DNA of 64,000 nt from positions 2,848,001-2,912,000 of the forward strand of contig OZ245015.1 of assembly GCA_965223705.1 (NCBI GenBank). The letters are read 5' to 3'. Made by a program: the position numbers and the translations under genes. The notes under the pieces were generated by a model that saw nothing but the letters and a program-made list of their open reading frames with translations, was not told the origin of the DNA and made no database searches. This DNA comes from Myxococcota bacterium. Its GTDB lineage: Bacteria > Myxococcota_A > UBA9160 > UBA6930. This document shows, one piece after another, positions 1 to 64,000 of the stretch. Position 1 is the stretch's first letter. Every line of letters starts with the position of its first letter.

Positions 1-461
1 CCGAAGTGCTGCCAGCGGTAGTAGTAGTTCCACGCGGTCATCAAGCCCGCCTTGTCGGCCGGCGCGTTCGACAGCTCTTCTTCCGAAAACGGTTGGCCCG
101 CCACGTAGCCTTCGAGCGAACCGTCTTCCGCCAGCTTGCACTGCGCCGCGTACTGCAGCGTGGCGTCGCGATAGACCGGATGCGGTGGGTAGTCTCCCGT
201 CGCCGCAATCTCCATCCGGAACTCGGGGAAGTCGAGCTCGGGCGTGTAGCCGAGCGGCAGGAACGGTTCGACCCGCTCGAGATCGGCGGCGGTCAGCTTG
301 TCGCCCGGCTTGAAGGTCGGAACGGCGTCGCGATGCTCCGTCAGCCACGACAGCACCTGATCCCGCGTGACGTCGCGGACCCCGGCGGCCGGGTGAGCGA
401 GGACGCAGGCCAGACCGACCAGCACGGCGAGTTTCCAGGGCCGATTAAGCATTCTCATCAT
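1..461 (-). CDS. DUF1329-like secreted/outer-envelope protein, 5' part only (runs off window edge)
   Basis: Manual translation from ATG 461/458: MMRMLNRPWKLAVLVGLACVLAHPAAG (signal peptide)...PTFKPGDKLTAADLERVEPFLP...LEGYVAGQPFS...AGLMTAWNYYYRWQ. Start overlaps the TGA of the upstream gene. Not in the ORF track because no stop lies within the window. Confidence 0.7.
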   Translation of the reverse strand, partial: MMRMLNRPWKLAVLVGLACVLAHPAAGVRDVTRDQVLSWLTEHRDAVPTFKPGDKLTAADLERVEPFLPLGYTPELDFPEFRMEIAATGDYPPHPVYRDATLQYAAQCKLAEDGSLEGYVAGQPFSEEELSNAPADKAGLMTAWNYYYRWQHF

Positions 462-1684
462 GATCCCTCCGCGCGCACGGCTTCGGCGCGATCTCGTTGA
501 CTTGCGGGTACGAGCAGTAGGTTGCCCAGGAGTGCGATGTCTTCGTCCGAACTCTCCGAGAATCGGTTCTTCAAGGTCAGCAACACCTTACCGGCTCGAG
601 TCTCACCCCAGAACCAGTCGAGGAGCTCCTCTGCGCTGGCGCGTCGCGTCGCCGGTTGTTCGGCCGCGGCTTCGAAATAGAGCGCCTTGACGTCCTCGGC
701 GATGGCGCGTGTGATCTCGGCGAACGAACGGTCGTTCGGCGACTCCGACGCGCCGCCGAGACAAGCGGCGAGAAATTTCGCGCAGTCTTCGGGCGCGAGC
801 CCGCTCGCGCCGACCGTGGTCCCCTGCTTCGCTGCGACGCGCTCGTACCAGGGCAACATCTCCGCCATCTCGGCGAGGAACGCGTCCGCCAGTGGGGTTC
901 CGGTGGATGTCGGCTGGAGCGCGATAGGGCACGCCCAAGGCTCCCCATCGCCCGCGGCGACTTCGGGCGCTTCTTCCGCGAAATCTTCCAAGACTGGACC
1001 CTCTGGCTGGGACAGCAAGCCGAACGCCGCGAGGAGTACACGGCGTTGAAACGCCGCGTCGCCGGGCGCGCCCAGAGGGCGCCCCAGCGGGAAGGGTACC
1101 CACAGCGCCCTTGGCGGACCTATCGCCGCGGTGTGTTCGCGGACCAAGCTGATCGACACCGTCGCGACCCCCTCATCTTCCAAGTAATGACCCAGCCCGC
1201 TCACGGCGCGCGTGCAGAACGGTCAGACCGGGACGAGCAAGACCACCCGAACATCATCGGCGAGAAGTTGCTTCGCGAGCGATCGGGCGGCTCCCTCACA
1301 CGCGTCCGGCGCAGTCGCTCCCATAAACGAGTAGTGGTAATCGGCGACGCTCCCGATTTCGCCCTCTTCCGCGAGTTCGCGCAATCGGTCGAGGGGAAAC
1401 ACGACGTTGCGATCTTGCTGAAACCCGGTTCGGTCGAAATTGCTCGAGATGTGGGTCATGACGAGATCACCGGCGGCGACATCTCCCGGGATCACGCGGT
1501 AATCCGTCGCGCCCAAGTGAAACGGTCGCTCCCCCCGGAGCCCGAGACCGGCCGTAGAAACGATGGCAACCCGGCAATCCCCGAGCGCCGGCGGCGCGAC
1601 GAACGGAGCTCCCGCGAGGGGCTCGCAGGGCAGTCCGCGAAGCGCTTCCTGCATCGGGGGTTCGAGATCGGCGAGTCTTACCAT
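458..1684 (-). CDS. PrdB/GrdB-like reductase selenoprotein B family protein with Sec (UGA at 1223-1225) and an extra C-terminal domain, ~408 aa
   Basis: ORFs 1223..1684 and 458..1204 share one frame, separated by a single TGA. Read-through gives VLLVPV-U-PFC-TRAVSGLGHYLEDEGVATVSIS...PPRALWVPFPLGRPLG (UxxC). N-part has VAIVSTAG, DRNVVFPLDRL and HYSFMG, typical of the family. Confidence 0.85.
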
Positions 1685-1705
1685 CGAAGCTTCTCCATGG
1701 GATCG

Positions 1706-2383
1706 TTACTCGGCGAGTAGCTCCGCCAGGGTCGCGGGCCGGTGATCGGCTGGGAGCTGCGTGACGAAGCGATCGTAGTCGGCGGGCCGTGCGCGACGGC
1801 CGTGCGCGAACTGTCGCGCCACATTGGCGATGTGGTTACCGTGGAGTTCGGCGGTCTCGATGTCGCTCTTGGGCGGCGCCTCCGCCGCGGGCTCGTCGAT
1901 GTTCGCTTGGGCCATGACGCCCAGATAACCGGCCATGCGGTTGAGATCGTTCTCGCTTCCCGCGCTCGAGTAGTTTCCACCTGTGATGCGGAGCGGGACC
2001 CACAGCATGCCGAGCTGCGCCGCGAACGTGACCAACTGCTGGAGGCACGCCAACTTGTCGCCGCTGCGCCCCGCCGAGACCGTGAAGCCCCCGGCGATCT
2101 TGTTGACCCACATCCGCTCGAGCCAGACTTCGCCCGCGAGCTTCTCGATGAATTCCTTGAACCGGGCCGCCACGCTCCCGATATAGGTCGGCGTTCCGAA
2201 CACAATGGCGTCGGAACGGTGGAGCTCGGCCCAGTGCTCCTCGACGGAGTCGACGGGAATCAGATGGGTTCGCGTTCCTGGAACGGAATCTGCGCCGCGA
2301 GCCACGGCGCGAGCGAGCTGCTCCGTAGCGCCGCGAAATTGACTGAAGTAGACGACACAGATCTCGACAGGTGACTCATCCAT
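1706..2383 (-). CDS. Flavodoxin/WrbA-like NAD(P)H-dependent oxidoreductase
   Basis: VVYFSQFRGATEQLA, DAIVFGTPTYIGSVA, NKIAGGFTVS...SGDK motifs. Confidence 0.85.
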   Translation of the reverse strand: MDESPVEICVVYFSQFRGATEQLARAVARGADSVPGTRTHLIPVDSVEEHWAELHRSDAIVFGTPTYIGSVAARFKEFIEKLAGEVWLERMWVNKIAGGFTVSAGRSGDKLACLQQLVTFAAQLGMLWVPLRITGGNYSSAGSENDLNRMAGYLGVMAQANIDEPAAEAPPKSDIETAELHGNHIANVARQFAHGRRARPADYDRFVTQLPADHRPATLAELLAE

Positions 2384-2427
2384 GGGTCGCGTTACGTTAG
2401 CGTGACTTGCACCGGGAGGATTCTCCG

Positions 2428-2907
2428 TTGGACTACCACCACGTTTGTCTCGTCGTTCGCGACGCGGATCGTACGCTGCGGCTGTTTCGCGACGTGATGG
2501 GCTTTCGCGTGCTCATCGATCGCGAAATCCCCGACGGCGGTGATTATTTCGATCAGCGCACCCTCGACGACATCTTCAAGACAGCGGGCGCCTCCTCCCG
2601 TTTGGTGCTGCTGGCCTCGCCCACCGGCGCTTATCTCGAACTCGAGGAGCCCCGAGTGCCGAGCGTCCAAACGACGCCTTCGGAGGGAAGGCGCTACGGA
2701 TGGACCGGCATCCAGGAGCTCGCATTCCAGGTGGACGACCTCGACCACTGGTGGAACGCGATCCGCGATGCTGGCTACGAGACCCAGACGGACTACATCT
2801 GGGAGGTCGCTCGCGGCTCCCGGTCGTTTCTCTTCTACGACCCCGACGGCAACATGATCCAGCTCGTCGAGGAGCCCGCGGGCCGGGGGCGTCCCGTCGC
2901 CCGCTAG
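2428..2907 (+). CDS. VOC/glyoxalase family protein
   Basis: YHHVCLVVRD...LELEE...ELAFQVDD...FLFYDPDGNMIQLVE; TTG start preceded by GGAGG. Confidence 0.85.
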   Translation: MDYHHVCLVVRDADRTLRLFRDVMGFRVLIDREIPDGGDYFDQRTLDDIFKTAGASSRLVLLASPTGAYLELEEPRVPSVQTTPSEGRRYGWTGIQELAFQVDDLDHWWNAIRDAGYETQTDYIWEVARGSRSFLFYDPDGNMIQLVEEPAGRGRPVAR

Positions 2908-4178
2908 CCGGTTGGGCCTTCCAGAAGAATCACAGAGCAAGCGGCCTCTTCGAGGCCGATCACACCGCCACCGTTCTCTTGGAGAGCGATGCGCGCGCCC
3001 TCGACTTGGCGCGGACCCGCCTCGCCGCGGAGCTGCGTCGCGAGCTCGTAGATCATCGACAGGCCGGTGGCGCCCACCGGATGGCCCTTCGAGACGAGGC
3101 CGCCCGAGGTATTGATCGGCAGGCGACCGTCCGGACCTGTGGCGCCCGACTCGACGAAACGGCCGCCCTCGCCGAATTCGCAGAAACCCATCATCTCGGA
3201 CTGGTAGACCTCGCAGAACGAACACGCGTCGTGAATTTCAGCGACGTCGACGTCGGCCGGCGTGAGGCCCGAAAATGCGTACGCGCGCTTGGCCGCGTCG
3301 TGCGAGAGGGAAGGCTCGTCCGGCTTGCGGTAATAGCCGCCGGTGAGTGCGCTGGCGCGCACTTTCACGGCGCGGCGACGCACGTCGTCCGAAACGCGGT
3401 CGAGGTAGGAAGGCGAGCACAGCAGGGCCGATGCCGCGCCGTCGCCGATCGGCGCGCACATGGCGCGAGTCAGTGGGAACGATACTTCGCGGTCCTCGAG
3501 CACCTGCTCCACGGTCTGCGTGAACCGGTACTGCGCGAGCGGATTGAGCGCGCCGTAGTTGTGATTCTTCGCCGCGCCGACGGCGATTTGGCGCTGGGTC
3601 GTGCCGTAGCGCTTCATGTGCAGCGCCGCCTGAATCGCATAGGTATCCATGAAGAAACTGCGGTCGGTGCCGGTCTCGAAGGGCACCTCGGCGAGCTCCG
3701 CCGCGCGTTCGTATTCGGCGAAGAGTCGCGGCAGATCGAAGTTGTCGACCCCATTCATGAAGCCCTTCATCATGCGCTTCTTCATTTCGGGGCTCTTCGC
3801 GGCTTTCGGCAGGAAGAGCTTTTCGACACCCATCGCGAGAACCAGATCCGACTGCCCGGAGAGCACGTCCTTCCACGCGCTGTGAAAGGCCATCGAGCCC
3901 GTGGCGCAGGCACCTTCGACGTTGATGATCGGCACGCGCTTGGGGAAGCTGCCGTCGTCGACCAACGGGATCGTGCACACCTGGCCGCGGATCGTTCCCT
4001 GCTTCGCCCCGTGCATGGCGCAGTTTCCGAAGTACGCGAAACCGATGTCGTCGCCGCCCGCGAGCTCCGCGTCCGCGAGGACACCGCGGTACGTCTCGGC
4101 TGCGAGATCCTTGAACGAGGCTTCCGGTTTCTTTCCGAACGTCGTCGAGTGCGTTCCGATGACGTAGACGTCTCCCAT
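2904..4178 (-). CDS. Thiolase family protein (SCP2-thiolase type)
   Basis: NVEGACATGS, EIHDAC, INTSGGLVSKGHPVGATG, ENGGG motifs; ATG 4178 after AAAGGA. Confidence 0.9.
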   Translation of the reverse strand: MGDVYVIGTHSTTFGKKPEASFKDLAAETYRGVLADAELAGGDDIGFAYFGNCAMHGAKQGTIRGQVCTIPLVDDGSFPKRVPIINVEGACATGSMAFHSAWKDVLSGQSDLVLAMGVEKLFLPKAAKSPEMKKRMMKGFMNGVDNFDLPRLFAEYERAAELAEVPFETGTDRSFFMDTYAIQAALHMKRYGTTQRQIAVGAAKNHNYGALNPLAQYRFTQTVEQVLEDREVSFPLTRAMCAPIGDGAASALLCSPSYLDRVSDDVRRRAVKVRASALTGGYYRKPDEPSLSHDAAKRAYAFSGLTPADVDVAEIHDACSFCEVYQSEMMGFCEFGEGGRFVESGATGPDGRLPINTSGGLVSKGHPVGATGLSMIYELATQLRGEAGPRQVEGARIALQENGGGVIGLEEAACSVILLEGPTG

Positions 4179-4339
4179 GCGGTGTCCTTTCCGGTTCGCG
4201 GGCAAAGAAGGTGCAGTATCTGCGCGCGGTTTGCCGCCGCCCTGCCCCTCGCGCGCCAGAGACGTCACCTCGACACCCGGCCCGGCCACTTACGGACGGG
4301 AAAAGAGGAAGGACTCGGGGGGGACCGATCGAGGTGGAT

Positions 4340-4879
4340 ATGTCGCGCTTTGCTTGCTTGCCTGCCTTGCTTTCGACGATCGCGCTCTTCGGTTGCGCAA
4401 CGAACTTGGGCACCGGAGAGGCCGTCATTTCGGAGCTTCATCACACTTATCCGATCACAGTGGGACGTCTGGTCGAGGCGCATCTCGACAAGAGCGATCG
4501 CCTGCGAGTCTATCTACAGGCCTGCGAAGAGCGTGGACCTGGGCAAATGCTGTGTCACGACGACACGTTCCGAATGCTCGCGGTCGTGAGCGCGGAGCGA
4601 AAGTCGCTTCTCGAGCGCATCGACACGCGGTATCTCGAAGCGGGCAAGGACATGCCGATTTACGTCTATGGCCCGCGCTGCGAGGGCAAGGAAGAGATGA
4701 TCGTCATACCGCGTTGCCAAGAAGCGCTCGCCCTCGGCATTTGGGATCCATATCTCAGTGACTACGTTTTCTATTCGACGCGACACGGGTCCGGAAGTTT
4801 CGTCGAGTCGGAAGGCTTCGAATCGTTTCTCAACGTAACGGGTCGCGCCGCCGGAATCGTCAAAAAGGCAGCGCGCTAG
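4340..4879 (+). CDS. Hypothetical lipoprotein
   Basis: GAGGTGG RBS then MSRFACLPALLSTIALFG-C (lipobox); four further Cys in the mature region. Confidence 0.7.
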   Translation: MSRFACLPALLSTIALFGCATNLGTGEAVISELHHTYPITVGRLVEAHLDKSDRLRVYLQACEERGPGQMLCHDDTFRMLAVVSAERKSLLERIDTRYLEAGKDMPIYVYGPRCEGKEEMIVIPRCQEALALGIWDPYLSDYVFYSTRHGSGSFVESEGFESFLNVTGRAAGIVKKAAR

Positions 4880-4936
4880 CGATCCCCGCCTTCCCCGCGT
4901 GGTAGGCTTCGAGCGAAACGCGCTCGGGGGCCTCGC

Positions 4937-5845
4937 ATGCCGCAGAATCAACGCATCCTGATCACCGGAACGAGTTCGGGCTTCGGTCGCGCGGCGACGC
5001 TCGAGCTGCTCGCACGTGGGCATACCGTCATCGCGACCATGCGCGACCTCGCAGGCCGCAACGCGGAAAACGCGAAGCCATTGGTCGACGCCGCCGACGC
5101 CGGGCCGGGCACGTTGACGGTGCTCGATCTCGATGTGAGGGACGACGCTTCCGTTCGCAGCGCTGTCGCTCGTGCGGAAGAGCGCCACGGTGGCATCGAT
5201 GTCGCGTGGAACAACGCCGGTGTCGCACCCATGGGGATCTCCGAGGGTTTCACCGACGAACAGCTGCTTCGGGCTCTCGACACGAATGTCGTGGGCGTGC
5301 AACGCGTGAATCGCGCCGTGCTGCCCGGGATGCGTGCGCGGGGACGGGGCTTGCTGATTCACTCGGGCAGTACGATGGGCCGCATCGTGTGGCCCTTCGC
5401 GGGACTCTACACGGCGACGAAGTTCGCCCTGGAAGGTCTCGTCGAGAGCTTGGCCTACGACCTCGCCGGATCGGGTGTCGAGGTCTCGATCCTTCAACCC
5501 GGCGCTTTCGCGACGGAGCTGCTCGGAAAAATGGAAGGGCCCGGCGAAGCGGAGCGCCTCGACAGCTACGGTGAACTCGCCGCACGACCCGACGCGTACT
5601 GGGGCCCCTTCATGGAGGCGCTCGCAAAGGAGGCACCGCCGGTCTCGCTCGTCGCGAACGCGGTGGTCGAGCTGGTAGAGATGCCCGCCGGCGACCGCCC
5701 CCTGCGACGCGTCGTCGACGTCATGGGCGTCGCGGACGTCGTGGAAGAGCTGAACCACGCCGCGGCCGACGTCCAGCGGCGCCTGTTCCTCCAATCCGAT
5801 GCACTGGATCTCCTCGAACCGGCCCTCCCGCCTAGTAGGGATTGA
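4937..5845 (+). CDS. Short-chain dehydrogenase/reductase
   Basis: ITGTSSGFG, NNAG, YTATK motifs. Confidence 0.9.
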   Translation: MPQNQRILITGTSSGFGRAATLELLARGHTVIATMRDLAGRNAENAKPLVDAADAGPGTLTVLDLDVRDDASVRSAVARAEERHGGIDVAWNNAGVAPMGISEGFTDEQLLRALDTNVVGVQRVNRAVLPGMRARGRGLLIHSGSTMGRIVWPFAGLYTATKFALEGLVESLAYDLAGSGVEVSILQPGAFATELLGKMEGPGEAERLDSYGELAARPDAYWGPFMEALAKEAPPVSLVANAVVELVEMPAGDRPLRRVVDVMGVADVVEELNHAAADVQRRLFLQSDALDLLEPALPPSRD

Positions 5846-6752
5846 AGTTCAGGCGGAGCCCCGGGCGGTGCCACGTCGTGCGCCTCAGCGTGCCGGATCG
5901 CGAACACGTGATATGCGCCGTACGCATGTCGGATCCGCCGAAGCAGATATTCGTCGTCAGCGGGTCGCCGGTCGGGATGTGCAGCGTTGTCCCGTCGTTG
6001 GGGTCGACATCGGTGATGCCCCCATTTCGAATCGTGGCGACCGCGATGTGGCCTTCGGAATCGACGGCGAGGCTGTCGAGTAACTGCTCGCCGGGAAGTC
6101 CCGCGAGGACGTCGCCACGGGTCCGCTTCCCGTAGGGCCCCCGGATCACGCCCGGAGCCTCGAGCTCCCAGCGTCGGACCCGCCCCACGTGGGTTTCCGC
6201 GACGTACACCGTCTTCTCATCCGGTGACAGCCCGACTCCGTTCGGGCCTTCGAGTGGGAACACGACTTCCTGAATCCACGATCCGTCGGGTTTCGCGTAG
6301 TACAGACCGCCGCGATCGACGGTTCGCTCGTAGGTTTTTCCGTGGTCGGTAAACCACATGCCGCCTTGGCGATCAAACACGAGGTCGTTCGGTCCCTTGA
6401 GCGGGTGTCCCCCGACTTCGGTGTACAACGTCTCGACGGTGCCACTCTCGATATCGACGGCTTGGATCGAGCCGCCGACGTAGCTCTCGAGGGTTTCGAG
6501 AATGCGGGTCTGGCCGTCCCGTACCTCGGTATCGAAGCCACCGTTGTTGCAGACGTAAACGCGGCCGTCGGGACCGAACGCCGCCCCGTTCGGCCCCCCG
6601 CCGCAGTCGGCGACGACTTCGATTTCGCCGTCGGGCAAGACCCGCGACAGAGTTCCGCGCGCAATTTCGACGAGAATGACCGATCCGTCGGGCATGGCGA
6701 TCGGTCCTTCAGGAAATTGAAGCCCCGACGCTACGACGTCCATCTCCTTCAT
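5832..6752 (-). CDS. SMP-30/gluconolactonase/LRE family protein
   Basis: FPEGP, GPNG, GPNDL, PNGVGLSPD, TNICFGG motifs. Confidence 0.9.
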   Translation of the reverse strand: MKEMDVVASGLQFPEGPIAMPDGSVILVEIARGTLSRVLPDGEIEVVADCGGGPNGAAFGPDGRVYVCNNGGFDTEVRDGQTRILETLESYVGGSIQAVDIESGTVETLYTEVGGHPLKGPNDLVFDRQGGMWFTDHGKTYERTVDRGGLYYAKPDGSWIQEVVFPLEGPNGVGLSPDEKTVYVAETHVGRVRRWELEAPGVIRGPYGKRTRGDVLAGLPGEQLLDSLAVDSEGHIAVATIRNGGITDVDPNDGTTLHIPTGDPLTTNICFGGSDMRTAHITCSRSGTLRRTTWHRPGLRLNFNPY

Positions 6753-6848
6753 ACAGCCTCCTCGCTTTGAGATCGATGCATGCTACCAAGGAGTTTCGGA
6801 GAGGCGGCGAGGAAAAGAACGCCGCGCGAAAACTGCGAGAGGAGCAGG

Positions 6849-7622
6849 ATGGGACGCGTAGAGGGCAAGGTCGCATTGGTCACCGGTGGAGCCTCGGGCA
6901 TCGGCCGGGGATGTGCGCTCCGGTTGGCGGAAGAAGGAGCGGCTGTCGCCGTTACCGACATTCAGGACGAAGCCGGCGCAGCGGTGGTCGCCGAGATCGA
7001 AGCGGCGGGAGGTCGCGCTTGCTATCTGCGCCAGGACGTCACCGACGAAGCCCGCTGGATCGAAGTCGTCCAGTCGATCGCCGACCGCTTCGGGACCATC
7101 GACGTCTTGGTGAACAATGCGGGCATCGGGTTGCTCGGACCGGTAACGGATCTCACCCTGGAAGATTGGCGCCGGCAGAACGCCATCAACCTCGACGGTG
7201 TCTTTCTCGGAACGAAGCACACGGTTCCCATCATGCGCCAAGGCGGCGGGGGATCGATCATCAACATGTCGTCGGTAGCCGGCTTGCAAGGCGCGCCGAA
7301 CTTCTCGGGTTATTGCGCGAGCAAGGGCGGCGTTCGTTTGTTCACGAAAGCCGTCGCCCTCGAGTGCGCCGGCGATCGCATTCGGGTGAATTCCGTCCAC
7401 CCGGGCGTCATCGACACGCCGATCTGGTCGAGCGCGGCGGGTCCCGCCGGAACGGCGGCCCCTGCAGTCGACCCCAAGGCCATCGCCACGGGCATGGTCC
7501 CGGGTGGCGAAGTCGGCTACCCGCGCGATATCGCGGATGGCGTCTTGTACTTGGCGTCGGACGAGTCGCGCTACATGACCGGCGCCGAACTCGTCATCGA
7601 CGCAGGCATCACCGCCGGCTAA
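6849..7622 (+). CDS. SDR family oxidoreductase (3-alpha/20-beta-HSD or cyclopentanol-DH-like)
   Basis: GKVALVTGGASGIG, VNNAG, YCASKGG, IRVNSVHPG motifs; ATG 6849 after GGAG. Confidence 0.9.
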   Translation: MGRVEGKVALVTGGASGIGRGCALRLAEEGAAVAVTDIQDEAGAAVVAEIEAAGGRACYLRQDVTDEARWIEVVQSIADRFGTIDVLVNNAGIGLLGPVTDLTLEDWRRQNAINLDGVFLGTKHTVPIMRQGGGGSIINMSSVAGLQGAPNFSGYCASKGGVRLFTKAVALECAGDRIRVNSVHPGVIDTPIWSSAAGPAGTAAPAVDPKAIATGMVPGGEVGYPRDIADGVLYLASDESRYMTGAELVIDAGITAG

Positions 7623-8713
7623 CCCAGAGGAAGCCCCAGAGCCTCCGCGACAACCCGGTGGGTCACGCGCCCGGCGCGAATGTTCTGGCCTTCCGCGAGT
7701 CCCGGGTCCTCGGCCATAGCGGCATCCCAACCGAGGTCTGCGATCCGCCGAACGTACGGCAGGGTCGCGTTCATCAGCGCTTGGGTCGATGTCTTCGGCA
7801 CCGCGCCGGGAATGTTCGTCACGCAGTAGTGTACGACGCCGTCTTGGACGAAGGTCGGATCCTCGTGTGTGGTCGGACGACTCGTCTCGAAACAACCGCC
7901 CTGATCGATAGAAATGTCGACCATCACCGCGCCGGGACGCATCGTCTTCACCGTTTCGGCCGATACGAGCTTCGGCGCCGCACCGCCCGCCACCAGCACC
8001 GCACCGATGACGAGGTCCGCCTCACGTACCAGACTCTCCACCGTATCGCGGGTGGAGTACGCGGTTTTGATCGTCGAACCGAAGAGCGCTGAGAGCTCGC
8101 GCAAACGAGGGACGGAAAGATCGACCACCGTAACGTCCGCGCGCAGCCCCACCGCCATCTCGATGGCGCCGGTGCCGGCGACACCGCCCCCCAGCACGAC
8201 GACCTTGGCCGGTGCAACACCGGGCACACCGCCGAGTAGCACGCCCGCGCCGCCGTTCGTCCGCTGCAAGTGAACCGCGCCCACCTGCACCGACATGCGA
8301 CCGGCGACCTCGCTCATCGGTGTCAGTAGCGGGAGGCTCCCGTCCTTCGCGCGTACCGTCTCGTAGGCGATCGCGGTGCCGCCCGAATCGAGGAGCGCCT
8401 TCGCTTGCTCGCGATCGGCGGCGAGATGGAGGAAGGTAAAGAGCGCCTGACCTTCCCCGAGCCGCGCGCACTCCTCCGCCTGAGGTTCTTTTACTTTCAC
8501 GATGAGCGAGGCTTCGCGGAACACTTCCTCCGCCGTCGCCAGCACGGTGGCGCCCGCGCCCACATAACTCGCGTCGTCGGCACCGCTTCCCAAACCGGCG
8601 CCGCGCTCGACGAACACGCGATGCCCCGCGGCGACCAGCTCGCGGACACCGGCCGGGGTCATCGCGACCCGGTACTCCTGATCCTTGATCTCGCGCGGGA
8701 TCCCGACGTCCAT
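7619..8713 (-). CDS. ald: Alanine dehydrogenase
   Basis: GIPREIKDQEYRVAMTP, VKVKEP, FTFLHLA, AIAYETV, PMSEVAG, DISIDQGGCFETS, HYCVTNIPGAVP. Confidence 0.95.
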   Translation of the reverse strand: MDVGIPREIKDQEYRVAMTPAGVRELVAAGHRVFVERGAGLGSGADDASYVGAGATVLATAEEVFREASLIVKVKEPQAEECARLGEGQALFTFLHLAADREQAKALLDSGGTAIAYETVRAKDGSLPLLTPMSEVAGRMSVQVGAVHLQRTNGGAGVLLGGVPGVAPAKVVVLGGGVAGTGAIEMAVGLRADVTVVDLSVPRLRELSALFGSTIKTAYSTRDTVESLVREADLVIGAVLVAGGAAPKLVSAETVKTMRPGAVMVDISIDQGGCFETSRPTTHEDPTFVQDGVVHYCVTNIPGAVPKTSTQALMNATLPYVRRIADLGWDAAMAEDPGLAEGQNIRAGRVTHRVVAEALGLPLG

Positions 8714-8837
8714 CCTCCACCTCCTATCGAGCAGACTAACGCCTCTTCGGAGACGGATTGTTGCGATGATTCGAATAAATCGGACCTAAATCGAAGATTA
8801 TTGCCAAAAGATCGTTTTTAATACTAGATTCTGCACA

Positions 8838-9299
8838 ATGGACGGACATGACCGGGAAATTCTGCGAACCCTTCAAACTGATGGCCGGCTCTCGAACGTC
8901 GAGCTCGCCGGCCGGGTCCATCTCTCGGAATCGGCGTGCTTACGGCGCGTGCGCGCGCTCGAGGCGGACGGCGTCATCCGCGGCTACAGCGCCCGACTCG
9001 ATCCGGGTCCTCTGGGGCTCTCGACCAACGTCTTCGTCCACGTCGCGCTGCAACGCCAAGACCAGGCCGACCTCGAGCGGTTTGAGAACGCGGTCCAAGA
9101 ACTTCCGGAAGTGATGGAGTGCTACTTGATGACCGGGGAGTTCGATTACCTACTGCGCGTGGTCGCAGGGGATAGTGCGGACTTCGAGCGCGTCCACAGT
9201 CGCCTGACGCGCCTTCCGGGCGTGGCGCGGATCCAGTCGAGCTTCGCGCTACGCGCGGTTCGCCAGACCGCCGCGCTTCCGATTCGCGAGCCGGCCTAA
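8838..9299 (+). CDS. Lrp/AsnC family regulator, divergent from ald (AldR-like)
   Basis: HTH LSNVELAGRVHLSESACLRRV and PEVMECYLMTGEFDYLLRV; AT-rich 124-bp divergent spacer to ald. Confidence 0.9.
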   Translation: MDGHDREILRTLQTDGRLSNVELAGRVHLSESACLRRVRALEADGVIRGYSARLDPGPLGLSTNVFVHVALQRQDQADLERFENAVQELPEVMECYLMTGEFDYLLRVVAGDSADFERVHSRLTRLPGVARIQSSFALRAVRQTAALPIREPA

Positions 9300-10432
9300 C
9301 GCAGCTTCCCGAAGTAGTTTCGAAGGTCGGCGACGAACAGCTCCGGCTGCTCGAAAGCCGCGAAATGCCCGCCGCGAGGTTGTTCCACGAAGTGCCGGAT
9401 GTCGCTCCAGTCCTCTTCCATCCAGCGACGCACCGGGGGCACGATTTCTTTGGGATACACCGCGACTCCGGTCGGAATCTCGACCCGCTGGCGTTCGAGC
9501 GAACCGAAGCTCTCCCAGTAAATCCGGGCCGAGGACGCGCCGGTTGCTGTCGCCCAGTAGAGCATCACGTTGTCGAGAAGCTCGTCGCGGGAGAGCACGT
9601 TTTCCGGATGCCCGTCGCAATCGGTCCAGCGCCAAAACTTCTCGAGGATCCAGGCCGCTTGAGCGACGGGTGAGTCCACCAGACCGTACCCGACGGTTTG
9701 CGGACGCGTGCGCTGCTGCGTCGAGTAACCCGAGTCCCAATCTCGGTACGCTTTCAAGCCATCGAGCGCGCGTTGTTCTTCCGGCGTCGGCGCCCCGTCG
9801 ACCTTGGGGCGCGCTCCCATGGCCAAGGTGACGTGGATCCCGAGACAGTGTTCGGGATCTTGCCAGCCGATCGTCGTCGTGACGGCGGAGCCCCAATCGC
9901 CCCCCTGCGCGCCGTACCGGGCGTAGCCGAGCCGAGCCATCAACTGGGCCCACATCCGTGCGATCGCTTCGACTCCCGTCCCGGCGCGCGTGGGCTTCTG
10001 GGAAAACCCGAAGCCCGGGAGCGAAGGGCACACCACGTGAAACGCGTCGGACGCGCTGCCCCCGTGAGCCACCGGATCGACCAAGGGCTCGATGACTTTG
10101 TGGAACTCCACGATCGAGCCGGGCCAACCGTGGGTGATGAGGAGTGGCATGGCCCGCGGGTGAGGCGATCGCTGGTGGATGAAGTGAATCGCAAGGCCGT
10201 CGAGCGTCGTCGTGGCATGATCGAATCGGTTGAGCGCCCTCTCCCGCTCGCGCCAATCGTACGCGTTCGCCCAGTAGTCGCAGACTTCACGCAGCCAGTT
10301 TCGCGGAACCCCCTGACTCCAGTCGGGCACCGTCTCCGCTTCGGGCCAACGCGTCGCCTCGAGACGCCGCTTGAGGTCCGTGAGCACGTCTTCGGGGACG
10401 GCGATTCGAAACGGCTGGATGGTTTCGGTCAT
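9296..10432 (-). CDS. Epoxide hydrolase (EHN/microsomal type)
   Basis: PFRIAVP, YDWR, HGWPGS, PSLPGFGFS, QGGDWGS, GGHFAAFEQP. Confidence 0.92.
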   Translation of the reverse strand: MTETIQPFRIAVPEDVLTDLKRRLEATRWPEAETVPDWSQGVPRNWLREVCDYWANAYDWRERERALNRFDHATTTLDGLAIHFIHQRSPHPRAMPLLITHGWPGSIVEFHKVIEPLVDPVAHGGSASDAFHVVCPSLPGFGFSQKPTRAGTGVEAIARMWAQLMARLGYARYGAQGGDWGSAVTTTIGWQDPEHCLGIHVTLAMGARPKVDGAPTPEEQRALDGLKAYRDWDSGYSTQQRTRPQTVGYGLVDSPVAQAAWILEKFWRWTDCDGHPENVLSRDELLDNVMLYWATATGASSARIYWESFGSLERQRVEIPTGVAVYPKEIVPPVRRWMEEDWSDIRHFVEQPRGGHFAAFEQPELFVADLRNYFGKLR

Positions 10433-10491
10433 CGCGCAAGTTTCGCACAGCCGCCTGTGGATTGGATATCCTACCGCCACGAGGGAGCGCC

Positions 10492-12237
10492 ATGCCGACA
10501 TCACAAGCGCCTTACGATCTTCACATACACGGTGGAACCGTCGTCGACGGAACGCGCGTACCGCGGTATCGCGGGGACGTCTGGATCAAGGACGGTCGCA
10601 TCGCGCAAATCGGCGGGCGGTCGCCCGGCGAAGCCCGTGAAAGCGTCGACGCGACGGGCAAGATCGTCGCTCCGGGTTTCGTCGACCTTCACACGCACTA
10701 CGACGCGCAGATTCGCTGGGACCCGTGGTGCACCATTTCGGGCTGGCACGGTGTCACCTCGGTCGTGTTGGGCAATTGCGGTTTCGGCTTCGCCCCGGTG
10801 AGGCCCGATTTTCGCGAACGCTCCATGCTGACCATGACACGCACCGAAGCGATCCCCTTCGCGTCGATGCAGGCGGGTATGGCGTGGGATTGGGAGACGA
10901 TCCCCGAGTATCTCGACTCCCTCGAGCGTTCCCCGAAAGGCGTGAACTGCATCCAGTACATGCCTACGGCATCGCTCATGACGTACGTGATGGGTCTCGA
11001 CGCAGCGAAAACGCGCGCGGCGACCGCACCCGAGCGCGCGGAAATGCAACGACTCCTCAACGAGGGCATGGATGCCGGCTTGTGTGGCTTCTCGATCCAG
11101 CGCCTCGGACCGGATTCGGTGCAAGCGGATTTCGACGGCTCGCCGATGGTGACCGACACCATGTGCGACGACGACATCCTGTGCCTGGCCGAAGTGTTGC
11201 GCGAGCGTGACGAGGGTTTCATCCAGATCACGCAGGCCGCGGGCCGGATCAAGGAAGATCTCGCTTTTCTGGAGCGCCTCGCCGACACCGCCGGGCGCCC
11301 GATCCTTCACAACGTCGTCGCGCCCTCGCGCCAAAACGCCGAAGTCCATCGGCGACCGCTTCGCTGGATCGAAGAATGTCGAAGCCGAGGACTTCCGATC
11401 TACGCGCAATGCGCGACGGGCCGCGCCGGGTTCGCGTTTACCCTCGAGCACTGGAACTTGTACGACGCGTCTCCGGCGTGGCGCAACGTGACGACCGGCG
11501 ACAAGTCGTCGAAGATCGAGAAGATGCGCGATCCCGAGCTGCGTCGCGCGTTGATCGCAGAAGCGGAGGAAGCGGATCGACGGCTGCAAATCATCCAGGC
11601 GGGCGTCGGTGGGAACCCGAAGCACTTGGTGATCCAGGGGGTCGGCGACTGTCCCGAACTGGAGTCGTACGTCGGCCGTTCCGTCGGCGACATCGCCGCC
11701 GAAGAGGGGAAACACCACATCGAGGTCATGCTCGACCTCTCCCTCGCCGGCGATCTCGAGGTCGAATTTCTCGGCCCGGATCGCGGATCGAACTCCGAGT
11801 TCATGGCCGAGATGATGAACGACTCGCCCTACACCATACCCGGCGTGTCCGACGGAGGAGCGCACACAAAGTTCTTCACCGGTGGCGCGTTCACGACCGA
11901 TTTTCTGACTTGGCTCGTGCGAGACGAAGGGGTCGTCACACTCGAAGAAGCCCACTACCGATTATCGAACTTGCCGGCCCATGCCGCGGGTTTCCGCGAC
12001 CGCGGCGTGCTCCGGGAAGGCGCAGCGGCCGACGTCCTCGTCTACGACATCGAAGAGCTCGCGATCGACCCGCCGTGGATCGGAGAAGTCGAACACGATC
12101 TGCCCGCCGGCGAGTGGCGGCGCGTCCAGCGCGCCAAGGGCTACGACAAGATCATCGTGAACGGCGAAATCACGTTCGACGCCGGCGAATGCACGGGCGC
12201 GACTCCCGGGCGATTGCTCCGCCACGGGCGGGGGTAG
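10492..12237 (+). CDS. N-acyl-D-amino-acid deacylase-like amidohydrolase
   Basis: GGTVVDGT, APGFVDLHTHYDAQ, GVTSVVLGNCG, SDGGAH, RGVLREGAAAD. Confidence 0.9.
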   Translation: MPTSQAPYDLHIHGGTVVDGTRVPRYRGDVWIKDGRIAQIGGRSPGEARESVDATGKIVAPGFVDLHTHYDAQIRWDPWCTISGWHGVTSVVLGNCGFGFAPVRPDFRERSMLTMTRTEAIPFASMQAGMAWDWETIPEYLDSLERSPKGVNCIQYMPTASLMTYVMGLDAAKTRAATAPERAEMQRLLNEGMDAGLCGFSIQRLGPDSVQADFDGSPMVTDTMCDDDILCLAEVLRERDEGFIQITQAAGRIKEDLAFLERLADTAGRPILHNVVAPSRQNAEVHRRPLRWIEECRSRGLPIYAQCATGRAGFAFTLEHWNLYDASPAWRNVTTGDKSSKIEKMRDPELRRALIAEAEEADRRLQIIQAGVGGNPKHLVIQGVGDCPELESYVGRSVGDIAAEEGKHHIEVMLDLSLAGDLEVEFLGPDRGSNSEFMAEMMNDSPYTIPGVSDGGAHTKFFTGGAFTTDFLTWLVRDEGVVTLEEAHYRLSNLPAHAAGFRDRGVLREGAAADVLVYDIEELAIDPPWIGEVEHDLPAGEWRRVQRAKGYDKIIVNGEITFDAGECTGATPGRLLRHGRG

Positions 12238-12241
12238 GACG

Positions 12242-13288
12242 ATGTCGGTGCAGTCCCCGAGCTGGACGGAACACACCGCCCGGACCGGCGACCACGTAAC
12301 GGCGTACCTCGCGGCGGGCCCTGAAGACGGCCCGCTGATCATCTTTTGTCACGGTTGGCCGGAACTCGGTCTGAGCTGGAGGCACCAACTTCCCACACTC
12401 GCCGCACTGGGCTTTCGAGCCGTCGCACCCGACATGCGCGGTTACGGCCGTTCGAGCGTCTACGACCGTCACGAGGACTACACCGTCGAGGCCATCGTCG
12501 GCGACATGGTCGGACTGCTCGATCACTTGGGTCGTGAGCGCGCCGTCTGGGTCGGTCACGATTGGGGGAGCCCGATTGTGTGGAGCGTCGCAAGCCACCA
12601 CCCAGAGCGTTGCCATGGCGTGGCCAGTTTGTGCGTTCCGTACCGGACCATCGAGCAAGGCTTTGACGGATTGGTCTCGCTGGTCGACCGTTCGGTCTAC
12701 CCCGAGGACGAGTTCCCGGTCGGCCAATGGGACTACCAGCTCTTCTACCAGGAGAACTTCGCTCGCGCCCAAGAGACGCTCGGTGCGAACCCGTACAACA
12801 CCGTGCGGGCCCTGTTCCGAAAGGGCGACCCCGAAGGCCGCGGCAAGCCGACCTTCACCGCCTTCACCAGACGAAACGGCGGTTGGTTCGGTCCGCTCGA
12901 CGCGGCGCCGGACATGCCGCGCGACGACGACGTCGTGACGGAAGAGGATCTCCGGAGCTACGCCGCCGCGCTCGAGCGCAACGGGTTCTTCGGCCCCGAC
13001 TCCTGGTACATGAACCACGAAGCGAACCAGAAGTTCGGCGAACGCGCGGCGAACGGAGGCCGCCTCTCCATGCCGGCGTTGTTCTTGACGGCGGCTTACG
13101 ACTTCGTCTGCGAATGCGTCGACTCGAAACTCGCCGAACCGATGCGCGCGTATTGTGACAACCTGACCGAATTCACCGTGAACTCCGGCCACTGGATGGC
13201 GCAGGAAAAACCGCGCGACGTCAACGCCGCGTTGGTCCACTGGCTCGCGACACAACTGCCGGCGATCTGGCCGCGACCTCCCCTATAG
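12242..13288 (+). CDS. Alpha/beta hydrolase (soluble epoxide hydrolase, EphA-like)
   Basis: HGWPE, APDMRGYG, GHDWGS, GHWMAQEKP. Confidence 0.9.
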   Translation: MSVQSPSWTEHTARTGDHVTAYLAAGPEDGPLIIFCHGWPELGLSWRHQLPTLAALGFRAVAPDMRGYGRSSVYDRHEDYTVEAIVGDMVGLLDHLGRERAVWVGHDWGSPIVWSVASHHPERCHGVASLCVPYRTIEQGFDGLVSLVDRSVYPEDEFPVGQWDYQLFYQENFARAQETLGANPYNTVRALFRKGDPEGRGKPTFTAFTRRNGGWFGPLDAAPDMPRDDDVVTEEDLRSYAAALERNGFFGPDSWYMNHEANQKFGERAANGGRLSMPALFLTAAYDFVCECVDSKLAEPMRAYCDNLTEFTVNSGHWMAQEKPRDVNAALVHWLATQLPAIWPRPPL

Positions 13289-13681
13289 ATGAGAGTCACG
13301 CGCTTTACTGCGACGCCCGACGGAGGGTCCGTTTTCGAAGACGTCGAGGTCGGATTCCCCGTACCCCGAGAAGACGAGTTCGGGCACACCATGCACCAGA
13401 CACACCCCCTGGCCCCCACCGGCGCGGTGTTTGTGGAACTCCCGGCGGGCCTCGATCAGGGGTGGCACAACGCGCCGAACCGCCAGCTCGTGACGGTGCT
13501 CACGGGAGAACTCGAGGTGGAGACGACAGACGGAGAGAGGCGACGCTTCGGCGCGGGCGACATCTTCATGGCGGACGATGTCGAAGGTCGAGGGCACCTC
13601 ACGCGAGTCTTCGATGAACCCGCTCGCGTGCTCTTCGTGGTGGTGCCGGACGCGTTTTCACTCGCCGCTCTTGGCAGATAG
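13289..13681 (+). CDS. Cupin domain protein
   Basis: WHNAPNRQL...GELEVE...FGAGD...DDVEGRGH. Confidence 0.8.
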   Translation: MRVTRFTATPDGGSVFEDVEVGFPVPREDEFGHTMHQTHPLAPTGAVFVELPAGLDQGWHNAPNRQLVTVLTGELEVETTDGERRRFGAGDIFMADDVEGRGHLTRVFDEPARVLFVVVPDAFSLAALGR

Positions 13682-13712
13682 GACCGAACAGGCGTTCGGC
13701 GAAGTCGCCCCG

Positions 13713-15104
13713 CTAGACCGATGAAAGCGGAAGCGGTCGCCCGCTCATGGTGGCCGGCTGTTCAACACCGAGTAGCGACAAGACCGTGGGCGCGATCGAC
13801 TTGAGCGACACCTTCCCCGGATGCTCCCGGTGCGTCCGAGACGGGCGCCGGATCCAGAGCAGACCGTCGGGGTGGTGCACGCCGCTCTTGACGCTGGCAG
13901 CGCGATACAGGAGATCGCTAAAAGGAACGCGTCGCCCCGACGTCGGGTTCGTGAGCTCGGCGGCGTCCGGAAGCTTGTCGAAGATGCGGCAGCCCGCGTA
14001 GAGCTCCCTCCCCCGGCAATCGATTCGGAAGGCCGCCTCGCCTTCGACCTGTAGGCCACCGAGCGCCTCGGCGGACGCGAGCGCGGCCGCCTCGGTGTCG
14101 AACTGCAGCCAGAACTCTTCCGACATCACCGGCGTGCATTCGTGGCGCTCCTTGATCCCGGCGAAGTCCGCGAGCGCTCCAAAATCGTGGGGTCGATAGA
14201 AGTACTTCCCGCCGGAATCTTCCCACCGAACATCGGGTTGTTGGCTCAACGCGGTACAGAACACGAGAGTGGCGTTATCGCCCGCGAGTTCGAGGAAACG
14301 CGAAACGATCCGATCGTTTTCCTGATACCCGAAGAGCACCGCGTCTCGAAATTCCTCCTGCTCTTCGGGAGTCGGAGCGATATCGAAGCGCTCGGGCTCG
14401 AAGTTTCGCCAACGCGTGTGCTGCAGGTGCGCCACGCTGTTGAGAAAGAAGCTCGAAAAATCCGGTCGCTGGCGGCGATAGAACCACCGAAACAAGTCGA
14501 ACTGAAGCCGGTCGAGGATGGTGACGCGCTTCCAGCCGAAGCGACCGCCGCGTTCCCGTAGAAGCTGACGCGCGGTCGCCCACACCGTCTCGGACGAGAG
14601 TCCGTGACGCGCGAGAAACGCTCCGAACCGCGCGTAGTCCGACCCCCCGAGCCGAGTATCGCCACCGGTGTGTTCGAGAACGTGGCGCTGAACGACGTCG
14701 AAGAAGGCGGAGAGCTCGGGTGGAGACGGCCGGGCATCCGTGGCCCAGGCGTCGGGCAGGAAAGTCGTCGCGTCCGAGCGCGACCGGACGTTCATGCTGC
14801 CGCACAGCCAGACGCTCCGGCCGGCGTCGGCGAGCACATCGCCCACGAAGGGGACCCTCGATCGCCCGCCCTCGCCCAACAGGAAGGCGCCGTGCTCCGC
14901 GAGGGTGGCGCCCGTGTGGACGGTGACCCACTGGATCCACGGATTCAGGCTCGTGCCGGTCTCGTCCGCGTCCGTCGTAAAGACCTCGGACTCGGAGAAA
15001 AGTCGTGAAAAACCGGGAAGCTTCCCTTGCTCCATAAACTGGAACATGAGCCGTGGCGTCAATTCGTTGAGTTCGAGTTGGATTACCGGGCCCGGAGCGA
15101 TCAT
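13713..15104 (-). CDS. Hypothetical protein, probable alkaline-phosphatase/phosphodiesterase-like fold
   Basis: IQLELNEL, PWIQWVTVHTG, FLNSVAHLQH, SGVHHPDG, IAPTVL motifs; coding-like composition from ATG 15104. Confidence 0.6.
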   Translation of the reverse strand: MIAPGPVIQLELNELTPRLMFQFMEQGKLPGFSRLFSESEVFTTDADETGTSLNPWIQWVTVHTGATLAEHGAFLLGEGGRSRVPFVGDVLADAGRSVWLCGSMNVRSRSDATTFLPDAWATDARPSPPELSAFFDVVQRHVLEHTGGDTRLGGSDYARFGAFLARHGLSSETVWATARQLLRERGGRFGWKRVTILDRLQFDLFRWFYRRQRPDFSSFFLNSVAHLQHTRWRNFEPERFDIAPTPEEQEEFRDAVLFGYQENDRIVSRFLELAGDNATLVFCTALSQQPDVRWEDSGGKYFYRPHDFGALADFAGIKERHECTPVMSEEFWLQFDTEAAALASAEALGGLQVEGEAAFRIDCRGRELYAGCRIFDKLPDAAELTNPTSGRRVPFSDLLYRAASVKSGVHHPDGLLWIRRPSRTHREHPGKVSLKSIAPTVLSLLGVEQPATMSGRPLPLSSV

Positions 15105-15260
15105 CGTGCTTTTCCCCACTCTGTACGCCAGACCCCGGCGGAGTGTCACACCTGGCGAGGGTCGATTCAACCCCCCTGCGGGGCGCCCGAGTGTGATAGA
15201 CAGGACGCATGAAGGTTGCCCCGCTCGCCTGCGTAAGGCCCGAACCCGTCGCAGCTCTCC

Positions 15261-16328
15261 GTGGTTGAGCCCTACAACGCGGTAGGTCTCGTGCCGACGG
15301 TACGGGGAATCCGTCGACGCGAAGACATCATGCGGAACATCGAACACCACCGGCATATGGTGAAGGCCGCGTGTTGGCTCGCTGGGCTCGACCTGCCGGT
15401 CCGTCTGGTCGCCCTACCCGAGGGCGCGTTGCAGGGGTTCAATGACGAAGTGCTCGACGCGGATCACGAGGAGTTTGCCGCGACTTGTGCCATCGACATC
15501 CCGGGGCCAGAGACCGACGCGCTCGGTGAGATCGCTCGGGAGTACGACGTCTACCTCATCGGCCAGGCAAAGGCTCGGCATCCCGAGATCGAAAAGCGAT
15601 TCTTCAATGTCGGGTTCATCCTGAGCCCCGAAGGCGACGTCATCTTGCGCCATTACAAGGTGTCGCCGCTCTTCCCGGTGGAGCACTCGGTGTGCCCTCA
15701 CGACGTCTTCGATTGGTGGATCGAGCGCTACGGGAGCACCCTCGATGCGTTTTGGCCGGTTGCCGACACGGAGATCGGCCGAATCGGCATCATGATGGCG
15801 AACGAGGGTTCGTACCCAGAGCACGCGCGCGGGCTCGCCATGAACGGCGCGGAGATCGTCTACCGTGCCTCGATCCCCCACCCCGCCGCGTCGAACGACT
15901 ACTACGAGGTCCAGAGTCGCGCGCGGGCGCTCGACAACAACATGTACGTCCTGGCACCGAACATGGGCACCTACTACCTCGACGCCGACTCCGATACGCC
16001 GATCGATACGTTCGGCGGACACTCGTACATCATCGACTACCGCGGCCAGGTGGTCGGTCGCCAGGAGTACGGTGGCGTGTCGACGAGCGTGTGTGGACCG
16101 ATTCACATCGAAGCACTTCGCCACCATCGCGCGACGTCGAAGTGGACGAATTGGATGAAGGATCTCCGCACGGAGATGATCCAGCTGATCTATGAGCAGC
16201 CGATCTACCCGAAGAATCTCTATCTCGACCGCGCGCCCTTGAAGCACGACGAATACGCTGAGAAAGTGACCCGACAGCAGATCGCGCTCATGCACGAACG
16301 CGACATCTGGAAGAAGCCCGGCAGCTAG
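15261..16328 (+). CDS. Nitrilase-related carbon-nitrogen hydrolase-like protein (nucleophile position is Ala)
   Basis: LVALPEG, FFNVGFIL, HYK, ADTEIGRIGIMMANEG, RARALDNNMYV, GHSYIIDYRG. Confidence 0.85.
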   Translation: MVEPYNAVGLVPTVRGIRRREDIMRNIEHHRHMVKAACWLAGLDLPVRLVALPEGALQGFNDEVLDADHEEFAATCAIDIPGPETDALGEIAREYDVYLIGQAKARHPEIEKRFFNVGFILSPEGDVILRHYKVSPLFPVEHSVCPHDVFDWWIERYGSTLDAFWPVADTEIGRIGIMMANEGSYPEHARGLAMNGAEIVYRASIPHPAASNDYYEVQSRARALDNNMYVLAPNMGTYYLDADSDTPIDTFGGHSYIIDYRGQVVGRQEYGGVSTSVCGPIHIEALRHHRATSKWTNWMKDLRTEMIQLIYEQPIYPKNLYLDRAPLKHDEYAEKVTRQQIALMHERDIWKKPGS

Positions 16329-16366
16329 GTCGCCCATCGCGACGCCGATGCTCTACCTTGGATGAC

Positions 16367-17416
16367 ATGACCGACAACTCCGCACCCCCCGGCATCGACC
16401 GAGAAGCGGTCGAACGTTGGATCGCCGAACGCTCGGCCGATCTCACCCCGCCGTTTCGTTGGATGCGCCTGGAAGGCGGCCACTCGAACCTGACGTATCG
16501 CGTGGAGGACTCGAAGGGCCGCGAAGCGGTGGTTCGACGACCTCCCGAGGGCAAGCTCCTACCCAAAGCCCACGACATGGGGCGCGAATTCAAGATCATC
16601 GCCGCGCTCGCGCCGACTCCGGTGCCGGTCGCCCCGCCCATCGCGTATTGCGAAGACCCGAGCATTACCGGTGCGCACTTCTACGTGATGGGATGCGTGC
16701 CCGGCCGAGCCCTGTACGAACGTCAAGACGTCCTCGAGGCTCTGCCGCTTGAAAAACGACGCGCGCTCAGCTTTTCGTTCATCGACGTGCTGGCCGACCT
16801 TCACGCACTCGACCCGGAAGCGATCGGCCTCGGCGACCTCGGGCGACCAGACGCCTATGTCGCCCGGCAACTGAAACGCTGGTACGGATCCTGGGAATCG
16901 TCACGGGAGTCCGCGAAGATCGATCTCCCGATCGTCGATGAGCTGCACGACCTTCTCTCGGCACGTGTGCCGGCGCAAGAATCCGGCCGGGTCGTGCATG
17001 GTGACTATGGGCTCCACAACTGCCTCGCCGCAGAAGAAGGTGTCATCGCCGCTGTCCTCGACTGGGAGATCAGTACCTTGGGCGATCCCCTCGCGGATCT
17101 CGGATACGCACTCAACACGTGGTCCGAGCCCGGCGACGCGGTCACCCTCAAAGACGATGCCCCGACGGACGAGCCCGGCTTCGCCACGCGTGCCGAGATG
17201 CTCGAGCGATACGCCCAGCGAAGCGGCCGCGATGTCTCGGGAATCGGCTACTACACCGCTTTCAACTTCTGGAAGACCGCGTGCATTATTCAAGGGGTGT
17301 ATGCCCGGTACGTGCAGGGTCAAAAGAGCACCGAGGGCATCGACCTCGACTATCTCCGCGAGCGGGTTCATCGCGCCGCAACGCTCGCGGAAAACGCCGC
17401 AACCGAACTGGGGTAG
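16367..17416 (+). CDS. APH/ACAD10-like phosphotransferase family protein
   Basis: GGHSNLTY, VVRRPP, AHDMGRE, VVHGDY, AVLDWEISTLGDPLADLG. Confidence 0.9.
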   Translation: MTDNSAPPGIDREAVERWIAERSADLTPPFRWMRLEGGHSNLTYRVEDSKGREAVVRRPPEGKLLPKAHDMGREFKIIAALAPTPVPVAPPIAYCEDPSITGAHFYVMGCVPGRALYERQDVLEALPLEKRRALSFSFIDVLADLHALDPEAIGLGDLGRPDAYVARQLKRWYGSWESSRESAKIDLPIVDELHDLLSARVPAQESGRVVHGDYGLHNCLAAEEGVIAAVLDWEISTLGDPLADLGYALNTWSEPGDAVTLKDDAPTDEPGFATRAEMLERYAQRSGRDVSGIGYYTAFNFWKTACIIQGVYARYVQGQKSTEGIDLDYLRERVHRAATLAENAATELG

Positions 17417-17467
17417 GCTGCCGCACGCGCATCCGCGCTAGTGTGAGCTGCCGAGGAGGAGCCATCC

Positions 17468-18556
17468 ATGAAAGCCGCCGTACTGAACGAAATCCCGGGC
17501 CAGCTCGAGATCGAAGACGTCACGATCGACAAGCCGGCGCCCGATGAAATCCTGATCGAGACCAAGAACGCAGGCCTGTGCCATAGCGATCTTCATTTCA
17601 TGGAAGGCCACTGGCAGACGAAGTTGCCGGCGGTGATGGGTCATGAAGCGGCCGGGATCGTCGAAGCCGTCGGCGAGAACGTCCGGTACGTGAAGCCCGG
17701 CGACCGGGTCATCACCTGCCTCTCCCTCTTCTGCGGGACCTGCGATTTCTGTTTGGGCGGTCGCATGAACCTGTGCCAGAACTTTTCCGCGACGGCGCGG
17801 CCGAAAGGCGCGCCAGGGCGCCTCACCAACAAAGCCGGCGTCGAGCTCGCCCAGTTCGCCCGGCTCGCGAGTTTCGCGGAGCAGATGCTGGTCCATCAGA
17901 ACGCGGTGGTCACGGTGCGCGAAGAGATGCCCCTCGATAAAGCCGCGCTCATCGGCTGCGGCGTGACGACCGGCATGGGCGCCGTCTTCCGGACCGCCCG
18001 CATCGAGCCGGGCGCGACCGTGTGCGTCATCGGCGCGGGCGGCGTCGGCCTTTCCGCGGTTCAGGCCGCGCGGATCGCCGGTGCGGGCCGACTCATCGTC
18101 GTCGACATCACCGAGGAGAAACTCGCCAAGGCGAAAGAGCTCGGCGCCACAGACGTCGTGAACGGCGCAGAAGTCGACGCGGTCGAAGCGGTGAAGGAGC
18201 TCACCGGCGGCGGCGTCGAGTATTCGTTTGAAGCGATCGGCTTGAAGAAAACCGTAGAGCAGGCATGGGGCATGCTCGCCGTGGGCGGGACGGCCACGGT
18301 CATCGGCATGATGCCTTTCGGCGAGAAAGTCGAGATCATGGGCTACGAGATCTTCATGCAGGAGAAGACGCTCAAAGGCTCCATGATGGGATCGAACCAG
18401 TTCCGCAAGGACATGCCGCGCTTTGTCGACATGTACCTCGACGGACGACTGAAGCTCGACGAAATGGTGTCGCAACACATCCCCCTCGAGAAGATCAACG
18501 ACGGCTACACGTCGATGCAGCGCGGCGAGCTCGCCCGCACCGTCGTCGACTTCTAG
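17468..18556 (+). CDS. Zn-dependent alcohol dehydrogenase (class III-like)
   Basis: GLCHSDLH, GHEAAG, CGTCDFC...C, LIGCGVTTG, GAGGVG. Confidence 0.92.
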   Translation: MKAAVLNEIPGQLEIEDVTIDKPAPDEILIETKNAGLCHSDLHFMEGHWQTKLPAVMGHEAAGIVEAVGENVRYVKPGDRVITCLSLFCGTCDFCLGGRMNLCQNFSATARPKGAPGRLTNKAGVELAQFARLASFAEQMLVHQNAVVTVREEMPLDKAALIGCGVTTGMGAVFRTARIEPGATVCVIGAGGVGLSAVQAARIAGAGRLIVVDITEEKLAKAKELGATDVVNGAEVDAVEAVKELTGGGVEYSFEAIGLKKTVEQAWGMLAVGGTATVIGMMPFGEKVEIMGYEIFMQEKTLKGSMMGSNQFRKDMPRFVDMYLDGRLKLDEMVSQHIPLEKINDGYTSMQRGELARTVVDF

Positions 18557-18587
18557 CCGCCAGGGCGCGGAGGATCTCCGCAATCCG

Positions 18588-19346
18588 ATGCTCGTGATCT
18601 ACGGCGTTCCGAACTCTCAGCCGGTGCGTGCGGTGGTCTGGCTCTGCTTGATGAAGGGCTTGCCCTTCGACCTTCGGCTGACGAGCCAAAACGACCACGC
18701 AAAACGCCCCGAGTATCTCGATCGCGTGAATCCGCGGGGCACGATTCCGGCGATCGACGACGACGGCGTCGTTCTGTGGGAAAGCCACGCGATCATGATC
18801 TACCTGTGCGAAAAGCACGGGTGGCGGGATCTCTGGCCGGAGGATCTCGTAGCGCGCGCGCAGGTGAACCAGTACCTCCACTTCCACCATCGCAACACCC
18901 GCGAGCTCGTCGAATCGTGGAGTCGCGCCCTCTGGCCCACGGTGTTCGGTAAGAGCGATCCCGATGAGGCGTGGTACCTCCGAAACACGTTCGTCGGCGT
19001 GCGCAACAACGCCGAGGTCGCCCAGCAGGCCCTCCGCACCATCGAGACCTTGCTCGAACGGGCGCCATTCTTGGCGGGCGAATCGCTGACCTTGGCAGAC
19101 CTCTCTGCCTACGAGGAGCTCGGGCAAAACCAGCCCCGGTTTGCGAACTGCACCGACTACCGTCCCTACCCCCACATCCGGCGATGGCTCGCCGAGATGG
19201 CGCGATTGCCCTTTCACGACGAAGCCCATGACGTGTGGGTCCGCATCGGAGATGCGCGGAAGCTCGAGGGTGGGATGCGGGCGATCGCGACCGCGAACAA
19301 AGAGGCGGCGCGCACGATCCGGGAAGCGGTCGAGGGAATGCGTTAG
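18588..19346 (+). CDS. Glutathione S-transferase (theta-like)
   Basis: SQPVRAV, NPRGTIPAIDD, LWESHAIMIYL, LTLADL. Confidence 0.9.
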   Translation: MLVIYGVPNSQPVRAVVWLCLMKGLPFDLRLTSQNDHAKRPEYLDRVNPRGTIPAIDDDGVVLWESHAIMIYLCEKHGWRDLWPEDLVARAQVNQYLHFHHRNTRELVESWSRALWPTVFGKSDPDEAWYLRNTFVGVRNNAEVAQQALRTIETLLERAPFLAGESLTLADLSAYEELGQNQPRFANCTDYRPYPHIRRWLAEMARLPFHDEAHDVWVRIGDARKLEGGMRAIATANKEAARTIREAVEGMR

Positions 19347-19422
19347 TGGTGGGCCGCCAGGGACTCGAACCCTGAACCGGCGGGTTAAAAGCCCGATGCT
19401 CTACCAATTGAGCTAACGGCCC
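19347..19422 (-). tRNA. tRNA-Lys (anticodon UUU), CCA encoded
   Basis: Reverse complement GGGCCGTTAGCTCAATTGGTAGAGCATCGGGCTTTTAACCCGCCGGTTCAGGGTTCGAGTCCCTGGCGGCCCACCA: 76-nt cloverleaf, TTCGA T-loop, CTTTTAA anticodon loop. Confidence 0.97.
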
Positions 19423-19470
19423 ACGCCCCTGAGTTAACACCGCGCCTCGGCGGTGTCGAGCCGCGCCGGC

Positions 19471-20379
19471 TTATGGGACCGCCACGCGAGGAACTCGGGA
19501 CGAGAGCACGAGGCCCAATGCGATGGCCAGCGCCCCGACCCAATGGAAAACTGCCAAGTGCTCGCCCAGGAAGACAATTGCGAGAAACGTCCCGAAAAGC
19601 GGGACCATGTGTTGAAACGAGCCCGCCACGCTCGGGCCGACGATGCCCACCGCGCGGTTGAACAAGATGAACGCAACAGCGGTCGGGAACACGCCGATAT
19701 AGACGACGCCGAGCCACGCCCGGGTGTCGTCCGGGAAGCCCCTCTGGCCGACCTCCCAGAGGAAGAACGGCGCGAGAAAAATCGCCGCCAGTAGGTAGAT
19801 CGCCACCAGGAAGAGATACGGAGAGAGGGCCGGATCTTTCCGGCGCACAGCGACGGTGTAGATCGACCAGCAGAACATTCCCCCGAGCATCAGGAGATCG
19901 CCGGGGACGAACGAGAGCGACGCGAGGAGCCGCGGATCGCCCCGGGTCGCGATGAGCACCACGCCGAGGAACGAAACCCCCATGCCGACCGCTTGTGAAA
20001 CGCGCAACCTCTCACGCAGAGCGAAGAAAGCGATGACGGGAATCACAGCTGGACACAGCGATACCGTGAGCGCAGCGTTGATCGCTGTCGTCGTGTGAAG
20101 CGCGTGGTAGACGAGACCGTTGAAGAGCGCCGTGCCGAAAACACCGGCGATCGCCACGAGCCGAGCGTGGTCGCGCAGCCGCGAGAGATTCTCCGGTGCG
20201 TCCCGCAATGCCAGCGGCAACAGCACCACGGCACCCACCGCGTTTCTGAAGAACGCGAGGGTATAGGGCGGAACGTCTTCGTGGAGTCCGCGACCGAAGA
20301 CCACGTTTGTGCCCCACAAGAAGCCGCAAAAAACGAGACTCGTCCTCGCGAACCGGTCGACGGAGGACGCTTCTCCCAT
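19471..20379 (-). CDS. DMT/EamA family transporter
   Basis: ~10 hydrophobic segments; LWGTN, LAFFR, GDLLML, LGE motifs. Confidence 0.9.
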   Translation of the reverse strand: MGEASSVDRFARTSLVFCGFLWGTNVVFGRGLHEDVPPYTLAFFRNAVGAVVLLPLALRDAPENLSRLRDHARLVAIAGVFGTALFNGLVYHALHTTTAINAALTVSLCPAVIPVIAFFALRERLRVSQAVGMGVSFLGVVLIATRGDPRLLASLSFVPGDLLMLGGMFCWSIYTVAVRRKDPALSPYLFLVAIYLLAAIFLAPFFLWEVGQRGFPDDTRAWLGVVYIGVFPTAVAFILFNRAVGIVGPSVAGSFQHMVPLFGTFLAIVFLGEHLAVFHWVGALAIALGLVLSSRVPRVAVP

Positions 20380-20468
20380 GGGGCGCCGACCCTAGCAGAG
20401 GCGCCCGCCGGAAGCGCGAACACAAGTCCAGTAGACTGGGAGACGCAACCTCCAAAGCCAAGGACACC

Positions 20469-21653
20469 ATGATCGACTTCAGCCCGCCCGACGAACTCCT
20501 GGCCCTGCGCGACAAAGTCGCGACGTTCGTCCGAAACGAAATCGTCCCCATGGAGAAGGACCCCCGCCAAGGACCTCATGGTCCCGAGGAATCGCTGCGC
20601 CAGGATCTCGTCGGCAAAGCACGGGACGCGGGGCTCCTCTCCCCGCACGCGCCTGCCGAATGGGGCGGCCTGGGTCTCGACAACATCGGCAACGCCCTGG
20701 TTTTCGAGGCCGCCTGTTACTCGCCGCTCGGCTCCTTGGCCCTCAACATCCAGGCCCCCGACGAGGGAAACGTCCACCTCCTCGACAAAGTCGCGACGGA
20801 CGCGCAAAAGGAACGCTGGCTCCGACCGTTGGCCGAGGGCCGCATCCGCACCGTCTTTCACATGACGGAGCCCGACGGCGGCGCGGGCTCGGACCCGTCG
20901 CTGCTCCGAACCGAGGCGCGAGAAGACGCCGACGGGTGGCTCATCAACGGACGGAAGTGGCTGATCTCCGGAATCGGTGCCCCGGGCGTCGGCCTCAATA
21001 TCATCATGGCGAAGACGCTCAGCGCCTCGGGTGAAGACCTCGGAGCATCGATGTTCCTCCTCGACGGCGAAGTTCCCGGGATGGAGATCGTGCGAACGCT
21101 CGACACGATGGACAGCAACACCGTCGGCGCGCATTGCGAAGTCACCTACGACAACGTCCGCGTCCCGAAAGATCAGATCCTCGGAGAGCCCGGGAAGGGC
21201 TTTCGCTACGCCCAGATTCGCCTCGCACCCGCTCGGCTGACCCACTGCATGCGCTGGCTCGGTCAGGCTGTCCGGTGCCACGAGATCGCCGTCGAGTACG
21301 CGCGAACCCGCACGGCGTTCGGCAAGCCGATCGGTGAGCACGAAGGGGTTGGGTTCCAGCTGGCGGACAACGAGACGGACCTGCATCTGGCACGCCTCGC
21401 GACCTGGCACTGCGCTTGGGTCCTCGATCAAGGGCACAAAGGCCGTCGCGAAAGCAGCCTTGCGAAAGTCTTTGTGTCGGAGGCGTTGTGTCGTGTCGTC
21501 GACCGATGTGTCCAGGTACTCGGCGGCTTGGGCATCACCGCCGATACGATCGTCGAGGCGACGTACCGCGACATCCGCGCGTTTCGTATCTACGACGGCC
21601 CTTCCGAAGTCCACCGCTGGGCGCAGGCGCGCGACATTCTTCGAGGGGCCTGA
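20469..21653 (+). CDS. Acyl-CoA dehydrogenase
   Basis: APDEGN, MTEP..AGSDP, INGRKWLISG, RLAPARLTHCMRWLG, RAFRIYDGPSEVHR. Confidence 0.93.
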   Translation: MIDFSPPDELLALRDKVATFVRNEIVPMEKDPRQGPHGPEESLRQDLVGKARDAGLLSPHAPAEWGGLGLDNIGNALVFEAACYSPLGSLALNIQAPDEGNVHLLDKVATDAQKERWLRPLAEGRIRTVFHMTEPDGGAGSDPSLLRTEAREDADGWLINGRKWLISGIGAPGVGLNIIMAKTLSASGEDLGASMFLLDGEVPGMEIVRTLDTMDSNTVGAHCEVTYDNVRVPKDQILGEPGKGFRYAQIRLAPARLTHCMRWLGQAVRCHEIAVEYARTRTAFGKPIGEHEGVGFQLADNETDLHLARLATWHCAWVLDQGHKGRRESSLAKVFVSEALCRVVDRCVQVLGGLGITADTIVEATYRDIRAFRIYDGPSEVHRWAQARDILRGA

Positions 21654-21663
21654 TCGAAGCCGC

Positions 21664-21692
21664 TTGACTTTCGCCTTTCATTCGCCTAGGTT
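21664..21692 (+). promoter_or_regulatory. Sigma-70-type promoter (-35 TTGACT, 17-nt spacer, -10 TAGGTT)
   Basis: TTGACT 21664-21669, 17 nt, TAGGTT 21687-21692. It points into a region with no credible ORF; predicted start ~21698 coincides with the first stem. Confidence 0.65.
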
Positions 21693-21697
21693 GATCC

Positions 21698-22217
21698 GGT
21701 CTCGAACGAGGGCTTTGGCCATTGGGTCCCCCCCTCTGCTTCAGAGGCCCCGCCGTACGGGTGAAGGTCCTGCTGCAGGCCAGAGCGACCTGGTCGAGAC
21801 GCCACGCTCCGCGGAGGCGGGCGGGCAACAGTCGGTGGGTTCGCACGGGTTAGATGCCCCGGCGAACGCCCGCAGAGGAAGCACGGATACGTGCCCCTCT
21901 GCCGCTAGATCTCGGTATCGGACTTGGGTCGAGATCTGACGGGGTGACACCACTCGCCGAGCTGATCCCGCCCGCTCCGCGGAGATCGGCGCGCGACCCC
22001 TCGCCCACCTTCGAAAACTTTGCGCTAGCGGCTGCTGCCACCGCAGGTGAGCGCCGCGAGACCAGCAGGATGTCCCGAGGCCGTGGCGGGTGGGGGTACC
22101 GCGCGCAGTTCCGCAGCGCCGGCGACCCGTACGAAGGATCTCGTAACCCCGTCGGCGCGAGGATGTTTGAGCACGGTGCCCCCACCCGCCACGGCCCTAC
22201 CTCGGTCTTCCGGGTAG
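21698..22217 (+). ncRNA. Candidate large multi-domain structured non-coding RNA (family not recognised)
   Basis: Three closed domains (21699-21800, 21807-21984, 22079-22196) with long stems. All wobble pairs I found are G-U on the + strand. Upstream promoter; no credible ORF. Confidence 0.65.
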
Positions 22218-22224
22218 AGCGCCG

Positions 22225-22656
22225 CTAAGTCAGCGCCTGCGCGACGTTATCGAGCGACACGTTGTAGAGCGTGGCGAAGATTTCGCGGATCTCTTCCTCG
22301 GGCTGGCCCACCGGCTCCCAAGTACTGCTCCAGGTCACTCGTGAAGTTTGGTCGCCCTCGGCGACCACCGTCATTGTGGCGACGTAGTCGACAACGGGTA
22401 GCGGACTGTCTCCGATCGCCGCGTAGCGAAAACTCATTCCGTCGTCGTCGAACGCCAAGAGCTCTTCGCTGATCCGACCGGTGAAGCCCGTGGCCGGGTC
22501 GAGATCGGCGCTGCGAACGGAGCCTACGCCCTCGCCCTCCACCTGGACCGGCCCGACGCCGGGGATCCACTTGTGCGTCCCACCCCATTCGGAAACCATC
22601 GCCCACACGCGCTCGGCCGGAGCCGAGATTGTCTTCGTCACACTGACTTTACCCAT
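22225..22656 (-). CDS. SRPBCC (polyketide cyclase-like) family protein
   Basis: ISAPAERVWAMV..W..W.P, GEGVGSVR, SRVTWS. Confidence 0.85.
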   Translation of the reverse strand: MGKVSVTKTISAPAERVWAMVSEWGGTHKWIPGVGPVQVEGEGVGSVRSADLDPATGFTGRISEELLAFDDDGMSFRYAAIGDSPLPVVDYVATMTVVAEGDQTSRVTWSSTWEPVGQPEEEIREIFATLYNVSLDNVAQALT

Positions 22657-22666
22657 GGCTCGAAGC

Positions 22667-23971
22667 CTACCCCCGCGGTTTTGGAAACGGCGCTCGCCGG
22701 CAAATGGTCTGATCGCGACCCGGGCCGATCGAAATCAGATCGACCGGTACGCCGGCGAGCACTTCGATGCGCTCGATGTACCGTTGCGCCGCGGCGGGCA
22801 ATCCGTCGAACTCCGTCACCCCGGTGATGTCTTCCGACCACCCCGGCATGACCTCGTAGACCGGTTTCGCCCGCTCCACTTCACCCAACGTCATCGGGAA
22901 GGATTCGCTCCGCTTGCCGTCGATGTCGTAGGCGACGGCAACGGGAACCTCATCGAGCCCGGACAAGATATCGAGCTTGTTGACCGCCAGAGACGTGAAT
23001 CCGTTGACGATTGCCGCCTCTCGCAACACCACGGCGTCGAGCCAACCACAGCGGCGCCTGCGGCCGGTGGTGGCGCCGAATTCGTGCCCTCGCTCGCCGA
23101 GCCACTCGCCCCGGGGGCCGGTGTCCTCGCTGGGGAACGGGCCACCCCCGACTCGCGTCGCGTAGGCCTTCGTAATGCCCAGCACGCTGTCGATCCGCGT
23201 CGGTCCGACTCCGGACCCCGTGCACACGGCACCCGCCACGCAGTTCGACGACGTCACGTAGGGATAGGTCCCGTGGTCGATGTCGAGGAAGGTTCCCTGG
23301 GCACCCTCGAACAGCACGTTCTTTCCGTCGCGGAGGGCGCGATCGAGGATGTGGCCGGTGTGATCGACGTAAGGCGCCAGGCGCTTGCCGAGTTCGAGGC
23401 ACGACTCGATCAGCCCTTCGACATCGATCGGTGAGTCGCCGTGGACATCGCGCAGCTCGCGGTTCTTGTCGGCACCCGCTGCCGACAGGACCTCGCGCAA
23501 GCGCGCCGGCTCGAGCAGATCCGCGACCCGAATTCCCCGACGCGCCACCTTGTCCTCGTAGGTCGGACCGATGCCGCGGCCCGTGGTGCCGATCGCACTC
23601 CCGCCGCGCGCGCGTTCACGCGCCTGGTCGAGCGCCACGTGCCAATCGAGGATGACGTGGGCGCGCCCGGACACGCGTACCCGAGACGGATCGCGGAGCA
23701 CGCCGCGTCGCTTGAGCTCGTCGAGCTCGTGCAGCAGTACTTCCGGGTTCACGACGACGCCGGGGCCGATCAGATTGATTGTCCCGTCCTGCAGTACACC
23801 CGACGGGACCACGTGGAGGACCGTTTGCTCGCCGTCGACCACCAACGTGTGGCCGGCGTTGTTGCCGCCTTGGAAACGCGCGACCAGCTGTGCCCGTAGC
23901 GCGAGCCAATCGACGATCTTGCCCTTCCCCTCGTCTCCCCACTGCGCCCCGACGGCGACGAGAGCGGTCAT
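22667..23971 (-). CDS. purA: Adenylosuccinate synthetase
   Basis: GAQWGDEGKGKIVD, RFQGGNNAGHT, GTTGRGIGPTY, FEGAQG, GTYPYVTSS, EFGATTGRRRRCGWLD. Confidence 0.98.
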   Translation of the reverse strand: MTALVAVGAQWGDEGKGKIVDWLALRAQLVARFQGGNNAGHTLVVDGEQTVLHVVPSGVLQDGTINLIGPGVVVNPEVLLHELDELKRRGVLRDPSRVRVSGRAHVILDWHVALDQARERARGGSAIGTTGRGIGPTYEDKVARRGIRVADLLEPARLREVLSAAGADKNRELRDVHGDSPIDVEGLIESCLELGKRLAPYVDHTGHILDRALRDGKNVLFEGAQGTFLDIDHGTYPYVTSSNCVAGAVCTGSGVGPTRIDSVLGITKAYATRVGGGPFPSEDTGPRGEWLGERGHEFGATTGRRRRCGWLDAVVLREAAIVNGFTSLAVNKLDILSGLDEVPVAVAYDIDGKRSESFPMTLGEVERAKPVYEVMPGWSEDITGVTEFDGLPAAAQRYIERIEVLAGVPVDLISIGPGRDQTICRRAPFPKPRG

Positions 23972-25557
23972 CGGCCGAGATCCAGAAGCCGCACGTCGAT
24001 CGTCGCCGGCAGATCCCTCAGACGCCGCATGGCTTCCGCGCTGGGGGCGGGTTCGACGTTGACCAGCATCGCGGCCTCACCCCGTTCCGAGATCAGCGCG
24101 AGCTGCATGCGAGAAATGTTCACGCCTTCGTCGCCAAGGAGGCTTCCGACCACTCCGACAACGCCCGGCTGATCGTGATTGTGCAGCAGAATCGTCGGTC
24201 CCTCGGGAATCGCTTCGAGCATGAAGTCGTCGATGCGAACGATTCGCGGTTGTCCGCTGTGGAAGACCGCACCGGCGATCAAGCGGATGCGGTCGCCGCT
24301 TCGCACGCGCGTGGTGATCACACTGGCGAAATCGTCGCTGCGGCTCGACTTCGACTCGACAATGCGAATCCCGCGCTCCGCGGCGAGAACCGGCGCGTTG
24401 ACCATGTTCACGCCTTCGTTGACCGGCTCGAGGAGTCCCTTCACCACCGCCACGCTGATGGGCTCCACCTGGAACTCCGCGACTTCACCGGCGTATTCGA
24501 TCTCGATTTCGTCGACGGGTCCCCCCGCGAGCTGGCCCTGAAAGCTCCCGAGCTTCTCCGCCAATCGGATGTAGGGGCCGACGCGTTCCATGAGCTCCGG
24601 CGACAGCGACGGGACATTGACCGCGTTCCGCACGACCCCGTCCTTCAAGTAATCCCGCACCTGCTCCGCCACCGCGATCGCGACGTTCAGTTGCGCCTGC
24701 CCTGTCGAGGCGCCCAGATGCGGCGTGCAGATCACCCGGTCGTGCCCGATCAGCGGGTGATCGGCCGGCGGCGGTTCCTGCTCAAAGACGTCGAGCGCGG
24801 CGCCTCCGACCTGCCCCGATTCGAGCGCGTCGAAGAGCGCCGTCTCGTCGACGATGCCACCGCGCGCCGCGTTGACGATCAACACGCCGGGTTTCATCCG
24901 CGCGAAGGCCGCCGCGTCGAGGAGACCCGTCGTATCTTTCGTGCGCGGCACATGAACGGTCAGCGCGTCGGAACGACGGAACACTTCCTCGAGAGAAGCG
25001 ATCTCGATATCGAGTTTGTTCGCGACTTCCGGCGGAATAAACGGGTCGTACGCCAGCACCTGCATCCCGAGGCCCTGAGCGCGACTCGCCACGACGCGGC
25101 CGATGTTGCCGAGGCCCAGTACGCCAAGTGTGCGGTGGTAGAGCTCGAGCCCTTGGAAACGGCTCTTGTCCCATTGACCGGCTTTCATCGACGCCGTCGC
25201 TTGCGGGATATGACGTGCTAGCGATACGAGCAGCGCCAGCGCGTGCTCACCGGTCGTGATGTTGTTGCCTTCCGGGGTGTTCACGACCACGATGCCGCGT
25301 TCGGTCGCCGCGGCGACGTCCACGTTGTCGACGCCGATTCCCGCGCGCCCGATGATGCGAAGCTCGGCCGCGGCCTCGATGACTTCCGCCGTGACTTTCG
25401 TTCCGCTGCGAATCACCAGACCGTGTGCGTCTCGGATCGCCTCGAGGAGATCTCCAGGCGAAAGGCCCGGCGAATTCACCACCTCGAGCTGCTCGGCATC
25501 CTCGAGGATCGACAGGCCTTCCTCGGCCAAGCGGTCGGTCACGAGTACTTTCGGCAA
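23968..25557 (-). CDS. serA: D-3-phosphoglycerate dehydrogenase (long form with ACT domain)
   Basis: RSGTKVT, GRAGIGVDNVD, GLGNIG, NAARGGIVDE, TPHLGAST, NHDQPGVVG; TTG 25557 after GGGGAG. Confidence 0.93.
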   Translation of the reverse strand: MPKVLVTDRLAEEGLSILEDAEQLEVVNSPGLSPGDLLEAIRDAHGLVIRSGTKVTAEVIEAAAELRIIGRAGIGVDNVDVAAATERGIVVVNTPEGNNITTGEHALALLVSLARHIPQATASMKAGQWDKSRFQGLELYHRTLGVLGLGNIGRVVASRAQGLGMQVLAYDPFIPPEVANKLDIEIASLEEVFRRSDALTVHVPRTKDTTGLLDAAAFARMKPGVLIVNAARGGIVDETALFDALESGQVGGAALDVFEQEPPPADHPLIGHDRVICTPHLGASTGQAQLNVAIAVAEQVRDYLKDGVVRNAVNVPSLSPELMERVGPYIRLAEKLGSFQGQLAGGPVDEIEIEYAGEVAEFQVEPISVAVVKGLLEPVNEGVNMVNAPVLAAERGIRIVESKSSRSDDFASVITTRVRSGDRIRLIAGAVFHSGQPRIVRIDDFMLEAIPEGPTILLHNHDQPGVVGVVGSLLGDEGVNISRMQLALISERGEAAMLVNVEPAPSAEAMRRLRDLPATIDVRLLDLGR

Positions 25558-25750
25558 AACGCGCTCCCCATCGTGCGCCGCGTCTGCGCGACCCGTTTCG
25601 GCAGCGGGGGGCCGCTTCGTTTCGGTGGTCCGGGTCGGCGCGACCCGGCCGAGGAGGCTCGCCGACCCCCGCCGGCGTGTCAAACACACGGCCGGGAATC
25701 GACGTCGCTTCACCGTCGGAGAGCCTACCTCCGCTACGCTTTACCGCCTG

Positions 25751-27031
25751 GTGAAGCGGGGAACCTTTCGAGATCCGTATCCGATCGAAACCCGGGGCCC
25801 GCTCTCGGCCGCCGTCCGTCCGCCGGGCTCTCGCAGCGTGACCAACCGCGCCCTGCTGTGTGCGGCGCTGGCGCCGGGTGTCTCGGAAGTGATCGGAGCG
25901 GGCGAAAACGACGATACCGACGCCATGCGTCGAGGGCTGCGCACGCTCGGAGCGAAGATTCAAGAGCTCGGGGACGGCTGGCGGGTCGAGGGATGCGGCG
26001 GCGTCTTTCCGGCTCGCGATGTCCGTCTGGACGTGGGCGCCTCGGGAACGACGGCGCGCTTCTTGACGGCCGCAGCAAGCCTCGCGAGCGGACGCGTGCT
26101 CCTCGACGGCAGCCCGCGGATGCGCGAGCGGCCGATCGCGGACTTGATCGATGCGATGCACGCCCTCGGGGCTGAGGCGCACATCGAAGGCATGGGCGGC
26201 TGTCCGCCGGTGCGAATCGATGGCGGCGGCCTGCCCGGCGGCACGGCACGAATCGACGCCAGCCGATCGAGTCAGTACGTCTCGGGCGTGCTGCTCGCGG
26301 CACCCTGCGCCGGCCGCGACGTGGAGCTGATTTTCAAGGACGGCAAAGTGGTTTCCTGGCCGTTTCTCGAATTGACGGCGCAGGTCATGACGGCCTTCGG
26401 CGCCAACCCGGAGCTCGATAAGCGCGGCGCGCGCGTGGCCGCCCGCGGATACCGGCCGGCCCGATTCGAGGTCGAAGCGGACTCGCAGTCGGCGGTCTAT
26501 CCGTTCTGTGCGGCCGCGATCGCGGGCGGCTCGGTCCTCGTCCGGGGCATCCCCGCGGGCTCCGAGCAGACGGACCTGGCGCTCCTCGCCGTGCTCGAAC
26601 AGATGGGCTGCTCGGTAAGCCGCGAGACCGACGCCGTCCGGGTCAGCGGTCCGAGCGAGGGCCTGCGCGGCGTCGATGTCGACATGAATCACATCCCCGA
26701 CGCCGTGCTCGCCTTGGCGGTCGTCGCGCTGTTTGCGGATGGCCCGACGCAGATTCGAAACATCGCGAACCTCCGGATCAAGGAAACGGACCGACTGAGC
26801 GCGCTCGAAACCGAACTGAATCGCCTCGGTGCCCACGCCCGCGCCGACGACGACAGCCTCCGGATCGAGCCCGGTCCGTATCGCGGGGCGCTGATCGAGA
26901 CTTACGACGACCACCGCATGGCGATGTCCTTTGCGTTGGCCGGGTTGCGGATTCCGGGTATCGAAATCCGAGATCCCGCTTGCGTTTCGAAAACTTGGCC
27001 CGGTTACTTCGAGTTCTTGTCGACTCTTTAG
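25751..27031 (+). CDS. aroA: 3-phosphoshikimate 1-carboxyvinyltransferase (EPSP synthase)
   Basis: PGSRSVTNRAL, GASGTTARF, RMRERPI, SSQYVS, LRIKETDR, TYDDHRMAMSF, CVSKTWP; start approximate. Confidence 0.95.
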   Translation: MKRGTFRDPYPIETRGPLSAAVRPPGSRSVTNRALLCAALAPGVSEVIGAGENDDTDAMRRGLRTLGAKIQELGDGWRVEGCGGVFPARDVRLDVGASGTTARFLTAAASLASGRVLLDGSPRMRERPIADLIDAMHALGAEAHIEGMGGCPPVRIDGGGLPGGTARIDASRSSQYVSGVLLAAPCAGRDVELIFKDGKVVSWPFLELTAQVMTAFGANPELDKRGARVAARGYRPARFEVEADSQSAVYPFCAAAIAGGSVLVRGIPAGSEQTDLALLAVLEQMGCSVSRETDAVRVSGPSEGLRGVDVDMNHIPDAVLALAVVALFADGPTQIRNIANLRIKETDRLSALETELNRLGAHARADDDSLRIEPGPYRGALIETYDDHRMAMSFALAGLRIPGIEIRDPACVSKTWPGYFEFLSTL

Positions 27032-27042
27032 ACGGACCACCC

Positions 27043-27759
27043 GTGGAAGCTACGGCGGCACTCAAGACATCGGCGCTGACGCGAACCTTCGGTCGACGCC
27101 GCGCCCTGCGAGACATCGACCTGACGATCGAAGCGGGCGCCTTCTTCGGCATCCTCGGCGCGAATGGAGCGGGAAAGACGACGCTGCTCCATCTCACAGC
27201 CGGCTTGCTCACGCCCTCCTCGGGCGATGTCCGAGTGCTCGGCCTCGACCCCGTCCGGCACCCCGACCGTGTCCGACATCGAATCGGTTACGTGCCCGAA
27301 GAGCCCGCCCTCTACGACGAGCTCTCCATCGAGAGACTCCTCGCATTCGTCGCGGGAGCACGCGGGCTGTCTCGGAAGACGGGTCGTAACGCGGTATCGG
27401 CTCAGATCGAACGCTTCGGTCTCGAAGATCACGCCAAGCGGGCCTGTGGCGTCTTGTCCCGGGGGCTTCGGCAACGAACGGCCCTCGCGGCGGCTTTCGT
27501 CGGCGATCCGCAACTCGTCCTCCTCGACGAACCGACCACCGGGCTCGATCCCGACGCGCGCGCGGCCGTACACGAGGGACTGTTGCGAGAGGCGGGCGAC
27601 CGCACCTTCGTGCTGTGTTCCCACGACCTGCTCGAAGTGTCCGCGTTGGCGACTGAATGCGCGCTGCTTCGGCGGGGCGAAGTCGCTTCGCGCGGGCCGA
27701 CTGCGGCCGTTCTGGCGTCGGCTTCTTGGCCGACCCAAGTCGAAGGCGCTCCGGCGTGA
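27043..27759 (+). CDS. ABC transporter ATP-binding protein (GldA-like)
   Basis: GANGAGKTT, LSRGLRQR, LLDEPTTGLDP, SH motifs. Confidence 0.9.
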   Translation: MEATAALKTSALTRTFGRRRALRDIDLTIEAGAFFGILGANGAGKTTLLHLTAGLLTPSSGDVRVLGLDPVRHPDRVRHRIGYVPEEPALYDELSIERLLAFVAGARGLSRKTGRNAVSAQIERFGLEDHAKRACGVLSRGLRQRTALAAAFVGDPQLVLLDEPTTGLDPDARAAVHEGLLREAGDRTFVLCSHDLLEVSALATECALLRRGEVASRGPTAAVLASASWPTQVEGAPA

Positions 27760-28544
27760 GCCCCTGGCTCGCTCTACTGGCGAAGGAATTGCGCGTGACC
27801 TTCGGCGCGCCGCGCTCCTATCTCGTTCTCGCACTCTTCGCACTGACGAGCGCCCTGCTCTCCTTCGATCATCTGAAGGCCTACAACCAGCTGCTCTTTC
27901 TGCACACCTCGAGCACCCTCGGCGGTTTCGACCTGGCGACCCTGCCCGACGCGCTCAATCTCCGACAGCGCGTGTTCCTCCCCTTGCTCGACAGTCTGGC
28001 CATTGCCCTGATCGCCTTGGTGCCGCTGCTCACCATGCGGGTCTTCGCCGAGGAGCGTGCGCGGGGCACCTTCACCCTGCTCGTCATGACCGGTGCCGGT
28101 GCGTGGCGGATTCTGCTCGCGAAGTTCGCGGTGATCTTCGGCTTCGTCGGTCTCGCGGCCGGAATCGCATTCCTGTATCCGGCGGTCGCGTTGATCGCGG
28201 ATGGCGGCCCCGCGCCGGAGCTTCTGGCGAGCTTCTTCGGCCTCTGGCTGTTCGCGACCGCGCTCGCCGGCATCGGACTCGCCGCTTCGGCCAGCACGGG
28301 GAGTCAGCTCGTGGCAGCCGTGCTCACCTGGGCGACATCTTTCGCCCTGTGGGATCTCTCGTGGCTCGTCGGGCTCTTGCCCGCTGCGGGGCCATTTCTC
28401 AAGCGGCTCTCCCTGCAGGAGCACTTCGTCTACTTCGCGGACGGGTGGATTGGGACGGACGACGTCGCGTTCTTCCTCGGACTCTGTGTCGTCGGTCTCT
28501 GCGCAACGCGGCTCGCCCTCGCGACGGCGCGGGTCGCAGGATGA
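27756..28544 (+). CDS. ABC-2 permease (GldF-like)
   Basis: KELRVTF, PLLTMRVFAEERARGT, ILLAKF, six TM segments; GTGA overlap with upstream gene. Confidence 0.88.
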   Translation: MSPWLALLAKELRVTFGAPRSYLVLALFALTSALLSFDHLKAYNQLLFLHTSSTLGGFDLATLPDALNLRQRVFLPLLDSLAIALIALVPLLTMRVFAEERARGTFTLLVMTGAGAWRILLAKFAVIFGFVGLAAGIAFLYPAVALIADGGPAPELLASFFGLWLFATALAGIGLAASASTGSQLVAAVLTWATSFALWDLSWLVGLLPAAGPFLKRLSLQEHFVYFADGWIGTDDVAFFLGLCVVGLCATRLALATARVAG

Positions 28545-29977
28545 CCCGCTCGCTTTTAGCCCTAGCGCTCATCGCCTTGGCGTTCGGCCTCGGCGCCTTC
28601 TACATCTCCGGAGGACTGGGCGGCTTCGCACTCGCGCACTTGGGCATCGCCGCTGCCGCCCTCGCCGCGGCACTGATCCTCACGCTTCGGGGAGTCACGC
28701 GACACCCCTTTCGGCCCACCGTCGAGTGGTATCGAAGCTTTGTGATCTTCGCAGGAAGTCTCGCAATCTTCGCCATGATCGTCGCCCGCAGCGGTTCCGG
28801 CACGCCGCTTGTTTCGTGGGTACACGAAGACGCACACTCGCTGTCCCCCATCACCGAGAAGCTCCTCGCGAAGGCGCCTCCGTTGCGGGCCGAGTTGTTC
28901 GCGGCCGCCCGCGACCCGCGTATCCCGGCGACGCGGGCCCTGCTCCGCTCGGTCGCCGAAGCCGCGGAGCTGACGCTCGAAGAAGTCCGCACGGAGGGGG
29001 AGCCACCGAGCAACCAGGTGGTGCTGACCGTTGGCGAGTCCACCGTCGTCCTTTCGAAACCCAGCGAGGGGGCCCTGTACGAAGCGCTCGCCGCCGAGCT
29101 CGAAACCCCGGCGGGCGACGTCCTGGTGGCTACCGGTGCGGGCGAAGGCAACCTCGAGGACCGCGGGGAAAACGGCTACACGGGGCTCGGCGCCGCGATC
29201 CGCAACGCCGGTTTTCGAGCGCGGCCGTGGCAGGCCGCGCTCGGTGCGAAAATTCCCGAAGAAGCGCGGTTCGTCCTCATTCTCCGCCCCCAGAAGCCCT
29301 ATACCGCGCAGGGGATCGCCGCCCTCGATGCGTTTCTCGAGCGCGGGGGTCGGATCGCCGCGTTCCTCGACCCGGGGACTCCCGATCCCCTCCTCCGCTG
29401 GCTCGACGGGCTGGGCATCCGGGCGACCGAGAGTCCCGTGGTTGACCCCGACGCACCGCAGGCGGAAGCGGGCGTTCCGGGCACGGTGCTCTACCACTAC
29501 GGCCGTCATCCGGTAGTGCGACCCCTCGGCCCCTCCGATGCGACTTTCTTCGGTGAGAGCCTGGGATTCAAGCTCCACAAGAAGCATCGCTCCGACGAAC
29601 TCTTCGGCCTGGCCTTCACCGGAATCGGCGGTCGACCGCGCGATGACCGGGATGCTGCGGGTGACTTCGTGCCCTTGGTGGTCGCCGCCGAGCGCGAAGA
29701 CGGTGGACGCGTCGTGGTGTTCGGCGACGCAGAAATCGCGTCGAATCGTCTGTTACGAGCGGTCTACAACCTCGATCTCGTCATGAACGCGCTCGAGTGG
29801 GTCGGTGGGAATCGCGAGCGGATTTCGATCCGGCCCAAGAGCAACCGTGCAGTAGCGGGGCAACGTCCGGTCGTACTGGGCGACACCCTGGTGTCGTTCT
29901 TCGGGGCGGGGCTTCTCGTCCCGGAGCTGTTGCTCCTCGCAGCCGCGCTGCTGTGGGTCCGCAGGGGGCGGTCCTAG
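28541..29977 (+). CDS. GldG-like ABC auxiliary periplasmic component
   Basis: N-terminal TMs, ATGAGE, FLERGGR, RVVVFGD, NLDLVMNALEW, ISIRPK, C-terminal TM; ATGA overlap. Confidence 0.8.
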   Translation: MTRSLLALALIALAFGLGAFYISGGLGGFALAHLGIAAAALAAALILTLRGVTRHPFRPTVEWYRSFVIFAGSLAIFAMIVARSGSGTPLVSWVHEDAHSLSPITEKLLAKAPPLRAELFAAARDPRIPATRALLRSVAEAAELTLEEVRTEGEPPSNQVVLTVGESTVVLSKPSEGALYEALAAELETPAGDVLVATGAGEGNLEDRGENGYTGLGAAIRNAGFRARPWQAALGAKIPEEARFVLILRPQKPYTAQGIAALDAFLERGGRIAAFLDPGTPDPLLRWLDGLGIRATESPVVDPDAPQAEAGVPGTVLYHYGRHPVVRPLGPSDATFFGESLGFKLHKKHRSDELFGLAFTGIGGRPRDDRDAAGDFVPLVVAAEREDGGRVVVFGDAEIASNRLLRAVYNLDLVMNALEWVGGNRERISIRPKSNRAVAGQRPVVLGDTLVSFFGAGLLVPELLLLAAALLWVRRGRS

Positions 29978-29984
29978 CGCCCGA

Positions 29985-30419
29985 CTAGCCGCCTCCGCGT
30001 GGCTTCTTGGTCGCCAGGGCAAAGCCCTGCGCCCCGGCCAGCTGCGCCTGATCCAGAACGAAAACCGCTTTCTCGAGGATGACTTCCTTGTCGCCGCGCA
30101 GGATGACCATCTTGTCTTCCGTCTCGGCCAGCGACTTTTCCAGATGCGCGCGCAGGTTCTCGAGCTTCACGAACTCTTCGTTGACCTGAACCTCTCCGTC
30201 CTTCGTGATCGTAACGCTGACGGCCTTCGGAGGCGTTTGGCTCTGCTCCGACGCTTCGGGCAGATCCACCTTCTTGCCGGTGTTGCTGATGACCGACGAC
30301 GTCACCATGAAGATGATGAGCAGCACGAGGAACACGTCGGTGAGCGGCGTGATGTTGATCTCGGCGACGATCCCGGCGCCGAGATCCTCGTCGTTGTCAG
30401 GCTGGGCTGAGATCGCCAC
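29985..30419 (-). CDS. ExbD/TolR family biopolymer transport protein
   Basis: AEINITPLTDVFLVLLIIFMVT, VDLPEA, ILRGDK; GTG 30419 after GGAG. Confidence 0.92.
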   Translation of the reverse strand: MAISAQPDNDEDLGAGIVAEINITPLTDVFLVLLIIFMVTSSVISNTGKKVDLPEASEQSQTPPKAVSVTITKDGEVQVNEEFVKLENLRAHLEKSLAETEDKMVILRGDKEVILEKAVFVLDQAQLAGAQGFALATKKPRGGG

Positions 30420-31089
30420 GAGGCATCTCCCCGGTGTCCTGTCGCTGCTCGGGAGGCGTCCCTGAGCCCGACTCGACGTAAAGGAGCGCTTGTACGAACC
30501 GCTCGGCGGACCGCGAGAACGTCGAGGCGATGGACGTGATGCGCACCTGCAACCAGTTGAAGAGCGCCAATGCAATGATGGCGACGAGGAGACCCACAGC
30601 GGTCGCGATGAGCGCCTCAGCGATACCGGCGGATACGACTTCGAAGCCCGTGTCGCCCGTCACTCCGATTTCTCGAAACGCGCGCATGATGCCGACCACC
30701 GTTCCGAACAAACCGATGTAAGGCGCGAGCGAGCCGACGGTACCGATGAACCACAGACCGCGTCGCAGCTCCGTCACCATCTCGTTGCGGCCGGTCGCGA
30801 GGATCTGATTCAAATCTTCGAGCGCGATGTTTCGCCAGCGCAGCCCCTCGCCAAACACCCGCGCCATCGGCGTCCGCGACTCGTCGCAAAGCGACTGTGC
30901 GGCGGCCACCTCTCCGCGCGAGAGCGCTTCGACGAGTTTTCTCGCCAGGTCGCGGGTCTTTGCCTCGAGCCCGCGGAACCGCCACAGGCGCTCCAAGGCG
31001 ATCGTGAAGATCACCACGGAAAGCACACCCAACGGGTACGTCGTCAGTCTGCCCAGATGAAGCAGTTCGAGAAGCTCACTCGAATCCAC
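30397..31089 (-). CDS. MotA/TolQ/ExbB proton channel protein
   Basis: TVGSLAPYIGLFGTVVGIMRAF, GIAEALIATAVGL. Confidence 0.93.
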   Translation of the reverse strand: MDSSELLELLHLGRLTTYPLGVLSVVIFTIALERLWRFRGLEAKTRDLARKLVEALSRGEVAAAQSLCDESRTPMARVFGEGLRWRNIALEDLNQILATGRNEMVTELRRGLWFIGTVGSLAPYIGLFGTVVGIMRAFREIGVTGDTGFEVVSAGIAEALIATAVGLLVAIIALALFNWLQVRITSIASTFSRSAERFVQALLYVESGSGTPPEQRQDTGEMPRGDLSPA

Positions 31090-31451
31090 AAGTTCTCCCT
31101 TGGCTGTGTACGCGCTCGCCGATAAGTGCCGGCGAACGGTACCGGTAAGCCTCTACCCCATCAAATACTGCGCGTCCGGCCTGTCGCGATTCGGCCCCAG
31201 CCGCGACCCGCGGGGCACCCGCGCGCAACAACGGGCTAGACCTACAAAAACTCGCCCAGTTGTCCGATATTTCAGCGCGGAAACGAACCCCCGCTCAGTG
31301 TGTGGTCATCAACGCTAAAAGATCTCACCGACCTGCCGAATTGAACCCGCTCTCGGCGGTTGGGTTCGAACGAATACGGCGCGACGTGACCACTAAGGTT
31401 TACAGGCGACGGCTCCATCCGCGGGCCGCGTAGGGAGTCGACAGCAACACG

Positions 31452-32573
31452 ATGGCAACTCCGCTCCACTATCACCGGCGTGCGAAGCGCGTCTCCCCGA
31501 TGCGCGCTCGACGCATCGGGGGTGCGGCGGCCGTCGCTGTGGGTGCGGGAGACTTTCCGGGAATCGAGATTGCCGAGCCGCAGTCCGTCCGGGGCCGTCT
31601 GATCAGTGGCAGTGTTGCGCTCGCACTGCATGGCGCCTTCATCCTGGCGCTCGTCCTCGCCGCTTGGCTGATGCCCGAGCAGGTCGAGGAACGCATCTTC
31701 GAGTTGACGCGGATTCAAGACAACGTGGCCCGGGAGGAGCCGGCCCCGGCGCCTCGCGTGATTGCGGAATCCAGCGGTCGCTTCAACCCGGCGCCGATGG
31801 CCGTTCCCGCGCAAATCCGAAGCCCCGCCGTGATTCAGCGCGCCGCACCGGTCGTCCAGGCGCGCAAGCTCGAAATGGCTTCCGTCGCGACCGTGAAAGC
31901 GCCGCGAGAAGTGCAACGCGCGGCCCGGGTGGTGGAACATGCGCGGGCGTTCCAGTCCGCGGTCCAGGTGACAACGTCTCCCCTCGAGGTCGACGCGAAC
32001 GCGCCCGCCATTCGCGGCCCGGTCCAGGCGACCGAGGCCGGCGCCGCTCAGGCGGGCCCTCGCCAAGTCGCGAATGGCGCCACCGTCGGGCGGGATAACC
32101 TGGCCGCGTTGGGTACGGGGTCATCGGTCCGAGACGGCATCGCCTCGAATCGCGACGTCCTGGGGAGCAAGACCGGCGTTCGCGCACAAGTGAACTGGGC
32201 CGTGGGCGACGGAAACCTCCGCGGAACAGGTGGCGATGGCACCGGGCCCGGCGGCATCACCTGGTCGGACTGCATCGCGCGCCCCGAAGTGCGCGCCTAC
32301 ATGGAGCGCATCCGCGCGCGCGTGATGGCGCGTTGGTCGCTCCCGCCTTCGACGCGCGGCAACCAATCCGTGAAGCTCCGTTTCACCCTCGACCGCGCGG
32401 GGAGTGCCAGCGCCGTCGGCGTGGTTCAGTCCGAGGATCCGCTGCTCGGGCAAAGCGCCCAGGCCGCGCTCCGGTCGGCCTCTCCCTTTGATCACATGCC
32501 GGAACGGGTGCGCTGCTTGGCTGGCCAACCGATCTCCGCGACGTTCCGCAATCCCACCGTTGCGAACCGCTAG
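31452..32573 (+). CDS. TonB/TolA-like energy transducer (TM anchor, Pro/Ala-rich linker, TonB-C domain)
   Basis: TM SVALALHGAFILALV; C-terminal YMERIRARVMARW...VKLRFTLDRAG...AALRSASPF; start could be 31500. Confidence 0.75.
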   Translation: MATPLHYHRRAKRVSPMRARRIGGAAAVAVGAGDFPGIEIAEPQSVRGRLISGSVALALHGAFILALVLAAWLMPEQVEERIFELTRIQDNVAREEPAPAPRVIAESSGRFNPAPMAVPAQIRSPAVIQRAAPVVQARKLEMASVATVKAPREVQRAARVVEHARAFQSAVQVTTSPLEVDANAPAIRGPVQATEAGAAQAGPRQVANGATVGRDNLAALGTGSSVRDGIASNRDVLGSKTGVRAQVNWAVGDGNLRGTGGDGTGPGGITWSDCIARPEVRAYMERIRARVMARWSLPPSTRGNQSVKLRFTLDRAGSASAVGVVQSEDPLLGQSAQAALRSASPFDHMPERVRCLAGQPISATFRNPTVANR

Positions 32574-35500
32574 CGCAGCACTCCTAGCGCTCCTTCTCCT
32601 GCTCCCGGCTTCGCTCGCGGTGGCACAGGGCAAGCCCGCTCGCAGGAAGCCGACGGTTCTCCTCTACGACGACAACGAGGCGCTGAAGGAAAAACGCTCC
32701 GACACGAACGCCGACGGAGCGTTCGACGAGTGGGTGCACTACCGAAACGGGAAGCCCAAGCGCGCGGAGCAGGATTCGGACTTCGACGGGGCCATCGACG
32801 TCTGGCTCCAGTACGACGCGGAAGGACAACCGGAGCGCCAAGAGCGCGACACCAACGCCGATACCCGCGCCGATCAGTGGATCTCCTTTCGCGACGGGAG
32901 GCCCGAGCACCAAGAAGACGATCACGATTACGACGGCAAGCCGGACGTCGAGATCCACTACGAAGAGGGTCTCCCGTCTCGGCGCGAAGAAGACTCCGAC
33001 CTCGACGGCAAGCGAGATCGCTGGATCGTCTACCGAGACGGAGAACCCGAGACGATCGAAGAGGATCATTCCGGGGACGGCAAGCCCGACCTGCGGGCGG
33101 AATTCCTACCCGGTGGCAACAAGTCCCGCGAGTTCCAGGACACGGACGCGAACGGTCGCTTCGATGTCACGATCTTTTTCGAGAACGGCAAGCGCGCGCG
33201 CGTCGAAGAGGATACGCGCGACGACGGCAAGCCCGACATCGTCACGTTCTACGAGGCCGACAAAATCGTCCGGCGCGAGGCCGATACGACCGCGGACGGA
33301 CGGTTCGACACGGTGTCGATCTACGAGAACGGCAACGAGCGGCGCCAAACCCGCGACCCCGACGGAGACGGCAAACCGAACGCCATCGTGCTCTTCCTGG
33401 CGAACGGCGATCGGGAGCACGAATCCTTCGACACCACGAACGACGGCAAGCTCGATCTCGAACGCAGCTACACGAACGGTCGAAAAACGCTCGAAGAGCA
33501 GGATCAGAACGGCGATGGCGAGCCGGACCTCGTGACGACCTTCTCGGGTGAGACACCCCTCCGGAGCGAGGCCGACAGCAACTTGGACGGTCGCAAGGAT
33601 ACCTTCGTCGACTACCGAGACGGATTGCGACACCACCAGGAAGAGGACCAAAACCACGACGGCACCGTCGATGTCGCGTTCGACTACGAAGCGGATGGCG
33701 AAATGCTCCGCCTCGAGCAACGCGACGCCGATTTCGACGGCCGGTTCGAGACCGCCGTCATCTATTCTCTGGGAGAGATCCTGCGCAAGGAGATCGATCG
33801 CGCCGGGACCGGCGTTCCCGATCGCATCGAGCACTGGGGCGAAGGCGTGGTCCAGTACGTCGAACTCGACGAAGACGGCGACGGCAAGAAGGAGCTGCGC
33901 AACTACTTCGACGCCAAGGGCCGGCTCGAAAAACAGGAACAGGACACGAACGGCGACGAGAAAACCGACACGTGGATCACGCGCGACGTGGAAACCGACA
34001 CCGAAGAGCGGATTCTCCTCGATCGCAACTTCGACGGCGAGGTCGATTCCTGGCGAGACCACGACACGAAGGGTCAGACGACCCAGTTGCAAGAAGACAA
34101 CGACTACGACGGCACCGTCGATCGCGTCGTCGCCTTCAGGGACGGTCGGCCGGCGACCTTCGAACAAGATTCCGACGGCGACGGACGCATCGACCGCCGC
34201 GGCTCCCTCGACGCCACCGGAAAGGTCGCCGTGGAGGAACGGGCCACCGGAGACGGCGCGGCGTTCGACGTGAAGGTCGCCTTCGAAGACGGCGAGAAGG
34301 TCCGGGAAGAAAAGGACACGACCGGCGACGGCAAGGCGGACATCGTGACCACGTTTTCGGGGGACCAACCCGCGACGCAGCGCCAGGACACCACGGGCGA
34401 CGGCCAGCTCGACACCTACATCATTTTCGCCGCGGGCGTGCGGCAGGAACAACAGCGGGACACGACCGGCGACGGCTCGTTCGACCAGTTGGTGTACTAC
34501 GACGACAAAGGGGAGACCGAGCGCGAAGAGGTCGACGGCAACAGCGACGGCGAGATCGACTTCAAACGCTTCTACAGCGGCGGCGTCGTAGCGCGCGAAG
34601 AACAGGATCGGGATTTCGACGGCACGTTCGAGCTGTCGACACGCTTCGAAAACGGTGCCCCCGCACGTACGGAAGAGGACCTAAACAACGACGGGAAACA
34701 AGACGTCACCATTGAGTACACCGACGGCAAGAAGCGCCTGCAGACGGAAGATCGCAACACTGACGGCCGCGTCGATGTCGTCACGCGGTTCGGTCCGGAC
34801 GAGAAGCCGATCGAAATCGAAGAGGACACCGACGGCGACGGCGAGCGCGAGACGGTGAGCACGTTGGAAGCCGGAGTCGTGGTCCGGACGGTGACCGACC
34901 GAAACGGAGACGGCCGCCCGGACGTGCGCGTCGCGTTCGAGGGCGGAAAAGCGGTACGCACGGAGCAGGATGACGACTTCGACGGAACCTTCGAAAAGCA
35001 GTTCACGGCGGCCAAGGGCGGCGGACAACAGCAAGAGCTCGATCAGAACGCCGACGGGAGGACCGATACCTGGGTTGTCGTCGACGATTCGGGGAACCTC
35101 CTCCGACGAGAAGAGGACAAGAACTTCGACGGCAAGCCGGACCTGATCGTCGAGTTCAAGGCCGGCAAGATTTCGCGCCTTCGCGAAGACACGCGTTTCG
35201 ACGGCTGCTACGACCTCGTGCAGATCTACGACAGCAAGGAGCGGGTATCGCGCCAACGCGAAGATCGAAATGGCGACTGCAAGATCGATTTGTGGTCGAG
35301 GTTCAAGGCCGGCGTCGCTACGTCCCAAGCGGAGGACGCGACAGGGGGCGGCAAGCCGACCTTGGTGGTCCGATTCGATGACTCGGGCAACATCGCCATC
35401 CAAGAGCAGACGACGAACGGCGGCAAGCGACCGGACACGAAGGTGTACTTCACCCCGGGAGGGGCCGTGCGGTCTCAGTGCGTCGACAGCGACGGGAACG

Positions 35501-35838
35501 GCACCTTCGATCTCCGGTATCGCTTCAAGGACGGCGCACCCTATGAGGGCCTGATCGACGTCGACGGCGATGGCCAGGGGGATCAGCGCCAGGTCTTCAG
35601 CGGCCCGGCGGTGGTTCGGCTCGAGATCGACACGAATCGAGACGCGCGCCCCGATGTCGTTCAATACCTCGAAGGCGAACAGGTCGCGCGCCAGTGCCAG
35701 GATGACGACTACGACGGCACCCTCGATGCCTGCTTCACCGGCCAGACGCCGACCGAGCTCGGCGGCGACCGAGCGACGGGGCAAGCCCTCGACGCGTTGG
35801 GCTGTGGCGGCTTCGATCCTCTGTGGAAAGAGCTCTAG
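32560..35838 (+). CDS. Secreted ~1090-aa repeat protein with ~42 tandem ~24-aa Dx[DN]xDG-containing repeats
   Basis: Signal peptide MRTASAALLALLLLLPASLAVAQ from TTG 32560 (overlaps upstream stop). Repeat unit e.g. DSDFDGAIDVWLQYDAEGQPERQER; Cys-containing C-terminal cap. Confidence 0.85.
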   Translation: MRTASAALLALLLLLPASLAVAQGKPARRKPTVLLYDDNEALKEKRSDTNADGAFDEWVHYRNGKPKRAEQDSDFDGAIDVWLQYDAEGQPERQERDTNADTRADQWISFRDGRPEHQEDDHDYDGKPDVEIHYEEGLPSRREEDSDLDGKRDRWIVYRDGEPETIEEDHSGDGKPDLRAEFLPGGNKSREFQDTDANGRFDVTIFFENGKRARVEEDTRDDGKPDIVTFYEADKIVRREADTTADGRFDTVSIYENGNERRQTRDPDGDGKPNAIVLFLANGDREHESFDTTNDGKLDLERSYTNGRKTLEEQDQNGDGEPDLVTTFSGETPLRSEADSNLDGRKDTFVDYRDGLRHHQEEDQNHDGTVDVAFDYEADGEMLRLEQRDADFDGRFETAVIYSLGEILRKEIDRAGTGVPDRIEHWGEGVVQYVELDEDGDGKKELRNYFDAKGRLEKQEQDTNGDEKTDTWITRDVETDTEERILLDRNFDGEVDSWRDHDTKGQTTQLQEDNDYDGTVDRVVAFRDGRPATFEQDSDGDGRIDRRGSLDATGKVAVEERATGDGAAFDVKVAFEDGEKVREEKDTTGDGKADIVTTFSGDQPATQRQDTTGDGQLDTYIIFAAGVRQEQQRDTTGDGSFDQLVYYDDKGETEREEVDGNSDGEIDFKRFYSGGVVAREEQDRDFDGTFELSTRFENGAPARTEEDLNNDGKQDVTIEYTDGKKRLQTEDRNTDGRVDVVTRFGPDEKPIEIEEDTDGDGERETVSTLEAGVVVRTVTDRNGDGRPDVRVAFEGGKAVRTEQDDDFDGTFEKQFTAAKGGGQQQELDQNADGRTDTWVVVDDSGNLLRREEDKNFDGKPDLIVEFKAGKISRLREDTRFDGCYDLVQIYDSKERVSRQREDRNGDCKIDLWSRFKAGVATSQAEDATGGGKPTLVVRFDDSGNIAIQEQTTNGGKRPDTKVYFTPGGAVRSQCVDSDGNGTFDLRYRFKDGAPYEGLIDVDGDGQGDQRQVFSGPAVVRLEIDTNRDARPDVVQYLEGEQVARQCQDDDYDGTLDACFTGQTPTELGGDRATGQALDALGCGGFDPLWKEL

Positions 35839-35916
35839 TGTCGTAAGTGGCCGCCATTCGGTCGCCGATCCCCACCCGTTTCCGTCCGACAAACCCGTCT
35901 CCGCGCGCGAGAAGGT

Positions 35917-35932
35917 CGGTACGCGTGTTGCA
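35917..35932 (+). promoter_or_regulatory. Sigma-54 (-24/-12) promoter
   Basis: CGGTACG-CGTG-TTGCA with exact GG-N10-GC spacing, ~30 bp upstream of ATG 35962. Confidence 0.6.
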
Positions 35933-35961
35933 CTCACCACCCGCGAAAGCGAGGACGAGCG

Positions 35962-36927
35962 ATGAGTGATCGAGCGGATTTCTATGGCGTGGTGGGTGCG
36001 AGCCCGTCGATGCGGGCCCTGTTTCGGGAGGCGCGGCTTGCCCAAGCTTCGGATGCGACGGTGCTGCTTCGCGGCGAAACGGGAACCGGAAAAGAACGGT
36101 TGGCCCGCGCGCTCCACCGGGGGAGCCGAAGGCGGCACAATCCGTTCGTCGCCGTCAACTGCGCGGCCTTCGCGGAAGGACTTCTCGAAAGCGAGTTGTT
36201 CGGACATTGTCGGGGCGCATTCAGTGGCGCGCTCCGGGATAAGCCCGGCCTCGTGGAACTCGCGGGAGGCGGGACGCTCTTTCTCGACGAGATCGGAGAG
36301 ACGTCGCCGGGACTCCAGGTCAAGCTCCTGCGCGTCCTTCAGGAGCGGCGTATCCGGCGGGTCGGCGGCCTCGAAGAACACCCCGTCGACGTTCGCGTCG
36401 TCGCGGCCACGAACCGCGACCTGCGCGAGGCGATTCGTACCGGCGCTTTCCGAGAAGACCTCTACTACCGCTTGGCCGTGATCGAGCTCGACATCCCCCC
36501 GCTCCGAGAACGACGCGAGGACATCCCGATCCTCGTCGACCATTTTTTGGGCCTTCATCGGCGCCCGAAGACGGACGAGCTGGCCGAACTGACGCCCGAG
36601 GCGCTTTCGCTCCTCACGTCCCATCACTGGCCGGGGAACGTGCGAGAGCTCGAGAACGAGATCCAGCGGGCCGTCGCCATGGCACCACCCGATGAGCGGA
36701 TCGGACGCGAGTGGCTCTCGGCGAGGGTGAGGAGCGGTGTCGCTCCCGTCGTCGCCGAGACCCGCTGGGAAGTGGAGAGCCTTCGCGAGACCCTGCGACG
36801 CGTCGAGGCCTGGGTCATCCGTCAGGCCTTGCAACGCAACGGTGGGCACCGCACGCAAACCGCACGGGCCCTGGGGATCACGCGAGAGGGCCTCTACAAG
36901 AAAATGAAGCGCCTGGGGATCGCCTGA
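35962..36927 (+). CDS. Sigma-54 enhancer-binding protein (AAA+ plus Fis HTH) lacking an N-terminal sensor domain
   Basis: GETGTGKE, ESELFGH..GAFSGA, LFLDEIGE, FREDLYYRL, WPGNVRELEN, TARALGITREGLYKK; AAA domain begins at about residue 8. Confidence 0.92.
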   Translation: MSDRADFYGVVGASPSMRALFREARLAQASDATVLLRGETGTGKERLARALHRGSRRRHNPFVAVNCAAFAEGLLESELFGHCRGAFSGALRDKPGLVELAGGGTLFLDEIGETSPGLQVKLLRVLQERRIRRVGGLEEHPVDVRVVAATNRDLREAIRTGAFREDLYYRLAVIELDIPPLRERREDIPILVDHFLGLHRRPKTDELAELTPEALSLLTSHHWPGNVRELENEIQRAVAMAPPDERIGREWLSARVRSGVAPVVAETRWEVESLRETLRRVEAWVIRQALQRNGGHRTQTARALGITREGLYKKMKRLGIA

Positions 36928-36976
36928 CGGGCGGGTGACTAGTGCCCTGCCGCGGAAACGCTAGTTTCCGCGCTCC

Positions 36977-38785
36977 GTGACGACTTCAACGTCTGTACAA
37001 CAACGCCGCAACGTCGCCATCATCGCTCACGTCGATCATGGCAAGACGACCTTGGTGGACGCCCTGCTCCGGCAGAGCGGGCTCTTCCGCGAGGGCCAGG
37101 AAGTCGTCGATCGGGTCATGGACTCGGAAGATCTCGAGCGCGAGCGCGGCATCACGATCGTCGCAAAGAACACGAGCATCGATTACAACGCGTATCGCAT
37201 CGCCCTGGTCGATACTCCAGGACACGCGGATTTCGGTGGCGAAGTCGAGCGCGTCTTGGGGATGGTCGACGGCGTGCTGCTTCTCGTCGATTCCGTCGAA
37301 GGCGTGATGCCGCAGACGCGATTCGTCGTCAGCAAAGCGCTCGAACACGGCTTGCAGCCGATCCTCGTAGTCAACAAGATCGATCGCCCCGAGGCGCGCT
37401 CCGAAGCCGTGGTCGATGAAGTGTTCGATCTGTTGGTCGAGCTCGGAGCGACGGACGAACAACTCGATTTTCCCGTCGTCTACGCCTCGGGCTCCCAAGG
37501 CACCGCCACCCTCGACTTGAGCGAACCCGCGAAAGACCTGCGTCCGCTCCTCGACACGTTGGTCGAAGCGATCCCCGCGCCGGATTGCTCCGAAGACGGT
37601 TCGTTGCAGTTTCAAGCGGTGACGCTCGGTTGGGACGCATTTCTCGGGCGCCTCATCATCGGTCGAGTCGAACGCGGCGTCCTGCGGCGCGGCGAAACCG
37701 TCGTGCGCGTTCGTGACGACGGGCCCGCCGAAAGCTTTCGCGTGAGTAAGCTCTTCGGAACAAAAGGCCTCGAGCGCGTCGAACTCGAGAACGCTCCCGC
37801 CGGCGAGATCGCGATCCTCGCCGGTCTCGACATCGTGGAGATCGGCGACACGATTTGCTCCGTCGGCGATCCCGATCCCCTCCCCCGGATCGCGATCGAT
37901 CCTCCCACCATCCGCGTTTCGTTCGCGGCGAACACGTCGCCCTTCGCCGGGCGCGACGGGCGATTCTTGACGAGCCGGCAAATCGGCGAGCGGCTCGAGC
38001 GCGAAGCGCTCGGCAATGTCTCGATTCAGATCGAAGCGACCGGCGAGCGCGAGCGCTTCTTGGTCGCCGCACGCGGCGAACTGCAAATCGCGATCCTGAT
38101 GGAGACGATGAGGCGCGAGGGATACGAGTTCAGCGTCTCGCGTCCGGAAATCATCGTGCGCGAAATCGACGGAAAGCGGTGCGAGCCCGTCGAAGACGTG
38201 GTGGTCGAAGTCCCGGAGAGCATGTCCGGCGTCGTGATGGACAAACTCTCCCTTCGGCGCGGCGTTCTCCATTCGATGGAGACGCGCGGCGATCGCACGA
38301 GGCTCCACTTCAGTGTCCCGAGCCGCGGCCTGTTCGGCTATCGGGGCGTCTTTTTATCGGACACCCGCGGCGAGGGGGTCCTCTACCGCACCGTACGCGG
38401 CTACGAACCGTTCTCCTCGGAGCTACCGGGGCGGCCGGTCGGCGCCATCGTTGCCACCGAGGCGGGGGTCGCGACGCCGTACGCGATCTTCAACATCCAA
38501 GAACGCTCCACCCTCTTTATTCCCCCCGGAGACCCCGTCTACGAAGGACAGGTCGTTGGGGAAAACCGGCGGTCGGGCGATCTCAATGTGAACGTCTGCC
38601 GCGCGAAGAAGCTCACGAACGTCCGGGCGGCGGGAAAAGACGACAATACGCTGATAACGCCGCATCGCGCACTCACCCTGGAGCGCGCGCTCGAATGGAT
38701 CGAAGACGACGAGCTGCTCGAAGTCACGCCGAAAGCCATTCGGCTCCGCAAGAAAACTCTCGAGGCGAATCGCCGCAAACGCTAA
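36977..38785 (+). CDS. typA: Translational GTPase TypA/BipA
   Basis: [66 protein letters not shown]. Confidence 0.97.
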
Positions 38786-38791
38786 AGCCGC

Positions 38792-39205
38792 GTGCCTCCG
38801 GTTGTCGATACGAAAGGCGACACCGGGGGAAGTGTGGACGAGCTTTCGGAAATTGCGAGCGAGGCACCACTCGCGGACCTCATGGATTTCGCATTCGAAA
38901 ACGGCGTGGACCGCATCCATTTCCGCACGGGTTCGCTTCCGCTTCTCGCGTGGCACGGCGTCGCTCGGCAGGTGAACACCCGACCATTGCGGGCCGAGGA
39001 CACCGAATCGATTGCGGGCGTTCTGCTCGACTGGGCACGCGTTCCGCCCAAGTTGTCCGCCGCGCGCGAGGAAGGTGCACGCGCGTTGTCTTTTCTCTGC
39101 GATCCCCCATGTGAAGGCGGACTGCTTCACGTAGCGGTGTGCCGCGAGGAATGCGGGCTCGCTCTGTCGATCGATGTCGTGCGGCCGCTACCCGAAGCCT
39201 ACTAA
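38792..39205 (+). CDS. Hypothetical protein resembling an isolated PilT N-terminal domain
   Basis: LADLMDFAFENGVDRIHFRTGSLP...LRAEDTESI resembles the PilT N-domain pattern; no Walker motifs. Confidence 0.5.
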   Translation: MPPVVDTKGDTGGSVDELSEIASEAPLADLMDFAFENGVDRIHFRTGSLPLLAWHGVARQVNTRPLRAEDTESIAGVLLDWARVPPKLSAAREEGARALSFLCDPPCEGGLLHVAVCREECGLALSIDVVRPLPEAY

Positions 39206-39900
39206 AGGCTGACTTCGAGCTCTGCTCGAAGGAACGCGAGCATTCTCGACCAGGCTCGCGCTGCGGCGGACGCGTCGTATACGTCGGGGCGCGACTCGTT
39301 CATGAAGGCGTGGGATACATCGGGATAGATCTCGACGGCGTGGTGAACGCCTGCGTCGCGCCATGTGCTTTCGAGTGTGCGCACGGCTTTCGGCGGCACG
39401 AACTCGTCATTCTCCGCGAAGATTCCGAGTACCCGCGTCTCGTTTTCGCGTAGCGCCGTCGCATCGACCGACACCGCCGGATGGATCCCGTAGAAATCCA
39501 CGACGGCGCGCACGCGCGGATCGAAGCTCGCCGCGTAGAGCGCCAGTTGCCCGCCCATGCAGAAGCCGACGGCCGCGACGCGAGAGCCGCGAACGGCGTG
39601 ATGGTTCTGGAGCGCCGTCGTCGCGGCTTGAAGATCTTCGCCGGCGCGTGGAATTTCGAGATCCATCATCAGCCGACTCGCCCGATCGGGATCATCGGTT
39701 CGCTCGCCGTGATAGAGGTCGGGTGCCAGCGCGACAAACCCTTCGCGCGCAAACCGGTCGCAGATATCGACCACGGAGTCGACGAGCCCCCACCATTCCG
39801 AGAGCACGACGACACCGTACCCGTCAGCACCGGCGGGCTCCGCCAGGTACCCCTGGGCGTCGCCGCGAGGCGTCGCGAACGCGAAGTTCCCAACGCTCAC
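39202..39900 (-). CDS. Dienelactone hydrolase family protein
   Basis: EWWGL, APDLY, GFCMGG, HAFMN. Confidence 0.92.
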   Translation of the reverse strand: MSVGNFAFATPRGDAQGYLAEPAGADGYGVVVLSEWWGLVDSVVDICDRFAREGFVALAPDLYHGERTDDPDRASRLMMDLEIPRAGEDLQAATTALQNHHAVRGSRVAAVGFCMGGQLALYAASFDPRVRAVVDFYGIHPAVSVDATALRENETRVLGIFAENDEFVPPKAVRTLESTWRDAGVHHAVEIYPDVSHAFMNESRPDVYDASAAARAWSRMLAFLRAELEVSL

Positions 39901-39939
39901 GGTTCGATTCCGCGAAAGGCTCGGACGATCACCATGCGA

Positions 39940-40809
39940 TCAGTCGAGCCCGCCGCCGCCCATGTCCGGATCCATCGGCGGCATCGGAGGCATGGGGGGC
40001 ATCGGCGGTGCGACGGGCGGCGGCATCAGTGCCGGCTGCTGCGATCCCATGCACCCCGATCCCGGATCATCGCAAGCGTCGCGCTGTAGCGACGCGATAT
40101 CGAGGGGGCCGGGGAAGGCCGGCATGGCAGCGCCAATGGCGGCGACGTCAGCCGGCGTGAAGTGCTCGGTGAGATCGGCGAGCGCGAAGTCCCCCGGATT
40201 CATCTGGCATCGATCCATGCCCGCGAGATCGATTCGCCGTGCGTGGGCAGGGGCGCGGTAGAGCCGCTCGCGCGCCTTTGCAACCACGCAGTCGCCCGGT
40301 TCGATGCCCATCGTCTCGCGATTTCGGGCGACGGAGAGGGGCTCGTCCCATTCGCAGACCATGGCGTAGAGACCCGCTTTTTCCGAGATGCGGTGCGCCT
40401 CGGTGTCGTTGCCGTCGACTTTTGCCAGTACGGTTCCCGCGCGCAGGAGGCTCGGCGCCCCCGATTCGGCCGAGTCGAGCACCCGGGCGCTGCCCTCCTC
40501 GAGGTCGAGGGAGAACGCCCCGTCGGCAGTCTGGCCGACCCGCGCCTTCGTGGTCGAAGCCAGCTGGGTGTACACGTCGTTCGAGAGAATGCCGATCTGG
40601 CTGCCGGCACCGGTCTTCACGGTTTCGCCCGCTGCCAGCGCGTCTCCGCACGACAGACTGCGGATGCTTCCATCGGTTCCGACGGCGCGCGCGTTACCGA
40701 CCAGGCCAGCGACGACGCCGGCGGGTTCGGCAGAGGCGGCTCCGGAGACCATGGCGCTCGCCAACAAGAGGATCAGAGACGAGCGAGTTCGGTTGAGGGG
40801 TCGTGACAT
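39940..40809 (-). CDS. Secreted FecR-like domain protein with Pro/Met-rich C-terminal tail
   Basis: Signal peptide; AGVVAGLVG...LAAGETVKTG...LDLEEGSAR pattern; AAGGAG RBS. Confidence 0.6.
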   Translation of the reverse strand: MSRPLNRTRSSLILLLASAMVSGAASAEPAGVVAGLVGNARAVGTDGSIRSLSCGDALAAGETVKTGAGSQIGILSNDVYTQLASTTKARVGQTADGAFSLDLEEGSARVLDSAESGAPSLLRAGTVLAKVDGNDTEAHRISEKAGLYAMVCEWDEPLSVARNRETMGIEPGDCVVAKARERLYRAPAHARRIDLAGMDRCQMNPGDFALADLTEHFTPADVAAIGAAMPAFPGPLDIASLQRDACDDPGSGCMGSQQPALMPPPVAPPMPPMPPMPPMDPDMGGGGLD

Positions 40810-40823
40810 GGGTGCTCCTTGAG

Positions 40824-42473
40824 TCAAAGCAGAAGTAGCGTGAGGTACAAGCCGATGATTTCGCGGTCGTAGTCAAACACCGCGGCGTTCGAATCGTTGT
40901 CGATCCACTGGTACCGAAGGGCCGCGCTCATGCGCTCGTTGAGATCGCGCTCGAGGCCGACGGAGAGATGAATCGTGCGATCGCGGCGGTTCGCGGAGCT
41001 GAGTCGGTATTGCGTCCCGTCTTCCAAGACGTCCGCCGGATCCGGGTACGACGTGGGATCGTCGAACGGTCGGTAGAGCAAGGAACCGGACGTGTCGAGA
41101 ATGACTTCCCAGGGCAGCTGCGTGCGGGCGCCGAGCCTTAGCTCGTGTCCCATGAAGGAGTACTCGTTCCCCTGGGCATCGAACAAGTGGTAGACGTAGC
41201 CGGCGTGGAAGCGCGTCGCGAGGGCCTCCACCGGCCACCAATGCTCGAGCGTCAACGCGAGTCCGTAGCCGTCGCGATTGCGCGACGACGGTTCGTTCAG
41301 GCCCAACGGACCGCAGAAAGTGAAGCCGCCGGGACAGACGCCGCCGATCACGCCGGGACCGTCCGGAATGTCGTCGCCGCGGGAGAACATGAAGTCGTTG
41401 CGGTAGAAGCGGGCCGAGAGACGCGTCACCGAACCTTGCGCCCATTGGTAGTGGAGCGCGGGCGTGAGTGCCTGCGTGTTCATGAACGGGTCGCCGTCGA
41501 GCCAGGCGTAACCAAAATCGCCCTGAAACTGGGCGGTGAGCTGTTCGCTCAGCCGGCGGTCGATCCAGAACGAGGCCACCGGGTAATGTGAGTTGAATTC
41601 GTTCAATTCGTCGTGCGCCGATCCGGAGTAGTTGAGCATGGCTCCGAAAGACCAGTCGCGGTTGCGCCAGAGTTCCTTCCCCAAGGAAGCCCCCCACACC
41701 AATCTCACGTCGTGTCGACCTGAGATCTCGTCGGGGAGCGTCACACCACGCCCGCGTAGCACCACGTTAGTGTCGTATTCCGCACCAAAAGTGACGGTTG
41801 CCCACGCATCGCCTGCCTGCCAACCGCTGATGCGTTGTAGCGCGCGTTCTGCCGCATCGGCCCAGGGACTGTTGGGCGACGTCTCACGGGCGCGTTCGAG
41901 TGCGTCCTCCGCGGCGTCCGCCTCTTCCGCGTTCGCCAGCGCAATCCCTTCGTAGTAGGAGGCGACGGGCTCGACGGCATCGGGGTTGGCTTGCCGAGCG
42001 CGCTCCAAAGCGGCGGCGGCCTCGCGATTCTCGACGCCCTCCTGCAACAGGGTCAGGCCCCGGTAGAGCTCGAGGGCAGCCGTGTCCTGCGTGCGACCTT
42101 CGGCCGCTGCGAAAGAGATGCGGGCTTTGTCAAAATCGTCGAGGTGGAACTGCGCGATGCCGACGGCGAGATCGATATCCGGCAAGTCGGGGTCGAGGCG
42201 GCGGGCGGTGCGCAACGCCTCTTCTGCGGCGACGTAGTCGCGTTGACTGAGGAGGCAGCGACCGAGCAGAAACGGAGCGCGCGGGTCGCTGGGCTCCGCG
42301 TCGGCGGCCTCCCGGAGGACCGGTATCGCTTCGCCACAGTTGCCGGCTGCAACCAGGCGCTCGCCGCGGAGCCTGATCACCGCCCCTTCGTCGGCGGCAA
42401 AGGACGGGATCGCCGTGCAGGCGAAAAGCAACACGGGTGCACTGACGCGCAGGCGCCAGCTTCGGCTCCACAT
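40824..42473 (-). CDS. TPR-repeat protein with C-terminal outer-membrane beta-barrel (Slam/DUF560-like)
   Basis: Signal peptide, several TPR helices, GAEYDTNV barrel start, alternating aromatic strands, NDSN..VFDYDR C-terminus. Confidence 0.7.
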   Translation of the reverse strand: MWSRSWRLRVSAPVLLFACTAIPSFAADEGAVIRLRGERLVAAGNCGEAIPVLREAADAEPSDPRAPFLLGRCLLSQRDYVAAEEALRTARRLDPDLPDIDLAVGIAQFHLDDFDKARISFAAAEGRTQDTAALELYRGLTLLQEGVENREAAAALERARQANPDAVEPVASYYEGIALANAEEADAAEDALERARETSPNSPWADAAERALQRISGWQAGDAWATVTFGAEYDTNVVLRGRGVTLPDEISGRHDVRLVWGASLGKELWRNRDWSFGAMLNYSGSAHDELNEFNSHYPVASFWIDRRLSEQLTAQFQGDFGYAWLDGDPFMNTQALTPALHYQWAQGSVTRLSARFYRNDFMFSRGDDIPDGPGVIGGVCPGGFTFCGPLGLNEPSSRNRDGYGLALTLEHWWPVEALATRFHAGYVYHLFDAQGNEYSFMGHELRLGARTQLPWEVILDTSGSLLYRPFDDPTSYPDPADVLEDGTQYRLSSANRRDRTIHLSVGLERDLNERMSAALRYQWIDNDSNAAVFDYDREIIGLYLTLLLL

Positions 42474-42601
42474 TCCCAAGACCCCCCCAGTCCGTCACCC
42501 CGAGAATGATGGTTCGGAGCGACGGAATCCAGCGGAGGATCCCGAATTCACGCGGTGTTGACAAAGCGAAACCCCCTAGGGGAAGGGAGTTTGGGTGGGA
42601 T

Positions 42602-43129
42602 TCAGCGAATCCGGACGACCATGGGGCGCAGCATGCGGCGACGCCGCTCGCCCTTCGCGGACCCGCGCGCGGGCGCGATCGCGCCACGGGCTTCGAGCCA
42701 CTCGAGGAGGGCGAGCATTCCGGGGTCTCCGGCTCGAACACAACCCAATGTAATGGGTTTTCCCAGCACCAATTCCGCTCCGCCGCCGTGGATGGCGAGA
42801 GAGCCGTCATCGCTGAACGGCAGCTTTGCGACCCCCATCGGCGTTTCTTCGCCGGGCTCCATGAAGACTGCGCCGCCGAGACGAGCCTTCGGGCCAGGCG
42901 TCCACGACGGGTTCTCGACGACGCGGCGGACGGCGTACTCGCCGCTTGGGGTCGGGTTGGCCGGGGAGCCCACGGAGACGGTCAGCGCCGGCCCCGGCAG
43001 ACCGTGAAGTCGATCCACCGCGTGGAGCTCGAAACGGGCGCGCGACACGTCGAGGACGATCCCCGGGTCCCCCCGAACAGCGCCCAACGCGGGAATTACG
43101 CTGACGGCGACCAGTAGGATGGGAACCAT
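42602..43129 (-). CDS. L,D-transpeptidase (YkuD family)
   Basis: VSVGS...PTPSG, NPSW.P, LAIHGG...LGKPITLGCVR (catalytic His/Cys); start uncertain. Confidence 0.85.
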   Translation of the reverse strand: MVPILLVAVSVIPALGAVRGDPGIVLDVSRARFELHAVDRLHGLPGPALTVSVGSPANPTPSGEYAVRRVVENPSWTPGPKARLGGAVFMEPGEETPMGVAKLPFSDDGSLAIHGGGAELVLGKPITLGCVRAGDPGMLALLEWLEARGAIAPARGSAKGERRRRMLRPMVVRIR

Positions 43130-44336
43130 GCCGTTCAAACCGAGCGAGCTCCGCCGCGTCTTCCCCGAGCCGGTCCGCGAGCTGGCGCGCGCGCTCGTCG
43201 CCGCCGGAGGCGCGGCCTTCGCGGTGGGCGGGTGCGTCCGCGACTTCCTGCGCGGGCTTCCACCCGCCGATTTCGATATCGCCACGAGCCTCGCGCCAAA
43301 CGTTGTCGTGACCCTCTTCAAGCGAGCTATCCCCACAGGCTTGTCCCACGGCACCGTCATGGTGCCTACATCGGCCGGCCCGGTCGACATCACAACATAT
43401 CGGCGGGGTGCCGCGCTCGTTGACGACCTGCGTCACCGAGACTTTACGTGCAACGCGATTGCCCTGGATCTTCTCGCCGGCGCGATCCACGACCCGCTCG
43501 AAGGCCGCCGCGACCTCGTTGCCGGTGTGTTGCGCACGCCCGCCTCGCCGCGGGCGACCCTCGCCGCCGATCCGCTCCGGGTCCTGCGCGCGGGCCGCTT
43601 CGTCTCGACCCTGGGCTTCCGCATCGAACCGACCCTCCGGGCTGCGCTCCCGGAGTTCGCCGACGCGCTCGAGGAAATCTCGCCGGAACGGGTCGCGAGC
43701 GAGCTCAAGAAACTCCTCGCCGGCCGGTTCGCTGTGGCCGGACTCCGACTCCTGCGAGACTGCGGCGCGGAAGCGACGCTCCTGCGAACCCCACCGGGAG
43801 CGGGCTCTCCCCTCGGCCCGATCGCGTTCACCGACGATCCGGTACTCAGGCTCGCGCTCTGGCTTCCCCAAAGAGATCCCGGAGGCTGGCTCGGTCGCTT
43901 TCGCTTCTCGCGCGAAGAGACCCGCCGCATCGTCTCCCTGGCCGGAAGCGAAGGGTTGTCCGCGGGAGCGACAGACGCAGCAAGCGTGCGCCACGCCGTA
44001 GCCCGCCTGGGTCGCGATCGCGTAAACGACGCGTTGGACCTCGTCGAAGCGCGCTCCCTGGCGTGTCTTCCCGACCGGGAGACCGCGCGAACCCGTCGGG
44101 GCCTTGTGCGCAATCTCCGAACCGAGCTCGCTCGCATCGATGAAACCGGGGTCGCGACCACGGTTGCGGACCTCGCCGTCGACGGAAAGTGGGTCATGGA
44201 ACGGCTCGACTGTGACGCGGGTCCCGCAGTGGGAGCAGCGCTTCGCTACTTGCGCGACGAGGTTGTCCGAGACCCGAGCTGCAATCGCCCCGACCGTCTC
44301 GGGGCCCTCCTCGATCGCTTCGAACCTCGGGATTGA
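43128..44336 (+). CDS. Class II tRNA nucleotidyltransferase (probably CC-adding)
   Basis: VGGCVRD...DFDIAT, DL.HRDFTCNAIA, DPLRVLRAGRF, ISPERVASEL, LAVDG. Confidence 0.85.
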   Translation: MPFKPSELRRVFPEPVRELARALVAAGGAAFAVGGCVRDFLRGLPPADFDIATSLAPNVVVTLFKRAIPTGLSHGTVMVPTSAGPVDITTYRRGAALVDDLRHRDFTCNAIALDLLAGAIHDPLEGRRDLVAGVLRTPASPRATLAADPLRVLRAGRFVSTLGFRIEPTLRAALPEFADALEEISPERVASELKKLLAGRFAVAGLRLLRDCGAEATLLRTPPGAGSPLGPIAFTDDPVLRLALWLPQRDPGGWLGRFRFSREETRRIVSLAGSEGLSAGATDAASVRHAVARLGRDRVNDALDLVEARSLACLPDRETARTRRGLVRNLRTELARIDETGVATTVADLAVDGKWVMERLDCDAGPAVGAALRYLRDEVVRDPSCNRPDRLGALLDRFEPRD

Positions 44337-44367
44337 CATCCGCTTTTAGCGCCGCTTCCCTCCGTCT

Positions 44368-44793
44368 GTGCGTTTCCCCTTTTCGACCCTTCTCGTCCTC
44401 ATCGCCCTCGTCGGTGTCGTCGGTTTCGCCGCCTACGCGCAGGAAGAAGAGGTGCCGGCCGAACCGAGGGCCGAGTTCCCGGCGCGAATCGACCGCAGCG
44501 CCGCGGTTGCCGAAATCGAGCTCCGCTGGAGCGGCCCGGTCGAGGGAACCCCAACACAGATCATCGTCGAAAGGCTCGATCGCGAGCGCGAGCGCTTTAT
44601 CCCGGTAGCGACGCTCGACCCGGGCGATCGTCGCTACGTCGACCGAGGGCTCAACGCCGGCGAGACCTATTGCTACCGGGTGCGCACGCTCGGCTCCGAC
44701 GGAACGCTGCTCTACACGGCACGCACCTGTGAGGCCGCGCGCAAGGTCCCGGGTACCGTGGATGTGCCCGCCGCCGCGAGTCCGACGCCTTAG
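44368..44793 (+). CDS. Secreted fibronectin type III-like protein
   Basis: Signal peptide; LRW...IIVER...YVDRGLNAGETYCYRVRT. Confidence 0.7.
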   Translation: MRFPFSTLLVLIALVGVVGFAAYAQEEEVPAEPRAEFPARIDRSAAVAEIELRWSGPVEGTPTQIIVERLDRERERFIPVATLDPGDRRYVDRGLNAGETYCYRVRTLGSDGTLLYTARTCEAARKVPGTVDVPAAASPTP

Positions 44794-44861
44794 GCTCGCG
44801 CTCCGAGCCATGTGCGTCACACCCGCTCGGTCTCGCTGAGCCCGAGCGGGTGCGCGGCCGA

Positions 44862-45506
44862 CTAGTGGTCGAGCACCCCGGCCTCGAACGCAAATCGTAC
44901 GAGCTTGGAGGTCTTGTGGATCCCGAGCTTGCTCATCAAGCGGGATCGGTGCGTTTCGATGGTCTTGGCGGAGACACCGAGGTTGCCGGCGATCTCTCGC
45001 GACGAGTAGCCCTCCGCCACCAAACGAAGGACTTCGCGCTCACGACGCGTGAGTCCCGACAACGCGTTCTCACTCTCGTCTTCTTCGAGAATCGCGTTCA
45101 CCAAGTGATCGCTGATGTTCGGCGAGAGATAGGATTTTCCGGAAGCGATCAGTCGCGCGGCGCCCAGGATTTCGTCGTTCGAACCGGACTTCAGCAAATA
45201 GCCGACCGCGCCGGCGCGCAGTGCCCGCCGAACCGCTCGCGCTTCGTCACGGCCTGAAAAGACGAGCACGGAACACTGGGGCACGTCGGCCCGAAGTTCT
45301 TCAATCGCCGAGAGCGAGCTGTCTCGCGCCAACGTGGCGTCGACGACGATCAGATCGGGCTTGCTTTCGCGCGCGACGCGGAGAAGCGCACTCGGGTTGT
45401 CGACTTCCGACTCCACCGAAAATTCCCCGCTCTGTTCTAGGATCGAGCGAACACCGGTACGAAGCGCCGGACAATCGTCTGCTAGCAGTACCTTCTTCAC
45501 AACCAT
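44862..45506 (-). CDS. NarL/FixJ (LuxR-type) response regulator
   Basis: VLLADD, PDLIVVD, GYLLK, LTRREREVL, SAKTIETHRSRLMSKL. Confidence 0.93.
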   Translation of the reverse strand: MVVKKVLLADDCPALRTGVRSILEQSGEFSVESEVDNPSALLRVARESKPDLIVVDATLARDSSLSAIEELRADVPQCSVLVFSGRDEARAVRRALRAGAVGYLLKSGSNDEILGAARLIASGKSYLSPNISDHLVNAILEEDESENALSGLTRREREVLRLVAEGYSSREIAGNLGVSAKTIETHRSRLMSKLGIHKTSKLVRFAFEAGVLDH

Positions 45507-45538
45507 TCCCCCCTTTGGTTGACTTTCGTGTACAAGTC

Positions 45539-45554
45539 AGCAATTACCGTGCCG
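45539..45554 (-). promoter_or_regulatory. Sigma-54 (-24/-12) promoter for the NarL-type regulator
   Basis: Minus strand CGGCACG-GTAA-TTGCT, near-perfect match to TGGCACG-N4-TTGCW, 33 bp upstream of ATG 45506. Confidence 0.75.
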
Positions 45555-45624
45555 GCGGAAACAGACAATGCTGCGCGAAAAACCGGGGTAACCTTGGGGT
45601 CCCCGCACAGCGTTTCCGATGCGG

Positions 45625-45666
45625 AGTCGGCCGTATTGTCAATCGCGTATGACAAAATGTCCGACT
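45625..45666. promoter_or_regulatory. Inverted repeat, probable enhancer (UAS) for a sigma-54 activator
   Basis: TTGTCA-N8-TGACAA (45636-45655) flanked by AGTCGG...CCGACT, ~80-110 bp upstream of the -24 element. Confidence 0.55.
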
Positions 45667-45677
45667 GGAGTCGTGGC

Positions 45678-47108
45678 ATGCCCGACAAGAACACCTGCCT
45701 TCTCATCGAAGACAACGAGCAACTACGCAACATGCTCTGCGAAGTTCTATCGGGGCAGGGATACAGCGTTTCACCTCACGAGAGCGCCGAAGAGGGAATC
45801 GCCCACGCGGAACGTGAGGGTTTCGATGTGGTCGTCTGCGACATTTCCCTACCCGGAATGAGTGGAATCGATGCCATCGGACCGCTGCGCGACGCCCTAC
45901 CCGACACTCCTGTCATCCTCGTGACGGGATTCCCGAGCATCGAGACCGCGGTGCGCGGCATCCGTGCCGGTGCGTTCGACTACGTTACGAAACCGTTCAA
46001 CTGGGCGGAGCTGTTTCTCGTCATCGAACGCGCGTTGGAACATCGCGCGTTGCAGATCGAGAACCGGACACTGCGGGGACGGCTCGGAGACGGCGAATCG
46101 TTCGCGGGAATCATCGGCCGGAGCCCGGTCATGCGGGACGTGTTTCGTCGCATCGAGCGCCTCGCGAAGAGCCGGAGTTCGGTGCTCGTCACCGGTGAAA
46201 GCGGAACGGGCAAGGAAGTCGTAGCCCGAGCGATCCACCAGACCGGCCCGACGGGCGGACACCCCTTCATCGACGTGAACTGCAGCGCGATTCCGAGGGA
46301 TCTGCTCGAGACGGAGCTCTTCGGCCACGTGCGCGGCGCATTCACCGGCGCCAACCGAGACAAGCCGGGACTGTTCGAAGCCGCCGGTCGGGGAACGCTG
46401 TTTCTCGATGAGATCGGCGAGATGCCCGTGGGATTGCAAGCCAAGCTTCTCCGAGTCCTCCAGAACCGAGAAGTCCGGCGCGTTGGAGGTACGGAGCAGG
46501 CGCCGGTGGGGGCGCGCGTCATCGCCGCTTCGAACCAAGACCTTCGCGCCGCGATCGATCGAGGAACCTTCCGACGCGATCTCTTCTATCGCCTCAATGT
46601 CATTCCGATCCATCTCCCATCGCTTTCCGAACGGCCCGAAGACATCGCGCCCCTCGCTCAGCACTTCGTCGACAAATTGTCGCCGGACAAGAAGCGCGGG
46701 CTTTCTCAGGGAGCTCTGTCGCTGCTGTCTCGCCGGTCCTGGGAGGGCAACGCACGCGAACTCGAGAACGTGATCGAGCGAGCGCTCGTCTTGTCCGACC
46801 AGGCCGTCATTCAAGCGGAGGACTTGCCGCTCGAGGACGAGCAATCGACCGCGACCCCGGACGACGATGCTTGGGAAACGCTCCTCCAGCGGGCGTCGGA
46901 ACGCGGGCTGACGGTTCGCGAACTATCCGATCGCTATATCGCGCACGTACTGCGTGCCCACGATGGCAACAAGACCCGCGCGGCGAGTCGCTTGGGAGTC
47001 GCGGTGCGAACGCTGTACCGAAAGAACGTCGCCGCGCAGGAGGGGCCCTCTACGCCGGGGGATCCGAGCGATCCTTCGCAGAGCGCTTGGGGACATAGAG
47101 ATCCGTGA
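45678..47108 (+). CDS. Sigma-54-dependent response regulator (NtrC/AtoC family)
   Basis: REC domain (IEDN, CDISLPG, KP), GESGTGKE, GAFTGA, C-terminal HTH; ATG after GGAG. Confidence 0.93.
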   Translation: MPDKNTCLLIEDNEQLRNMLCEVLSGQGYSVSPHESAEEGIAHAEREGFDVVVCDISLPGMSGIDAIGPLRDALPDTPVILVTGFPSIETAVRGIRAGAFDYVTKPFNWAELFLVIERALEHRALQIENRTLRGRLGDGESFAGIIGRSPVMRDVFRRIERLAKSRSSVLVTGESGTGKEVVARAIHQTGPTGGHPFIDVNCSAIPRDLLETELFGHVRGAFTGANRDKPGLFEAAGRGTLFLDEIGEMPVGLQAKLLRVLQNREVRRVGGTEQAPVGARVIAASNQDLRAAIDRGTFRRDLFYRLNVIPIHLPSLSERPEDIAPLAQHFVDKLSPDKKRGLSQGALSLLSRRSWEGNARELENVIERALVLSDQAVIQAEDLPLEDEQSTATPDDDAWETLLQRASERGLTVRELSDRYIAHVLRAHDGNKTRAASRLGVAVRTLYRKNVAAQEGPSTPGDPSDPSQSAWGHRDP

Positions 47109-48852
47109 TCGTGCCGTTCGCCATCTCCGCCGCGAAAGCGACCGTCTCGGACAACGTGGGATGGGGATGAATCGTCAGTGACATGTCTTCGGCGTCCGAG
47201 CCCATCTCAAGCGCGAGAACGGTCTCCGCGATGAGCTCGCCCGCGTTCGGGCCGACGATGGCGGCTCCCACCAGACGCCCGCTCTCCGCATCGAACAAGA
47301 GCTTCGTCTGACCTTCGGGACGCCCCACGCCGAGGGCTCGCCCACTCGCAGCCCACGGGAATCGTTCGCGCCGCACACGAACGCCCGTCGCGCGCGCTTC
47401 GGTTTCTGTGAGCCCCATCCAAGCGACTTCCGGATCGGTATACGCGACGGCGGGAATTGCGCGCGGATCAAAACTCGCCGGCTCTCCGGCGATGACTTCC
47501 GCTGCGACTTTGCCCTGATGCGTGGCTTTGTGCGCCAGCATCGGCTCGCCGACCACGTCGCCGATCGCGAAAATATGCGGCACGTTCGTCCGCTGCTGCT
47601 CGTCAACTCGGATGAACCCGCGCTCGTCGACGTCCACGCCCGCTCGGTCGGCACCGATGAAGCTGCCGTTCGGGCGCCGTCCCACCGCGACGAGTACGCG
47701 ATCGAACAACGCGGTCTCCGGCACGTCTTTCCCTTCGAAGCGCACGAGAAGCCCGTCTCCTTGCGCCTCGACTCCCGCCACGCGAGACCCCGTCCAAACG
47801 TCCTCGTAGCGATCTCGCACGACGCGCTCGAGCGGCTTGACGACGTCTCGGTCTGCACCCGCCAGCAACTCGTCGAGCCATTCGACCACGGAAACGCGGG
47901 AGCCCAAGGCGTGGTACACGGCGGCCAATTCGAGCCCGATGACGCCCCCGCCGATGACGAGGAGTTTCTCGGGGATGTCTTCGAGCGCGAGCGCTCCGGT
48001 CGAACTCACCACCCGAGGATCGTCGTAGGGGATGCCGGGTAGCTTCGCGCTGTGGGAGCCCACCGCGATGATCGCGTGAGCAAAGGTCACGACGCGGTCA
48101 CCTTCCTCCGACGTCACGCAGAGCCGGTGATCGTCCTCGAAACGCCCCTCTCCCCGCAAGACTTCGACGCCGCGACGCTTCGCGAGCCCGGCGAGCCCCC
48201 CGGTGAGCTTGCGGACGACGTCCTCTTTATGGGCGCGCAGTTGGTCGAGATCGATTTCCGGATCGCCGAAGCGAACGCCGTGATCGGCGAGCTCGCGGAC
48301 TTCGGTCAAGACTTCGGCTACGTGGAGGAGCGCCTTCGACGGGATGCAACCGACGTTGAGGCACACGCCGCCGAGCTCGGCATGACGCTCGACGAGTGCG
48401 ACCCGAAGCCCCAGGTCGGCGGCACGAAACGCAGCGGTGTAGCCGCCGGGACCGGCGCCCAACACCAGGACGTCGACGTCGGCGTGAGAGAACTCGGAAC
48501 CGGGCGATGCCGGCGGCATGTCGTTCGGTGTCGGTCGTGCGTCGGCGACAGGCGGCGCTTCCGTTGTCGCGGACTCCTCTTCCCGCGCGGCCGGCGGCTC
48601 TGCGGATTCCGACGCGTCCGCTTCCATGCGCACCAGGAGCTGCCCTTCGCTCACGTGGTCCCCCAGGGCCACGCAGATTTCCTGTACGAGGCCGGCCCGC
48701 GGAGACGGAAGTTCCATGGTCGCCTTCTCGCTCTCCAGCGTGAGAAGCGAATCTTCGACGGCGACCCGATCTCCGACGGAGACCAGGATCTCGATCACTT
48801 CGACCTGATCAAACTCGCCGAGGTCCGGAACGGTGACGTCGAAGCGCGCCAC
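47050..48852 (-). CDS. lpdA: Dihydrolipoyl dehydrogenase (E3) with N-terminal lipoyl domain
   Basis: LESEKATME lipoyl domain, GAGPGGY, GGVCLNVGCIPSK, HPHPTLSE. Confidence 0.96.
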   Translation of the reverse strand: MARFDVTVPDLGEFDQVEVIEILVSVGDRVAVEDSLLTLESEKATMELPSPRAGLVQEICVALGDHVSEGQLLVRMEADASESAEPPAAREEESATTEAPPVADARPTPNDMPPASPGSEFSHADVDVLVLGAGPGGYTAAFRAADLGLRVALVERHAELGGVCLNVGCIPSKALLHVAEVLTEVRELADHGVRFGDPEIDLDQLRAHKEDVVRKLTGGLAGLAKRRGVEVLRGEGRFEDDHRLCVTSEEGDRVVTFAHAIIAVGSHSAKLPGIPYDDPRVVSSTGALALEDIPEKLLVIGGGVIGLELAAVYHALGSRVSVVEWLDELLAGADRDVVKPLERVVRDRYEDVWTGSRVAGVEAQGDGLLVRFEGKDVPETALFDRVLVAVGRRPNGSFIGADRAGVDVDERGFIRVDEQQRTNVPHIFAIGDVVGEPMLAHKATHQGKVAAEVIAGEPASFDPRAIPAVAYTDPEVAWMGLTETEARATGVRVRRERFPWAASGRALGVGRPEGQTKLLFDAESGRLVGAAIVGPNAGELIAETVLALEMGSDAEDMSLTIHPHPTLSETVAFAAEMANGTITDLYVPKRSAKDRSDPPA

Positions 48853-50201
48853 TAGAGAAGCAAGTTCCGGATGTCGGACAGGCGCTCAGCCAGCGCGCCG
48901 GTGAAGCGAGCCGCCAAGGCCCCGTCGATCACGCGGTGGTCGTAGGACAGGGACAACGGCAGCATCAGCCTCGGTTCGAAGCTTCCGTCGCGGAACACCG
49001 GCGTCATCCGCGAACGCGAGACGCCCAGGATCCCCACTTCCGGGGGGTTCACGATCGGCGTAAACGCCGTGCCGCCGATCCCGCCCAGACTCGAAATGCT
49101 GAAGCAGCCGCCGGACAGGTCGGCAGGCGTGAGCTTGCGGGCACGCGCCCGTTCACTCACCTCGCCCAGCTCCGCCGCGAGCTCCCAGATCCCCTTGCGG
49201 TTCACGTCACGGATCACGGGCACGACGAGCCCGTTCTCGGTATCGACCGCGACCCCGACGTGGAAGTACTGCTTGTAGATCAGCGACTCTCCATCGGGCG
49301 ACAGCGATGCGTTCATGCGCGGAAAGTCCGCCAGGTTCGCCGCGACGGCGCGCAACAGGAACGACAGTAGGGTGAGTCGAACACCGCGCTCCTGCGCTGC
49401 GGCCTTCTTCTCGCTCCGGAACGCCTCGAGCTCGGTGATATCGGCCTCATCGAACTGGGTGACGTGGGGAATCGTGACCCACGAACGGTGTAGGTTGCGC
49501 GCCGAGGCGCGACGGATCTTGTTCTCCGGCTCGGTTTCGATCGCGCCGAACTTGGTGAAGTCGATTTCGGGAGCGGCGGGCCAGGCTGCGGGCGAAGTCT
49601 GCGCCGGCTCACGCAGCGCTTTCTTGACGAAGCCCTGGACGTCCTCTTTCGTGACGCGGCCCTTCCGGCCCGAGCCCGAGACGAGCTCGAGGGTCACTCC
49701 GAGCTCCCGGGCCAATCGGCGGACACTGGGACTCGCATGGGCGCCCACCGCTGCGACGGCGCCTTGCGCTTCGGCAGCTGCCGCTGCGACGGCCCCTTGC
49801 GCTTGTCGGGCCGGCGGGGCTGAGACGGCAGGCGACGGTGGCGGGGGCTCCACGGCTCGACGTGCTTCTTCCTTCGGCGCCGGGGACTCGACGGCTCGAG
49901 GTGCTTCCTCCTTTGGCGCCGGAGCGTCGGCACCGGCTTCTTGCGACACGGCGGCCTCGGCATCGACGGTCACCGTGACCAGCGGAGAGCCTTCCGAGAC
50001 GAGATCCCCGAGTGTCACGTGGAGCTTCGCCACTACGCCGGCGTGCTCCGAAGGGATTTCCATCGTCGCTTTTTCGCTCTCGAGGGTCACCAGCGACTGA
50101 TCGAGCGCGACGCGATCGCCTTCGGAGACCAGGAGCTCGATCACTTCGACGTTTTCGAACTCGCCAATGTCGGGAACGCGTAGGATGTGCTCTTCGGACA
50201 T
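48852..50201 (-). CDS. aceF: Dihydrolipoyllysine-residue acetyltransferase (PDH E2), single lipoyl domain
   Basis: LESEKATME, HASPSVRRLARE, IPHVTQFDEADIT, LSYDHRVIDGA. Confidence 0.95.
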   Translation of the reverse strand: MSEEHILRVPDIGEFENVEVIELLVSEGDRVALDQSLVTLESEKATMEIPSEHAGVVAKLHVTLGDLVSEGSPLVTVTVDAEAAVSQEAGADAPAPKEEAPRAVESPAPKEEARRAVEPPPPSPAVSAPPARQAQGAVAAAAAEAQGAVAAVGAHASPSVRRLARELGVTLELVSGSGRKGRVTKEDVQGFVKKALREPAQTSPAAWPAAPEIDFTKFGAIETEPENKIRRASARNLHRSWVTIPHVTQFDEADITELEAFRSEKKAAAQERGVRLTLLSFLLRAVAANLADFPRMNASLSPDGESLIYKQYFHVGVAVDTENGLVVPVIRDVNRKGIWELAAELGEVSERARARKLTPADLSGGCFSISSLGGIGGTAFTPIVNPPEVGILGVSRSRMTPVFRDGSFEPRLMLPLSLSYDHRVIDGALAARFTGALAERLSDIRNLLL

Positions 50202-50203
50202 CG

Positions 50204-52858
50204 CTAGACCGTCGCTGGATTCGGTTTCTTGGCGTCGATGCCGTAGCGCGCAATCGCGCGCCCGACGACTTCGCGGGGCAATTCACCGTCTTGCGCCAAG
50301 GCGTGAAGCGCTGCCACCACGATGAACGTGCGATCGATTTCGAAAAACTCCCGCAGCTTCTTTCGCGTGTCGCTCCGACCAAACCCGTCGGTCCCGAGAA
50401 CGTGATACCGGCGCGGCACAAACGCCCGAATCTGATCGGCATAAGCGCGCACGTAATCCGTCGACGCGATCACCGGGCCCTGGCGCGGCGTGAGACACTG
50501 CTCGACATAAGAGAGTCGCTTGGGTTCTTCGGGGTGAAGCAGATTGAAGCGGGCGGTTTCCGCTCCTTCGCGCGCGAGCTCGGTAAAACTCGTCGTGCTC
50601 CAGACGTCGGCGGCGACGTCGAAGTCCGCCTCGAGATGCTCGGCGGCGGCCAACACTTCGCGCAGGATCGCGCCGCTTCCGAGGAGCTGCACGCGAAGCT
50701 CTTTGTCGGCGCCTTCGCGCAAGAGGTACATGCCCCGCGTGATTCCGCGTTCTGAGCCGACAGGCAGCGGCGGATGCGCGTAGTTCTCATTCATCACCGT
50801 GACGTAGTAGAAGATGTTCTCGTGATCGCGATACATGCGTCGCAGACCATCTTGCAAGATGACGGCGACCTCGTAGGCGTACGTGGGATCGTACGCGCGG
50901 CAATTGGGGATTGCCGAAGCCATGAGATGACTGTGGCCGTCCTGGTGTTGCAACCCCTCGCCCGCCAAGGTCGTCCGTCCTGAAGTCGCGCCGAGGAGGA
51001 AGCCCCGAGCGCGACTGTCTCCCGCGGCCCATGCGAGATCGCCGATGCGCTGGAAGCCGAACATCGAGTAGAAGATGTAGAACGGGATCATCGGCGTGTT
51101 GTGGCACGAGTAGGACGTCGCCGCAGCGATCCACGACGCGAACGACCCCGCTTCGGTGATCCCCTCCTGGAGGATCTGGCCTTCGCGATCCTCGCGGTAG
51201 TACATGACTTGATCGGCGTCGACCGGATCGTAGAGCTGGCCCTTGGACGAATAGATGCCGAGGGTTCGAAACAAACCCTCCATGCCGAACGTCCGCGCTT
51301 CGTCGGGGACGATGGGAACGACGCGATCTCCGATCGATTCATCCCGCGTGAGAAGCGTCAGCATCCGAACGAAGGCCATTGTCGTCGAAAACTCTCGGTC
51401 GCCGCTTCCACTGGTCAGGGTTTCGAACGCATCGAGACCGGGGACTTCGAGGGTCTCCGCGCTCGGAGTGCGCGCCGGGAGAAAACCGCCGAGCGCTTCC
51501 CGCCGCTCGCGCAGATACGACATTTCCGCGCTGTCTTCCGCGGGTTTGTAGAAAGGCATCTCTTCGAGCTTCTCGTCGGGAATCGGAATTCGGTAGCGAT
51601 CTCGAAACGCCTGCAATGCCTCGGTGGTCGGCTTCTTCATCTGATGGGCGATGTTCACGCTTTCGCCGCCCTTGCCGAGTCCGTAGCCCTTCACCGTCTT
51701 CGCGAGGATGACCGTCGGCTGCCCCTCGTGAGACGCCGCCGCGGCGTACGCGGCGTAGACCTTTTGCGGATCGTGACCGCCGCGGTTGAGCCGCCAAATG
51801 TCGTCGTCCGTCATGTTCGCGACCATCTGCAGAAGCTCCGGGTATTTTCCGAAGAAATGCTCGCGAACATAGGCGCCGCCCTTCGCCTTGTAGTTCTGGT
51901 AGTCGCCGTCGAGGGCTTCTTCCATGCGGCGCAACAACAGACCGTCTTTGTCCTGGGCGAGTAGCGCATCCCACAGCCCGCCCCAGATCACTTTCAACAC
52001 ATTCCAACCGGCGCCGCGGAACCCGCCTTCCAGTTCCTGGATGATCTTTCCGTTGCCGCGGACCGGGCCGTCGAGCCGCTGGAGGTTGCAGTTCACGACA
52101 AAGATCAAGTTGTCGAGCTGCTCGCGGGCGGCGAGGGAAATCGCTCCGAGGGACTCGGGCTCGTCGGTCTCGCCATCGCCCATGAAGACCCAGACCTTGC
52201 GCCCGCTCGTGTCGAGCAAGCCGCGGTTGTGGAGGTACTTCATGAAGCGGGCCTGATAGATGCCCATGAGTGGCGCGAGCCCCATCGACACCGTCGGGAA
52301 CTGCCAGAAGTTCGGCATCAGCCAGGGATGGGGATAGGAGGACAGCCCTCCTCCATCGACTTCCCGCCGAAACGCGAGCAGCTGGTTCTCGCTGATGCGT
52401 CCTTCGAGAAACGCGCGAGCGTACATCCCGGGCGCGCTGTGGCCTTGGAAATAAACGAGATCGCCGCCGTGCTTGTCGGTCGGCGCGTGAAAGAAATGGT
52501 TGTAGCCGACGTCGTACAACGTTGCGGCGGACGCGAAGCTCGACAGGTGTCCGCCGAGCTCTTTGCTCGTCATGTTCGCCCGGATCACCATCGCCATCGC
52601 GTTCCAGCGGATGATCGAGCGAACGCGGTGCTCGAGCCCGGGCTCACCGGGCATGCGCTGCTCGTCCTGCGGTTGGATCGTGTTGACGTACGCCGTGGTG
52701 GCACGATGCGGCAGGTGCGCGCCGGATCGCCGCGCCTTGTCGATCAGGCTCTCGATCAGGAAGTGCGCGCGCTCGGGACCGTCTCGGTCGATCACCGAGG
52801 TCAGCGCGTCGATCCACTCGCGTGTTTCTAAGGCGTCGATGTCGTGGTCGTTAGCCAA
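50204..52858 (-). CDS. aceE: Pyruvate dehydrogenase E1, homodimeric type
   Basis: [63 protein letters not shown]. Confidence 0.97.
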
Positions 52859-53786
52859 GAGAACCCTCGCGTTTCTTCACCAGGCGCTGGAAGTCGTCGT
52901 CCGCATGGTACGACGAACGGGTAAACGGCGAAGCGGAGACCATGTCGAAACCCAACGACCACGCGTGTTCGGCGAGCGCGTCGAACTCCGCGGGCGGCAC
53001 GTACCGCTCCACCGGGAGGTTCCGCGGCGAGGGCCGGAGATATTGTCCGACCGTCAAGAAGTCGCAATCCGCGCCCCGCAGGTCTTCCATGACGGCGTGC
53101 ACTTCTTCCGTGGTCTCGCCGAGGCCGAGCATGATGCCCGACTTCGTGAAGATGCCCGGCGCGCGTGCTTTCACCCGCGCCAGGAGCTCGAGAGAATGGC
53201 GGTAGTCCGCACCGGGCCGGACGCGACGGTAGAGCCGCGGCACCGTCTCGAGGTTGTGGTTGTAGACGTCCGGACGGGCATCGGCGACCGCGTCGATGGA
53301 GCCCTCTTTGCGGCGAAAATCCGGTGTGAGCACTTCGACCGTCGTGTTAGGGGTGCGATTCCGAATGGCCGCGATCGTTTCGACGAAATGCGCGGCTCCG
53401 CCATCGGGGAGATCGTCGCGATCGACGGACGTCACGACGACATGACGCAGCCCCAGCTCAGCGATCGCCGAGGCGACGCGCTCCGGTTCTTCGGGGTCCA
53501 GGCGATCGCCGAGACCCGTTCGAATGTTGCAAAAACCACACGCTCGCGTGCAGACGCTGCCGAGGATCATCACGGTGGCGTGGCGCTGCGACCAGCACTC
53601 GCCAATATTGGGACACGCGGCCTCTTCGCAGACCGTATTGAGGGAGAGGCCTCGCATCAACGCCTTGGTCGCGGCATACTCCTCCCCGGAGGGAGCCCGC
53701 ACACGAAGCCAATCGGGCTTCCGAGCCGGTTGCGCCGAACCGGCGGAATGCTGCCCTTCGATGGAGATCAAATGCTGTTTGGCCAT
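52851..53786 (-). CDS. lipA: Lipoyl synthase
   Basis: [44 protein letters not shown]. Confidence 0.97.
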
Positions 53787-53905
53787 GCCCCACCCGGGTA
53801 TGAGCCTAGCAAAACGCCCCTTGCGGGGGGTCCGGGATATCCCCGAGACTGGCGGGCTCGGCGAGTCTCGCCGCGACCCCACCCGCAATACGTCCGGAGA
53901 ACTTG

Positions 53906-54787
53906 ATGTCGGAGAATCCCAACTTTTATCGCTTCCGCGGGACCGAAGGCTACATCGCGTCCGAACCCCTGATCGACGCGGTGAACTGCGCCCTGGCCCT
54001 CGAGCGTCCCCTTCTCATCAAGGGAGAGCCCGGCACGGGCAAGACCCTGCTCGCACAGCACGTCTCGGATGGTCTCGGGCTCCCGATGGAATCGTGGCAC
54101 ATCAAGTCGACGTCCAAAGCTTCGGAAGGGCTCTACGTCTACGACACGGTGCAGCGGCTCAACGACGCGCGCTTCGGTGACGGAGACGTCTCGGATATCC
54201 GGCACTACATCAAGCTGGGCCCGCTCGGTCGCGTGTTCAACGCGGAGAACCGACACGTCCTGTTGATCGACGAAATCGACAAAGCGGATCTCGAGTTCCC
54301 GAACGACATCCTCCTCGAGCTCGACGAAATGCGCTTCGACGTGATGGAGACCGGCGACGAAATTCGCGCGAAGCAACGCCCGGTCGTGATCATCACGTCG
54401 AACAACGAGAAGGAACTGCCCGACGCGTTCTTGCGTCGTTGCGTGTTCCACTTCATCGACTTCCCAGACCGCGATCTCATGAAGGAGATCGTGGACGTTC
54501 ACCATCCGAACCTCGACAACACGTTGCTCGATCAGGTCCTTCTCAAGTTCTACTGGCTCCGCGAGCAGGACGAGCTGCGGAAGAAGCCGTCGACGTCGGA
54601 GCTCATCGACTGGATCTCGGTGCTCTTGCGCGGCGGGATCACACTCGACCAGCTCGAAGCGCACATCCCGTTCCTGGGCGCGCTGCTCAAGAACGAGCAG
54701 GATACGGAAGCCCTCGCGGGCTACGAGGAAAAAGGCGGCAAGTACCCGAAGGAATGGAGCGACCTCGGGCCGCGCTACAACCAGTAG
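53906..54787 (+). CDS. MoxR-family AAA+ ATPase
   Basis: [50 protein letters not shown]. Confidence 0.92.
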
Positions 54788-54801
54788 GGGGCGAGACGCG
54801 G

Positions 54802-55998
54802 ATGTTCCTCGATCTTTTCTACGGGCTGCGCGACGAAGGGGTCCCGGTCGCGATCCAAGAGTGGCTCATGCTGATGCAGGCCATTGCGGAAGGCCAGCAC
54901 GCGGCGAGTCTCGGCCACTTCTACCACATCTCCCGCGCCTGCTTGGTCAAGAGCGAAACCTATTTCGACTCGTTCGATCGGGTATTCGCGCGCGTCTTTC
55001 ACGGCGTCGAAGGCGAGTACGACGTCACCGACGAGATCATGGCGTGGCTGCAGGACCCGAAGAACCGCAAGGAGCTCACCGAAGAAGAGCGCGCCATGCT
55101 CGAGCACCTGAGCCAAGACGAGCTGATGAAAAAGTTTCTCGAGACGCTCGCGGAACAATCGGAGCGACACGACGGCGGCGGGCGCTGGGTGGGAACCGGG
55201 GGGCGTTCGCCCTACGGCAACAACGGTGAACACCCGACCGGTATTCGCGTCGGCGGCCAGAGCCGCAATCGCAGCGCCATGAAGGTGTGGGAAGAGCGCC
55301 GCTACACGGGCTATCGGACCGACCTGACGATGGACTTGCGGCAGACCAAGATGGCGCTCAAACGGCTGCGGCAGCTCACGCGCATCGGCCCCGAGGATCA
55401 GCTCGACCTCGACGCCACCATCGATACGACCTGCCGGAACGCGGGCGAGATCGAGCTCGAGTTCCGTGCCGAGCGCAAGAACAACGTGCGTCTGCTCTTG
55501 TTGATGGACGTCGGCGGCACCATGGATCCCTACTATGAGCCGGTAAGTCGGCTTCTGACAGCGCTCCACGAGGAGCGCGGGCTCCGCGATTTCCGCACCT
55601 ATTACTTCCACAACACGATCTACGATCGGTTGTACGAGACCGCGGCCCTCGACGCGAACAAATCCGTGCCGACCGGCGACGTCCTGCGGCGACTCGACAC
55701 GCGTTGGAAGCTTCTCGTCGTGGGCGACGCGGCCATGAACCCCGCGGAGCTCCTCGAGCCCTTCGGCAACATCGACCCGCGGCTCGTCAGCGAGACGACG
55801 AGCATGGTCTGGCTACACCGGCTGCAGGATCACTTCGACCGAAGCGTGTGGCTCAACCCGGATTCTCCAAAGCTCTGGGGACACACGCATACGACGCGGA
55901 TCATCGAGCGAATGTTTCCGATGTTCCATCTGAGCGTCGACGGAATTAGCGAGGCCGTCCAGGCGCTGGTCGGCGCGCGCCACGCCGCGGTGCACTAA
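54802..55998 (+). CDS. VWA (CoxE-like) domain protein, partner of MoxR
   Basis: HDGG.RWVGTGG.SPYG, LMDVGGTM (MIDAS-like), YFHN, VGDAAM, WLNP. Confidence 0.88.
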   Translation: MFLDLFYGLRDEGVPVAIQEWLMLMQAIAEGQHAASLGHFYHISRACLVKSETYFDSFDRVFARVFHGVEGEYDVTDEIMAWLQDPKNRKELTEEERAMLEHLSQDELMKKFLETLAEQSERHDGGGRWVGTGGRSPYGNNGEHPTGIRVGGQSRNRSAMKVWEERRYTGYRTDLTMDLRQTKMALKRLRQLTRIGPEDQLDLDATIDTTCRNAGEIELEFRAERKNNVRLLLLMDVGGTMDPYYEPVSRLLTALHEERGLRDFRTYYFHNTIYDRLYETAALDANKSVPTGDVLRRLDTRWKLLVVGDAAMNPAELLEPFGNIDPRLVSETTSMVWLHRLQDHFDRSVWLNPDSPKLWGHTHTTRIIERMFPMFHLSVDGISEAVQALVGARHAAVH

Positions 55999-56007
55999 GC
56001 TCGCGTC

Positions 56008-56802
56008 GTGCGTGCGTATCTCGACCTCCTCCGCGACGTCCGAACGACCGGCACGCCGAAGAACGACCGCACGGGGACCGGAACCCTGAGCCGGTTCGGG
56101 GCGCAACTTCGCTTCCCCCTCGACCAGGGCTTTCCCGCCGTCACGACCAAGAGGCTCCATTGGCCGTCGGTTGCGCACGAGCTTCTGTGGTTCCTCCGCG
56201 GCGAGGGCAACGTGCGCTACCTCCACGAACATAAGGTGACCATCTGGGACGAGTGGGCCGATTCGAAAGGCGAGCTCGGTCCGGTCTACGGCGTCCAGTG
56301 GCGCTCCTGGCCCACTGCTTCGGGCCAGACGATCGATCAGCTCGCGGCGGTCATCGAAGAGATCCGCAACAACCCCGATTCGCGGCGACTCGTCGTCAGC
56401 GCTTGGAACGTCGGGGAGCTTCCTTCGATGGCCCTCCTTCCGTGTCACGTGCTGTTCCAGTTCTACGTCGCGGAAGGAAAGTTGTCGTGCCACCTCTACC
56501 AGCGAAGCGCCGACATCTTTCTGGGCCTCCCCTTCAACATCGCGTCCTATGCCCTGCTGACGCACCTCGTGGCGCATGTCACCGGGCTCGGGGTCGGCGA
56601 CTTCGTTCATTCGCTCGGAGACGTCCACCTCTACAACAACCACCTGGAGCAAGCGGACCGTCAGCTCGCGCGCGACCCCCTGCCGCTGCCGCGCCTCGAG
56701 CTCAACCCGAGCGTGAAAACCATCGACGCATTCCGATTCGAGGATTTGACGCTCCACGACTACGAACACCATCCCGCCATTAGCGCGCCGGTCTCGGTGT
56801 AG
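56008..56802 (+). CDS. thyA: Thymidylate synthase
   Basis: [55 protein letters not shown]. Confidence 0.97.
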
Positions 56803-56807
56803 AGCTC

Positions 56808-58364
56808 GTGGAACCGTTGAAGCTCCGCGACGCTTCCGGGCAGTTCCGTACGGTCCCCGACCGGCGGCCGGCGTGTATCGCCTTCGGCAAACGCGACTGC
56901 CCGACCTGCAACCTCGCGTTCCCCGTGTTTCGCACGTTCGCCGAAGCGTACGGCTCGTCGCTCGACGTCCTCTGGATCGCCCAGGACGCAGAGGGTGCGA
57001 CGGCCTGGGTCGACGAAGCCGGCCCGCTGCCGGTTCTCGACGACGCCGCGCTCGAAGCCACAATGCGCTTGGCGCCCGAAGCGGTACCCACGGTCTATTG
57101 GGTGACGCCGGGAGCCGACGCGGAAGTCACCTGTGTCGGCTTCGAGCGAGCGGAGTGGCAAGGGCTCTCTCAACGCCTTGCCCGCGAAGCGAACTGCGGG
57201 GAAGCCCGCGTCGATTGGAGCGAGCTTCCCGCGCTGCGGCCCGGGTGCGGCTCGCGGCATCTCGACCCCGCGGTCGCAGCGACCCTCGAGCTGCCACCCG
57301 GCTCCGAGCACCTGGAAGCGCGGCACCTACTTGTCGCCGACGGTGTCGACGAATACGAGTTCCTCGAAAGTCGCGGGCTCACCGACGGACTCCCCGTCGT
57401 CCCCCCGACCCCTGCACGCGTTCTCGCCATGCTCGAAGGCACGGCGCGATCACCCGACGCGGTCGTCGCTACCGTGCCCCCGAATCTCGCGCCGATCACC
57501 GTCGAAAAAATCGCGATCAATGCCGTCATGGCGGGTTGCGAGCCCACCTACCTCCCGGCCGTGATCGCCGGTGTCGAAGCGGTTTGTAGCGAGCGCTTCA
57601 ACCTCCACGGCGTCCTCGCGACGACGTTCTTCACGTCGCCGATTCTCGTCGTCAACGGCCCGGTCCGAGACGCCCTGTGCATGAACTACGGTGGGAACTG
57701 CTTGGGCCAGGGGAACCGCGCCAACCAAACGATCGGCCGCGCTGTACAGCTCGTGGTCCAAAACGTCGGGGGTGGCCGGCCAGGCGAAATCGATCGGGCC
57801 GTGATGGGGCAACCCGGCAAGACCAGCTTTTGCTTCGCCGAGCACGAGGCCCGCAGCAGCTGGGAGCCCTGGCACGTCGAGCGGGGCTTTCAGCACGACG
57901 CAAGCGCCGTGACGGCGTTTGCCGGTTCGGGCCCGATCGCGATCGTCGACCAGCTCTCGAGAACCGGTCGCTCGCTCGCAACGAGCTACGGGATGACCGT
58001 GGCGGCGAGCATGCACCCCAAGTTGTTCTCGCCCGATGTCGTGATCATCGTCCCGCCGGAACACGTCGATACCTTCGCTCGGGACGGGTTTACAAAAGAC
58101 GACGTCCGCGAAGTGATGCAGGAAGCCAGTCAGCGGCCGGCGAGCCGTCTCGCGCGCGACGCCGAGTGCGAAGAAGGCACGCCGGATTCGATCCTGGCGA
58201 AGTTCTCGCCAGACGCACCGGTCGCGAAATTCCCGTCTCCCGACAACATCCATTTCGTGGTCGCCGGCGGCGAAGCCGGCAAATTCGCGGCACTTCTCCA
58301 GGGATGGCCGGCCGGCGCCCTGGGTTCTTCGATTTCTACCGCTGTCATCGACGCGGACGCCTAA
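56808..58364 (+). CDS. Thioredoxin-fold (CPTC) domain fused to the uncharacterised domain typically paired with UGSC selenoproteins
   Basis: KRDCPTC, PGCGS, TDGLPVVPPT..RV, TVEKIAINAVMAGC, GNRAN.TIGRA. Confidence 0.75.
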   Translation: MEPLKLRDASGQFRTVPDRRPACIAFGKRDCPTCNLAFPVFRTFAEAYGSSLDVLWIAQDAEGATAWVDEAGPLPVLDDAALEATMRLAPEAVPTVYWVTPGADAEVTCVGFERAEWQGLSQRLAREANCGEARVDWSELPALRPGCGSRHLDPAVAATLELPPGSEHLEARHLLVADGVDEYEFLESRGLTDGLPVVPPTPARVLAMLEGTARSPDAVVATVPPNLAPITVEKIAINAVMAGCEPTYLPAVIAGVEAVCSERFNLHGVLATTFFTSPILVVNGPVRDALCMNYGGNCLGQGNRANQTIGRAVQLVVQNVGGGRPGEIDRAVMGQPGKTSFCFAEHEARSSWEPWHVERGFQHDASAVTAFAGSGPIAIVDQLSRTGRSLATSYGMTVAASMHPKLFSPDVVIIVPPEHVDTFARDGFTKDDVREVMQEASQRPASRLARDAECEEGTPDSILAKFSPDAPVAKFPSPDNIHFVVAGGEAGKFAALLQGWPAGALGSSISTAVIDADA

Positions 58365-58373
58365 GGAGCTCTC

Positions 58374-58896
58374 ATGCCGGTGCTTCTCGACCCGACCGAC
58401 GAACGAAAACCCGTGACCCGCGACCGCACGCCGCGCCCCGGAAACCTCTCCGGCGTAGTCGGCCTCCTCGATATCAGCAAGGCCCGGGGAGACGTGTTTC
58501 TCGCGCACCTGGCCCACGAAGCTACGGCGGGAGCACCCCGATATCGAGGTGCGTACCTACCGGAAGCCGACGTTCGCGAGGCCGGCGCCGGCGGATCTCC
58601 GCCGGCAAATCGCGGAAGAGTGCGGGTTCGTGATCGAAGCCCTCGCGGATTGAGGCTCCTGCACGACGTGCAGTGTGCACGACACGGTCCACTTCGAATC
58701 TCTCGGAATTCCCTCGGTCTTCGTCGCGTCGAGCGTCTTCGAAGAAGCGGCAGACGCCCAGGCCGAAGCCCTGGGTCTTCCCGACGTCGCACGCGTCTTC
58801 GTGCCCCATCCTATCCAGGACGCGAACGACGCAGAGCTCGCCGAGCGCGCGGCAGCTGCCCTGCGCCCGATCGTCGCGTCACTCGCGGGAGGCTGA
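58374..58896 (+). CDS. UGSC-family selenoprotein (Sec UGA at 58651-58653); one apparent extra base at ~58513-58515
   Basis: Removing one C from GGCCCACG joins MPVLLDPT...LLDISKARGDVFL to YRKPTFARPAP...VIEALAD-U-GSCTTCSVHD...GIPSV...VPHPIQ; stop at 58894-58896. Confidence 0.8.
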
Positions 58897-59084
58897 GCCG
58901 GCAACTCCATCGGCGTTTCGTTGCGCAGCCGAACGGAAACTCGTCTCCTCGAGCTTGCCTCGGGAAATAAATTCGTCACCTAACCGGTGTGGGCGTGCAC
59001 CTACAGACCGTCGAAAGGCGGGCCGATAGGCCTGTCGACGATGATTGCTGTCTTCTCTGTTACGACCCTTAAGGGGACCTTGCC

Positions 59085-59693
59085 ATGACAACGACTACGC
59101 GGATCAAGCGAGCCCTACTCGCTTCCCTACTTGGAATCGCAGCGTTTGCTCTTCCGCTCGCAGCTTCGGCGGTCACCCTGACGTTCGATGACGCCGCAAG
59201 CCTGGGCGCCTATTCCGACCTGACCTTCAGCGGAAGCGCTTACATCTGGGATACGGCCGGCCACGAGTCGGTGCTGACGAATCCGCTGGGAACCCACTTT
59301 ACGACCGAAGACGTTCTCTGCGTATCAGCTGCGTGTGTGGGCTCCGTCGACATCACGTTCTCGAGTGACATGGACTTCGTCTCGGTTGCCGTTCTCTCCG
59401 GACCGGGAAGCGATGTGGTCTCCGCAGCGGCGTCTCTCGAAGCTTTCGATGCTTCGGGAAACTCGTTGGGCATCGCTTTCGCGGGTAGCGGTGTGCAATA
59501 CGACACGCTCTCGATCTCAGCAGTCGGCATCGCAAGCATCCGTCTCACGGGTGGCAGCGCCGTCGAAGTCTTCGACGATCTGACCTACGAGTCCGAGTCC
59601 GGTCAGGAACCGCCGCACATGCCCGAGCCGGGCGCTGCGCTGCTCTTTGGGCTCGGCATCACCAGCGTGATGCTGCGAAAGCGCGCTCGCTAG
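59085..59693 (+). CDS. PEP-CTERM sorting domain protein
   Basis: Signal peptide ending ASA; C-terminal MPEPGAALLFGLGITSVMLRKRAR. Confidence 0.88.
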   Translation: MTTTTRIKRALLASLLGIAAFALPLAASAVTLTFDDAASLGAYSDLTFSGSAYIWDTAGHESVLTNPLGTHFTTEDVLCVSAACVGSVDITFSSDMDFVSVAVLSGPGSDVVSAAASLEAFDASGNSLGIAFAGSGVQYDTLSISAVGIASIRLTGGSAVEVFDDLTYESESGQEPPHMPEPGAALLFGLGITSVMLRKRAR

Positions 59694-59722
59694 GGAGCTG
59701 CTCCGAACTTGCCTAGTTAACG

Positions 59723-59757
59723 CCGGGTGGTCCCGTTGGGGCCACCCGGTTTTTTTT
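59723..59757 (+). terminator. Rho-independent terminator
   Basis: CCGGGTGGTCCC-GTT-GGGGCCACCCGG stem-loop followed by T8. Confidence 0.85.
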
Positions 59758-59869
59758 CGCCTTGCAAAAGCTTCGAAAAACGCGCGTCACCTATTCCTGC
59801 TTTCGGCCACTCACCCTCAGACATGCTGTGCGTGGCCCGTCCTGCGAAGCCACGCATGAGGTACAGGAA

Positions 59870-60468
59870 ATGATGAACCGCAACAGTCTCTCCACCCGAC
59901 GCTGGATCTGTGCTCTCTCGTTCGCGGCGGTGTTGTTCTTCCTCCCCGGCGCGGCCTCGGCACTCACCCTGACGTTCGACGACATGAGTGGCCTCGGCGA
60001 CGCACCGGAGGGTATTACGTTCAGCTCGGGCGCCTACATCTGGAGGACCCCCGGTCACACGTCGGTCTTGAGCAACCCCCTTGGAACTTACTATTCCACG
60101 GAAGACACGCTCTGCATCACCGCGTCCTGCATCGGCGCCGGTGATATCTACTTCGACTTCGAGATTGACGCCTTCTCGATCGTGGCTCTCTCCGGACCCG
60201 GCGTCGACCTACTCGGTTCCGGTGTCCAGATTGAAGCCTTCGATGCCGCCGGAAACTCTCTCGGCGTGGATGTCGCTGAAGCGCTCCAGTTTGATGTGCT
60301 CGCGATCTCGGCAGAAGGAATTCGACGCATTCGCTTGACTTCCACGAGCGCGGTCGAGGTGTGGGACGACATGAGCTACGAGACGGCACACACGCCCGAG
60401 CCCTCGACCGCCATTCTGCTCGGCGCGGGCCTCATGGCAATCGCTTCTCGGACCGCCGCCGACGCTAG
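59870..60468 (+). CDS. PEP-CTERM protein, paralogue of 59085..59693; apparent 1-base deletion at ~60453
   Basis: Collinear with the first copy (LTFDD...AYIW..GH.SVL.NPLGT...ED.LC...C). After TPEPSTAILLGAGLMAIASR, the -1 frame reads CGC CGC CGA CGC TAG (RRRR*). Confidence 0.8.
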
Positions 60469-60474
60469 AGGTGG

Positions 60475-61350
60475 TCACAAACCGACTGGATCCCCTGCTC
60501 TACGGGAACCGTCGATAGCGTTAGGCAGCGCTTGCAGAATCGAGGTGTCCGCGACGAGATCTCCGTCGCGGACACCGTTTATTTCGAACTTCGGAGAGAT
60601 TCCGAGAACTTCCCCGGCCATTCGCGCGATTTTGGCGACGCTTGTCGGAATCGCGTTGCCGACGTTGATAGACCCCGGGCGGAGAGTTCGGACAGGGCCG
60701 CTTCGAGCACGCGGACAGCATCGTCTCGGTGAAGGAGCGAGACACGTAGCCCTTCAGTTGGGTGACCTTTCGCTGCGTGTCGGCTGCAAGACCACGGGTT
60801 CGCCTTTCGCCACGCGTGCCACGATGTCGGGCACCATCCTGCCGTCCTGCTTCGGCCCGTAGAGTGCGAACAGCCGGAGAATCACCGTCTCAAACTCGCC
60901 CCGGAAGAACGCCGAGCACCTCCTCCCCCATCCGCTTGCTCACCGCGTAGGGACCCTCCGGCTAGAGAGCGCCGAATCCGCAGCCACGTGGTGAGGGTCC
61001 CCGAGTCCGTAGACACTTCCTGTGGACGTGAGAACGAACCGAGAGACTCCCGGCGGCAACGTGGCGAGTTCTGCCGCGCGAACCACACCGAGCGTATTCA
61101 CCGCCACCACATCGCCGCGATCGATATCACCGCGGTAGTGCCTGGACTGTGCGGCGTAGACGGCTACATCGTGAGGCCCCACCTGAGGCGTCTCGAAGCT
61201 GCGTCAAATCGAAACGAATCGACCGGCAACCTTCGAGTTCATTGCCCCCTTGTCGGCCACAAGCTGGTCACGTCGTGTCCCGCTTCGACGAGTCGCGCTC
61301 GCCAACGCACTGCCCAGGTACCCAGTCGCTCCGAACAGAAGGACTCTCAT
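60475..61350 (-). pseudogene. NAD-dependent epimerase/dehydratase, multiply frameshifted (pseudogene or sequencing errors)
   Basis: Fragments in different frames: MRVLLFGATGYLG, VNTLG...FVLTSTGSVYG, YAVSKRMGE, ILRLFALYGP, INVGN. Confidence 0.7.
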
Positions 61351-62833
61351 GCTCCATCCAATACAGCGGAGAGGACGCTTGCGAGCGTGCTCCCCACGAC
61401 CTGGTTCGAATGCCACTTCTCGTACCACTGCTTCGAACTGCCGGCCCAGATCCCTCGCGTAGGCCGGATCGTCCGCGAGGCGCTGCAGATGGTTCGCGAC
61501 TTGCTCGTCGGTCTCAGCGTGGCAGACGGGGGGTAGTTCTGGGAACGCCCATCGGTGTCGATCTGCGTCGAGGTTGAGCAGGACGGGACGCTCGAGGAAC
61601 ATGGCTTTCGGCGTGGTGCTCCCAAAGGCGCCGAGATAAAACTGGTCCGCCACAACGTCGCAAGCTTCGATGTATTCGGCCATCGCCAGATGGGGTTGCG
61701 GCTCGATCCAGTGCACTCGCCCTTCGATTCCCAGTTCGCGAATCAGCTGTCGCGACGCCTCAACGGTCGCTCCCCAGTTCACCAAAATCGCGGCCGCCCG
61801 CGGCGTCCCAGTTCCGAGGAACGCTGCGAAACCCCGCAGGAACACGTCGTTCCCTTTTTCCCAGGATGGATCGCGTCGAGCGTCCCAATGTTGGCGAGAT
61901 GGGTGGAACACGAGAAAGTCCGCGTCGTAATGTTCTCGGAGTTCCTCCCGAAAGCCGCGAGGAGGCAAGGTGCGCTCGTTGATGGGATGAGGAATGAAGC
62001 GGTATCGCGAAAGCTCGAGTGCCTCGGCCGCATCGACGTTATCGCAATTCGTGATCAGCACTTGATCGGCCTCTCGATACGTCGCCGCGCAGAGACGCCC
62101 CTCCTCACTGTCTTCGAACGGCAGCGCCCGGATCGTGCCGTGTTCGTAAGCGATGTAGGGCACTCCAGCGAGGAGCGGCATCCATCCTTCGGTCGCGTAG
62201 CCGATGACAACGTCGTAGCCCCGGAGCACACCCAACCATCGGGCCAAGTCGGCTTGCCGCGCAGCCAACTCTGTGTCGACGAGCCCATGATGGCGCGGCT
62301 TTGCCGCATCGCCGGCGTCTCGTTGCGTTGGGGTTTCTGCCGGCGATCAAGCGGCGCGCATAGCGCTCTAGGCTTCGGCGATCCCCCCGCACGATTTCAC
62401 CGATGATTTCAAGTATGCGAAAGGCCCGGTGGGCTCCGCGCACAGCGGGCGTTCGCAGCACGCGATCGACGGCCCAACGCCACCCCTTCTCCTTGACGCC
62501 ACCGCTCTGCATCGCCGCGAGGAGTCCGCGGCACAGAGGGCGCGGCCCCTGGACAAACCACTGTGGACGTTGCCAACGGGCGAAAACCTCTTCGGGAAAG
62601 CGGGGTGAAAAGTGGTCGCCGACATCCGAAGAAAACGAGCACTCCTCCCATTCGGGCCACGCCATCACATGGTAGTAGTTCGATACCACGACGTGATTCT
62701 CGTAGCCTAGGTCGTTGAGAATTCGTGCATTGAGATACGCATTGTTCGCGATGTTGCCGATATGCAGGACACGCGGCGCAGGTGCATGCCGTCCGGCCCC
62801 CGCCTTCACATCGCTGCAGAGCGCCTCGTTCAC
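61347..62833 (-). pseudogene. GT4-like glycosyltransferase with at least 2 frameshifts
   Basis: RVLHIGNIANNAY, YEHGTIR, KGND, CDVVADQF..GAFGSTTPKAM...PV; GTGA/ATGA overlaps with neighbours; frame changes near 62300 and 61440. Confidence 0.7.
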
Positions 62834-64000
62834 TCGGCGTCGACGAAGTGTCTCTGGAGCCACTCGAGCGACAACAGAGACCAGATCAAAAGGCGGTGAT
62901 TCCGCTCACCCCGAAAATGCTCGGCGAGCCGGTCGTTGAGGGCCGCGTGATCAAACCACGGCCTCCCTCGTGTTTTCGGATCGAGCAGAATGTCTCGGAC
63001 GTAGTTCATCGAGGGGCCGCGAAACCAGTTCTCATCGGGTGGCGAGAAGCCTTGCTTCTTCAGGCGAGTGAATTCGCGCGGGAGAACCGATTCCATCGCT
63101 TCCCGGAGCACGAGCTTGCCTTCGGCAGTCTCCAGATGTTGGCTCGGAGTTTTCAGGGCCGAGAATTCCATCTTGAAACGCGGCGGGAGCGTCCAAGAGA
63201 ACTCGGCGAGATCGTTGTCCAAGAAGGGAACCCGCGACTCCATCCCATGAGCCATGCTCATTCGATCTTCGATGGCCAGGAAACCCGGCATGAACGTCCG
63301 AAACTCGAACGATAGGGCGCGATTCACGAGTTGTTCTTCGAGCGCGCCCTCTCCTTTTCGAGCTTGATCGACTTCCGCGCGAAACGCGTCCCAAGTCGTT
63401 CCCAGATAGGGCCGCATCCACCGTTGGAAGATGCCTCCGAGCTCGTCGATCGGAAGCAGGCGGTGCCAATAGGAAAAGTACGCCCGATCGAAGCTGTCGG
63501 TGTCGGGGTGCGCGAGGGCCAGCCGATAGCGCCAGGGGTACCCGCCGAACAGCTCGTCGCCTCCCGCGCCGGCCAGACACACTCGCACAAACCGGCTAGC
63601 CAGCTTCGAGACGTACCAGTTCTGGTGCGACATACCGAGGCGTGGATCGTCGACATGCCAGGCCAACTGCTCCATCACGGCGGGCATGTCGCCCGCATGG
63701 AGCACGACGGCGTAGTGTTCGGTCTGAAGGAGGTGGGACAAACGTTCCGCTTCGGGACGCTCGTCGAAGCCAAGCTCGATCCCGCTCACGTTCGTCAGAT
63801 CGAAACCGCCCGTAAACGTCGGCAGGCGGTCTCGCTCTCTCGCCGCGATGGCCGTGATCGATCCAGAATCCATCCCGCCAGACAGGTAGGCGCCGACCGG
63901 CACATCACTCACCAACTGCCGACGCACGGCCCGGTCGAACAGGTGGCCGAGCTGCTCGGCTGCCTCTCCGAATGTTCCTTGGAAGGGCTCTCGGGCGCGG
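62830..64000 (-). CDS. asnB: Asparagine synthase (glutamine-hydrolysing) family amidotransferase, 3' part
   Basis: SDVPVGAYLSGGMDS, GAGGDELFGGY, DRMSMAHGMESRVPFLD, KKQGF. Confidence 0.9.
   Translation of the reverse strand, partial: RAREPFQGTFGEAAEQLGHLFDRAVRRQLVSDVPVGAYLSGGMDSGSITAIAARERDRLPTFTGGFDLTNVSGIELGFDERPEAERLSHLLQTEHYAVVLHAGDMPAVMEQLAWHVDDPRLGMSHQNWYVSKLASRFVRVCLAGAGGDELFGGYPWRYRLALAHPDTDSFDRAYFSYWHRLLPIDELGGIFQRWMRPYLGTTWDAFRAEVDQARKGEGALEEQLVNRALSFEFRTFMPGFLAIEDRMSMAHGMESRVPFLDNDLAEFSWTLPPRFKMEFSALKTPSQHLETAEGKLVLREAMESVLPREFTRLKKQGFSPPDENWFRGPSMNYVRDILLDPKTRGRPWFDHAALNDRLAEHFRGERNHRLLIWSLLSLEWLQRHFVDAE

Follow-up and report, generated by a model that had tools for sequence, protein, structure and literature searches.

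A candidate LexA-controlled RNA and a probable IS5-type remnant in a convergent gap near purA of a Myxococcota bacterium

The convergent gap and its structured sequence

The window analysed here is a stretch of 64,000 nucleotides from a Myxococcota genome that is 95% complete (G000). Within it, a gap of 571 bp (21654-22224) separates the convergent genes for an acyl-CoA dehydrogenase (ACAD) and an SRPBCC protein. A first-pass annotation had put the gap at 570 bp and had described it as a candidate structured RNA of about 520 nt, or a processed polycistron of two or three small RNAs, made of three domains (A, B and C) behind a promoter of its own. The features of the locus are as follows.

19350..19422, - strand: tRNA-Lys(UUU), the second syntenic anchor, which adjoins the promoter directly in many relatives (Rfam, synteny)
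20307..21653, + strand: acyl-CoA dehydrogenase gene, left neighbour (ORF with Pfam Acyl-CoA_dh N/M/1; start codon uncertain)
21664..21692, + strand: sigma-70-type promoter with -35 TTGACT at 21664-69, a 17-nt spacer and -10 TAGGTT at 21687-92 (comparative pattern)
21670..21684, + strand: predicted operator for LexA in the promoter spacer, a TTCG-N7-TTCG direct repeat (box common to SOS genes)
21698..21804, + strand: domain A, 5' part of the candidate RNA, a long irregular hairpin with a C7 run at 21728-34 (single copy; fold z)
21805..21986, + strand: domain B, a long closing helix (including 21817-25/21967-75) with a three-hairpin junction as cap (single copy; z -8.0; g4 model)
21987..22024, + strand: C-rich unstructured linker, possible 3' end of the RNA (z -0.5 over 21987-22063)
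22025..22075, + strand: putative 3'-terminal remnant of an IS5-family transposase gene, beginning at CTAG (alignment to L366)
22076..22224, + strand: domain C, a dispersed hairpin repeat with the apparent decayed right end of an IS5-like element, abutting the SRPBCC stop codon (copies; YTA offset)
22225..22656, - strand: SRPBCC (polyketide cyclase 2) gene, convergent (ORF, Pfam)
22667..23971, - strand: purA, syntenic anchor (synteny, Pfam)

Part of the first description was borne out. The setting is convergent, TTGACT-N17-TAGGTT opens the gap at the positions claimed, and the stems that had been given by coordinates all pair, including 21807-25/21967-84 and 22079-101/22174-96. Both small hairpins of domain A (CCTCTG-CTT-CAGAGG and CCCG-CCGTA-CGGG) are in the sequence. 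Compared with shuffled sequence, the whole region folds beyond chance on either strand (z -7.5 on +, -8.0 on -). By part, the scores on + and - were -2.8 and -0.9 for domain A, -8.0 and -6.7 for domain B, -0.5 and 0.0 for the linker at 21987-22063, and -9.4 and -5.6 for domain C. Control windows, 774 in number, were drawn from 116 crudely called convergent gaps of the same genome; domain B lies 6.1 SD under their GC trend and the best control window 3.55 SD. The most stable control window (G000:C1:1536518-1536700) holds a long hairpin 5' of a short lysine/arginine-rich ORF (shuffle z -5.7).

An Rfam scan of the locus returned nothing at cut-off, as the annotation had expected of a new family, and at E<=10 there were only eight weak matches, seven of them to plant or animal miRNA hairpin models and one to a Streptomyces sRNA. 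Across the window, tRNA-Lys at 19350-19422 was the sole family call. RNase P RNA, tmRNA, SRP RNA and tRNA, already dismissed for the locus, were each found elsewhere in the genome, and with no model match here they were rejected as identities of A+B. Domains A and B together (21698-21986) are single copy in the genome. The spacing from the -10 predicts a start site at about 21698-99, and in the predicted fold of domain A the first three C of the C7 run (21728-34) are unpaired, leaving the run partly open. No terminator was called between B and C by a generic scan. The two + strand ORFs of the gap that were tested gave no Pfam match, and no membrane-type segment was seen by eye in the gap's + strand ORFs. 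Domain A (21699-21804) ends in a 7-bp stem followed by GCCA, which resembles a tRNA acceptor and may be chance; no tRNA was called at this end, and no GCCA-type end was noticed in the homologues from the related genus g4 described below. At a separate site, G000:C1:4538091-4538167, ARAGORN reports a tRNA-Arg whose anticodon is GCG; no ACG form was called.

Domain C and its dispersed copies

Genome-wide copy counts divided the gap. A+B proved single copy, whereas domain C has 11 further full copies (80-89% identity) and two partial ones in the genome. Dispersed copies were the very observation that the first-pass annotation had named as speaking against its proposal, and for this reason the 520-nt RNA does not stand as one three-domain molecule. 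The other 13 copies are accompanied by neither A, B nor the promoter. In all 13 a convergent gene ends within 25 nt of the genomic right side, and in 12 of the 13 one also ends within about 70 nt on the left. Domain C was absent from the syntenic homologues inspected. Of 193 genomes of the order, 16 contain its core motif, one of them as many as 34 times.

Further comparison pointed to an origin for the repeat. At locus L366 in a relative, a near-identical hairpin lies inside the 3' end of a complete 1.2-kb element that is flanked by CTAG on both sides and whose ORF is a transposase with DDE_Tnp_1 and DUF772 (Pfam). The 50 nt before domain C match the last transposase codons of L366 with a score of 38 (random mean -0.9, maximum 23 of 2000), and in contigs from four runs holding the window's DNA, all of one sample, the hairpin also continues into an L366-type right end. 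IS5 elements prefer YTA(R) as their target. A YTA begins 25-27 nt past the stem in 11 of 13 copies against a background of 1.5%, an offset that equals that of the CTAG of L366, and in the window this YTA is the stop codon of the SRPBCC gene. Domain C, whose flanks match an IS5-family transposon at its 3' end, is read as a mobile-element remnant. The segment 22025-22224 is best read as a non-autonomous IS5-family remnant that went in where the convergent gene has its stop codon; on the best explanation it comprises the hairpin, about 50 nt before it and 27 nt after it, and is not part of the RNA family.

As a non-autonomous (MITE-like) IS5 derivative, domain C has the dispersed short copies, the fixed right end abutting YTA, the lack of a transposase of its own and an autonomous homologue in L366, the complete element that carries the near-identical hairpin. 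It differs in that the left ends are ragged and variable, the right end is decayed and no paired terminal repeats were recognised, and in that its inner loop motif also occurs in repeats of relatives without IS5 sequence. Among the C-type loci examined in relatives, L366 is the only one inside an IS5, the others showing no IS5 sequence, and no IS5 transposase was found in G000. The hairpin may be an older repeat that was captured by an IS5. In the repeats at L364-L398 the inner loop motif is almost unchanged, and free variation is seen in the outer stems and in the inner loops, which are 35-118 nt long. A REP/RAYT origin was also considered, and PF01797 (Y1 tyrosine transposase) had no match in G000; a plasmid collection held no match to domain C. 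Spread across phyla, suggested by five named records, was set aside as weak, one record being the same DNA as a locus of this order.

The direction of the wobble pairs had been offered as a mark of selection on RNA. In the stems given by coordinates all wobbles are indeed G-U on the + strand, and the repeat has the same bias (25 G-U against 7 A-C cells on one strand of its copies). The stems of C covary among the copies as well (12 of 39 pairs). Because C both covaries and favours G-U, wobble direction cannot tell an RNA gene and a repeat apart. A single RNA or a polycistron with domain C as a functional part could appeal to the same covariation, to the placing of C on the + strand and to possible read-through where no terminator is called. 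It is scarcely credible, given the 13 copies that stand without A, B or promoter, the syntenic homologues without C, and the IS5-like flanks. In its present place domain C may act as a 3' barrier. The gap is best read as two unrelated elements, a candidate SOS RNA (A+B) and a transposon-derived repeat (C), and it carries the caution that a dispersed repeat can supply much of the apparent structure of a gap.

The predicted LexA box and the tRNA-Lys/purA locus of relatives

The promoter of A+B had been taken for a sigma-70 promoter of ordinary kind. Its hexamers and spacing are present, but it is not plain, carrying the predicted LexA box of the lineage between -35 and -10. A generic promoter scan made no call at 21664-21692, and support is comparative instead. 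The strict promoter-plus-box pattern was found in 132 of 193 genomes of the order (232 matches, against 3 for a reversed control) and often sits upstream of lexA. Among 110 distinct promoters of the pattern, the hexamer spaced at 17 nt has T1 in 75, A2 in 86 and T6 in 88. A loose search of the main contig for the -35 plus the box gave three matches, one being the site at 21664 and another preceding lexA. In G000 the TTCG-N7-TTCG box also precedes lexA, dnaE2, a radical SAM gene and an imuA-like gene with a RecA domain, and the A+B promoter thus has its operator in common with lexA as well as core SOS genes. Taken alone, the repeat shows no genome-wide enrichment (543 matches at N7, with similar numbers at other spacings), so it is the promoter context that carries the signal of the box. 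In Caulobacter the LexA operator is the direct repeat GTTC-N7-GTTC (PMC9578287, Table 1). The box described here is likewise a direct repeat with an 11-nt period, and differs in its consensus, TTCG-N7-TTCG, and in being usually fused to the -35 hexamer. The imuABC genes are a known SOS cassette (PMC9578287). Judged by its operator, the A+B promoter is probably repressed by LexA and part of the SOS response.

Several observations concern the wider regulon. Boxes are predicted in G000:C1 at 4129072, 3908904, 3899914, 816434, 2806580, 4169634 and 2760775, and the predicted LexA regulon comprises lexA, which spans C1:4128427-4129026, dnaE2, the imuA-like gene and the radical SAM gene, together with three AT-rich boxes whose target is unclear. 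A metagenome scan for the promoter gave 90 loci, mostly of lexA and other genes, and in many metagenome contigs lexA follows the box together with the same -10. A family of large ORFs, with up to several copies per genome, stands behind LexA promoters (L004, L081, L091-L093, L114-L116 and others) and looks like an SOS-controlled mobile gene. Its leaders serve below as controls. We presume it to be 'DUF222-like', a label without Pfam support, a 482-aa part of the ORF having given no match in a Pfam scan. At L084 (genome G039), a LexA promoter lies directly 5' of a two-gene pair that resembles a HigB-HigA toxin-antitoxin module.

In relatives from several families, this promoter is often found immediately after tRNA-Lys(UUU), pointing toward purA or a PF03372 nuclease gene, and it often leads a single-copy structured sequence. 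The window has its LexA promoter at this syntenic site, with EamA and ACAD genes intervening on the tRNA side and SRPBCC on the purA side. The locus is patchy. The promoter was found in at least 8 of 68 tRNA-anchored loci, which were read to 2.6 kb at most, so that the site in the window itself was missed; it is absent from G001, a reduced genome of the same genus. In g4, a genus of the same family as the window, the promoter leads a sequence of 252-274 nt in six of six genomes, with one strong model match per genome. It opens with a C-rich leader, continues with an irregular hairpin in its 5' part and then has a closing helix whose cap is multibranched, and A+B follows this same plan. In this g4 sequence 28 of 60 pairs change on both sides over nine covarying helices, 93% of cells pair and none of 500 shuffles scored as high, which is strong but not formal evidence, coming from six related sequences with the structure drawn from the same alignment. 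Two of the six fold as well or better on the minus strand.

Other families have in common a helix whose 5' strand resembles GCGGGCGGGC and which a C-rich loop usually closes. At 13 hand-picked loci outside the window's family, 8 of its 13 pairs covary, a count that, like the others, comes from few related sequences and structures derived from the same alignments. A short-helix model gave matches in 11 of 150 genomes, namely at the seven training loci, L359, L361 and two false positions. L359 is a new match 151 nt behind a box, and L361 has a box-like site 483 nt upstream; the two false matches, L360 and L362, lie in coding sequence without the promoter. The helix model also found L242, which lies behind the promoter, and L147, which the g4 model matches as well (E 0.007). 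At 17 bits or more, the pair profile recovered 16 of 38 syntenic loci (training loci included), no lexA leader out of 64, and 5 of the 33 leaders from the repeated ORF family (maximum 18.7), and in 16 of the 38 syntenic loci the helix score was below 14. Rfam gave nothing relevant on 20 homologue loci, and no 6C match. Separately, in family f12 a LexA promoter is followed by another structured sequence, distinct and well conserved, about 130 nt long (L085, L086, L088). In L086 and L088 it finishes with a hairpin that bears a T-run, and in L088 it is convergent with purA. It is possibly another form of the tRNA-Lys/purA SOS RNA.

The window copy was then set against these models. A model built from g4 only placed 21808-21985 (+) first among 291 matches in the window (13.8 bits, E 0.14), with the ends and strand right and 13.8 bits on + against 5.2 on - at domain B. 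A search of the whole genome with this model, which scores some candidates only, had its best match elsewhere (18.3 bits, E 1.19) and did not report the A+B locus. The short-hairpin model with the C-rich loop had no match in the window. The core helix at 21817-25/21967-75 scores 16.8 bits, which ranks about 1440 of 3851 in the genome and is level with the best control leaders (16.7 and 18.7). It is without the C-rich loop, the C-rich parts being 21728-34 and the linker after B. A blastn search of 193 genomes with A+B gave short matches and no close homologue; those to the 3' arm of B in relatives, mostly in coding sequence, were dropped as chance. Nor did any of the 90 metagenome promoter loci align to A+B, and the plasmid collection held no match to it. 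As these searches gave no close homologue and the model match is not significant, orthology of A+B is argued from promoter, position and common plan. Comparison supports the family well in relatives and more weakly for the window copy, and the case for counting A+B in the tRNA-Lys/purA RNA family is suggestive.

Two other readings of the locus were weighed. In one, the SOS promoter is real and its product is without function of its own, transcription running antisense toward the purA-SRPBCC operon while A+B acts as a terminator or barrier or is the relic of an unknown repeat. The locus is always convergent with the purA unit, its content and length vary greatly, down to almost nothing in L290 and L348, both strands fold well, and the sequence link of A+B to any homologue is weak. 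Against this, a terminator would need less than the nine covarying helices of g4, the helix retains its sequence and C-rich loop from family to family, and A+B is single copy and has no likeness to IS5 above random (local score 57.5, random mean 60), so that decay from an IS5 was rejected. We consider a functionless product rather unlikely. The other reading is a structured mRNA for a small SOS protein, either a type I toxin or a division inhibitor, and it draws on short ORFs at the syntenic loci of genera g70, g72 and g45, some with a ribosome-binding site and in-frame indels, and on the existence of LexA-controlled type I toxin loci, agrB and istR (PMC5014011). In g4 the conserved loop motif falls in frame 0 in two sequences and frame 2 in four, and the ORFs from the leading ATG run from 23 to more than 89 codons; the g4 sequence is for these reasons not a conserved peptide. 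The peptide motifs that suggested such a protein in L045 and L251 turned out to be an antisense shadow of the PF03372 nuclease gene. With the ORFs of the gap lacking Pfam matches and membrane-type segments as described above, an mRNA is very improbable. Short ORFs with in-frame indels were noted at the syntenic site in L026, L028, L033, L035 and L272 (g70), in L034 and L102, and in L031 and L039. The g70 and L034-type ORFs have a C-terminal motif similar to what is read from the antisense strand of the nuclease gene that stands there in other genomes, and a gene born from the antisense strand is possible.

A possible role for A+B and its likeness to known RNAs

On balance, A+B is best read as an undescribed, SOS-induced small RNA. 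The account that we hold, with moderate confidence, is that a LexA-repressed promoter drives a single-copy non-coding RNA comprising A and B, an expanded form of the tRNA-Lys/purA SOS locus of the order, with C as a separate IS5 remnant. A structured non-coding transcript from the promoter, as first annotated, is plausible at about 290 nt, not at 520. In this scheme LexA would occupy the site between -35 and -10 and repress the promoter, and DNA damage would lift the repression. A stable RNA of about 290-325 nt would then accumulate, and its exposed C-rich loops would pair with G-rich ribosome-binding regions of target mRNAs without Hfq, in the manner of 6C RNA. What recurs as an exposed element in the family is C-rich, and a search of G000 (95% complete) gave no Hfq; both points match 6C RNA. 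Given a functional RNA, pairing through C-rich loops is the most likely mode by analogy, held tentatively at somewhat under an even chance. For the window RNA this step is weak, since its C-rich parts lie off the helix cap.

Binding of a protein is the main alternative to C-rich pairing. A+B could be an SOS-induced sponge for CsrA, which is encoded in G000, and two GGA do lie in hairpin loops of B (21885, 21920). Measured against sponges of the CsrB/RsmY type, A+B has just these two loop GGAs and no Rfam match, and the short homologues keep C-rich loops, not GGA loops. It could also be an RNA-polymerase decoy in place of a missing 6S RNA. No 6S match was found in G000, and relatives that have 6S exceed it by about 138 nt at the syntenic 6S site, where two of them measure 248-249 nt from promoter to next ORF and G000 111 nt. 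The argument is tempered by a profile from seven 6S homologues of the order, which finds nothing in G000, and by the shape of B, whose cap is multibranched and not a central bubble. Either form of protein binding appears quite improbable. The shortened 6S site (G000:C1:2651300-2651450) keeps a TTGACA promoter, and 6S matches occur in only 9 of 61 genomes of the order, with none in families f1, f8, f9, f11 and f12.

A broader view of the SOS RNA would see an order-wide, modular family of LexA-repressed RNAs in which a constant helix is capped by anything from a 6-nt C-rich loop to a covarying multibranch of 150 nt, the large forms (window, g4) being SOS-induced scaffold or decoy RNAs that possibly replace a lost 6S. 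We regard this as conceivable and on present comparisons unlikely. If true, it would give the DNA-damage response of an uncultured lineage an RNA arm. Few small RNAs are known in LexA regulons, and the family offers a predicted trigger (DNA damage), a defined operator and a covarying structure. Searches of the open-licence literature gave no paper on the RNA, on the TTCG box in this lineage or on repeat C, and no small RNA of a LexA regulon in this lineage.

Among known RNAs, 6S RNA (RF00013) was rejected as an identity for A+B, which has no model match at the locus, no counterpart to its rod with central bubble and a syntenic site of its own elsewhere, and bacterial Y RNA was rejected with no match to PF05731 (Ro60/TROVE) in the 95% complete genome. 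DinR of Klebsiella is an SOS small RNA able to block division (PMC10907235). It resembles A+B, as do AgrB and IstR-1, in being a small RNA of the LexA regulon. DinR differs in being cut from the 3' end of an mRNA and in needing Hfq (PMC10907235), which was not found in G000, and AgrB and IstR-1 differ in that no toxin gene is seen beside A+B. In Corynebacterium 6C RNA is tied to LexA (PMC5014011), and in Mycobacterium its C-rich loops pair with mRNAs and need no chaperone (PMC6486639). A+B is not itself a 6C RNA; RF01066 has no match at the locus and its best match in G000, elsewhere, reaches 22.6 bits against a cut-off of 47. It is three to four times longer than the 75-position model, has a multibranch domain, and belongs to another phylum with an operator that is a direct repeat inside the core promoter. 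Exposed C-rich loops are clear in the short homologues, and A+B has one partly open C7 run and a C-rich linker. 6C RNA is most likely the closest working analogue of the candidate RNA: its promoter carries a LexA operator, it is linked to DNA damage (in C. glutamicum), its host is high in GC, and it pairs through C-rich loops without Hfq, as is proposed for the RNA family described here.
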